A stretch of DNA of 64,000 bases, taken from assembly GCA_951406725.2 (NCBI GenBank), contig OX597815.1, positions 166,160,001-166,224,000 of the forward strand, written 5' to 3'. The DNA is from Octopus vulgaris. Its lineage: Eukaryota. This document shows, in pieces, positions 1 to 64,000 of this stretch. The stretch's first letter is position 1, and every line of letters begins with the position of its first letter. Below the pieces are notes generated by a model. The model saw nothing but the letters and a program-made list of their open reading frames with translations. It did not search any database and was not told where the DNA came from. The position numbers and the translations under genes are program-made.

Positions 1-437
<437 letters not shown>

Positions 438-999
438 TTAAAGAAGAAGGGGAGTGACCATGGCCGCTTTTAAAGTCTTACAAGACTGACTTCCGTCCAC
501 CAAATTTCGCCGCTCACGTAGCTTTGGTCGAATCGAGACTTTTGCAGAATACACTTTGCTCAAGGTGCGGGACACTAAGTGGATAAGAATCAAACTTCCT
601 ACCTACACAAATATGCCTGCTCTTCAAAAAACGATATGAAATAGCTTCAAACTGGGAATCGAAACCGCATCGTGGTGTTTAGCTCAACGGGAGTTTCCGA
701 ATTACTTTGCAATGCACAATATATCGCCAAAATAAATAACGGAATCGTTGTGACAACACCAAAACAAACAAATACTGGGAAGCGACTGAGTTTATATATA
801 GATATATAAAGATAAAGCTTAAATATTAAAAGGAAAAACAAAAAGGAGTGTTTCATGGCTCTGTGTGTTCCTTTCTTCCACAAAATGCCGTCGTAGCGGT
901 TAACCACAGACATCAAAACGTTGAAATCCAAACGGGTCTTATCAACGTACCATAACCACAACCACTTTTCTATGTGCGTGCGTACATGTGTGTGTTGTG

Positions 1000-1059
<60 letters not shown>

Positions 1060-1135
1060 GGTCCTGAGCTTCGTGTATAGCGTTTGTGAAACGCGGCGCT
1101 CTCAGCTTTTGAGTCACTTTGGAACTTCTGCCGAT

Positions 1136-1176
<41 letters not shown>

Positions 1177-1288
1177 GTATGTATGTATACTTACAAATCT
1201 TTCTCATCTTTCTGTTTCTCTCTTCGTCTGTCTCGCTTTCTGAACACACACACAAATATATACATATTCACATACATATAGAAATGTG

Positions 1289-1375
<87 letters not shown>

Positions 1376-1964
1376 ATATGCCCGCGCCCACTGGAGTCTG
1401 ACGAGTCGTCTATACGCATACACATACATACATATATACACGTACAGACGCACTCGCGCACACACACACTCACACACACACAACACACACACATATACAC
1501 ACATACACACATCGTCCAGCGTTATAACCACAACTTCCGCACGATTAAACTAACAACACTTAACACTGTTTCAACATCACCACCACCACCACCACCACCA
1601 CTTCATCATTCAAATTGTCGGATATTCCTCCCCCCTCTCTCACCATTACCATATTCTTTTCTTTCTTTTTCCTGCATCACTTCTCCAGCTTCATTTCAGA
1701 CTTTCTACGTTCCCCCCCCCCTTTTTTTTCTTTCTCTCTCCTTTGTCGTATATAGATTTGTCTGTCTCTCTATATAATATTCTCATGCGTTCTCTCTTTG
1801 TTTCTCTGTCTCACTCTCTCTCTCTCTCGCTTTCTGTCTCTCTCTCTCTATCTCACTCCTTCTATGTCTGGCTGTCTCGCTCCCCCCTCTCTCTCTCTCC
1901 TTCCTTGTCTCTCTGTATTTCAGTTTTTCTTCTGTGTTTTTCTGACCTTCATAATTAAGAAACC

Positions 1965-2760
1965 GCAAAGGTCGGCGAACTGGTAGAATTGTTGAGTGGG
2001 TCGGGGAAAATAAGTGCCTCGCCTTATTCCAACCAACTCATTATGCTTTGAGCTCAGCCGTTACTGGGGTCACATATACCTTTCAACCCTCTGGGTGTCG
2101 GTAAAATAAAGTACCATCGTAGAACTGAGGTCAATGTATTTCATCCGACTCTTTACGTTATTACGCGTTCAGTTGGGTTCATATTTGCCTTTCAACCTCG
2201 TGGGGGCAATAGACTAAAGTACCATCCTAGATCCTAGATCCTGTGTTGAGTTCTCGCTGAGACCATCTTTGTTTTTTAGGCCTTTGTGGGCTATAAAATA
2301 AGTACCATACTAGTGCTGAGGTTGATGTATTTCATCCGACTCTTTACGTCATATGTTCATTTCTCGTTGGGGTCAACTTTGCCATTCAACCTCTGGGGAC
2401 GACAGACTAAAGTGCCATCTTAGAATCGGAGTTGATCTACTTCACCCGACTCTTTACGTTATTCGTTCATCTCTCGTTGGGGGTCATTTTAGCCTTTCAA
2501 CCCTCTGGAAAAGTGCCATCCATGTGCTGGGATCGATGTATTTCATCGCTCTGTGTTCAGTTCTCGCTGAGGTCACCTTGGCCTTTCAACCACTGGGGGA
2601 TATAAAGTAAAGTACCATCCATGTGCTGGGAGTCGATGTATTTCATCGCTCTGTGTTCAGTTCTCGCTGAGGTCATCTTGGCCTTTCAACTCTCTGGGGG
2701 CATTAAAGTACCATCCACGTACTATGGTCAACGTAATCGACTAACCTCCTCGCCTCAAAA
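1965..2760 (+). repeat. Tandem array of degenerate ~70-120 bp units derived from the family D (Nin-like) SINE core
   Basis: Repeated GCCTTTCAACC..GGGG..TAAAGTACCATC and TTCATCCGACTCTTTACG modules following a SINE head at ~1968. Confidence 0.7.
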
Positions 2761-3406
2761 TCGGTGGTTTGGTGCAGTGGCTCCCAAAGTGGGCGGTACT
2801 TCCTTCACCCACACCGAGAGTGAAGAAAAGATCGGGGGGGAGGCGTTGAAAAAAAGCGGGGTGATAATGGAGTGCCCAAAAGGGGCGATGAATATAAAAA
2901 CTACAAAATTATGGGTTAATTGGATTAAGGATTCTTGATTGTCCCCAGGTGAGAGAATTTATAAAAATTTGTACATTTTATACATTCAATGGATAATACT
3001 GACTCTGTACATGTATAAATGAGCTTTATTTGTTCTCGTCGTAAAATACATTCTTGGTAACTATAAAGCGTGCCACATCTCAAAAGTTGAGATGTTTCTA
3101 ATTTTACTTAGACTGGTTTGTAACATGCGCATCAATGTCCAGTATCCACAAAAGCTTGAAGATACAAGCAATATCAAAGTCAAGGGCAAAGAGAATGATT
3201 TCATTAGGATATAAAAACAATGACAGAGAGGTGCCAAGGAAGGTGAGATACAAGCATGATGACAATCTTTGATAGTTCGGGAAAAGCCTACACTAGAAAG
3301 ATAAAAACTCATTCCGTAAAATAAGCTTCTTATGTGTTGAATAACTGACCAGTTTATGCTTCGTGTTTACTTTCAGTTACAATTACTAGAGATGATAATG
3401 CAGTTT

Positions 3407-3667
3407 GTGGAGGCGCGTGGCTTAGTGGTTAGGGTGTTAGCACCATGATCGTGATTGTGGTTTCGATTCCTGGACCGGGCGACGCGTTGTGTTCTTGAGC
3501 AAAACATTTCACTTCACTTTGCTCCAGTCCACTCAGCTGGCAAAAATGAGTAACGCTGCGATGGACTGGCGTCTCGTCCAGCTGGGGAACACATACGCCA
3601 TAGAAACCGGGAAACCGGGCCCATGAGCCTGGCTAGGCTTTAAAAGGGCGCATTTATTTATTATTAT
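3407..3667 (+). mobile_element. tRNA-derived SINE family B (Meta-domain-like central motif GCGATGGACTGGCGTC)
   Basis: A box TGGCTTAGTGG, B box GGTTTCGATTCC, (TTTA)n tail; near-identical reverse copy at 31985-32243. Confidence 0.85.
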
Positions 3668-4730
3668 AATGCAGTTTATTGTAACCTTTTATAGTGAAAT
3701 AAACTGATTTTGCAATATGCAGTAGTTTTAATAGCATTAATACATTTGTAGCATTAACACATTTGATATTTTTGTATCATAATAGATCATTCAGTAACTG
3801 GATCTGATACGGCAAAATTGATTGTATATTTGGAATCAGTGTCCAAAGTATGTCCAAAAATGGGTGTAAATATTATGACAAAATCTAAGGTACAATTGGG
3901 ATTCTTTATATTAGTACAAGGGCTGATACACCGGTATATAAAGTAGGTACGCTGGATTTTCAAAACTTGAACTGATTGAGCAAAAGTGGTGGCTTATTTG
4001 GATTCAACGTTTAAATATACCCAAGAATAGATCTAACCTTTTAGCAAGCAGAATATTTTTGTTGGCCTGTATAACATATTTACCCCCACTCCATCATGTA
4101 AATATTTACTCACAAGGAAAAAAATTATTCTTGGTTCAGAATCAATGACATAGGGGTTGTTTTGTTGACTTGATATATTTAGCTAAGTCGGTATATCTCA
4201 GTATACCTCCTTCATCTTTAACTGTTGTTATTTCGCCTCTTTCCAAAACCCGAATGAACAGAATTATGACTAACTGATTTCCAACTGCGACCATCTCGCT
4301 TTTATTTGAGTAACTAAAACTCTTGTTCAACGTCACCATTAATCTCGAGGTAGCAGGGTTTGATTTGAGGGCGATGGAGGAACATCATCAGCACACTAAA
4401 TAGTTACTATTTAGCATTGCATCGTTTCATTCAACCTCTCTCTGTGTCTTTCTTTCTCTCTCCCCACTCTCATTCTCACTCACACACATATACACTCATG
4501 TAAACACACACAAATACATATGCTGGGTCATCCCATAAATAATGCGGGTTTTTTTATACTTCTTTTATTTTTCCAAAATTAAGATAAATAAAGTTCTTTT
4601 TTTAATCTAAAATATACTCTCTTTCGTTTTTTTACAATGTTCCTCATTCTAACAAACAGTTGAGTCCAGCTTAAGATTTTTAAACTGAAGAATATGTGCC
4701 AAGTCTTCGGGGATAAACTTCTTCACAGTT

Positions 4731-5140
4731 AGGCGCAGGAGTGGCTGTGTGGTAAGTAGCTTGCTAACCAACCACATGGTTCCGGGTTCAGTCCCACTGC
4801 GTAGCACCTTGGGCAAGTGTCTTCTACTATAGCCCCGGGCCGACCAATGCCTTGTGAGTGGATTTGGTAGACGGAAACTGAAAGAAGCCTGTCGTATATA
4901 TGTATATATATATATATGTGTGTATGTGTTTGTGTGTTTGTGTTTGTCCTCCTAGCATTGCTTGACAACCGATGCTGGTGTGTTTACGTCCCCGTCACTT
5001 AGCGGTTCGGCAAAAGAGACCGATTGAATAAGTACTGGGCTTACAAAGAATAAGTCCCGGGGTTGAGTTGCTCGACTAAAGGCGGTGCTCCAGCATGGCC
5101 GCAGTCAGATGACTGAAGCAAGTAAAAAAAAAAAAAGAAA
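4731..5140 (+). mobile_element. tRNA-derived SINE family C (CORE-like, internal TA/TG microsatellite)
   Basis: Head AGGCGCAGGAGTGGCTGTGTGG...GGTTCAGTCCC, CORE-like ACCTTGGGCAAGT, tail GACTGAAGCAAGTAAAA. Other copies approx. 480-620(-), 7560-7725(-), 17020-17167(+), 19770-20160(-), 29015-29140(+), 40100-40305(+), 56375-56535(-), 57920-58335(-), 61160-61620(-). Confidence 0.9.
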
Positions 5141-5517
5141 AAGAAACAGTAACCGAGTGATCAAGCTACAATATGATTTTGTAACTCTCATCTGATTCAC
5201 GTTTCAGAGACTGGAATGATATACAAGGTCCTGTGGATCACCATTCATGTTCATAAAAAGCAGGGACGATATAAACTCCCAACCATACTTAAACGCGTTT
5301 TCATTTCGCTGTTATTGTTATTTATCCCCCAAGGTCAGCCCTAATTAAGCAGACCCATGATTAAAGACGTTCTTCTAATCATGAGTATCCTATCATTTCA
5401 GGGTTAAGTAGTATTACCTTTGTCTAATACGCCCTACATTTTATTCGAGACTGACTGTCAGACGTTGTTTGAAGATTGGGCTACTATTACAAATTAAATA
5501 TGCACATAGCTGTTAAC

Positions 5518-5558
<41 letters not shown>

Positions 5559-5801
5559 CTTCTTCTTCTTCTTCTTCTTCTTCTTCTTCTTCTTCTTCTC
5601 CTCCTCCTCCTCCTCCTCCTCCCCCTTTTCCTCCTTATTCTCCTTCTCCTTCTCCTTCTTTTTCTTTTTCTTCTTCTTCTTCTTCTTCTTCTCCTCCTCC
5701 TCTTTCTTTCCTCCTCCTTCTCCTCCTCCTTCCTCCTCCTCCTTCTCCTCCTCCTCCTCCTCCTTCTTCTTCTCCTCCTCCTCCTCCTTCTCCTCCTTCT
5801 C

Positions 5802-5832
<31 letters not shown>

Positions 5833-6056
5833 TTCTTCTTCTTCTTCTTCTTCTTCTTCTTCTCCTCCTCCTCCTTCCTTCTTCTTCTTCTTTCTTCTAC
5901 TTCTTCTTCTGTTGATACATCATCAGCACACTAAATAGTTACTATTTAGCATTGCATCGTTTCATTCAACCTCTCTCTGTGTCTTTCTTTCTCTCTCCCC
6001 ACTCTCATTCTCACTCACACACATATGCACTCGCGTAAACACACACAAATACATAT

Positions 6057-7441
6057 GCTGGGTCATCCCATAAATAATGCGGTTTTTTTTTTATACTTCT
6101 TTTATTTTTTTCAAAATTAAGATAAATAAAGTTCTTTTTTAATCTAAAATATACTCTCTTTCGTTTTTTTACAATGTTCCTCCATCTATCTGGTAGATTT
6201 GCGAGGCCCCTCTTCCAAAATTCACTTGTCCATGACGAAAAATACTCCTTAGTACTGTTCTGACCTCGTCTACAGAATTCATATTTTTTCCGTCCAAATA
6301 ATTTTGCAGACAGCGGAATAAATGATAATCAGATGGTGCAATGTCCAGCGAATATGGTGGGTGGGGTATCGTTTACCATTCAAACTATTCCAGCCTTTGG
6401 AATGTCATTCTCGCTGTATGTGGCCAAGCATTATCGTGATGGAAGAACACCTTTCATCTCGAAACTAAAGACGGTCATTTTTCTTCTAGCGCTGACTTAA
6501 GCCACTCAAGCTGCAGTAGATCTCCTTTGTTAAGGTTTGGTTTGGGTTTAAAAGTTCAAAGTGGACTAAATCTTTCATATCCCACCAAACAGATAACAAC
6601 ATCTTACGTGGTTGAAGACCTTCTTTAGCCTGGGGTGCCGGTGTTTCTCCTTTTCCTACTCACTGTCTTCGGAGCTTGATATTTTTATAGAGAACCCATT
6701 TCTCGTCACCAGTCACTATTCGGTCTAAAAAAAAGTTCGTTAGTGAGAAGTGACAGCAAAGAAGAGCACACATTAATTCTATGCACGCGATTATTTCTTT
6801 ATTGCCAACAAGGGGCTAAACATAGAGGGGACAAACAAGGACAGACAAAGGGATTAAGTCGATTACATCGACCCCAGTGCATAACTGGTACTTTATCGAC
6901 CCCGAAAGGATGAAAGGCAAAGTCGACCTCGGCGGGATTTGAACTCACTCGGAAAGCTTGTGAGGAAACTATTAATCCAATTTTCTGACTTTTTGATGGC
7001 AAGCAAGTGTCGATGAATGTTTGAATGACCAAATCCAAGATTCTTTGCTAGTTCTTCAACAGTTACGATAGGTTTTTATTCTGCCAGGAAGTCCTCGTCA
7101 AGCTTTACAGATCTTCCAGGACGTTACTCGTCTTCTAGGCTGTAGTTTCAGGCTCGGAATTTCTGGAATCTTGCTTATTGTCCGATCGCCATATATTGCA
7201 TTAATATTCCTCGCATTTTCCGTTGCGTTGTTGCCTTTATTGAACTCATGAAGCAAAATTTACCGAATATGCTCCTTTGTCACTTCCATTATAGCTTTGA
7301 AAAAATACTATTAAGATCGAACTGCACTAAAAATAAGAACAAGCTAAAATTACTGCCTGCTTTTATAGCAAGTTGAGGCAGGTAATTTATCTTGTCCCCT
7401 TCCGACTTTTAGTTCATGCATTATATATGGGACTACCCAAT
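6057..7441 (-). mobile_element. Decayed mariner (DD34D) transposon with SINE insertion
   Basis: Minus strand reads VFFHHDNAWPHTA...PHPPYSLDIAPSDYHLFRCLQNYLDGK with in-frame stops; imperfect TIRs TGGGTCATCCCATAAATAATGC (~6059) and GCATTATATATGGGACTACCCAA (~7418-7440). Confidence 0.9.
6792..6946 (-). mobile_element. SINE family D (Nin-domain-like), 5'-truncated, inserted in the mariner
   Basis: Reverse complement of GCCTTTCATCCTTTCGGGGTCGATAAAGTACCAG...AAAGAAATA. Confidence 0.85.
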
Positions 7442-7497
7442 ATTTATACATTTATACATTCGCATTTGTAAATAAAAATACACGCACGCACACGCAC

Positions 7498-7554
<57 letters not shown>

Positions 7555-7826
7555 CACACACGACGGACTGTTTTCAGTTTCCGTCTACCAAATTCATTCA
7601 CAAGGCTTTGGTCGGCCGTGGCTATAGCAGAAGAAAGACACTTGCCCAAGGTGCCAATGGGTCTGAACCCGGAACCATGTGGTCAGGAAACAAGCTTTTT
7701 ACAACACAACACAACCCCACCTGCGTTTCCTGAAATTATTTTTCTTTCTCTTTCATAGTCACTCAGAATATTGACACTAGGCATTTGTTTACTTGTCTCG
7801 AAGCAGAGAGAAATTTAATTACCAAG

Positions 7827-7933
<107 letters not shown>

Positions 7934-8210
7934 TATGAATTAGAGATAAAACCAGAATTATGCAACTCAAACAGTGATAGAAATAAACCAATACATAATA
8001 AATAATATAACTATAATTAATATAAAATATAATATATCAACTCTCCCATCGATTTCGACGTATTATGGTGAAGCAGGTTCTTTTGCTCTGTTTTAGCTCT
8101 TATATCTCTGTCTCTTGTGAAATTTTAATCCAACCAATGATCTAGGGACAGATCCACAGATTAGACGTAAGAAAGGACTGTTATACGAAGCTGCAGGCAT
8201 GTTAGCTCAA

Positions 8211-8307
<97 letters not shown>

Positions 8308-9274
8308 ATTCAATACAATTATTTTTTTGCTGTTATGAATTACCACAAAGCACACATATTTCTCCATCTTTCTGTAGAGGTATGGTGTAATAACGTCGGT
8401 TAATGTTATAAAAAAGATTGCGATGATCGTTAGACATCACTTAAGTTATCTGATTACTGTCGAGTAATATCGGTTAATAATATACAAGCAAATGAAGCGA
8501 TTTGTCATACACCAATAAACTAATTGATTACTGTCTAAGCAAACGAACAAACGAACTGTTTGTATTTTATTGTTAAATACTTCTTAAAAACTGTACCGAC
8601 TCTTTTCGTATTTTTTTCTTTACTGTTCGAGAGAAAACACAATATAATATGTGATGCTAGTGAAAACGCAATTGGTTTAATGGTTCCAAACGCAAAAATG
8701 TTCTGAGATAAGTTGCGATTTTTTCTAACAAAAACGAAAGATAAACTAAGCCACGACCAACCCTTTTATCTGGTTATTGCACTCTAGAACCCCCGTTTCT
8801 GGTTACATTGTGTTTTGAATTAGGAAACTAAATACTCTTCGCGGCGTAGTTCAAAGAGAGGTTTCAAATTCCGGATATAACTTGGGATTCCGAGTATAAT
8901 TAACCTGATATTTCTGAATAGAAAGGGGTCTGATAAGAAACTTACAGAAATACGCAGCAAATTTTACGAAAATCAACAGCAACCCTCTGCTCCAAAACGA
9001 GGCTGCTATAATACTTTCTACGAGACAAAAGATGGTCATTGCCACATTACATTTAACATCTGATATTTTTGAATAAGCTTTATATATTATCTGTAAAGCT
9101 CTCGAATATTTCTTTATATGAAACAAAAAAGTATTGGTTACGATTTTTACATTACAGCGACTTCATATTCATCGTTGACGAAGTGTTACTGTTGTATCCA
9201 ACAACATCCGGTAGGCAGCGAGCCAACATAGGAGCCTCCACGCTCTTATTCGACTTGCTGTCAATCATCTATCA

Positions 9275-9632
9275 TCTATATATATAAAGCTGAAGTTGTT
9301 TGTGTGTGGCAGGTTTGGTAGCCTTCAACTAACACTGTCTCCTCCGAGACCCTGTGGCGCAAGTTGACCAGAATTGAGAGCATGATAGAAATTCAAATCG
9401 GACCATGTTAAGACCAAAAATTATTTACATCAAAAAGGTGCTTTTTTTCTATGAAAATCCCTATTTTTTAGGATTTTTTGACTGCTGTGTCGCCATTTTT
9501 CGGTGTATTTCAACCTGAAAAATGTTCAACTAAAGAGAAAAACAAGCTACATAATGCAAAAGTTTTACTTTTCAAAAATTCCAATTCTAAAGAGTGGAAA
9601 CAAACCCGAGCAACGCCGGGCGATACTGCTAG
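9275..9632 (+). mobile_element. Non-autonomous Helitron
   Basis: 5' TC, 3' CTAG, subterminal hairpin CCCGAGCAACGCCGGG, inserted between A and T with no TSD. Confidence 0.85.
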
Positions 9633-10589
9633 TATTAACTAAATCTCTCGAGGATAAAGTTTTAGAGTTAGTCTACAAGAAAAATAAAACTGGCTGGTCA
9701 TGGCTGGGTTCCTTTTGATCATATAGATTTGCTCAGTCAAATTTGAACTGAGGCTAAACAATCACAACATCCAATAACCTTTCATTCATTTATATCTACT
9801 CCTTTTGCAGTTTCAAAATAGTTGCTTTCTTTTTTCTTTTTAAAGGTTGGTCCGAAGGAGAAGCTTGGTGTCCAAAGCACATTTAGAACCCATTAGATTT
9901 GAAAGTGTTAAGTTTATTACGGATATTTGTTTATTCCTGATATTTATCAACTCTGCATACAGTTAGACATGTGACCGACAACGCGTTATATGATATTTAA
10001 TTGCAAACAAAAATCAATGTGTCACGAAAAATTTAACCGTTTAAAAAAAAATGTGCTGTCTATGCGAAAAATTTGGAAAGCTCTGGCATAGGAGTTTGTG
10101 AAGTGCCAAGTGACAAAAAGGGATAACTCATTCACTTATTCTGAGGATTCACTCGTTTTGTAGATTCCAAAAGAAAACTATATTCATGACAAACATTTGA
10201 GGATTATCCATGTGAGCAAATAAATAGTTACTCCAACCTCATTCTCATCTAACCTTCTCAAGCAAGACCTTTGTTATTCTTATTATTGATCCTAAATGCC
10301 TCAATTTTGGCAGAAGGCCAGCAGTTTTAGCGGGAGTGGGTTTGTCAATTACTTCGATCTCAGTATTTGACTGGTACTTTATTTTATCAACTCCGGAGGG
10401 ATGAAAAGCTAAGTCGAACTTGGCGTGATTTGAACTTAGAACGTAGAGAGCCGGAATAAATGTCATTACGCATTTTGACCGACATGCTAACAATTTTATC
10501 CGTTCGCTGCTAAACGAGCAAAAGACTAAACACAAAATAAGGAGAACCCAAAACAAGGAGAAAACTTAATAGTATACCATTACATATTA

Positions 10590-10972
10590 GCTTCGAATTT
10601 TGGCACAAGTCCAGCAATTTCGGCGAGGGGTATGCTGATTACATCGAACCCAGAGCTCAACTAGAACTTATTTTATCGACTTCGAAAGGATGAAAGGCAA
10701 AGTCAACCTCGACGGGATTTGAACTCAGGATGTGAAGACGAACGAAATACCTATTTCTTTACTACCCACAAGGGGCTAAACACAGAGAAGACAAACAAGG
10801 ACAGACAAACGGATTAAGTCGATTATATCGACCCTAGTGCGTAACTGGTACTTATTTAATTGACCCCGAAAGGATGAAAGGCAAAGTCGACCTCGGCGGA
10901 ATTTGAACTCAGGACGTGAAGACGGACGAAATGTCGTTAAGCCTTTTGTTCAGATTGCTAACTATTCTGCCA
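10590..10972 (-). mobile_element. Nested/tandem SINE family D copies
   Basis: Two Nin-like cores joined at AAAGAAATAG|GTATTTCG (plus strand cgaaatacctatttcttt, ~10743-10760). Confidence 0.8.
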
Positions 10973-12499
10973 TACCATTAAAAATTCAACTGAGGAAGTT
11001 GTTAGATGTTGGCTAGATTCCCATCTTAGTTGTACGAGCTCTGTTATAATAAAAGTCAAACCAAACACACCCTCTCTCTAACCTCACTCAAATTAAGTGT
11101 AGATCGGAAGTGGGTGGGTGACGTATAGGAATGGCAAATAATGGGTTGCAAATCCTAGAAAACTCTAAGTTTGGCACTTTAAATGACGTACCCAGAAAAT
11201 TCTTGCATTATTCCGAATAAATGAGAAACGACGAAATGTAAAATATTAATTAGATGCGCGAACCTATGAAATGCAATAAAAATGAAGAAAACACGCAAAA
11301 CGGTTCGTTTTCTTTTCAAACCAAAACATTCATTTTTACATAGAAACAAATTTTTATTTTTGGCAGTTGTTTAATTGCTTAACCTCATAACATACTATCT
11401 CGTATATTTTCGTTCAGATAATGTCTAGTAAATATATATATATATATAAATATTTGAAGGAAAATATACGTTCACTGTACTCTGAAGTACCTGTCACTTA
11501 TTTCTAACCCGAAATATTTCGTTCATGATGTTATTCCCGTTTTGTATCTCTAACTATCAGTAATTATCATTCCTATCAGTAACCTCATAATAAATCATAA
11601 CTGATCCAAAATAATTTGTGTACTTATTCTTCTTTATAAACAAATACAAAATAAATCATTTAAAAAACTGATATTTTTTTGCATGGAAATTGAAAAAAAG
11701 ACAATTGTATGTTCAGAGGTTAAAAGTAATATGTAGAAAGACTTAATACAAGCAATATTTGTTAAGATTAAAATCCATAATCATACAAACATCATTTGTA
11801 TACAACATATACAATATGTACGAGTACCGGGGTTTGGTGATAAGATTCTTACATTGCCTTCTCTAAAATACAAATTTGATTCTTGATTGAAATATCTTTC
11901 TTTTATACCCTTATGTGGACAATTTGTGTCTGTAGATCTATAATGTGCAACAAAATGGTCTCTGTTAGATTGATTTATCGCGAACACATTGTATGTTGAT
12001 AGGAGTGTTTGGTGTCGACCCATTGATATATTTAGTGTTAAGGACAGTTTTAGGGTAATGCAAGTAGCAGTTAGTCTACTTGAATACATCTGTTTACCTA
12101 CAATTTTAAATATTATTCACAAGTTATTGACAAAGGTCTTATTTCTTTTTTATACACCCTAGTTTGCATAACCTATCTCCCTCAAGAAACGACAAATGCG
12201 CACGGACATGTACAAGTAGAGACAAACTCAGGAGCATACATACACATGCATATACATACAATGCATATACATACATACATACACACATATAGATTTCAAT
12301 TTTTGGCACAAGGTCAGCGAGTTCGGGAGAGGGGATAGGTCGATTACATCGACCCCAATATTAAACTGGTGCTTATTTTATCAACCTCGGAGAGATTGAA
12401 GGCAAAGTCGACTTCCACAGCGTTTGAACTCAGAACGTAAAGACGGGCGAAATAATGCCGCAAAGCATTTTGCTCGGTGTGCTAACGATATATATATAT

Positions 12500-13560
12500 A
12501 TAAAACAAAGTTATTTTATCCCACACGGGTAGAAATATAGTGAAAATAGAAGCTGAAAATGCCCTGAGAATATTTAAAATATTTTTTATCAATATATTTT
12601 AAGCTTTAACCGGTTTCACAGTTTATTTTGATTGGTAGAAGATAGTCACATGACTGGTCTTAAAAATTTTCGTAGGTTCCCCACTACGTCCGTGGGTTAG
12701 TATCAAGTGACACTGTATGGCGTCGTAAGTTAAAGCTGACAGAGTTGACTGAACAAGTCTAAACAATAAATGCTCTGAATGTTTTCTATCAAGTGTTTGT
12801 AGAGAATGGACACATGATTAAGTTTATAACCTTTTGCGTTTCCCGCTACGTCCGTGCGTTAGTGTCACGTGACAGTATATTTTGCGCATAAAAAGAAGGC
12901 CGACACAGTTGAGTGAACATGTTTAGTTATAATCAAGGCACGCCAAACTTAAGCCGTCTGGTGGAAGAGTGGACAGGAGTCATTTGTATGTAGTCCAATA
13001 GCTAAAATTTAGGTTGTTAGCTGTGTAGCTTACTCATGGTAGGTGACAGAATGAATTTTGTGTGTGAATAGTTATTTGTGTATATAATCTGTTAAAGTTT
13101 GTTAAGTCTTGGTTTGTATTTTTGATTGAAAGTATTCGCTGAACATAGTTAGAGTGGGAAGACCTGGAATCTGGAAAACTTATTTTTTGCATAGTGGAAT
13201 CTGTTTAGTACTGGGTTCTTGTATTTGCTGTCGGTAAATGGTTAGTCGATTTCTTAGAGTAAGCTTTGTTTGATCTATGTAATCTTCATTACGTCCTTCA
13301 CATTTGATAGCGCATATTAAATACCTTGAAGAACATGTAAAGTGATTTTTTACGGTAAAAGTCTGTCCTGATTTGAATTCGTATGTTGTGTCTTTAATAA
13401 GGTTGATGCAGGTCCCGCAATTAGGGTAGTCAGATTTTTTGACTGTTGATGTAAGAATTGTGGAAGGTAATGTAGCGCTTGCGGGGAACTTTTTGGTGAA
13501 TTTTGTCTTTTACTTTTGCTTATTGTGTATTTGATTATTTTGTATATTTTTTAGCTTTAC
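12500..13560 (-). mobile_element. Penelope-like element (Neptune-type) 3' fragment: zinc-finger/GIY-YIG remnant plus pseudo-LTR
   Basis: Minus 13449-13180 translates STVKKSDYPNCGTCINLIKDTTYEFKSGQTFTVKNHFTCSSRYLICAIKCEGRNEDYIDQTKLTLRNRLTIYRQQIQEP (CxxC, LIY/YIG-like motifs, catalytic R); degenerate HHR downstream at 12602-12737. Confidence 0.85.
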
Positions 13561-14046
13561 AACTTATAATCAATTTATTTGTATTGTAATGTCTTGAAAA
13601 AAAAATTTTCAACATTTTTTTAACACACAAATAAAATTTTCAAACATCCAATTCTCTCCATTTTCTTTCCTTCAATATTAGTAATAATAATAAATATAAT
13701 AATAATAATAATACTAACACTAATAATAATAACAACAACAACAACAATAATAATAATATATCAATAATTTATATTAAGTTTTTTATAATTGTATTCTTAT
13801 ATGTATTGAATTATAATGTATGTTATTAAGGTTCTCGTTTTTGTTAAATGAACAAATAAGTCAACATTCTAATATCCGAAAGCTGATGAACCAACTAAAT
13901 TGTTTTTCCATTTTCTTAGTTTATTATATATATATATATATAATGGTCATTTTGCCAGTTTAGCCAATAAAAACACACGCACTATATATTTGGTGTTATT
14001 TTACTTCAGTGTTATTTATTTTTTACATTAATCTTAATCTTATTTC

Positions 14047-14090
14047 GGCCAGAGTTCTTTCGTCACACTCCTGTGACCGCATCAGTGGTC
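14047..14090 (-). ncRNA. Minimal type I hammerhead ribozyme variant (A9>C) in a (TA)n-flanked element 13941-14141
   Basis: GACCA-CTGATGC-G-GTCACA(GGAG)TGTGAC-GAAA-GAAC-TC-TGGCC. Confidence 0.65.
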
Positions 14091-14140
14091 CTTTGTTTTC
14101 TTCTTTCTTATAAAAAATCTTGCACAACAAATATTTAAAC

Positions 14141-14191
<51 letters not shown>

Positions 14192-14229
14192 CACTCCAGC
14201 AGAATGAAAAGTAATTTAAATAAGTAAAG

Positions 14230-14366
14230 TCAAGTTGACATTACTATTGTTTCCATAAACGGACAATTTTTAAAATTTCGAATTCCACACAGTTATGCAA
14301 TACAATTAATGTATAGAAATATGTAATGATAATTTTACAGTTCGTTCACATCCTCATACATCTTGA
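14230..14366 (-). ncRNA. Degenerate type I hammerhead with long stem II; partial inverted copy at ~14407-14504
   Basis: GATGT-ATGAGGA-T-GTGAACG...CGTTTAT-G-GAAA-CAATAG-TA-ATGTC; the inverted partner reads GATGTCTGAAGGA, restoring C3. Confidence 0.55.
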
Positions 14367-15164
14367 TTTGATGACATGACCAACCTGGATTTGAAAACAC
14401 GACAAACCTAGGTTGATCGTGTTTTCAAATCAAGATGTCTGAAGGAGTGAACGAACTGTAAAATTATCATTACATATTTTTCTACATTGAATGTACTACA
14501 TAACGTTTTGTGAGAGATGAAATATATATATATATATATAAACGTTCGTTTACGGAGGCAAACCCCAATCAATATGCATAGAATAACAGCTAATTTTACT
14601 TTCTGCCTGAGTTCACTTTGTTCTTTCGACAACAGAATCTGCGGCTGTGCAGATAAACTGAACACTTGAAACACTCAATCACACCATACGAATCTTCACT
14701 GTATATCGAAATGAGCAACATGGGCGTCAGCTTGTCGTAGACTCGGTATAACTTGGAAAACGGATCTCTGATTCGCGGTCCATGTTCAGTTGCCTATTTG
14801 TGTGCCACAGAGATGCTAGGTCAGAGCGAACCTAGGACTACAGAATAACAACAACTGCTGTACATTTACTTCCAAATATTACATCTAACCACGAACATGG
14901 TTTCAATATAACAGACTGAAGTGACACCGGCCGAATCTGTCACTTCTCCCTGATAACATCAGAGAATATCAAAGACAACCAAATATTACACCAAATATTC
15001 ACCAACATGTACCATACCACACCACACCACACCACACTCATACGTACATTCACACACATACACACGCGCGCGCGTTCACAGAAGACAATTACACAAGGGA
15101 TTACAAGATCTCTGCAACGTTCACAATACATGTAGAAAATTTAGTAAAGGAACCTAAACGTTCG

Positions 15165-15227
<63 letters not shown>

Positions 15228-16496
15228 GCACACTCACACACACACACACATACAGCACAGATCCATCATAGATTATATCACATTTTATCTGTGGCCTCAA
15301 ACTTTCCTCAAGAAACCCCAATAACCTACAAAAAACACAATTCAGCGCCCGTCGGATAATTGTAGGTTTCACACATGCGCTGAAACCAGCGCTATAAACT
15401 AAATACAGCGATAAAAATTTCTAAAAATCTTGATATATATGAAGAGCGGTGTATCGCTTCAGTATATCCCAGCCCTCATCCTGGCCTTTTAACAACCATA
15501 GAAGGCTTCTACTACATGAACGCGCGTGATCACATAACCGACCATGCGCTTTTGCATTGTTTTAGGCTTCAAATGGCGCCGCCTAGCTGGCTAGGCGAGA
15601 AGGTCAACATTCGGCTCTGATCGAAGTGGGACTGGAGCAATGTGAAATGAAGAGTTTTGCTCAAGAACCCAACGCACCGCCCAGTCAGTGAGTCGAACTC
15701 ACGATCTAGCGATCATGAGTGCAACGGCCTAACTACTAAGCCACGCGCCTTCATACAACATTAACTACAGCTACAAAATTATTCTAAGAACAATATCCTT
15801 CGCTCGAGTCAAAGAATTAGCTTTTCTGGAATCGCTAGATGTTTCAGGAATAATAGCCAAATTGTCCCTCAAATCATATCAAACTGTCTTGAAAACAGAA
15901 GGATAACGTTCAAATAATGATACCCAATATAAGGGGGGGGGGCTGGATATTTCGATTTTCTCTTTAGTTTGAAGATTCTTTCTTGATTTGAATTCGTGTG
16001 TTGAAACAGGTGTTGCTGTATCTCGAGAGATACGGCAAAATCTATTTCAACACACGAATACAAAAATATACAAAGTGAAATTGAACCAGCGTGTGTGTTG
16101 ATTATTGGCGTAATGACCTTCCCGAAATGCAACAAAGATTAGATAGTTACTTCCCGACCACATGGTTCTGGGTTCAGTCCCCCTGCGTGGCAACTTCGGC
16201 AAGTAACTTTTGCTGTTACCCCCTCCTCTGAGAACTGACTTGTGGGTTAAACAACAACAACAACAGCAACAACAGCAGCAGCAGCCGTTCAAGAATTTGG
16301 ACCTGGAGATCTCCATTTCCTGCGACTTTGGGGGCCCCTTGACTACAACAAGACGACCAAAGTTGTTTTTTTTTCCAAGGTCTAGGGTCTCCCGCCCCTA
16401 AACCCTAGACCACCACGTAATTACCCTTACCTGTCTTGTTGCTTAACAACAACAACAAGAACAACAACAACTGTAACAACAAAAATAACGATAATA

Positions 16497-16735
16497 ATAC
16501 CTATTTCTTTATTGCCCACAAGGGGCTAAACATAGAGGGGACAAACAAGGACAGACAAAGGGATTAAGTCGATTATATCGACCCCAGTGCGTAATTGGTA
16601 CTTATTTAATCGACCCCGAAAGGATGAAAGGCAAAGTCGACCTCGGCGGAATTTGAACTCAGAACGTGACGACAGACGAAATACGGCTAAGCATTTCGCC
16701 CGGCGCGCTAACGTTTCTGCCAGCTCGCCGCCTTA
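16497..16735 (-). mobile_element. Full-length SINE family D (Nin-domain-like)
   Basis: AAGGCGGCGAGCTGGCAGAAACG...GAGTTCAAATTCC (A/B boxes), Nin-like core, tail AAAGAAATAGGTATT; TSD-like AACGATAATAATAC on both sides. Confidence 0.9.
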
Positions 16736-16894
16736 ACGATAATAATACCACCATCTTCTGCACGGAGTTCCATCAAACGCACAAAAGCCCAGAAAATTAT
16801 CCACGATCTGGTGAGTGAATCTCTATGTCGTTCAATCTACCGAAAATAGCAATAATTTCTCCCTCAGCTTTTGCCCTAATATTATTGTATAATG

Positions 16895-16988
<94 letters not shown>

Positions 16989-17163
16989 CACTGACACTCA
17001 CATACACACATGCATATAGAGTGTCTGTGTGGTAAGAAGCTTACTTCACAACCACATGGTTTTGGGTTCAGTTCCACTGCGTGAAACCTTGGACAAGTGT
17101 CTTCTACTATAACCTTGGGCCGACCAAAAGCCTTGAGTGGATCTGGAAACTGAAAGAAGGCCG

Positions 17164-17304
<141 letters not shown>

Positions 17305-17819
17305 CACACACGAGGATAAGTCAAAAAGTAATGCCATTTTGTTTAGGACAGGTATAATTACCAACACAAGAACATGTATCATACATCAAAATGAAGCTGG
17401 TCCTCTGTGGATCATATCCCTACTGAAGTAGGGATCATATCCCTAGTGGCAGAATCGTTAGCAAGCTGGGGAAAACGTTTAGCGGCATTTCGCCCATCTT
17501 TATGTTCTGAGTTCAAATTCCGCCGAGGTCGACTTTGCGTTCCAATATTTCGGGAGTTCGGTAAAATAAAATAAGTTCCAATTCAACACTGAGAAGGGTG
17601 TAATCAATGTACTCCCGACCCCACACCCAAAGAAAAATTGCTGGCTTTGTGCCAAAATTGAATACAATTATTTTTAACAGCTCTAGGAGCAGCAGCATCT
17701 TGCCTGCATTTTGCAATAATTGTCTCTCTTTCATTTTCTGTCTGTCTGTCTCTCTCTCTCTTCCTCCCTCTCTGTCTATCTACCTACTTATCTACCTATT
17801 TCTATCTGTCTGTCTGTCT

Positions 17820-17966
17820 CTCTCTCCCCACACCTCCATGTTACTCCATCTCCCCCGTCCCTTTCTCTCTCTACACCTCTGACTTTGCCTTTACCTTTGA
17901 CTCTGTCTTTCTCTGAATTTCTCTCTCTCTCCCCACACCTCCCTCTTTGACTCTGTCTTTCTCTGA

Positions 17967-18000
<34 letters not shown>

Positions 18001-18173
18001 AACTCTCTGTCTATCACCATCTGTTACTCCATCTCCCCCGTCCCTTTCTCTCTCTACACCTCTGACTTTGCCTTTACCTTTCTCTGCATTTCTCTCTCTC
18101 TCTCTCTCTCCCTCACCTTCTCTCTCTCTCTTTCTCCCCACACCTCTCTCTTTGACTCTGTCTTTCTCTGAAT

Positions 18174-18211
<38 letters not shown>

Positions 18212-18350
18212 AGCTCTCTGTCTATCACCATCTGTCACTCCATCTCCCCCGTCCCTTTCTCTCTCTACACCTCTGACTTTGCCTTTACCTTTCTCTGCAT
18301 TTCTCTCTCTCTCTCTCTCTCTCTCTTTCTCCCTCACCTTCTCTCTCTCT
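17820..18350. repeat. CT-rich composite tandem duplications
   Basis: Three copies of CTCCATCTCCCCCGTCCCTTTCTCTCTCTACACCTCTGACTTTGCCTTTACCTTT. Confidence 0.85.
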
Positions 18351-18734
18351 TTCTTCCTCCCCCTCTCTCTGTCTCTCCCCTCCGACTTCATTATATAAGT
18401 TTTATACTTGACGTTAATATTGTTCTCAGTGTTTGTTGCTTTTTTTGTTTAGTGTTGTTTTTACTTAGTGATGCTGTTTCTGCTGCTGTTGTTGTTGTTG
18501 TTGTTGTTGTTGTTGCTTTTATTGTTTGTATATTGTTGTTGCTGTTGTTGTTGCTGTTGTTGTTTGTGTGACAGACTGTTGAAGAGTGATTTCCCGCTGG
18601 TTCCCCCGACAGCTGTTTGTTATGGCATTTCTTCAGTGGTTGGTCGCTGGCTGAGTGAGAGAAACACAGAGAGAGGGAGAGGGATAGAGAGAGAGAGAGG
18701 GAGTGTGTGTGTGTGAGAGAGAGAAACAGAGGGA

Positions 18735-18773
<39 letters not shown>

Positions 18774-18774
18774 A

Positions 18775-19270
18775 GAGAAACATAAAGCGAGCAAGTGAGC
18801 GAGCGAGAGAGGCAAAAAGAGTAAGACGAAGCTGGAGAGAGAGAGGGGGAAGAGAGAGAAAAACACAAAGCGAGAAAGCGAGCGAGCGAGAGAAGCAAAA
18901 AGAGTAAGAGGGAAAGAAGGCTGGAGAGAGAGGGGGAAGAGAGAAAGAGATAGAGAGAGAGTGGGACACAAAGCGAGCAAGCTACCGAGCGAGAGAAGCA
19001 AAAGGAGTAAGAGGGAAAGAAGGCTGGAGAGAGAGAGAGGGGGAAGAGAGAGAGAGATAGAGAGAGAGGGGGACACAAAGCGAGCAAGCTACCGAGCGAG
19101 AGAAGCAAAAAGAGTAAGAGGGAAAGAAGGCTGGAGAGAGAGGGGGAAGGGAGAGAGAAAGAGATAGAGAGAGAGGGGGACACAAAGCGAGCAAGCTACC
19201 GAGCGAGAGAAGCAAAAAGAGTAAGAGGGAAATAAGGCTGGCGAGAGAGAGAGGGGGAAGAGAGAGAGGA
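18775..19270. repeat. GA-rich ~106-bp minisatellite (4-5 units)
   Basis: CACAAAGCGAGCAAGCTACCGAGCGAGAGAAGCAAAAAGAGTAAGAGGGAAAGAAGGCTGG repeats at ~18863, 18967, 19073, 19180. Confidence 0.9.
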
Positions 19271-19399
19271 AGGAAAAAGCGATAGTCCGTTCACACGATA
19301 CAATTTCATTTATTTCTTTCTTATTCATCTTTCTTTCGTTCTTCGTTCTTTCTTTTATTTTCCTTCTTTTCTCTTTTCTCTTGCATTGTGTCGCATTTT

Positions 19400-24335
<4,936 letters not shown>

Positions 24336-24390
24336 ATGAACTGATCATTGAGTGGATGGATGTCTGTATATTTATGTATATATGTATATA

Positions 24391-24894
24391 CCGTAAATCC
24401 TTGAGTATAATCCCCAAAATTCAAAGGTCAAAATATCTAGTGCGTGCTATATACGAGGTTAAAAATAAAAAATATTTTCTAAGCAATGTCCGAGTCTCTA
24501 TTTGCTGTCCGGCAATGTTTATTCAGACGCATTTTATGATGTCGGGCGCGGAAATACCTTAAACTAAGCCTTAAAAGCAATGAAGTCATAAAAGAATCAT
24601 CCATAATTTGCAGTAAGCAACATTTATTAAAATAAAAGTATTCAGAACACAGAATAACATGTAACAAAACAATTTGCAAACATATTTACATTCCCATATA
24701 ACAGTTAAGAACATCACCATTATTGTATGCGCTGAAGTATTTGTTCGACTAGGTGCTGCTGGCTAAATTACGTACGACTCAAGTTAGAGAAGGGGTGCGT
24801 ATTATACACAAGGTTTAGGTTTTTCAGAAGTACTGCCCCATAAAAATCCCCTGCGTATTATACTCAAGGGCGGACTATACTCGAAGGTTTACAG
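24391..24894. mobile_element. MITE with TA TSD (Tc1/mariner-pogo-like, CCGTA termini)
   Basis: TA|CCGTAAATCCTTGAGTATAATCC ... GGACTATACTCGAAGGTTTACAG|TA. Confidence 0.8.
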
Positions 24895-25597
24895 TATATA
24901 CATGTTTACGTATAGCTGTATGTTTGCGCACATGCATTCGTATAGAGATGCAAAGACTGCTATACATGTACGTACATATGATTGTATGTATGTTTTTTTA
25001 TGATTATATGTACGCATGTATGTTATCTGTTTTAATTATTTGGAATATACGTATGAAGAAGGGACCAATCTCTAAAAATGAGAGTTCCATCGCTAAAATT
25101 TGTTTAGCAACAACTGTGAAAGGTTCAATGTGACGACGAATGCACGGTGCCAAGTGGGCCACGTTTGGTAAGCAGAACTGGTGATGTGGGATCAAAGGTT
25201 CAATGTTGAACAATAGAAAAGACTTGGACGTTTTTACTATCCTGCTTACAGATTTCTTTGTCTCAGAAACCGATTAATTAGCAGCCAAATGCACCAATAA
25301 TTATAGAAACGAATGCGCATTTATAATCTCCATAGGGAATTTGTAAGTATCGAAACGGCTGTTCGTAGTGAGTCTTTTTCCCTCCGATATTGAGAAGGTA
25401 ATTCATATCTGAAGGACAGCTGACACCCACTCTACATCACCCTATATATGTACACACACACACACACACACATTATGAACCACACATGCTCAACGTATAT
25501 GCTTTGTGTAGCGCTTCTTCCATTTCATATTTGAATTTATTCTTAACGTAAGCATTGTGGGGCATAGAAGTACATAGATTTTACACTAGATGTATAT

Positions 25598-25729
25598 GAG
25601 TCGTGGACTGGCGGTACGACCCACCTCCCACGGGTACGTGCTTTTGATAAGCCGCAAAAATGGCGAAACATCGATATCCATCACTCCTGAATGGGATTCG
25701 GGATGAGTTGTCCCGCCTGTCCATGACTT
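25598..25729 (+). ncRNA. Degenerate hammerhead (core TTGATAA, U3-A8) inside a long hairpin
   Basis: TTGATAA-GCC(GCAAAAAT)GGC-GAAA-CATCGATA-TC; enclosed by GAGTCGTGGAC/GTCCATGACTT and GGCGG/CCGCC; stem I mismatched next to the core. Confidence 0.45.
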
Positions 25730-25866
25730 CCAGGTGTTTTAACACCCGACACTTTGAGGGAGTCATCTCCACCACGCTACGTCGCAGCCTACCAGGAAAC
25801 ACACAAGGCATATACATTATGTTTGGTCGATAATGTTTATTGCGCTAGTGTTGCTTCTATTCATAT

Positions 25867-26008
<142 letters not shown>

Positions 26009-26055
26009 CATATATACATATATCAAAATAAGCAACAAAGGATATCGAGAGGTAA

Positions 26056-26147
26056 TGCAGTACGATCGTTTCATGCGACTCCATTTAATTGAAAAATGCA
26101 ATCATTTCATTACATCAATTTAAAATGTAGAGCAATCTTCAGCTGCA
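26056..26147 (-). ncRNA. Type I hammerhead ribozyme with palindromic stem III, PLE-type
   Basis: TGCAG-CTGAAGA-TTGCTC...GAGTCGCAT-GAAA-CGATCG-TA-CTGCA; GUA cleavage triplet; element lies between (TA)n and (CA)n. Confidence 0.8.
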
Positions 26148-26163
26148 CAAAGACATAGAATTT

Positions 26164-26245
<82 letters not shown>

Positions 26246-26536
26246 AATCAGTTGAGTTGGGTACTTAAGTTGAGGCACCTAATTAGGTCGGAATAATATA
26301 CACAAAACAATATTATATAAATGTTAACTTTGGTATAGAAGTACCGGCAGAATGATATTCCTGTAGTGCATGCAGAGACTTTGCCCCAGCTGAGTATATA
26401 ATTCGCTCTTGAGCTATTCAGACATGTACATTTTATGAATTATACAGTCCATAATATACTTCAGGATCTGCGAAGGGCATGTTCCCCAAAACCTGTTGCT
26501 CCATGACCACCTTAAACCGGACTTTCCCATTTTAAA

Positions 26537-26569
<33 letters not shown>

Positions 26570-26690
26570 CATCCGAAATTGCAAGGATGATCTGGATCTT
26601 GACTGAAGATTAGAGGCTTCGAATGACCCGTCCGTTTCGTATCGTCTATTTGAATGTTTTGCGTTCTTGTCCCATTTTGTATTTATATAT
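26570..26690 (+). mobile_element. 5'-truncated copy of the rearranged-hammerhead repeat
   Basis: CATCC-GAAA-TTGC-AAGGAT-GATCTGG-ATCTTGA-CTGAAGA-TT-AGAGGCTTCGAATG...GCGTTCTTGTCCCA; homologous to 28700-28940 and 45350-45690. Confidence 0.8.
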
Positions 26691-26734
26691 ATATTTTTTT
26701 ATACATACATACATACATACATACACACACACAG

Positions 26735-26813
<79 letters not shown>

Positions 26814-26815
<2 letters not shown>

Positions 26816-28619
26816 GTAATATAATAATAAGAGTAAATAATTTCTATAAAGGTTTTAAAAAAAACCCAATTATTTACTGGTAGAATTCGGTATGTAAATA
26901 TAGCCGATTACCGGCAGGAACTTCTGTAAAGTTCAGTATATATATTGTATATAAGAAAAAGGGGACAGGCAAGCAGGTTGCTTGACCGCATACCGAAAAA
27001 ATAGAAATAGCAGTCAAGAATGCTTATTTCTATCAAAGTTGGACTCCGGGCACGACAAACCCTGTAATTCACATATGCAAAACAGAAGGAATAGATAACG
27101 AAAACGAAGTCTGGTGGTTATCTGTGAACATCATGTTTCGGATTATAAACATATTGAATATATATTTCATATATATTTTTGATATATATTTCATATACAT
27201 TGCATATATATTTCACATCCTTCTTCAGCACAGCTTTCCATTGAAAAAGATTTATCATAGATTTATCAAATGCTACGTACCTCAAACCTTCTGACCATGC
27301 GACATCAAAATATTTGAAGAAAGTGAGCAAAAGCTAAACCTACATAGACGTTTGAATTCGTAAATCTTCCCTCCAAAATCTTGCCATGCGCACTACAAAA
27401 ATAGTTCCATAAAATTGGGAACTATCGGGTTGTCATAAGGGAGTGAAAAATCCAAATAGTAATATAATAATAAGAGTAAATAATTTGGATTTTTTTATGA
27501 CAACCCGATAGTTCCCAATTTTATGGAACTATTTTTGTAGTGCGCATGGCAAGATTTTGGAGGAAGATTTACGAATTCAAACGTCTATGTAGGTTTAGCT
27601 TTTGCTCACTTTCTTCAAATATTTTGATGTCGCATGGTCAGAAGGTTTGAGGTACGTAGCATTTGATAAATCTATGATAAATCTTTTCAATGGAAAGCTG
27701 TGCTGAAGAAGGATGTGAAATATATATGCAATGTATATGAAATATATATCAAAAATATATATGAAATATATATTCAATATGTTTATAATCCGGAAACATG
27801 ATGTTCACAGATAACCACCAGACTTCGTTTTCGTTATCTATTCCTTCTGTTTTGCATATGTGAATTTACAGGGTTTGTCGTGCCCGGAGTCCAACTTTGA
27901 TAGAAATAAGCATTCTTGACTGCTATTTCTATTTTTTCGGTATGCGGTCAAGCAACCTGTTTGCCTGTCCCCTTTTCTTATATACAATATATATACTAAA
28001 CTTTACAGAAGTTCCTGCCGGTAATCGGCTATATTTACATACCGAATTCTACCAGTAAATAATTGGGGTTTTTTTAAAACCTTTATAGAAATTATTTACT
28101 CTTATTATTATATTACTATTTGGATTTTTTTATGACAACCCGATAGTTCCCAATTTTATGGAACTATTTTTGTAGTGCGCATGGCAAGATTTTGGAGGGA
28201 AGATTTACGAATTCAAACGTCTATGTAGGTTTAGCTTTTGCTCACTTTCTTCAAATATTTTGATGTCGCATGGTCAGAAGGTTTGAGGTACGTAGCATTT
28301 GATAAATCTATGATAAATCTTTTTCAATGGAAAGCTGTGCTGAAGAAGGATGTGAAATATATATGCAATGTATATGAAATATATATCAAAAATATATATG
28401 AAATATATATTCAATATGTTTATAATCCGGAAACATGATGTTCACAGATAACCACCAGACTTCGTTTTCGTTATCTATTCCTTCTGTTTTGCATATGTGA
28501 ATTACAGGGTTTGTCTTGCCCGGAGTCCAACTTTGATAGAAATAAGCATTCTTGACTGCTATTTCTATTTTTTCGGTATGCGGTCAAGCAACCTGTTTGC
28601 CTGTCCCCTTTTTCTTATA

Positions 28620-28622
<3 letters not shown>
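26814..28622. mobile_element. ~637-bp hammerhead-bearing unit in three near-identical copies: one inverted (26814-27485) and two tandem (27484-28118, 28119-28622)
   Basis: Direct sequence identity; HHR CTGTG-CTGAAGA-A-GGAT...ATCC(G)-GAAA-CATGATG-TT-CACAG at 27122-27233(-), 27698-27810(+), 28335-28447(+); both outer ends abut (TA)n. Confidence 0.85.
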
Positions 28623-28700
<78 letters not shown>

Positions 28701-28776
28701 GTATAAATAAAAATATATACAAACTGGGACAAGAACGTGAAACACCTAGAAGACGACACAAGAACCACAGGACAGG

Positions 28777-28922
28777 ACATTCGAAGCCCTCAGTCATCAG
28801 TCAAGAACCGGATCATCTTCGCAATTTCGGCTGATTAATCTTGAGATTGCTCCGACCTGGGCAGCCCCCAAGGGAAATCTAAGCCAAGCGCATTAGATCC
28901 CTTGGAAGAGAGCTTCGAATGT
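28777..28922 (-). ncRNA. Candidate non-circularly permuted (pseudoknotted) hammerhead ribozyme, copy 1
   Basis: GGCTG..GCAA-TC-TCAAGA..CAGCC-GAAA-TTGC..TCTTGA-CTGATGA with a 15-bp closing helix; covaries with 45411-45552. Confidence 0.7.
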
Positions 28923-28966
28923 ATACAACACAAGGACGAAAATATATATATATATACACACATATA

Positions 28967-29002
<36 letters not shown>

Positions 29003-29194
29003 TATACATACATAACCACATGGTTCCGGGTTCAGTCCCACTGCGTGGCAACTTGGACAAATGTCTTCTACCATAGCCTCGGGCCGACCAAAGCCTTGTG
29101 AGTGGATTTGGTTGACGGAAACTGAAAGAAACCTGTCGTATATATGTGTGTATATATATGTATATGCATGTATGTATGTATGTATTCTTTTCTA

Positions 29195-29584
29195 AGCTAG
29201 GCACAAACTCCTAAATTTTGGGGGAGGGAACCAATCGATTAGATTGACCCCAGTACACAACTAGTGCTTAATGTATCGATCCTGAAAGGACGGAAGACAA
29301 AGACAACCTCGGCGGAATTTGAACTCAGAACGGAAAGACACACAAAATACCTATTTCTTTACTACCCACAAGGGGCTAAACACAGAGGCGACAAACAAGG
29401 ACAGACAGACGGATTAAGTCGATTATATCGACCCCAGTGCGTAACTGGTAATTAATTTATCGACCCCGAAAGGATGAAAGGCAAAGTCGACCTCGGCGGA
29501 ATTTGAACTCAGAACGTAGCGGCAGACGAAATACGGCTACACATTTCGCCCGTCGTGCTAACGATTCTGCCAGTTCGCCGCCTT
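29195..29584 (-). mobile_element. Nested/tandem SINE family D copies
   Basis: Full copy 29350-29584 joined to a headless unit at aaatacctatttcttt. Confidence 0.85.
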
Positions 29585-29978
29585 TACGTATGTATGTATG
29601 TATGTATGTATGTATGTATGTATGTATGTATGTATGTATGTATGTATGTATGTATGTATGAATCGATGAATGTATTATGGAGTAAATAAATGCGCTAGGT
29701 GCATCGGCAAATTTACCGTTTGACTGCGGCTCTCCATAGTATTCCCGTTAGTTATTCTTTGCTGCGTGATTCGATAGGGTTCTGTGCTACCGGTATAAGA
29801 TTATTACGTAATATAAGTAGCACATCTATTATGAAAGAAAAACATGAAGTATAAATTTCGTATTCCTATGTTAAATCCGTTGCACATGTTTCTGCGATGG
29901 CAAGTTATATATGTGTCTTATGAAGAATATTTGATCAAATCGAACGAGTCATTGGACAGAGTCGAAATATATGATATG

Positions 29979-30055
<77 letters not shown>

Positions 30056-30059
<4 letters not shown>

Positions 30060-30247
30060 AGAGTTTACGGAAAAAAAACAAAAGACGAAGCCGGGTGGTG
30101 TACAAAACAAACAGATGTATAAATATAACGCTCAGGAATAGAAAAAGTCTTTTACGTTTTGAGCCTACGCTCTTCTACAGAAAGGGACACAGAAAAAACA
30201 AGGAGAGAAAAAAATGTGTGTAGTGGCTAATGATCTATCAAGGTGTC
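30056..30247 (-). mobile_element. (TA)n-flanked short element with a hammerhead-like remnant at 30147-30187
   Basis: CTTT-CTGTAGA-A-GAGC(GTAG)GCTC-AAAA-CG-TA-AAAG; stems intact, core has A6>T and G12>A. Confidence 0.5.
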
Positions 30248-30294
<47 letters not shown>

Positions 30295-30429
30295 TGTATA
30301 TAAATGTATGTATATCTGTCCTAAAGACTATCTTCTTCAAGCAGCTACGAGAGAAATGCTTTTCCTCACGCCGCGTGTATCAGCTTTTATATGTCCTGAA
30401 ATCATGTGAAATCATAAAACTAAGCCAAA

Positions 30430-30540
30430 TCAGACCAGATTGGAACCTGGTGAAGCTCTCCGGCTTACCAGATCTGGTAAACCCGTCCAACCCACGCCAG
30501 CATGGAAAATGGACATTAAAGGATGATAATGATGATGATA
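30430..30540 (+). mobile_element. 3' tail of an RTE-type LINE or SINE
   Basis: CCGTCCAACCCACGCCAGCATGGAAAATGGACATTAAAG followed by a (GAT)n tail; family assignment is from recollection. Confidence 0.5.
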
Positions 30541-31163
30541 ATATAGCAACACTATTCCGTTTAAGAAGATAATATTACATTAATGATTTAGTTTGGAAGC
30601 TCTTGATTTCATGTGTGATATTTTTTTTACAAAAATGTGATACTCAGGTAAAAAAGCGGGAATAAGGATTTCATTGCCACTTTTGCTCATTAAGTATATA
30701 GTGGTTATCTTCTGGTCTTGTTTTGCAGAGCAACAACATTACACATATGACGTGATGTAACGGACATGAGAGAGACAATCTATGATTTTTCCTGTTTCTT
30801 TTAACATCGTCTGGAAGTTTACGAGGAATGGCCATTTTTTTTTAAAAAAGAATGCTGAGTGTTTCATTTCTGGATTTTTACTGAGGTATGAGTGTCAAAC
30901 AATTCTAGTGCCGTGTGAAAGATAATCAATCAATAAATGCTTCTTCTGCTTGTTCTCTACTTTTGAACATTTGTTTGACTACAGTCAAAAATACTCACTG
31001 CTCATAAACTATCTCCAGTCTTTCTTCTTCTTCTTCTTCTTCTTCTTCTTCTTCTTCTTCTTCTTCTTCTTCTTCTTCTTCTCCTTTTCTCCTTTTTCTT
31101 CTTCTTCTTCTTCTCCTTTTCTTCTTCCTTTTCTCCTCCTTCTTCTTCTTCTTCTTTTTCTTC

Positions 31164-31207
<44 letters not shown>

Positions 31208-31984
31208 GAGACAGAGAGAGAGAGAAGGAGAGAGAGGGAGAGAGAGAAGGAGATGGAGAGAGAGAATGAGAGGGAGAGAGAGAGATGCAGGAAAAGAGAA
31301 AGAGAAAGAGGAAGAGAGAGAGAGTTAATATCACAGTTTCTGTGGAAGCTTCCGGTAGATATCAAAAGTTTTTGCGATTTTTAATAGCTATACAGAGAAC
31401 TTACTTTATAGACCAATAAAACATCCTGAAATATTTATACCAACACTAGTAATGCACAAGGATTGTGAGGTATTGCCTTTATGAAAGAAGAAAGCTGCAA
31501 CTACCATATTTTTTCAAATCTGGGATAATATTGTTTAGTAATGTTGTCTTTGCACAATACGTTTTCGTCCATATTTGTAACACTGTTTGTGTGGAACAGG
31601 TAAGAAGGAAAGATTATTGGTGTAGAGGTTTTTTTTTATTTATTTATTTTATTTTGCTTTCAACTTAGATAAGCATTTCTGTTGGACAACTTCCATCACT
31701 ATATAAAATGTTGCTACTAAATCCAGTCTTTTTTCAGTATTGTAAATATTCCCAATTTTTATCTTATTCACGAATAAATTATGGCTTACATTGGTGATTT
31801 GGTGTCTCTTGCTGCTGCACAATCACTAGACTTTTGTAAAAAGACATGTCAGTGGGTTTAGAGTCAATATACATCAGCTTAGAAGCAGACTGTCTTCGAA
31901 TATTTCTTTTGAAATATTTATAATACCTGAGACAGTGGTTCTGCTTTCAGCTACAAGCATAAAGATTGTTGACCAGGTATTAAA

Positions 31985-32243
31985 AAATAAATAAATGCGC
32001 CCCTTTAAAGCCTGGCCCGGCTCATGGGCCCGGTTTCCCGGTTTCTATGGCATATGTGTTCCCCAGCTGGACGGGACGCCAGTCCATCGCAGCGTTACTC
32101 ATTTTTGCCAGCTGAGTGGACTGGAACAATGTGAAATGAAGCGTTTTGCTCAAGAACAGAACGCGTCGCCCGGTCCAGGAATCGAAACCACAATCCTACG
32201 ATCAAGATGTTGACACCCTAACCACTAAACCACGTGCCTCCAC
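31985..32243 (-). mobile_element. SINE family B
   Basis: Reverse complement of 3407-3667; GTTGACCAGGTATT duplicated on both sides (TSD). Confidence 0.9.
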
Positions 32244-33090
32244 GTTGACCAGGTATTGTAAGCTTTTAAATACTAGTAACTAATGCGAGGGGTACTTTTG
32301 CCAAATACGTTGATACCAGAATCGATTTTCTTCCTTGAATAGTAACTGCTATTTCCTATTTTCTTACCCCTAAAAAGTATGAAAAATTGCTAATATTTTC
32401 TTCAAACTTTGCTTTTCTTGCATTTATTCAAACCCCAAAGAATCCTTCTACATGTCTATGATGCTCTCCTATTACTCCTGCTCATGATCAGGGATACACA
32501 TATTGTCCGCCGCTAAGGAGTATGCTCAAGTGGTTAAGGTCAAGCAACTGACAAGTAAATCTGTGGTATTGAGCAGAATATTTGTTATAACGATATTTGT
32601 GCTCCAGCAACTCAGCGCTGAATCTGTCTGAAATGTAAAGGAAAATAGGTCAGTTTCAAAACATTGATGTCCAGGTCACAAAAACAATATAGCAATCATT
32701 TCTTTAGATCTCTAGACAGAAGTAAATAGGAAATAACACTTACTGAACAAGGACAAGAAAACAAAAAAGATAAAAGTTTTTTTCCTGGTGTAATCAATCC
32801 ATACTGTCGCAAAATTTGAATGGTGACTTCTTACTTCACTCCACACAGTTTTATTGCTCAAATATGGTAAGGCACATCTTCAAACTATCTTCTTTCCATC
32901 TGTCTGTTCATCATTCACTACCTTGATAAATATCGCTATGGTTTTTGGAGAAAATGGTTGAAACAATTGGTACAAAGTTTAGGCAAACAAATAAACCTAT
33001 AATTTTCTCCTAAGTCATCTTATCGTTCATAGCTATACGAATTTTCTGTGCTAAAGCAAGCCAGTTTAATATGTCAACCTAGACGTTTTT

Positions 33091-33155
<65 letters not shown>

Positions 33156-34118
33156 ACACACACACACACACACACATACCACGTACATTATTGACTTTCT
33201 TTGAAAACGCCAACATAGTTTTCAAATATTAAGTCTCTTTCAGCTGCCTTCCCAACATGCTGCTTTCTCACACCTTCGATGAAATCTTCAAGGTATATGT
33301 GTATTTATGTATGTATGCTTGAATGTATGATTGTTTGTATATACATATACACATGTGTGTATGAATGTATGTACGGATCTTTGTACGTACGTACGTATAT
33401 ATGTATGTATGTTTGTATGTATGTATGGATTTGTGTAGGTAGGTACGTACGTATATATGTCTGTATGTATGTATGGATGCATGTATGTATGTATGTATGT
33501 ATGTATGTTTGTATTATGTATGTATGTATGTATGTATGTATGTATGTGTGTATGTATGTATGTATGTAAGGATTTGGTTAGGTAGGTAGGCAGGAAGGCG
33601 GGTAGATAGGTAGCTAGGTAGGTAAGTACGTGCGTACATACGTGCGTACGTACGTATGTATGTATGTATGTATGTATGTATGTATGTATGTATGTATGTA
33701 TGTATGTATGTGTGTGTGTATGTATGTATGTATGTGTGTGTGTATGTATGTATGTATGTTTGGATGCATGGATGTATTGATGTGCTTCATTTCTGTTCAA
33801 TGTCGGTAGCCACATCATCTTCATTTTAGTAATTATTGTGATTCGAAGCACATTTTTTTATCATCCCTTATTCAAGAGGGAAGGGTTGTGCTCATACACT
33901 TTTTATGGCTTCCGAGACTGGTAGGAGAGAGAGGGAGGAATAGAAGAAAGGTGGAAGGGGGGAATGTATTCTCTAACCAGAGATCTTCCTCGAATGTATG
34001 CAACAGAGCGGGTTCCGTTAAAAGCACCAAAGAACCCGGTGCTGGTATTAACCGGGTGACAAGCTGCATCTGCCAACCATGCTCTACCGACAAATTAAAT
34101 CCATCTCTTTTCTTCCCT

Positions 34119-34166
<48 letters not shown>

Positions 34167-34339
34167 GTCGTCGTCGTTGTCGTCGTCGTCGTCGTCGTTC
34201 ATTGTCACCACCACCATTACCACCACCACCACCACCACCACAAACCCTCCCACACTCCTCTTCGTGATCATTATCATTATCAACATCATCATCATCATCA
34301 TCATCATTATCATCATCATCATCGTCGTCGTCGTCGTCG

Positions 34340-34386
<47 letters not shown>

Positions 34387-34538
34387 GTTGTCGTCGTCGT
34401 CGTCGTCTTCATTGTCACCACCACCACAACCACAACCACAAACCCTCCCACACTCCTCTTCGTGATCGTTATCATTATCAACATCATTAACATCATCATC
34501 ATCATCATCATCATCACCATCTTCGTCGTCGTCGTCGC

Positions 34539-34630
<92 letters not shown>

Positions 34631-34800
34631 TCATCATCATCATCATCATCATCATCGTCGTCGTCGTCGTCTTCATTGTCACCACCACCACCACAACCAC
34701 AAACCCTCCCACACTCCTCTTCGTGATCGTTATCATTATCAACATCATTAACATCATCATCATCACCATCTTCGTCGTCGTCGTCGCCATCATCATCATA
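34119..34800. repeat. Composite (CAT)n/(CGT)n/(CAC)n tandem repeat, 3 units
   Basis: CACAAACCCTCCCACACTCCTCTTCGTGATC recurs at ~34239, 34438, 34698. Confidence 0.9.
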
Positions 34801-35258
34801 GTTGTGATTGTATCTACCACTCTTTCATCACTCTAACACTCACTACTCACACTCACACGCACTCACACACAGAGAGGCATTTATACACTCTCACACACAA
34901 CATATTTGTTTCACTTCCAACACAGGAACATGATGACAACCTCCACCACAATGCCAACACAATCATCACTTCCATTATAACCATTATCGTCATCATCAAC
35001 ACTCGTCGCCACCACTACTACTATCATTACCACCATCAATGCCACCATCACCACCATATTACCACCAACATCACGTTCACCACCACCACCATCACCACCA
35101 CAACCACCTCTCCACCATACCACCCCAGAGCAACCTTCTCTAAATTCTTCACTCTTTATCTCACTACACGAATCTATCTTCATATTTAGACATATACTAC
35201 AGTGTGTACAATGCCAAAAATGGTCATCCACTCTCTGACGCTACCACTTATCAATCCA

Positions 35259-35650
35259 CTAGCAGTATCACTCGGCGTTGCTCGGGTTTGTTTCGACCCT
35301 TTAGAATTGGAATTTTTGAAAAGTAAAAATTCTGCATTATGTAGCTTGTTATTCTCTTTAAGTGAACATTTTTTTGATTGAAATACACCGAAAAATGGAC
35401 GACACAGCAGTCAAAAATCGTGAAAAATATGGATTTTCATAGAAAAAATGCACCTTTTTGATGTAAATAATTTTTGGTGTTAACATAGTCCGATTTGAAT
35501 TTTATCTTCTACGAAAGGAAGAGCAAGCCTTCTTCTATCATATTCTCAATTTTGGTCAACTTGCGCCGCAGGGTCTCGGAGGAGATAGTGTTAGTTGAAG
35601 GCTACCAAACCTGCCATACACAGACAACTTCAGCTTTATATATATAGAGA
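35259..35650 (-). mobile_element. Non-autonomous Helitron (same subfamily as 9275-9632)
   Basis: TC...CTAG termini on the minus strand, A|T target, shared internal sequence. Confidence 0.85.
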
Positions 35651-36665
35651 TTAATTTATGGTCTAACACTACGATGCACAATCGCGAATCGAAAAGTTTT
35701 AGTTGCAATGTGGTGTAAGACTGTTCCTTGATTTGAGCTGTTATTGGGTATCACTTTCAACATTTCGAAAGGGATGAACACATTCGTTAACAATCATATT
35801 CTCCAACACCCTCTGAAGTCCATTTCGCTCTTCGGTGACCAGCAATAAAAAAACTTCCATAGCTTCACAACGAATGGTAACCTGCTCTCCTAAGTCATCC
35901 CTCAATGGGTCTTCGTCCTTGCAGGGTTCAGTGAAAGTAATGTCTTCGCAATCAACAAATGTCGCTAGTCAAGCTTTTGATCATACTCGCATGAGAACAT
36001 GTTAGCTGAATTTCTCACCGAGGAAATTTCAATCTTCCCTTACTCACCGAATAAGCAGCACCCTTTCAGAATGCACCATTGTAGTGTGTGCTAAACTAGA
36101 ACTTTGGTCCACACTCTGCCAATGCTGGTACACCGACAGATGTTTCCCTTATGATGTGTATACACTATTCGTCCTCTACATTAAGGATGTGCTTCTTTCA
36201 TTTCTAACAACGTCCCTTTCAATGTAGTTGATACCAATTTTCCCATCTCTTTAATCCTTCTGCAAGCAAACATCATGCACATGTTACTTAGACATCTCAA
36301 GTCAAACCCGTGCTCTCTTTATAAAGAGACGCCTCGGAAACATCTTTAACGAGGATATGAGCAAAACTTTGCTTGATGATCGCACAGGCGATACATACAT
36401 ACATACATACATACATACATACATACATACATACATACATGCAGGCATGTATATATGCATTTATGTGTGACCATGTAGATAAACTGAATTTAGATTTATT
36501 TAAATCCTTACCGATATTAAGAAATACCACAAGTTTCAAAACCTTTCCACTTTAATTAGAATGGATAATCTATCCGCACTAATACAGTAATAGATACCAA
36601 CTAAACACGAAACTAGTGGTAAGATGAAACTTAATTTTCAAATAACATTTAGCTAATACAACAAC

Positions 36666-36706
<41 letters not shown>

Positions 36707-37422
36707 GTCTTTCTCTTTCTCTCTTTCTCTCTGGATTAAGGTTAAAACCTATTGCGTTAAAAAAATGCAATAAATGTGGACTTAGGAAAAATTTAATCTG
36801 TCTGATTTTGATTTATTTATTGTACTTCTTTCGCATAACTTAGCTTCGTTTGAATACCTAACCTACAACACCGAAAGGAAATAATTCCTATTTGGGCCCT
36901 ATGTCATTTGCGTAGCAAACATTCAGCCAACGATGGAGCTTCAAAATAGTTACTAAACTTGTTAAAAATTTCACTCGTATAACACGTTCTAAATGGTTTA
37001 AAATTTTGGCTCGAGGTCAGGAATTTCAGGGGAGGGGAATAGTTGGATTGTATCGACTCCAGTACATAATCAGTACTTAATTTTATCGACTCCGAATGAT
37101 AGAGTCGACCTCGACGGAATTTGAACTCAGAACATAAAGACAGGCGTAATGCAATGTTTTCTTCGTTCGCTTATAAAGTTATTATCTGAGCACAATATCA
37201 TTATTCGTCTTACGTTATAACAATTACCAGTTATGTACTGGAATCGACTTGTCTCCTACCCTGAAAATGGCTGGCATTGTGCCAAAATAAAAATAAAAAT
37301 TAAGCTGGTTTGGAACATAAATTAGCATGAAATCTTTTAAATATTTTAAAAATTTTCATCACATTTCAAACAAGAAGTTTTTAACCATAGAATTAGGGGT
37401 TTCTCAGGCGGGTTAGTTTTAA

Positions 37423-37731
37423 CCCCTTACCCGACAGAAACGAATATATACGTTTTGACCGAAATCGTTTTTTTCTATCTCTGGCGAGTTAACTCGTCAA
37501 AAGATAGATTCGCCAAAATCGACAGCAAACGAGTTCCTTCGTCTAAAAACGGGTTAACTCGTTTCTGCCCAAAGCAGTAAATTTAAAATCAATATTATTG
37601 AATTAAAATTCATAATAAATAAGGTTTGAAATATACCTCGAAATCACCATTCAAAACATAGTAAAATAAAACAATTAAAAAATATGTCTGAAAAAATACA
37701 TTTATTTTCAAAATAATTGTTGGGTAAGGGG
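37423..37731. mobile_element. piggyBac-type MITE
   Basis: TTAA|CCCCTTACCCGACA ... TGTTGGGTAAGGGG|TTAA. Confidence 0.85.
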
Positions 37732-38525
37732 TTAAAAGGTATAAAAAGAACAACGCGTATAACGTAGTGTAGGATAAGCAATGCTTGAGAAGATGTAAGG
37801 TGTTCATAGATGGAATAACTTTTATCACTGGCTTGCTCGATTAGGTATTGAATTGGGGCTCAACAGCTTAATGAAGCATAATGGGACGGTATCTAAAAAA
37901 TAGCTCTGTTACTTTGTATCGCTGAATTAATTATTGACCAAGATTAGATGAATTAATTTTCCAGAACAGAGAATAAGTTTTTTTTTTTTTTTGTTTCTTT
38001 TTTTCTTGACTTAAGTGTAATGAACACAATGAAATATTTATCTCATATCACGCAGTTTGGGATCAATACAAAAACATTGACCGAACTTGAAGGACTTACT
38101 AACGAAATTAGGGCAACTGGTCAGCGATCAGAACTAGAGCTTTGACTCACTGCTACAACTGAGCGAATCAATCCTGTGATTTAGGATAAGATCGGTATCT
38201 CATTGCAGAGAAATGTATCATGGGAATAACAGTGTATCATTGAGACAAAGAACACGTTAGCTTTACTGAGGTATATATAATCCTATAAACACCGAATCGT
38301 CAAAGAAATACCGAAGTCTTTGTCGCCAAGCAGTAAACTAAGATTAATTATATATGACGGAGCCTTCATTGTCAAGCTATTCGTGACAGTTACACCCACA
38401 TGCACAAATCATGTAAATTCCTTTGTTTTTATTTTGATAAGATGTAAGTGGAATTTATAGCTTTCATACATTTCCCAAAGCTGGGTTATAAAATCAATAT
38501 CGAGTTCATACACACATGCATAATG

Positions 38526-38635
<110 letters not shown>

Positions 38636-38660
38636 AATAATAATAATAATAATAATAATA

Positions 38661-38767
38661 GCATGTGCCTGGTGTACCCTTATCAGACGGGTAGTCATGA
38701 TGGGTATATTGGGCTTCGTATATTTTACCCCAGTGTCACTTTGATGGCATGAACTGCTCTCTCACTC
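38661..38767 (+). mobile_element. Short insert within (AAT)n, probably the 3' end of a microsatellite-targeting LINE
   Basis: Unique 107 bp flanked on both sides by (AAT)n; no ORF. Confidence 0.4.
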
Positions 38768-38805
<38 letters not shown>

Positions 38806-39750
38806 GCTGATGTAGACCAGAAGCACACCTATCAGTGACTACGGAGCTCAGGGCTAAAGGCAGAGAGTAAAGGCTCTACCTTGTCTGCTTAAGATCAGAG
38901 CTTATTGACCTGGAACTATCAAGACAATGTGATGAAAAATGATGTAGACCTGAAGTGCCGATACCGCAGCGATGGGATTGAAACAGCGAATCACCTTATC
39001 CCTGGGTGTAAGGTTTTAGCACCCGTTGAGTACAAATCAAGACAATACAGAGTTGGCCAATATCTGCATTGGATAATGTGTCGACATTATAAAACCAAAA
39101 CTGCTGACAAATGGTACAAGCACCACCCTGAGGTTGTGACTGAGGGAGAAAATGTATCTATTCCTTGGGATTTCCCAGTATGTACAGACCGGACCATCAA
39201 AGCAAATAAGCAAGATATTGTTTTAAAAGACCAATAAAATCTGTTTATTGATTGACATGATCATACCCTGTGACCATATCTCGGCTTAAGAATTTGATAA
39301 GTTCAGAAAATATAAACATTTGCTAATCGAAATCGAAAAGATGTGGTATCTCAAAACAATTACAATACCAATGATTGTAGGAGCACTTGGAATGATATAA
39401 AAAAAGAACTGAAAATTATTTAAGAATGATCCCTGGCTTACCATCCATGCAGGAAGTGCAAATGATTGTTTTAACTGGTACATCACACGGAATGAGAAGA
39501 ACATTGTCGCTGCGTATTTTCTTTCCTTTTCCTTTACTTTATTTTCTTAGTTTACTTTTTTATTTTTTTATTTTTTCCTTTTCTCTCTGTCTTTCTTCTT
39601 CATTTTCTCTATCACATGACTTTGCAAATGAACAATGTAGTGTGTTTATTTTAATGGCTTACCAATGTATACAGTTCGTTTCTCTGCCCTAGGTGTCAAG
39701 AAGACACTCAGCAAGAAATAGAGACAGAATTGAAAGATGATAAAGAAAAT
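38806..39750 (+). mobile_element. 5'-truncated R4/Dong-clade non-LTR retrotransposon (CCHC plus restriction-like endonuclease remnant, 3' UTR)
   Basis: CRYRSDGIETANHLIPGC zinc knuckle; WDFPVCTDRTIKANKQDIV..IDMIIP..KFRKYKHL..PMIVGALG endonuclease motifs with stops and frameshifts; flanked by (AAT)n and (AAC/AAT)n. Confidence 0.9.
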
Positions 39751-40635
39751 AACAACAACAACAATAACAACAATAACAACAACAACAATAATAATAATAA
39801 TAATAATTTAATATAGACAGCAGTGTGCAATGCTTTGCCAAAAAGAAAACTAGAAGTAAGAGCTAAAAAAGTTCTAATGCTGTAATTAAATCGCATAATT
39901 GTATGCATATGTACTGACAGAGACTGTAATCGCCCGAAAGCGCCGGTCGAGAATTCCCTGTATTGATCGGTTGCTTTCAATATAAATGTATGTATGTATG
40001 TATGTATGAATCGAAACCGCGATCCTACGACCGCGAATCTGCTGCCCTAGCCACTGGGTCATTGCGCCTCCACACACACACACACACACACACATATATG
40101 AATTTGTGCGTCTGTGTTTGTTCCTCAATCATCGCTTGACAACCGATGCTGGTGTGTTTACGTCCCCGTAACTTAGCAGTTCGGCAAAAGGGAAAGATAG
40201 AATAAGTACCAGGCTTACAAAGAATAACTCCTGAGTTCGATTTGTTCGACTAAAGACGGTGCTCCAGCATGGCCGCAGTCAAATGACTAAAAACAAGTAA
40301 AAAAATAAATAAACAATCACTACGATATATAATAAAAGAACTGGCGGTCAGACAATACATCGCTAATAAAACAGGTTTGCCTTTTTTTTTTTGTCTATTC
40401 TGGTGAACCCCAGAATTTTGCATTTTGTTGGTGTCCTTTTGCTGGCAATGTGGGGAGGATGGTTGTGTGTGACTACCATGCGTTTTATATTTTTCTTCAA
40501 AGGAATGAAAAGTAAAAGTGAAGCGAATTGACTTCAAATCGGGAATCAATAACTAAGTAATGGAGTCAGTTGCCGAAAGCTTTCTACTTCTTTAGTATAT
40601 AATACTCGCCACCTGGAACAATAATTTATATAATA

Positions 40636-41144
40636 CTAGCAGTATCGCCCGGCGTTGCTCGGGCTTGTAAGGGAAATAACTATATAAGCATTTTTAGAGA
40701 GTTACTTCCCTTATAGATGCCAATTCGGGCTTTCTTAGCCATTTCTGTTTTGGTGTCTTGAAGCCATGAAGTCGTTGTTCTAAAAGAACGCTGGTCTCCT
40801 TGACAACGCTTTACGACGTTGATTTCTTTACGCTCCCTTCCACACAGCTTCACGAGGGAGGGAAGAAGGGGGAGAAGCAAACAGGTGCAGGTGTGACAAT
40901 GGACGCCAACTCCGCCGCCATTGACACACGAAAAATTATGCATTAAAATGGAATAAAAAATGATGTTAAATTATTTTTAAAATCGTAGACTCATCGTAGA
41001 CGCGCGCTAATACCCAGACGGGCTTGATATGAATCACGACTATAAGATACCCGAATTTGGTTAAACTGCACCGCAAAATTTGGGAGTAGTTAGGAATCTA
41101 AATCGTAGGAGACAGACACACAACTTCACTTTTATATATAAAGA
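40636..41144 (-). mobile_element. Non-autonomous Helitron, second subfamily
   Basis: TC start, same 3' hairpin and CTAG as 9275-9632, different interior shared with 47770-48147. Confidence 0.85.
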
Positions 41145-42086
41145 TATATGGATGGGTAATTAAATAAAACTGATATCATTGACATGCTATTGTTGTTGCT
41201 GTTGTTGTTGCTGTTGCTGTATTTGTTGTTTTTGCTGTTTAGCTTCATGTCAGCTATGCGCCTGCAAACTTTTGATCGGATGCATTCCAGCCTTACACTT
41301 TGTCCTTTATTCGGGAAGTGACACACGCTATGTTTTCGTCCTCTTTAAGCTGACGACAGGGAGCAATTTTTTGAGGAAGATTTGGTTGCTGCTGTTACTA
41401 ACAGATGGTACGACCACGTAGAAGCACTCTTTTTTTTTCATGTGTTGCTTGTAGTGTTGGCGAAAGAGTCAGCAGAAGTTGGCCATTACCTTATGTCGGA
41501 GCCGCGTGGGAGCTTAGGTGTTACGCTCATAAATACACACACACATCACTCGGTCTGAGATTCGAACTCGCGATCGCGATCTCTCGATCGCGAGTCCGCT
41601 GCTCTCACCACTAGGCCATGTGCCTCCACGAGTGTTGGTGGTTAGTGGCCATAGAGTTAGCAACGTTGTTGCTGCTACAGCTGTCGTTGTTGTTGATGTT
41701 TAAGAAGGTTTTAAATAACCGGAAGTATAAGCAGGTGTGACATGGACAGTGAATAAATTGCTTGAGGGTGAATTGAAGAAACGGAATACTCTATGCGTGT
41801 TTTATATATATATGGAAATATTACAGGTTGATAAGAAGGATGGAGAAGGGAGGCCCCCAGAACATATAACGTGGGTAGGCCACATGTTTACACAGGTGCA
41901 TTAACTATGTTACCGTGCACACTTACAGATCAATCTACAGATAAAATTTGCTGCATATTTCAAGCTATCAGAATACATATACACACACTTTGCACACGTG
42001 GCTATGCGTTAGTTTCCCTTCTATTCGGAAAGGAAATTCTTAATCTTACATCTTCCTTTCCATCCATATCTCTTTTCCGTTTTATA

Positions 42087-42168
<82 letters not shown>

Positions 42169-42311
42169 AATATACCCTATATATATATATGTGTGTATAT
42201 ACATACACATACAGTCTGTATGCATACATACACACACATATATGCATATGTATATACATATACACACAGATAGACAAATGTATATGTATGTAAGTATGTA
42301 TAACTCGATGC

Positions 42312-42374
<63 letters not shown>

Positions 42375-42377
<3 letters not shown>

Positions 42378-42693
42378 TAATACTAAGTAATTAAGGGTTT
42401 AGCAACGAATTGCCTCACCAACACACCGAATTTAGAAATAGCAGTCAAAGAGATATAGCTATTCCTTCTACTAAAAGGGGGATCTCAGTAAAAACACAGC
42501 ACTTAAAAGGCAGCTATATCTCTTTGACTGCTATTTCTAAATTCGGTGTGTTGGTGAGGCAATTCGTTGCTAAACCCTTAATTACTTAGTATTACTTAAA
42601 TTTTCCTCGAATGGGGCTTTTACATACCGAAATCTACTTGGTGTAATTGATAATTATCCCTAATTAATTAATTTCACCCTTTTATTATTACTG
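42375..42693. mobile_element. (TA)n-flanked element with an ~85-bp perfect inverted repeat, related to the 637-bp unit
   Basis: Arms ~42375-42460 and 42512-42598; shares TAGAAATAGCAGTCAA and TTTACATACCGAA.TCTAC motifs with 26814-28622. Confidence 0.7.
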
Positions 42694-42752
<59 letters not shown>

Positions 42753-42904
42753 TGTATGTATACATATATTCTTTTACTATTTTACTTATTTTAATCATTT
42801 GGCTGCGGCTTGGTGCACCGCTTTGAAGGGTTTTAGTCCAACTAGTCGTCACCACGACTTATTTATCTTTAAGCCCAGTACTTTTTCTATCGATGTCTTT
42901 TGCC

Positions 42905-43386
<482 letters not shown>

Positions 43387-44952
43387 GTCTATTATTTTAA
43401 TAGGGGAGGGGGGTATCCATTTTTCCATACATGATCAGCTATACCCGATTTATTAATATCTCCTCGTGTCACAACTTTACGATGTTGGTCTACCCTTATT
43501 TTGAGGGGCAGCATGTTTCGCCTTTGTATAACCTACCACAGCTGCATGGGATGGAGCAAACGCAGCTTTTGGTCATACAAAGGCGAAACATGCCGCCCCC
43601 GAAACTTTGTGTTAACAACAAATAAGATCAGGACAAATATCCGTCAACTGTTCACTCGTTCCACAATTCTAGCAAAACTGCTGTCCTCATTGCATCAGTT
43701 TGATATATGTATAAGTGTTGAATTTTTTAAACTTCCGTATGGTCGTTTAGTATTTTAGTATACCAACATTTGAAACATGTTTAAGGGTTGAGTTTTCAAA
43801 ACTTCCGTGTGGCCATTGAATATCAAAATTCTGATTTCCTTTGAATAAATAAATACAATATCAAGTTTTGTAGGGAAAGAAAGAGAAGTAAGCATAGTCG
43901 ACCGTATCGACCTGATTATGTTACTGGTACTTCCTTTAATGAGGTCGGAGGTTTCAATGGCGAAGTCAACTCGCTGTGGAATTCCACTTACAATGTGGAG
44001 GTATGAAATTATATCCTGAATATCAGTTAGTCCTACAATGTTGTAACAGTTATGACAAAAAACCACGCTACACTTTGCCTCTCTCTCTCCCTCCCTCCCT
44101 CTATCTATCTGTCTGTCTGCCTCTCTTTCTCTCTCTCTCTCCCTCTCTCTCATTCTACTAACTTCTATAATAATAAATTTTTATGAGAGGTTTGATGTTT
44201 CTTGAAACAATTTGTTCCTTCATGGTTTTAGCTATATAATGTAGGTTGACATTTTAAGGCGATAAGCTGGCAGAATCGTTATCACGCTGGGCAAAGAGCA
44301 CAGCGCCATTTTGTCTGTCTTTGCGTTCTGAGTCGAAATGCGGCCTTGATCGATTTTACCTTTCATCCTTTCGGAGGTCATTAAAATAAGTACCAGTTGA
44401 GCACTGGGGCCGATGTAATCAACTTGCCCACCACCCCCAAATTGCTGGACTGGTACTGAAATTTGAAACCAATATAAGTCGACTTTGAATTACACAGACG
44501 TTTTGATAATCGAGATCACGCATAGTACCTGTATTAAATAAAAGCACCACAACCAACAACACAAAATAAATGGACAGAGAAAATAACAGAAGAAACTGTT
44601 TTATGTTTTAATGTAACATTATACCATTCTTATATACAGTTTTTGGGATTTGCAAATAACGTTTTTGATACGGTTTGGGTTAGGGTTCTATGAGAGATAA
44701 CCGCATTAATTTTATCTGTAGCAGCGAAGATCATTAACAATGAAGTCTAGTCACATAGTTTTGAGCTGATATTTCCTTTCGTTAAACGGTTCAGATCAGC
44801 AGGATTACCGCAAGCTATGGGCCAAGCCCATCCGCTTGGGAATTACCATAAAAATAAACAGTCAAATAACCTAATTTTATAGGTATGTTTTCAAATATGT
44901 AAATATATATGTTTATAGACACATTGTGTATAATTTCAGCCTGATTGTATGT

Positions 44953-45024
<72 letters not shown>

Positions 45025-45078
45025 TGCATGTGATTGTTAAGACTATATTTATCTATGTAATCAGTCAGATACAAACAC

Positions 45079-45109
<31 letters not shown>

Positions 45110-45229
45110 GTTATAGACGTACACACATACGTAAACATGTGTGTGTGTGCATAAGTATGATAATGTATTTAAGTATCTTTAAGTGTATATTTGTGTGAAT
45201 GAATATATGCATGTGTGCGTGTGTGTATG

Positions 45230-45292
<63 letters not shown>

Positions 45293-45410
45293 TGATATAT
45301 ATATATATATATATATATGTGTATGTATAGAATTTAATATAAAATATAAATTACAAAGTGGGACAAGAACGCAAAAACACACAAGGAGACGACACAAAAA
45401 ACCGACGGGT

Positions 45411-45552
45411 CACTCGAAGCCTCTAATCTTCAGTCGGGAACCGGATCATCTTAGTGATTTCGGCTGTTTAATCTCGATATCACTCCGATCCGGCCAGCCC
45501 CAAGGAAAATCCAAGCCACAGGCATTGGATTTCTTGGAAAGAGGATCGAATG
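45411..45552 (-). ncRNA. Candidate non-circularly permuted hammerhead ribozyme, copy 2 (within element ~45350-45690)
   Basis: GGCTG..AGTGA-TA-TCGAGA..CAGCC-GAAA-TCACT..TCCCGA-CTGAAGA. Confidence 0.7.
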
Positions 45553-45702
45553 TATACGGAACAAAGACAGGATGCCACACGAATGTAAATACAAGAAACA
45601 AAATTATATATAAAACAGAAATAAAAAACACGAAGGTGGACAGTACAAAGGACAGGAGCGTCTTACGACTTTAGACAATTTGAAACTTATTTATATACAC
45701 AC

Positions 45703-45766
<64 letters not shown>

Positions 45767-45859
45767 CGGAATCCTGGAATATTCATATACACACACATTA
45801 TTCTTAAACAATATTATTGACAGAGGCTTCGAGGTTCAGGTCTGTTAAGCCATCTTCAG

Positions 45860-45919
<60 letters not shown>

Positions 45920-46851
45920 ATCTATCTGTCTGTCTAACTGTCTGTCTGTATGTATGTATACTTCATTAGCCGCGGACGTGCATTTAGGTTTAAAGTTCCA
46001 TCAAGTTATCTGCAGAGAAGACCTTTTCTGCTACGATGCTTATTAAATGTGCAAATACATACATACACGTATGATGTATGTAAGTGTATACAAACAGACA
46101 CACACATTTATATATTAATAACATTACATACGCCCACAAACACACACACACACACACAGATATATACATACACACATATATGTATGTATGTGTATGTATT
46201 TGAACTTGTTCAGTACAGCGTTTTTTCCTGCACATTTTTGTGCATGTGTCTGTAGAAGGAGAGCTGTCGTGCGTCTGCAGGAATGTCATCTATCCACTTA
46301 ACATTGTTGATTGGTATGTTGGTTTGTTTGTTTGCTGGTTGGTTGGTTGGTTTGTACAGCTCTGGAGATTTTCATTTGCATAGACTGTAACAATAGAATG
46401 GTGCCATTTAGTAATATAATGTTCATCACCACTTCAATATGACTGTTCTATAAGAACCGACGTTACTACCATTTTGACCCCAGGAGGATGCTTCATCCAG
46501 CAGGTTATTCCATGCAATCTGCACCCGATATATAATGCAAGTAGAGGAGTGAACCCCTACCATTTTCCAATCACAGCCATGTGTTAGAAATTTTCTAACT
46601 AGCTAATTTAGTGATATACATATATGAAGGAAAAGTCATTGAAACCTATTGGAACCCTGTTTAGGGGTTGCCTTTATTGCTGGGTACCAAACTGTATAAC
46701 CGCTGCGGCTAAAACACTGTTGGAAAAGAAATTTCATTATTAGCAGTGTGGTTTTATCTTTTATCTGTTACTTATTTCAATCATTGGATTGCAACGATCT
46801 TGGTGTACTTGTCTTGAAGGATTTTAGCAGAAAGATTTAAGCCTTGTACAT

Positions 46852-46913
<62 letters not shown>

Positions 46914-47113
46914 GAACTCTTCTTTACACTTCATAACAAAGACATAACACGATGTTTTGAGAAATTTGAAAAGTTAACACGAAACCGGTAATTTCTTCAA
47001 AAACTATGTCACTGTATGAAAAAATTTTATAACATTCTTCTGACATAATGATTCAAATATATTTTTTAACCTTTTAAAACAAGACTTCTGTAGTTTTTTC
47101 ACTTTTTACTATT

Positions 47114-47147
<34 letters not shown>

Positions 47148-47179
47148 TTTGTTGAAGAGAGAAAAGAATATATATATAT

Positions 47180-47450
47180 TTTCATTGTATCTGAGGAGAG
47201 TCATTCTCTTCTAGAGCCTTATTTTTTTAACACACTCACCGGTTTGATTTCCACTCATATATTTTTTTCTATAGTCAAAAATAAATAAATGAGTAATAAG
47301 GATAAGAGTAAATGAGTGGAACTCGAAACGGTGAGTGTGTTAAACAATAAGGTACTAAAAGAGAATGACTCTCCCTAGACACAATAGAATACATTTGAAC
47401 ACATGAATTCACATTAAAAAACCTTGCAAATACAAAAACGAAATATAAAT
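47180..47450. repeat. Inverted pair of (TA)n-associated element tails
   Basis: ATTGTATCTGAGGAGAGTCATTCTC...CCACTCAT (47186-47258) vs ATGAGTGG...GAGAATGACTCTCCCTAGACACAAT (47312-47385). Confidence 0.7.
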
Positions 47451-47769
47451 ATATATATATATACATACATAAGAAAAAATAATTTCAAAAAGAACAATTC
47501 AAACTTTTTGAGTTATCCAAAAAGAGAGGGAAAAAATGAATTCTTATAAAGATTCATCATATTCATAAAAATCAGCCAGCGCAAGTAATAAGAATATGAA
47601 AATAATAGTTGAGAATTTTCGTTATAGGTATAAATATACCATAAACAAATATTAAAAAATGGGAAAAAAGATGTTGAATCAAAATTAGATTTAATACTCA
47701 ATTGGATTCAATGCATACGCATTGAAAGACAGTACAAATGTTTAAGAAGAAAAATTATAATCATAGTAA

Positions 47770-48147
47770 TCTTTATATATAAAAGTAAGGTTGTGTGTTT
47801 GTCTACTCCGATTTAGATTCCTAACTACTCCAACATTTTGCGGTGCAGTTTAACCAAAACCGGGTATCTTATAGTCGTGATTCATATCGAGCCCTTCTGG
47901 GTATTAGCGCGCGTCTACGATGAGTCTACGATTTTAAAAATAATTTACCATAATTTTTTTCCATTTTAATGCATATTTTTTTAAAGAGAAGTAACTCTCT
48001 AAAAATGTCTACGATGAGTCAACGATTTAAAAAAAAAATTACCATCATATTTTTTCCATTTTTTTTGCTATTTTGGCTATAACTCTCTAAAAATGCTTTA
48101 TAGTTATTTCCCTTACAAACCCGAGCAACGCCGGGTGATACTGCTAG
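47770..48147 (+). mobile_element. Non-autonomous Helitron, second subfamily
   Basis: A|TC...CCCGAGCAACGCCGGGTGATACTGCTAG|T. Confidence 0.85.
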
Positions 48148-48556
48148 TTATAATTAAATCTATGCATTGTCATTCTCATCAGTGTGAGGAATTTCATTTC
48201 AACAATTAGCTAATCGATTGTTCGATCAATCGTTCGGTCAGTCAATATATCCTTTAAGTTTCCCAACGTCCTTTCGCCATACACGACCTTGTCAATGCCG
48301 TGTCCATTCTACTCCAGGTCTATTTCAGATCTATATGCAGTTCTATATGTACGTGTGCGTGAACACACGTTTGCTTGACTTAATCCATTTTCCCTTGTTC
48401 TTTTACAGGTTCAAGTCATTGGATTCTGGCTATGCTGGGGTAATACCTAGCATAGGATATTCAATAACGTATTTCATCGACAAGGCTGTGCATAAGTAAA
48501 GAATCGTTGGAGCGTCGAGCACAATATGTGAGCTATTAAGTTGCGATCCTTTATGC

Positions 48557-48814
48557 CAGTGTTTCTCCATTTGTTTTTTACCTATGTACCCCCTCGGATC
48601 CCTATTTTACTCGGGTGGACCTCCACAGTCATTCAATACTTAAAAACTCTTATTATATTTTCGTAATTAAATATTATAAGGGATTGTATTTAAAAAATAG
48701 TTAAATATTTTGTGTATTGTAGAAGTATAGTCAGTTTATTGGACATAATTTTTAACAACAAAATATTGTATGGACCCCTGCAAGGGCCTTATGAAACCCA
48801 TCTGAGGACCACTG
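48557..48814 (+). mobile_element. hAT-type MITE, with its 3' end duplicated at ~48838-48905
   Basis: 8-bp TSD CTTTATGC; CAGTGTTTCTC / GAGGACCACTG termini. Confidence 0.8.
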
Positions 48815-48989
48815 CTTTATGCTCTTAGTTTGAACTCTGTATGGACCCCTTCAAGGGTCATATGAAACTCGGTTGAGAACCACTACTTTATGTTCTTAAT
48901 TTGAAATCTTGCCAATGTCAACTTGGGCTTTCATCCTGAAGGGTCGATTAAAAATAAAGTAGCAATCAAGTACCAGAGTAGATTCAATA

Positions 48990-49535
48990 TTCTTAGGGAA
49001 CAAGGCGATGAGCTGACAGAAACGTTAGAAACGTGTGTTTATGCATATTTGAAGAAATGAATAGGAAGGGCTTTTCTGATAATTTTTGCACTTTTATAAC
49101 TAGATCTTCGTAAAATCATTAGCGGTATTTCGTCTGTTTTTACGGTCTGAATTCAAATTCCGCCGAGGTCGACTTTGCCTTTCATCGTTTCGGGAGTCGA
49201 TAAATTAAGTACCAGTTGCGTATTGGAGTCGATCTAATTGACTGGCCTTTTCCCTAAAAATTTGGACCTTGTGCTTTGTATGGAAAAGAATATTCTTAGG
49301 GAACAACGCAGTGAACTGACAGAATCATAAGCACGCCGGGCGAAATACTTAGCGGTATTTCGTCTGTTTTTGCGTTTTGAGTTCAAATTCCGCCGAGGTC
49401 GACTTTACCTTTCATCCTTTCGGGGCCGATAAATTAATTACCAGTTGCGTATTGGAGTCGATCTAATCGACTGGCCTCATCCCCCAAAATTTCGGGCCTT
49501 GTGCCAAGAATAGAAAAGAATATACTTAGGGAACA
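48990..49535 (+). mobile_element. Two tandem SINE family D copies
   Basis: Both have heads and Nin-like cores; AATATTCTTAGGGAACA occurs before, between and after them. Confidence 0.8.
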
Positions 49536-49788
49536 TTCTAGATGGAGATAAAGTAGCAATAGGTATCTAAGTTCTTGGGAACAATGAAAAATTAAATTAA
49601 CTTGGGGAGGATTTGAAGATACATAATCAGATACTTCAAGGAATTGTGGTCTGACGCTCGACCGATTGCTCCATCAACTTTCTGCGCTGCTCATGAAAAT
49701 ATGTAGATGGATCTCGGGTAGAATTTCGAACAATGAAATTATAGTTGTTTGATTAAGTGAACTAATATAGGCGCAGGAGTGGCTGTGT

Positions 49789-50130
49789 GGTAAGTAGCTT
49801 GCTAACCAACCACATGGTTGCGGGTTCAGTCCCACTGCGTGGCATCTTGGGCAAGTGTCTTCTGCTATAGCCCCGGGCCGACCAATGCCTTGTGAGTGAA
49901 TTTGGTAGACGGAAACATATATGTATATGTGTGTGTGTGTGTTTGTGTGTCTGTGTTTGTCCCCCTAGCATTGCTTGACAACCGAACCAACATAGTGGTT
50001 CGGCAAAAGAGACCGATAGAATAAGTACTGGGCTTACAAAGAATAAGTCCCGGGGTCGATTTGCTCGACTAAAGGCGGTGCTCCAGCATGGCCGCAGTCA
50101 AATGACTGAAACAAGTAAAAGAGTAAAAAG
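49789..50130 (+). mobile_element. SINE family C
   Basis: Matches 4731-5140 with internal deletions. Confidence 0.9.
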
Positions 50131-51088
50131 ATAGTAAAGAGTAATATCGCACTGAAATATTAGTAAATGGCTGGGTATTCCGCATACACAAGTCCCTTTG
50201 AAGGAGTACTCAGGGTGTAACAAGGCTGTTTCTTTGAATTATAGGCCCTATTCGTGGGACACGCTTCAGTCCATTTTCCGCTTATCTGATTTTACTCAGA
50301 CGGCACGAATCGATCCGAGGTTACATGTGAAAGGCACTAAGGTGTGGAGTTACTGGGGCGGAGTACAGTTTGCTCTGGATGTCGCTTCTCGGAGGATGGA
50401 TTTGTACAAGCCTGGAGGCGTGTATGTATGTGTGTGTGTAGGAGGGAAAAACAAACCCAAGGATTGCCCTGGACGACACACAAGCTACCTATGCCACTAC
50501 AGGCAATTAGTCGATATGTCATGCAGTCATGTCGTACATATTACCGTATGATTTTGCAAGGCAAACTTTCAGACATTTGGTTTTAAAGCGTCTGAAATAT
50601 ATATTAATACATGGATACAATTCATATATCATTTAATCTTTTACAATCAGATAGATATACGTCAGTAATTATTTATAAACGGCAAGTATACACACACACA
50701 CACACACACACTCACACAAGTGCGCGCGCACGCACACATGTGCCTGTGTATGTTTATGTATGTGTGTGCGTGTGTGTGTGTGTTTATGTATATTTGAAGA
50801 AATGGATAGGAAGGGCTTTTCTGATAATTTTTGCACTTTTATAACTAGATCTTCATAAAATTTTTAGGTATTATTTACATTAGATATATACATATATGTG
50901 TACATATATGCGTGTGCATGTATATATGCGTATATAAATATATGTATATACCCTTACATGCGTACATACATGCATATATGTATGTACATAAATCTATACA
51001 TACACGCATACGTAGATACATACACATATACATAACACTGGACTTGCTTCGGACTTATTAGACTTTCTTAAAGAAGAATAGTCTAAAC

Positions 51089-51636
51089 CAGGGGTTCTCA
51101 ACCATTTTTTTTTCATCTATGAACCCCTTTGATTACTATTTCATTTTGGTGCCCCCCTCCATAGCCGTTCGGTGTTTAAAAACTAGTTTTATAGAAACTT
51201 TTTTCAAAATTCCTATTTTGCTTTTCACACGTTAACCCGTGCAGGTTTGAACTATACAAATCGTCAGAGAAAGAAGCCTAGCTGTTTCTTGCAATACATA
51301 TCAATATATATATATATCTAAAGCAACATTTTTTCAAGGTCCCTTTAAATATTATTGCGGATCTCCAATTTAATATTTTGTTGTGTGGACCTCAAAGTAT
51401 CTTATAAGGATCCTCAGGGGCCATATGTAAAATGTTAGAGAAAGAAACCCAGCTGTTTCTTGCAATAATATACTAATACATACATCTCAAGCAAAAAATT
51501 TTTAGGGTCTCTTAAAACATTATTGTGGATCCCTAATTTACTGTTTTGTTGTGTGACCTCTCCCCACTCACACACACACACAAAGAATTTTATACGGACC
51601 CTTAGGGGCCATATGGATCCTAGTTTGGGACCATTG
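51089..51636 (+). mobile_element. hAT-type MITE
   Basis: 8-bp TSD GTCTAAAC; CAGGGGTTCTCAAC / TTTGGGACCATTG termini; internal duplication. Confidence 0.85.
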
Positions 51637-52660
51637 GTCTAAACGTTATGTCAGCGATAGAAATTTTACAAGGCAGATGATGATTGTTTTGGGGATATCT
51701 GGAGGAGAAGCTCTAAAAATTTCAGGGATTTGTGTTTTTTTTCTTTCTTTTCTTTTAAAAGAGGAGGCCGTCGAATATCCATGGATACCTCCTTGGCAGA
51801 GCTGTCTTCATAGCAATATAGACCGCTGGGGAAAGCAAAACACAACGATAGCATACATAGATGAGTTACAGGGATTTTAGACCCGTGCGAACCCCTCTTC
51901 CGCAAAGCCGTCTTCACCACATTAAAGAGTGCAGCACTAGAACCCCTAGATACACAACCACAGAGCCCCTAGATACACAACCACAATAAATACTAAGATT
52001 AGCTTTGGGGTTACTCGGTACTTGCATCCGCCGGGTAACCACCTAGTGTGCCTATGCGTTAAGATGATGTTGCTTCTCGGCACTCCGGGCCATGGGGCGA
52101 TGTACCGATTGAACCTTCCCCACCTTTTTTTATAATCCCTTGTTACTGCTGATCTTAGATAACTACAGAAGCATTTAGTAATTTAGTGAATGAACACAGA
52201 GCCGCGTTATAATTTTGAAAGGATGACGCGGTAAATATACCCAGGGAAGCCTTTTTGCACTGTTCTATATATTCTCTAGTCATACTCAGCCACTTACACA
52301 CATGGATATAGGTACACAAAAACAACATACATGCACTCACACTCATACACGCACACATACGCACATTCCGTATCACAAGAATCTCTCATTACTAGTCGCC
52401 ACCCACGCATACTTAAGCTACAATTCTCATCAAGTTGCTATTCCTGTGTGCTTTCAGGTCATGCATTATACACTAATAAGTGTAGAACACAGCCATGCAT
52501 ACAAAATACACATCCATCCACATACATACATACGCACAACATACACAAACACACATATACATAACGCGTGCACGTATATACACATACATTACACACACAC
52601 ACACACACACACACACGTGCACACGCCCATACACCTACACAAGACTGATACATATATACT

Positions 52661-52753
<93 letters not shown>

Positions 52754-52782
52754 GTATGTATATATATATATGTATATATATG

Positions 52783-52816
<34 letters not shown>

Positions 52817-52865
52817 AGTACATATAAGTATATATAAGAATATATAAGTATATATAAGTATATAC

Positions 52866-52909
<44 letters not shown>

Positions 52910-53327
52910 ACACACTCAAACTCATCATCTCTCAACTTCAGAAACTTTCTAGCTCATTCATTCCGCCATTCTCTCTGTGTTTGTCAGTCTGTCTCTCTCT
53001 CTCAAACAAACGCATACACACACATACATTAAAATGCACACACTCACACACATACACACACACACACGTATGATCCTTCCTTTCTGTTTCTATGACTCAT
53101 ACAGTTTTTTTTTTCTCTGTTTTTAGTTCTTTATAATTTCTGTCGTCTCTCAGTCCTTCACTACCGCCCATTTTTATCAGCCATTTCTTTATCAATATCT
53201 TTTTCTCTGTCTCATTCTTCCAAGTATATATCCTTATATAAATACATAAATACATATATATATATATATATATATATATTGTGAGAGATAGAAAGAGAGA
53301 GAGATACATACATAAATACATGCATAA

Positions 53328-53406
<79 letters not shown>

Positions 53407-53545
53407 ACGGAGATGTACTCGCATAGCAAGTAATTTGATCTGAGATCGTGTGCTGAAACGAAAACAATTGCAGCGTGGAAGGTGTTTATAAGCCATTTAA
53501 GAAACACACAAAAGCCGTTCGATTCACTTCAACATTTAAGTTTAA

Positions 53546-53595
53546 TTTGTCAAAATATTTTTGTCGCTAAAATCCGCGACCTGTTCACTGACAAA
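53546..53595 (-). ncRNA. Minimal hammerhead variant with a G3-C8 core, in a (TA)n-flanked element 53403-53610
   Basis: TTTGTCA-GTGAACA-G-GTCGC(GGATTTTA)GCGAC-AAAA-ATAT-TT-TGACAAA; G12 is A in this copy. Confidence 0.65.
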
Positions 53596-53681
53596 GTCCG
53601 TGCTGCATCCATATATATGATATATATATGTATATATGTATGTATATATATATGATAGATATTTATATGTATGTATATGAT

Positions 53682-53754
53682 GGCCGCATGGCCTAGTGGA
53701 TAAGGCGTCTGACTTCGAATCAGAAGATTGCGAGTTCGAGTCTCGTTGTGGTCG
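53682..53754 (+). tRNA. tRNA-Arg-TCG: tRNA-Arg (anticodon TCG)
   Basis: 73-nt cloverleaf: acceptor GGCCGCA/TGTGGTC, anticodon arm TCTGA-CTTCGAA-TCAGA, T arm GCGAG-TTCGAGT-CTCGT, discriminator G; T5 Pol III terminator at 53766-53770. Confidence 0.92.
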
Positions 53755-54041
53755 CAGATAATATATTTTTATCAGGTGGTGATATTAAGTTAGACATGGC
53801 CTGGACCAATCTTTGGTCGAAACATATCTAAGTTAACTAAGTTATATGTATACATATATGATATATATATATATATTATATACGATATATATATGTAAAT
53901 ATATATATATGTATATACATATACGATACATATAAAAATTCAGGGTGAATACAAGATAGTTGTAAGCACCTGTATATACCATTTAGTGGTGTAGGTGATA
54001 GAGTATATTAATCAAAATAAAAACATGATTCAAAGTATTTA

Positions 54042-54129
54042 GCGGTACATATGTTTCGGGCCTTTATTAGACGGTTTTATAACAATGCATAATTGATGTA
54101 AATGTGTGTCAATGGCCTTCTTCAGCCGC
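54042..54129 (-). ncRNA. Type I hammerhead ribozyme, intact core
   Basis: GCGG-CTGAAGA-A-GGCC...GGCC-C-GAAA-CATATG-TA-CCGC; palindromic stem III, GUA site. Confidence 0.82.
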
Positions 54130-54404
54130 GTACAATTACTACTTCAAGGACATATATTACATTATAAGCTTTACGTTGGGGATGCAAATCCTCATAGTCG
54201 CATACGACAGAGTGGTAAGATTCAACCCCCCAACCCCTTCCCTCTCTAGCTCAACATCCAAACTTCCTCATTCTACATCGAGTCAAAAGCGCGATGGACG
54301 CTTCGATTTCGTGTTGGTGCCCCACTCTGTCGTAAATTAAATTTTCTACAGTAAAGGAATACATAATGACCATTATCTATACCTTGCCTTATATATATAC
54401 ACAT

Positions 54405-54819
54405 ACTCTTTTACTCTTTTACTTGTTTCAGTCATTTGACTGCGGCCATGCTGGAGCACCGCCTTTAGTCGAGCAAATCGACCCCAGGACTTATTCTTTG
54501 TGAGCCTAGTACTTATTCTATCAGTCTCTTTTGCCGAACCACTAAGTTACGGGGACGTAAACACACCAGCATCGGTTGTCAAGCGATGTTGGAGGGGGGG
54601 GGGGAAACACAGACACACAAACACACATATATATATACATATACATATATACGACGGGCTTCTTTCAGTTTCCGTCTACCAAATCTACTCACAAGGCTTT
54701 GGTCGTCCCGAGGCTATAGTAGAAAACACTTGCACAAGGTGCCACTCAATAATAGGACTGAACCCGGAATCATGTGGTTAGTAAGCAAGCTATTTACCAC
54801 ACGGCCACTCCTGCGCCTA
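54405..54819 (-). mobile_element. Full-length SINE family C
   Basis: Reverse complement of 4731-5140. Confidence 0.9.
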
Positions 54820-55648
54820 TATATACATATACATATATATATATTTGAAAAGATGACCGAAAGCGCTTGCACACACTAGAAAGAAACTTCTTCCACAAAG
54901 GTTAGTGACGTTCTGATAAAGAATTTATAATTTGAGTGCTCAGGCGCGTATGTGTATGCAATAATGTAATATAGACACTATGTGTAATGTTTTACCAAAA
55001 AGGAAAACTGTAATTGTCACTAAATATGACTAGGGTGTTAGAAATACCTACATTGCTAGAAATAGGAGCTAAGAAGCTCTAATGCTTAAGTTAAAGCACA
55101 TAATTGTATACATATTTACTGAGAGGGACCGTAATCACCCGAAAGCACTGGTCGAGTAATATATATGTATATAAACACACACACACACACACACACATGA
55201 TTTTAAGAGCACAGTATGCGTCTACAGCAAAGAGTACAAGAATCCATCACACCAGAATGGAATATCTGGACAACAGGAAACAGATGCAACATTCAGGATT
55301 TCGTTCCGGTGAGTGGAAGGAGGAACGTAACCAGGGCTAATTTCATACTCACGAGTTCGTACATGCATCTGTACCCTCGGCTACATGCAGAGTAGTTCAG
55401 TGGATCAGATTGCATCAAGAAGGGTGAGTGGCAACAGTATGAATATGTGTGCAGGATTCCACTGAGAACACCTAAGGGCGACTCTGACAGTTGACTTACG
55501 CAATGATAGCAATTGTTAGCTGTGCGTCTGCCAGTTTCAGCCTCACGGAAGTAAGGCAAAGCAAAAAGCGCTACAACAAAAATCGTAGGGTTACCAAAGT
55601 GCAACTTCAGCAGCAAGAGTTGAAGACTGTTAAAGCAGTACAAGGAAC

Positions 55649-55726
<78 letters not shown>

Positions 55727-55760
55727 TATACAAGCTACTTACCACACATCCACTCCTACG

Positions 55761-55805
<45 letters not shown>

Positions 55806-55807
<2 letters not shown>

Positions 55808-56190
55808 GAGGCGCAATGGCCCAGTGGTTAGGGCAGCGGACTCGCGGTCGTAGGATCGCGGTTTTGATTCCCAGACCGGGCGTTGTGAGTGTTTATTGAG
55901 CGAAAACACCTAAAGCTCCATGAGGCTCCGGCAGGGGATGGTGGTGATCCCTGCTGTACTCTTTCACCACAACTTTCTCTCACTCTTACTTCCTGTTTCT
56001 GTTGTACCTGTATTTCAAAGGGCCGGCCTTGTCACTCTCTGTGTCACGCTGAATATCCACGAGAACTACGTTAAGGGAACACGTGTCTGTGGAGTGCTCA
56101 GCCACTTACACGTTAATTTCACGGGCAGGCTGTTCCGTTGATCGGATCAACCGGAACCCTCGTCGTCGTAACCGACGGAGTGCTTCCATC
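55806..56190 (+). mobile_element. Full-length SINE family A
   Basis: tRNA-like head with A/B boxes; body ends GTAACCGACGGAGTGCTTCCATC; sits in (TA)n. Confidence 0.88.
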
Positions 56191-56232
56191 CATATATATA
56201 TATATACATATATATATACATACATACATACA

Positions 56233-56266
<34 letters not shown>

Positions 56267-56888
56267 CCTGTTTATATAATTATAGTACAACCAATAATCT
56301 TATATTTTTTGATTTACATGTTAATCAATTAATTATCTTATTAATTTACATACAAATGCCAATTGAACACATAAGCGACGGGCTTCTTCAGTTTCCATTA
56401 ACCAAATCTACTCACGAAGCGTTGGTCGGCCTGAGGCTACAGAAGAAGACACTTACCTGAGGTGTCACGCAGTGGGACTGAACCCGGAACCATGTCATCA
56501 GGAAGCAAACTTCTTACCACACAGCCATGCCCGCGCATATATGTACATACATACATACATACATACATACATACATACATACATACACGGGACATCTCGT
56601 TGATTGTACGCAAGCCACCTGTTGCTTTGAGGAAATCTCATAATAGTCGGTATTTTGATAATCGGTGGGAATCACTAGGGTACAGGTAACTCTTTTCTAA
56701 TATTCAAGGCGGCTTTCAGTCTTCCATGTCAGTTAACGTTTTCTCAACAAGAAGTTAAATCTTTATACTCTCCAGCGCCGTTGACTATTCCCCAATACAT
56801 GAAGCTGTTCCTGAAAAAAAAGAGTCATAGAAAATCGTCGAACATATCTCGAATACCTTGCATATATTTATATACGCCGACACACGTG

Positions 56889-56927
<39 letters not shown>

Positions 56928-57065
56928 AACACACATATAACACACACCGACACACACACAGATGTACAATGCACACACACAACACACACTTCCATCCATC
57001 CATCCATCCATACATACATCCATACATTCATACATACATACGCACCTACATGCGTACCCACATTT

Positions 57066-57479
57066 AAGGCGGCGAGCTAGCAGAAACGTTAGCACGCCGG
57101 GCGAAAGGATTAGCGGTAATTCGTCTGCCGCTATGTTCTGAGTTCAAATTCCGTCGAGGTCGACTTTGCCTTTCATCCTTTCGGGGTCGATAAATTAAGT
57201 ATCAGGTACGCACTGAAGTCGATGTAATTGACTTACCTTTGTCTGTCCTTGTTTGTCCTCTCTGTGTTTAGCTCCTTGTGGGCAGTAAAGAAATAGGTAT
57301 TTCGTCTGCCGCTACGCCCTGACTTCAAATTCCGCCGAGGTCGACTTTGCCTTTCATCCTTTCGGAGTCGATAAATTAAGTACCAGTTACGCACTGGGGA
57401 CGATATAATCGACTTAATCCGTTTGTCTGTCCTTGTTTGTCACCTCTATGTGTAGCCCCTTGTGGGCAGTAAAGAAATA
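57066..57479 (+). mobile_element. SINE family D dimer
   Basis: Full unit followed by a headless unit at AAAGAAATAG|GTATTTCGTC. Confidence 0.88.
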
Positions 57480-58126
57480 TTACGTACCTACATGCTCACT
57501 ACACACATACGCACGCACATACACACACACACACATATGTATACATGCATATACATGTCTGCGTATTTGTGGGTGAGTGTGTGTATGTGCGTGTGCATGT
57601 GTGTGTGAGAGAGAATGTATGTGTATATGTGTGTGCGAGTTTGTGTGTGTGCGTGTGTGCGCGCGCGCGCGCGCGCGCGTGTGTGTGTTTGTGTGTGTGT
57701 GTGTGTGTGTAAATATGATGGGCTTCCCTACACTTTCTGTGGACTAAAACCACACTCAAAGCATTGATCATACAGAGGCTATCATAAAAACTCCTGTGAG
57801 CATGGACTGAGACTTGGTCATGAGAGTTGCTGCGAAATGAACTTAAATCACACAACTCTGCTGGTGCGTATACGTGTGGATATCTGTGTATGTATGTATG
57901 TGTATATGTATGTATGTATGCTTTTATTCTTTTGTTTCAGTCATTTGACTGTGGCCACGCTGGAGCACCACCTTTAGTCGAGCAAATCGACCCCAAGACT
58001 TATTCTTTGTCAGCCTAGTACTTATTCTATCGGGGAATATTGCCGAACCGCTAAGTTACGGGGGCGTAAACACACCAACATCGGTGGTGGTGGCGACAAA
58101 AACAGACGCACAAGCACACACATAAT

Positions 58127-58177
<51 letters not shown>

Positions 58178-58333
58178 AGCTTCATTCAGTTTACGTCAAC
58201 CAAATCCACTCACAAGGCTTAGGTCGCTACGAGGCTATAATAGAAGAACACTTGGCAAAGGTCCCACGCGGTGGGACTGAACCCAGAACCATGTGGCTGG
58301 AAAGTAAGTTACTTACCACACAGCCACTCCTGC

Positions 58334-58370
<37 letters not shown>

Positions 58371-58927
58371 GCCGTGTGTGGGGTCCTTACACACTCCATC
58401 AGATGCAAACATACACACATGCACACACACGAACACACACGCACACGCACGAACACACGCACACTCGTACACGCACACTCGCACGCAAGCCTGCGTGTAC
58501 TCACTTGCTCACACAGGTGCATGGAGAATTTCATATCCCTTCCTGATACCAGCACTCCTTCATATACGCACATGCCCAAACATATAAATACACACACATA
58601 CAAACATACACACGTATATGCAAATATGTATATGAATGTATGGTTGTGTGTGTGTGTGAGTACAGACGTGTAAAAGAAGCAGATGTGTAAAACTCCCACG
58701 CACGCACAAATATACCCCATCACATATACAAGATACTCACGTGGCTGCCATTGATTTGCGTTCGGAAAGAGTATTAGTTTCTTGATATAATTTGCTTCTT
58801 CTTCTCCGTGTTGTGAGAGTACGGATATTCTGATCCGTATTCATAGAGCGAATGGACATCTTGATCGACTGAGGAATCATTCATTGTCTTTGAGCACTTA
58901 CGTATGTCTGTAACAGATCGCCTATAT

Positions 58928-59236
58928 CAACGGTTCTCAACCGGGGTCCATATGGTTTCTAAGGTTCCATATAAATTTTTTGGGGATCCACAATAGTATT
59001 TTAAGTCACCGAAAAAATTTTGCTTCAGATGTATATACTGCAAGAAACAGCTATATTCCTTTCCCTAACCTTTTACATAGTTCAACCTATACAAGTTAAT
59101 GTGTGAGAAACAAAACGGAAGTTTTGATAGCAGTATCTGTAAAACTAGTTTTTAAACATCGAATGGCTATGGAGGTCCTCCTGAATAAAATAGCAATCAA
59201 AGGGGTCTATAGATAAAAATTGGTTGAGAACCCCTG
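58928..59236 (-). mobile_element. hAT-type MITE (same family as 51089-51636)
   Basis: CAACGGTTCTCAAC / GTTGAGAACCCCTG termini; TSD GCCTATAT/GCCTATTT. Confidence 0.8.
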
Positions 59237-59590
59237 GCCTATTTCATATATCTGTATATCGCAGTCAACTTTGCCTTTCATTCCTTCGTGGCTGTACCAA
59301 TCTAAGCGGATTAGCGCAACTGTAAGAACGTGAGACTGGATGCCTTGCGGAATATATGACGGTTCCTTTACATTCTGAGTTCAAATTATGCCTTGTGTGC
59401 TGCGGTGGTAGAGTGAATAGGTCGTCAGGTTTAACAAAACTACCTGGCCTCTTGGGTACATTTAGCAGAGTTTACTCAGTAGCAAGCACTTAGTTCAGGT
59501 CTCCAGATTGGGAATACCTCCCTCCCTCCTTCTTGCCATTCTCAGAAATCTAGTAAGTGGTCCTGGACACTGACTTCCCTCTTGATTAAT

Positions 59591-59629
<39 letters not shown>

Positions 59630-59722
59630 ACACCTTAACGCCTAATATGAGGGGAGAGACATTAGATAATGTAATCCTACATAACCATAAAATGACGGAA
59701 GTGTCGCCGTTGCGTTCCATTA

Positions 59723-60152
59723 TAGGGCTGCGGGTTGGCAGAATGGTTAGCACGCTGGAGGAAAAGCTGGCAGAGACGTTAGCACGCCGGGCGAAATGCT
59801 TAGCGGAATTTCGTCTGTCGCTACGTTCTGAGTTCAAATTCCGCCGAGGTCGACTTTGCCTTTCATCCTTTCGGGGTCGATAAATTAAGTACCAGTTACG
59901 CACTGGGGTCGATATAATCGACTTAATCCGTTTGTCTGTCCTTGTTTGTCCCCTCTGTGTTTAGCCCCTTGTGGGTAGTAAAAGAAATAGGTATTTCGTC
60001 CGTCGCTACGTCTGACTTCAAATTCCGCCGTGGTCGACTTTGTCATTCAACCTTTCGGGGTCGATGAATTAAGAACCAGTGATACACTGGGTCGATGCAA
60101 TCGACTAGTCTCTTCCCACCAAACTTCAGGCCTTGTGCCTTTAGTAGAAAGG
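59723..60152 (+). mobile_element. SINE family D nested in an older family D copy
   Basis: Older head, then a young copy (~59766-59990), then the older body resuming at GGTATTTCGTC with a different tail. Confidence 0.8.
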
Positions 60153-60267
60153 CTTATAGGGCTGATTGATCATAGTTGACCTGGAACAGAGCAACTAGGA
60201 CAACAACATATAAAAACTTTCATGAGCCAGTAAAACAACTTTTACGTGATATCTTGTGCTAACACAG

Positions 60268-60820
60268 TTCTATATTTAAGAGATGAGGAATTATGTGCAT
60301 TATTTACATTTGACGGATATTTGTCCTCTTCTTGTTTGTTGTTAACACAACGTGTCGGTTGATATACCCTCCGGCCTTCATCAGGTATCTTGGGGGAAAT
60401 TCTCATTCCTAAGGTACTTTTCGATGTTGTTATTATTATTATTAATAGTGATTGTTCAGAATCGAACTCGGAATATTGGGGTTAGTAGCCCGCGCTCTTA
60501 AGCACCACGCCATATGCCCGTTGGCAATTATGGAGTTAATTTTAGGGCTTATAAAATCTAGTACGGCGTAGTGGTTAAGAATACGGGCTACTAACCCCAA
60601 GATTCCGAGTTCGATTCTAGGCAGTGACTTGAATAATAATAATAACAACAACAACAACAACAACAACAACATCGAAAAATAGCTTAGGAATGAGAACCCA
60701 GGTTCGAAATTTCCCCAAGACACCTGATGAAAGCTGGAGGGTATATAAGCCGACACGTTGTGTTAATAACAAACAAGATGAGGACAAATATCTGTCAAAT
60801 GTAAACAATGTAAATAATCT
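60268..60820. mobile_element. Head-to-head inverted pair of the tRNA-head + hammerhead PLE 3' end
   Basis: Minus copy 60268-60561 (HHR 60344-60389) and plus copy 60562-60820 (HHR 60719-60764); homologous to 42905-43260. Confidence 0.82.
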
Positions 60821-61385
60821 TCTGCTGAGATTAAAACGGTCGTTTGAGCATTGAAACCCATTGCTTTGCGATAATGGTTTCGCAAACAAGGTGTTCGTTG
60901 CTTTGCGATAATGGTTTCGGCTCTCCGCATCTGAGCTCAAATAACTCCAATGTCATCTTTAACTTTTACCATTTCGGAATCGATGAACTAGAGCACCATT
61001 AAAATACTGGGGTCGATATAATTGACTTGCCCCATCCTTTTAAAATTGTTGGCATTATGCCAAAATCTCCAAGAATTTATAAAGTGGTCGAAGGGCAAAA
61101 TATTTAAATAATATTGGGTGGGAGATGGGGCTGGTAGTTTTGTATTTGAGAAGCATTACTCAAACGGTTATATTTTATCTTTTACTAGTTTCAGGCATTG
61201 GACTGTGGCCATACTGGGGCAACCCCTTGAAAAATATTAATCCAAAAATTCACTCTCCCCCCAGTACTTATTTTTTAAAGCTTTTTTAAAGTCTGTTTTG
61301 TAGAAGCGCTAAGTTACAGTAACGTAAACAAACCATCGTCAGTTTTGAAGCAGCGCTGGGGGATAGATACGGACGCATGCACACA

Positions 61386-61449
<64 letters not shown>

Positions 61450-61930
61450 TACGGAAAGAGAGAGACAGAGAAAGAAGGGGTGGGCAGACTTCATTTAGAT
61501 TCTGTCTAGCAAATCCACAGGCAAACACTTAATCGGCCCGAGCTACCTACAGTAGAAGACACTTGTCGAAAATGCCTCGTAATGAGACTGATCTCGGAAC
61601 GATGTAGTTGAGAAACAAACTTTCTTGCCACACGGCCAGTTGTAGATGAAAAGAAACAATTAAGAAAGATAACTCCGATTAGATCAAATGAATGAAATTT
61701 TCGGACTATCCAAATTGTTGTTTCAAAGGCAATGACCAACCACGTTGTCTGTTTGCAGGCTGAAACGAATAAAAACTGAGTAAGAGAGCAATGTAGACGA
61801 TATAGACTGGAGCGAATTTTACCATAAATACATAAATATATACAAACATAGAAACACGGTCACATATTTACACAAAAATACGCGAACACACACATACAAA
61901 CGCACACAGCTTACAACCACACACAAGCAA

Positions 61931-62004
<74 letters not shown>

Positions 62005-62301
62005 GGGTGCGAATATAAACAAACATGAGTTTATAGAACACCACACACACACACAAGTGAAAGAAGTAACCTATTTACTTGAAATAGCAACTAAACCGGC
62101 CTGAAACATACTGTATTAAAATAAGAAAAGGAAGGATACGTTCGAAAATGTATTCATACATAAACAAAAGCTGATAAAAATATTAATAGATAAATAAATA
62201 AATTAAAGGGGTGGCCACGCTGGAAGGTCTTTCATCATAGCTTTGTTTGATCAGGGCTGACCTAGAGCTAAACAGTAGCTATAGCAGAAACGCACACATG
62301 T

Positions 62302-62349
<48 letters not shown>

Positions 62350-62498
62350 TCATACTTAAATGTATATGTGTGTACATGTACATATGTGTGTGTACATGTA
62401 TACATATATACCTATAGGACCTGCATGTGTATGCGTATTTGCAATATATATATATATATATTTATACACACACACAAACACATATATGTACACATATG

Positions 62499-62561
<63 letters not shown>

Positions 62562-62859
62562 GTGTACATATATATATACATATATATGTGTGTGAGTGTA
62601 TATATATATATGGATATATAAACATATATATATATAAATATACATGTGTGTATATATTTGCATGTGTGTACGTGTGTGTATGTGAACGTGGTTGTATGCG
62701 TGTATGTGCGTGTGTGCGTGTGTTTGTGCGTGTGTGTGTGTGTGTGAATGTGTGTGTGTGTGTGTGAGTGTGTGTGCGTGCGTGTGTGTGTGTGAGTACT
62801 AACAGCAAAAGAAACAAAAGACAAATAAATAAACGAACAAGTAACAACCAGAAGAAGAA

Positions 62860-63172
62860 TCATCGGCAACGACGTCGATGACGACGACTATGGTGATGAC
62901 GATGACGATGACGATGACGATGATGATGACAATGATGATGACGATGACGATGATGAGGAGAAGTAGGTGGTGGGGTGGTGGGAGAGAGGAGGAGTTGGAG
63001 GGCGACGTAGACGATGAGGTCGACCACCAACGCTAACACAACGACGATGACGATTTTGACGTCAAGCGATTTCCCACGAGAAAATAGTCATTCTCGTTGT
63101 ACTTGGTCCGCCGCTGGCTGCTACTACTACGACTACTGCTGCTGCTGCTGCTGCTGCCGCTACTGCAATTGT

Positions 63173-63217
<45 letters not shown>

Positions 63218-63333
63218 CGCCGCCGCTGCCGTCACTGCCATTGCTTCTGCTACTGTTTTTTTGCTACTTCTGTCCTTATTGCTGATATTACAACATTACT
63301 AACCACTGCTGCTGACGGTGAAGGTGGTGATGG

Positions 63334-63372
<39 letters not shown>

Positions 63373-63373
63373 A

Positions 63374-63437
<64 letters not shown>

Positions 63438-63518
63438 GAACTACTACTACTACTACAACTACTGCTACTACTACAACTACTACTACTACTACTACTGATA
63501 CTACTACTACTACTATTG

Positions 63519-63561
<43 letters not shown>

Positions 63562-63650
63562 CACCACCACCGCCACCACCACCACCACTACTACTACTAC
63601 TGCTGCTGTTGCTGTTGCTGCTACCAGTGCTGTCGGTGGTGGTGCTTTTT
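62860..63650. repeat. (GAT)n, (ACT)n, (GCT)n, (ACC)n trinucleotide field
   Basis: Direct inspection; source of the poly-T/poly-L ORFs. Confidence 0.95.
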
Positions 63651-63883
63651 GCCTCTTGGTACCAAGTTGCGTAGTGGCGATGCTGCTTGCTACCAAGTGT
63701 TTATTACGGGCGAACTCTTACCTCATCTCGACTCACCTACCGAGCCGCCGGCCTACCATAACCTCCCTGACCAACAGCAAACTATCTTGAGCAAGTTTGA
63801 GCAAAGTGCTACCAACAACCAGAACAAACTTCTGTCACGCCGTGTATATAGATATGATATAATATATATATGTGTGTGTGTGT

Positions 63884-63921
<38 letters not shown>

Positions 63922-64000
63922 GTGTGTGTGTGTGTGAGTGTGTGTTTGTGTGTGTCTATACGCGCACGCATATACATATGAACGGGCATATATTCTTTTC

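Follow-up and report, generated by a model that had tools for sequence, protein, structure and literature searches.

A candidate self-cleaving hammerhead with its core opened between A9 and G10.1 in a high-copy repeat of Octopus vulgaris

Hammerhead ribozymes have been divided into the conserved blocks S, G and C, and the arrangement S-G-C (type-SGC) has been reported to cleave in HRIMA-1 and its variants (Eckert et al., 2023; PMC10085705). In the description of type-SGC given there, a linker of about 3 nt leads from stem I to stem II, a helix joins the other strands of these two stems, and block C is assumed to be impossible to interrupt. Work on viroid hammerheads has reported that the CChMVd (+) ribozyme tolerates one extra nucleotide between A9 and G10.1, and that AUA was the slowest cleavage triplet in purified ELVd assays (PMC3705267, PMC1636495). 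In animals, metazoan non-LTR retrozymes have been proposed to be non-autonomous Penelope derivatives (PMC7229834, Cervera and de la Pena, 2020; bioRxiv 10.64898/2026.07.22.740005, Li et al., 2026). For the Penelope-like Naiad elements, the relevant sections of Craig et al. (2021; PMC8557442) report no canonical hammerhead, and eight elements, including Ovul and Esco, are flagged there as 'HHR_half_core'.

The window analysed here is a 64,000-nt stretch of O. vulgaris DNA, to which all positions below refer. It contains copies of a high-copy, non-coding repeat (family 1), likely mobilised as a Penelope-like element, whose 3' region carries an S-G-C core opened between A9 and G10.1. From motifs, comparative evidence and copy structure, we judge with good confidence that this region folds into an active self-cleaving ribozyme cutting after AUA at 45478. 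The letters listed in the initial annotation were all found in place on the minus strand, and the cut that it predicted, 45478/45477, agrees with the motif letters. The features are as follows.

45323..45691 (ends approximate), minus strand: copy A, a 5'-truncated non-coding Penelope-like repeat of subfamily A, lying between microsatellite runs
45541..45553, minus strand: P0a, 5' strand of the outer helix predicted to close the opened core, paired in the MFE fold
45500..45538, minus strand: hairpin P1, stopping immediately 5' of G10.1 (TCCAA/TTGGA in A, TCTAA/TTAGA in B)
45499-45495, minus strand: GGCUG, 5' strand of stem II (IIa), first base G10.1, apart from CUGANGA
45493-45487, minus strand: P3a, CCGGAUC, of the stem I-II interaction helix, pairing with 45447-45441 (pair probability 0.99)
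45472..45484, minus strand: block S (AGUGA, U16.1, H17, predicted cut, UCGAGA)
45484-45480 / 45457-45453, minus strand: stem III, AGTGA/TCACT
45479 and 45478, minus strand: U16.1 and H17 (A), with the predicted cut at 45478/45477
45477-45472 / 45439-45434, minus strand: stem I, TCGAGA/TCCCGA
45453..45466, minus strand: block G, CAGCC GAAA UCACU (CAGCC-GAAA at 45466-45458)
45447-45441, minus strand: P3b, GAUCCGG, partner of P3a
45427..45439, minus strand: stem I strand UCCCGA, then the core CUGAAGA (CTGAAGA at 45433-45427, A9 at 45427)
45411..45424, minus strand: P0b, 3' strand of the outer helix, starting 2 nt after A9
28705..28944 (ends approximate), minus strand: copy B, subfamily B, layout as in copy A, with an AUC triplet and a predicted cut at 28845/28844
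26570..26690, plus strand: copy C, the third window copy, beginning about 10 nt after the predicted cut and directly after a (TA)n run

Read along the minus strand from 45553 to 45411, the order is P0a, P1, GGCUG, P3a, AGUGA-U-A, the cut, UCGAGA, a 5-nt linker, CAGCC-GAAA-UCACU, P3b, UCCCGA-CUGAAGA and P0b. Every hammerhead core motif is present. A CUGANGA core stands behind stem I at 45439-45427, and GAAA, the A15.1-U16.1 pair, stem III with two two-sided pairs and an NUH triplet are all present. Stem II is closed by G10.1-C11.1 and is fully Watson-Crick (5/5) with the strand lying 22 nt upstream of the predicted cut. What differs is the connection between A9 and G10.1, which in a hammerhead is direct or made through 1–2 nt; here A9 is at 45427 and G10.1 at 45499, and the strand after A9 is unable to pair with C11.1.

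One of the closest described relatives is type-SGC, with which the octopus element shares the S-G-C order, a short stem I-stem II linker (5, 3 and 2 nt in the three families considered here; typically 3 there) and a P3-like interaction helix, the latter with two two-sided pairs. In type-SGC as described, CUGAnGA continues straight into stem II (PMC10085705), whereas in octopus block C is interrupted: its stem II strand is found 5' of block S, and two helices bridge the gap. The proposed layout is a type-SGC hammerhead re-opened between A9 and G10.1, with its old ends joined and the opening closed by two helices. The initial idea of a rearranged hammerhead is supported, but this is not a plain non-circular permutation, since the 5' strand of stem II is detached from CUGANGA. 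The CChMVd (+) hammerhead tolerates an extra A at the same backbone position, but as a single nucleotide in the classical topology, with no chain break closed by two helices (PMC3705267, PMC1636495). A full-text literature search, thin on subscription papers and some supplements, found no description of the split A9/G10.1 connectivity. The octopus element would presumably work in a hammerhead-like way, yet it appears to fall outside every described type.

The connectivity is further illuminated by two families unrelated to family 1 in sequence. Family 2 was found by descriptor scan and has 3,028 first-look candidates; stems I, III and P3 vary among its subfamilies while their pairing is kept. 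Family 3 was found from a Naiad tail, and the motif of the published octopus Naiad tail has 248 exact matches. Each of the six consensuses that represent the three families has a stem II partner strand 22 or 29 nt upstream of the cut, matching perfectly over 5 bp; the helix reads GGCUG/CAGCC, GAAGG/CCUUC or GACAC/GUGUC, always with G10.1-C11.1 as the first pair. Inspection of the six consensuses by eye shows the strand following CUGANGA paired instead to the stretch immediately 5' of hairpin P1, and shows P1 finishing at G10.1 or one base short of it. The cleavage triplets AUA, AUC, GUC and GUA are all NUH. These two sequence-unrelated families of the same layout support the proposed stem II.

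One could instead suppose that the RNA cleaves in another form, with stem II formed by the strand after CUGANGA as in an ordinary type-SGC, or with two repeats or two molecules cooperating. The strand after A9 in family 2a (AGGGG) does make 4/5 pairs with CCUUC, the linkers from P3 to the far end of stem III are only 2 and 5 nt and may put strain on a fold within one molecule, tandem copies are frequent, and dimeric action has been reported for amphibian retrozyme hammerheads (PMC7229834). However, in families 1 and 3 this downstream strand forms just 0–2 of the 5 pairs, and pair 10.1-11.1 fails in 6/6 consensuses, including 2a (A·C), whereas the upstream strand pairs 5/5 in every one. Subfamily D of family 1 has also lost the downstream GGCU and kept the upstream GGCUG. 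We regard such a form as improbable. In the same comparison, ordinary type I, II or III folds and an intact SGC fold were rejected.

The two window copies are members of separate subfamilies. They are 77% identical and differ as the initial annotation described, while the 40 best genomic matches scored for copy A are 95–100% identical to it. That annotation would have failed had the differences been private mutations, and they are not: in clusters defined by overall similarity (30 copies of A, 34 of B), ATATCGAGA is present in 29/30 A and 0/34 B copies, TCCCGACTGA in 26/30 and 0/34, AATCCAATG in 30/30 and 0/34, and CTGAAGA in 30/30 and 0/34, while CTGATGA occurs in 33/34 B and 0/30 A copies. 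Because they split the two clusters almost completely, the changes are subfamily-wide. Their compensatory nature holds in part, as some are two-sided, but the stem I A·C is fixed in subfamily A and is a disruption. Within A, the stem III strand is TCACT in 11/30 copies and TTACT, with a G·U pair, in 16/30; for this reason only one stem III pair changes two-sidedly throughout the subfamily. P3 is perfect in A, as had been noted, and also in G and D, but the consensuses of B, C and F hold an A·C mismatch. The N7 change, first written as T to A, probably ran the other way, since U is largely B-specific and A is the common state. Given that AUA was slowest in the ELVd assays, and with the A·C in stem I, subfamily A may cut more slowly than its sisters. 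In the MFE fold of copy B (28768-28932, minus strand), the CUGAU core is instead taken up in pairing with AUCAG. Such an inactive alternative could slow cutting and let long copies be made.

Covariation in family 1 was scored on eight subfamily consensuses of 5–36 copies each, sorted by diagnostic letters and hence partly circular. Two-sided changes occur at 6 of the 23 scored pairs, two each in stem III, stem I and P3, compared with a mean of 2.1 (p = 0.002) in a null run on seven subfamilies (all but E), where partner columns were shuffled within the set that can pair in a single reference subfamily. Paired cells amount to 168/177 across the eight consensuses, a measure that does not beat the null (p = 0.17). 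No invariant core position varies (0/11) versus 28/63 other positions (Fisher p = 0.003, treating positions as independent and with several variable columns contributed by the shifted P3 of subfamily E). CUGANGA differs at N7 only, and no consensus has G at H17, where A, C and U all occur, consistent with the proposal that the core varies only where a hammerhead tolerates it. Where at least two subfamilies had been suggested to keep the fold, at least eight do so: their core is unchanged, pairs in stems I, III and P3 have changed on both sides, and the predicted fold is conserved under selection. GGCTG/CAGCC is indeed unchanged, as claimed, but invariance alone is no evidence of covariation; because stem II is invariant within family 1, it gains no covariation support from that family. 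Chance motifs in a repeat, with drift accounting for the differences, would be favoured by the shortness of the core words and by the mere 23 pairs scored, but the same layout in three unrelated families, the invariant core, the covariation and the pile-up of 5' ends described below make this reading negligible.

Abundance in the genome was assessed with a 34-place family-1 pattern, which has 7,809 exact matches in the 2.8 Gb genome (a lower bound on copy number) whereas the same pattern reversed has 5. Scanning 664 kb (600 kb of evenly spaced genome and the window) with a descriptor gave 5 hits versus 0 on the reversed sequence; the five comprise two window copies, two of an unrelated family and one evidently spurious hit. 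No part of the window reached the gathering score of an Rfam hammerhead family, and 45360-45640 had no hammerhead match at E<=10. A metagenome scan with a 40-letter family-1 pattern gave 0 matches.

If the RNA cuts itself, insertions made from the cut product might be expected to begin near the cut, and the 5' ends of copies bear on this. A sample of 94 copies on contig C1 was picked solely by a 26-letter 3'-end pattern; 34 extending beyond -100 and one cut by the locus edge were left out, and 59 remain. Of these, 33 begin within -3..+20 of the predicted cut, compared with about 8 expected, while the 24-nt stretches on either side hold 4 each. A scan test with 20,000 uniform draws never placed more than 22 ends in any 24-nt window. 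A rough flag marks 30 of the 33 as single terminal copies. The ends lie mostly 1–20 nt past the cut, with 4/33 at position 0, including three TA-ambiguous ends. Family 2 behaves similarly, as 3/4 incidental truncated copies begin about 5–7 nt after the cut, and one family-1 locus (L414) starts exactly at the cut and continues for one full unit. Among long copies the 5' ends are spread out without forming a second peak, and upstream partial repeats in tandem copies mostly do not start at the cut. The pile-up window is also the richest in AT/TA dinucleotides (5, versus 1–4 elsewhere), so microhomology with (TA)n targets contributes to the pile-up. Long copies carry a TATA-like element about 265–280 nt upstream, and together with a CACGTG box it falls about 265–375 nt upstream. 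The distance to the TATA-like element, some 270 nt, argues against a transcription start causing the pile-up.

The pile-up can also be read as the mark of a hammerhead-derived structure that does not cleave and that serves reverse transcriptase recognition or stability, with the enzyme stalling in the knot and joining (TA)n by microhomology to give short copies. The smear of 5' ends over +1..+20 in an AT/TA-rich window, and the fixed mismatches in stem I (A) and P3 (B, C, F), would suit such a structure. Yet an enzyme moving 3' to 5' would meet P0b and stem I first (+38..+70), where only 3–4 ends per 24 nt are found; the abrupt fall in the number of ends just upstream of position 0 (4 vs 33) agrees with a physical end of the RNA; and a non-cleaving fold has no need for H17 never to be G in any consensus. 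A non-cleaving structure is therefore unlikely, although it is the most credible of the alternatives that we considered. Self-cutting is likely instead, because the catalytic motifs are kept and the 5' ends of many copies lie immediately downstream of the predicted cut.

The repeat itself resembles both retrozymes and Naiads. Long family-1 copies consist of head-to-tail units spaced 758–872 nt apart at tandem loci, and their 3' ends lie at a fixed position within (TA)n; in some cases a short tail reaches into the following unit. No relevant open reading frame was found in the units, the longest (106 aa) being at locus L424. Subfamily E forms seamless 843-nt multimers, as at L424, with 865 exact hits. 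At loci L417 and L424, this subfamily has near-identical multimers of up to four units and a 22-nt insertion in hairpin P1; its shifted P3 abuts a 6-bp stem III, and the distance from GGCUG to the cut is still 22 nt. Metazoan retrozymes are likewise described as non-coding head-to-tail repeats with one hammerhead per unit (PMC7229834; bioRxiv 10.64898/2026.07.22.740005), and each family-1 unit holds one putative ribozyme. In contrast, the retrozymes described there carry type I hammerheads and give 170–400-nt RNAs, whereas family 1 has longer units and a rewired S-G-C ribozyme, and is known from genomic copies. With the Naiads, as characterized in PMC8557442, family 1 shares (TA)n targets, variable 5' truncation, tandem pLTR-like repeats and short 3' tails, but it has neither the open reading frame with N-terminal GIY-YIG and RT nor sequence similarity to the Naiad tail.

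Extension of long copies in the 5' direction had been expected to reach an RT/GIY-YIG parent. Family 1 itself gave only the non-coding tandem units, but a Penelope link emerges through sister family 3, a tail of which lies 1.1 kb downstream of a Naiad-like RT remnant on the same strand (locus L452). In the supplement of PMC8557442, the Naiad_Obim and Naiad_Ovul tails show by eye the full split layout and correspond to family 3; the Naiad_Esco tail is nearly complete, with 4/5 pairs in stem II. No such motif was seen by eye in the Omin, Adux and Skow-1 tails, the other three of the six inspected. Among 148 GIY-YIG matches, with 30 loci and 20 extended loci examined, no autonomous element with a family-1 tail was found, and family-2 hits near GIY-YIG loci are separate insertions. 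With five PLE proteins as tblastn queries, scattered remnants turned up, but in no case did one continue into a family-1 tail. The Naiad RT query had 152 matches, and the 150 listed all lie in open frames of <=300 aa. An intact PLE with a 781-aa RT and C-terminal GIY-YIG open reading frame is abundant and young and ends in (TA)n (loci L391-L396, L409 and L410, e.g. G000:C16:20834300-20843600). No CTGANGA was found on its sense strand within 1.7 kb behind the open reading frame in 8/9 copies, and the ninth had one distant hit; this hammerhead-less element is a possible helper. About 500 nt behind the open reading frame at locus L398, a minimal type-I-like hammerhead was seen by eye, with CCGAAGA replacing CUGANGA and a palindromic GTAC stem III. 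A Penelope-like GIY-YIG remnant in the window (13192-13476, minus strand) is about 42% identical to the 781-aa protein.

Taken together, these data make it probable, at somewhat lower confidence than for cleavage of copy A, that an animal genome contains thousands of copies of an active hammerhead outside the six-permutation scheme, its core strand interrupted between A9 and G10.1 and kept together by two helices. This hammerhead would be the hidden ribozyme of at least the cephalopod Naiads and of their non-coding tandem parasites, and its cut would set the 5' end of most short insertions. In the knotted fold proposed here, P0 and P1 would stack and keep A9 beside G10.1, substituting for the absent backbone link, while P3 would provide the contact between stems I and II. 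RNA transcribed from an internal promoter would then be cleaved after H17 in every repeat. Reverse transcription would start at the fixed 3' end, about 120 nt downstream, and run off the cut RNA, giving many short copies; uncut or re-ligated (circular) RNA would allow read-through into long and tandem copies, by analogy with the retrozymes as described in PMC7229834 and bioRxiv 10.64898/2026.07.22.740005. The helper is likely a Naiad-type enzyme.

If this is true, the stated rule that the CUGANGA block is uninterruptible is broken, and non-circular hammerheads extend from environmental RNA into animal genomes. The apparent lack of hammerheads in Naiads would be explained, with standard descriptors missing a whole class. 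Also, the pile-up of 5' ends would count as a rare genomic trace of ribozymes cutting during Penelope-type retrotransposition.

The window holds several further features. A tRNA gene at 53682-53754 (plus strand), with the anticodon UCG read from the alignment, is its sole Rfam match above gathering score. Inverted repeat arms of about 500 bp at 26937-27438 and 28130-28632 are 99–100% complementary around a 691-nt centre, and the whole (26937-28632) resembles a young non-autonomous DNA transposon or foldback element. In addition, a SINE-like repeat of about 215 nt occurs at 10758-10972, 16508-16725, 29358-29573 and 59765-59982, its copies being 89–95% identical.
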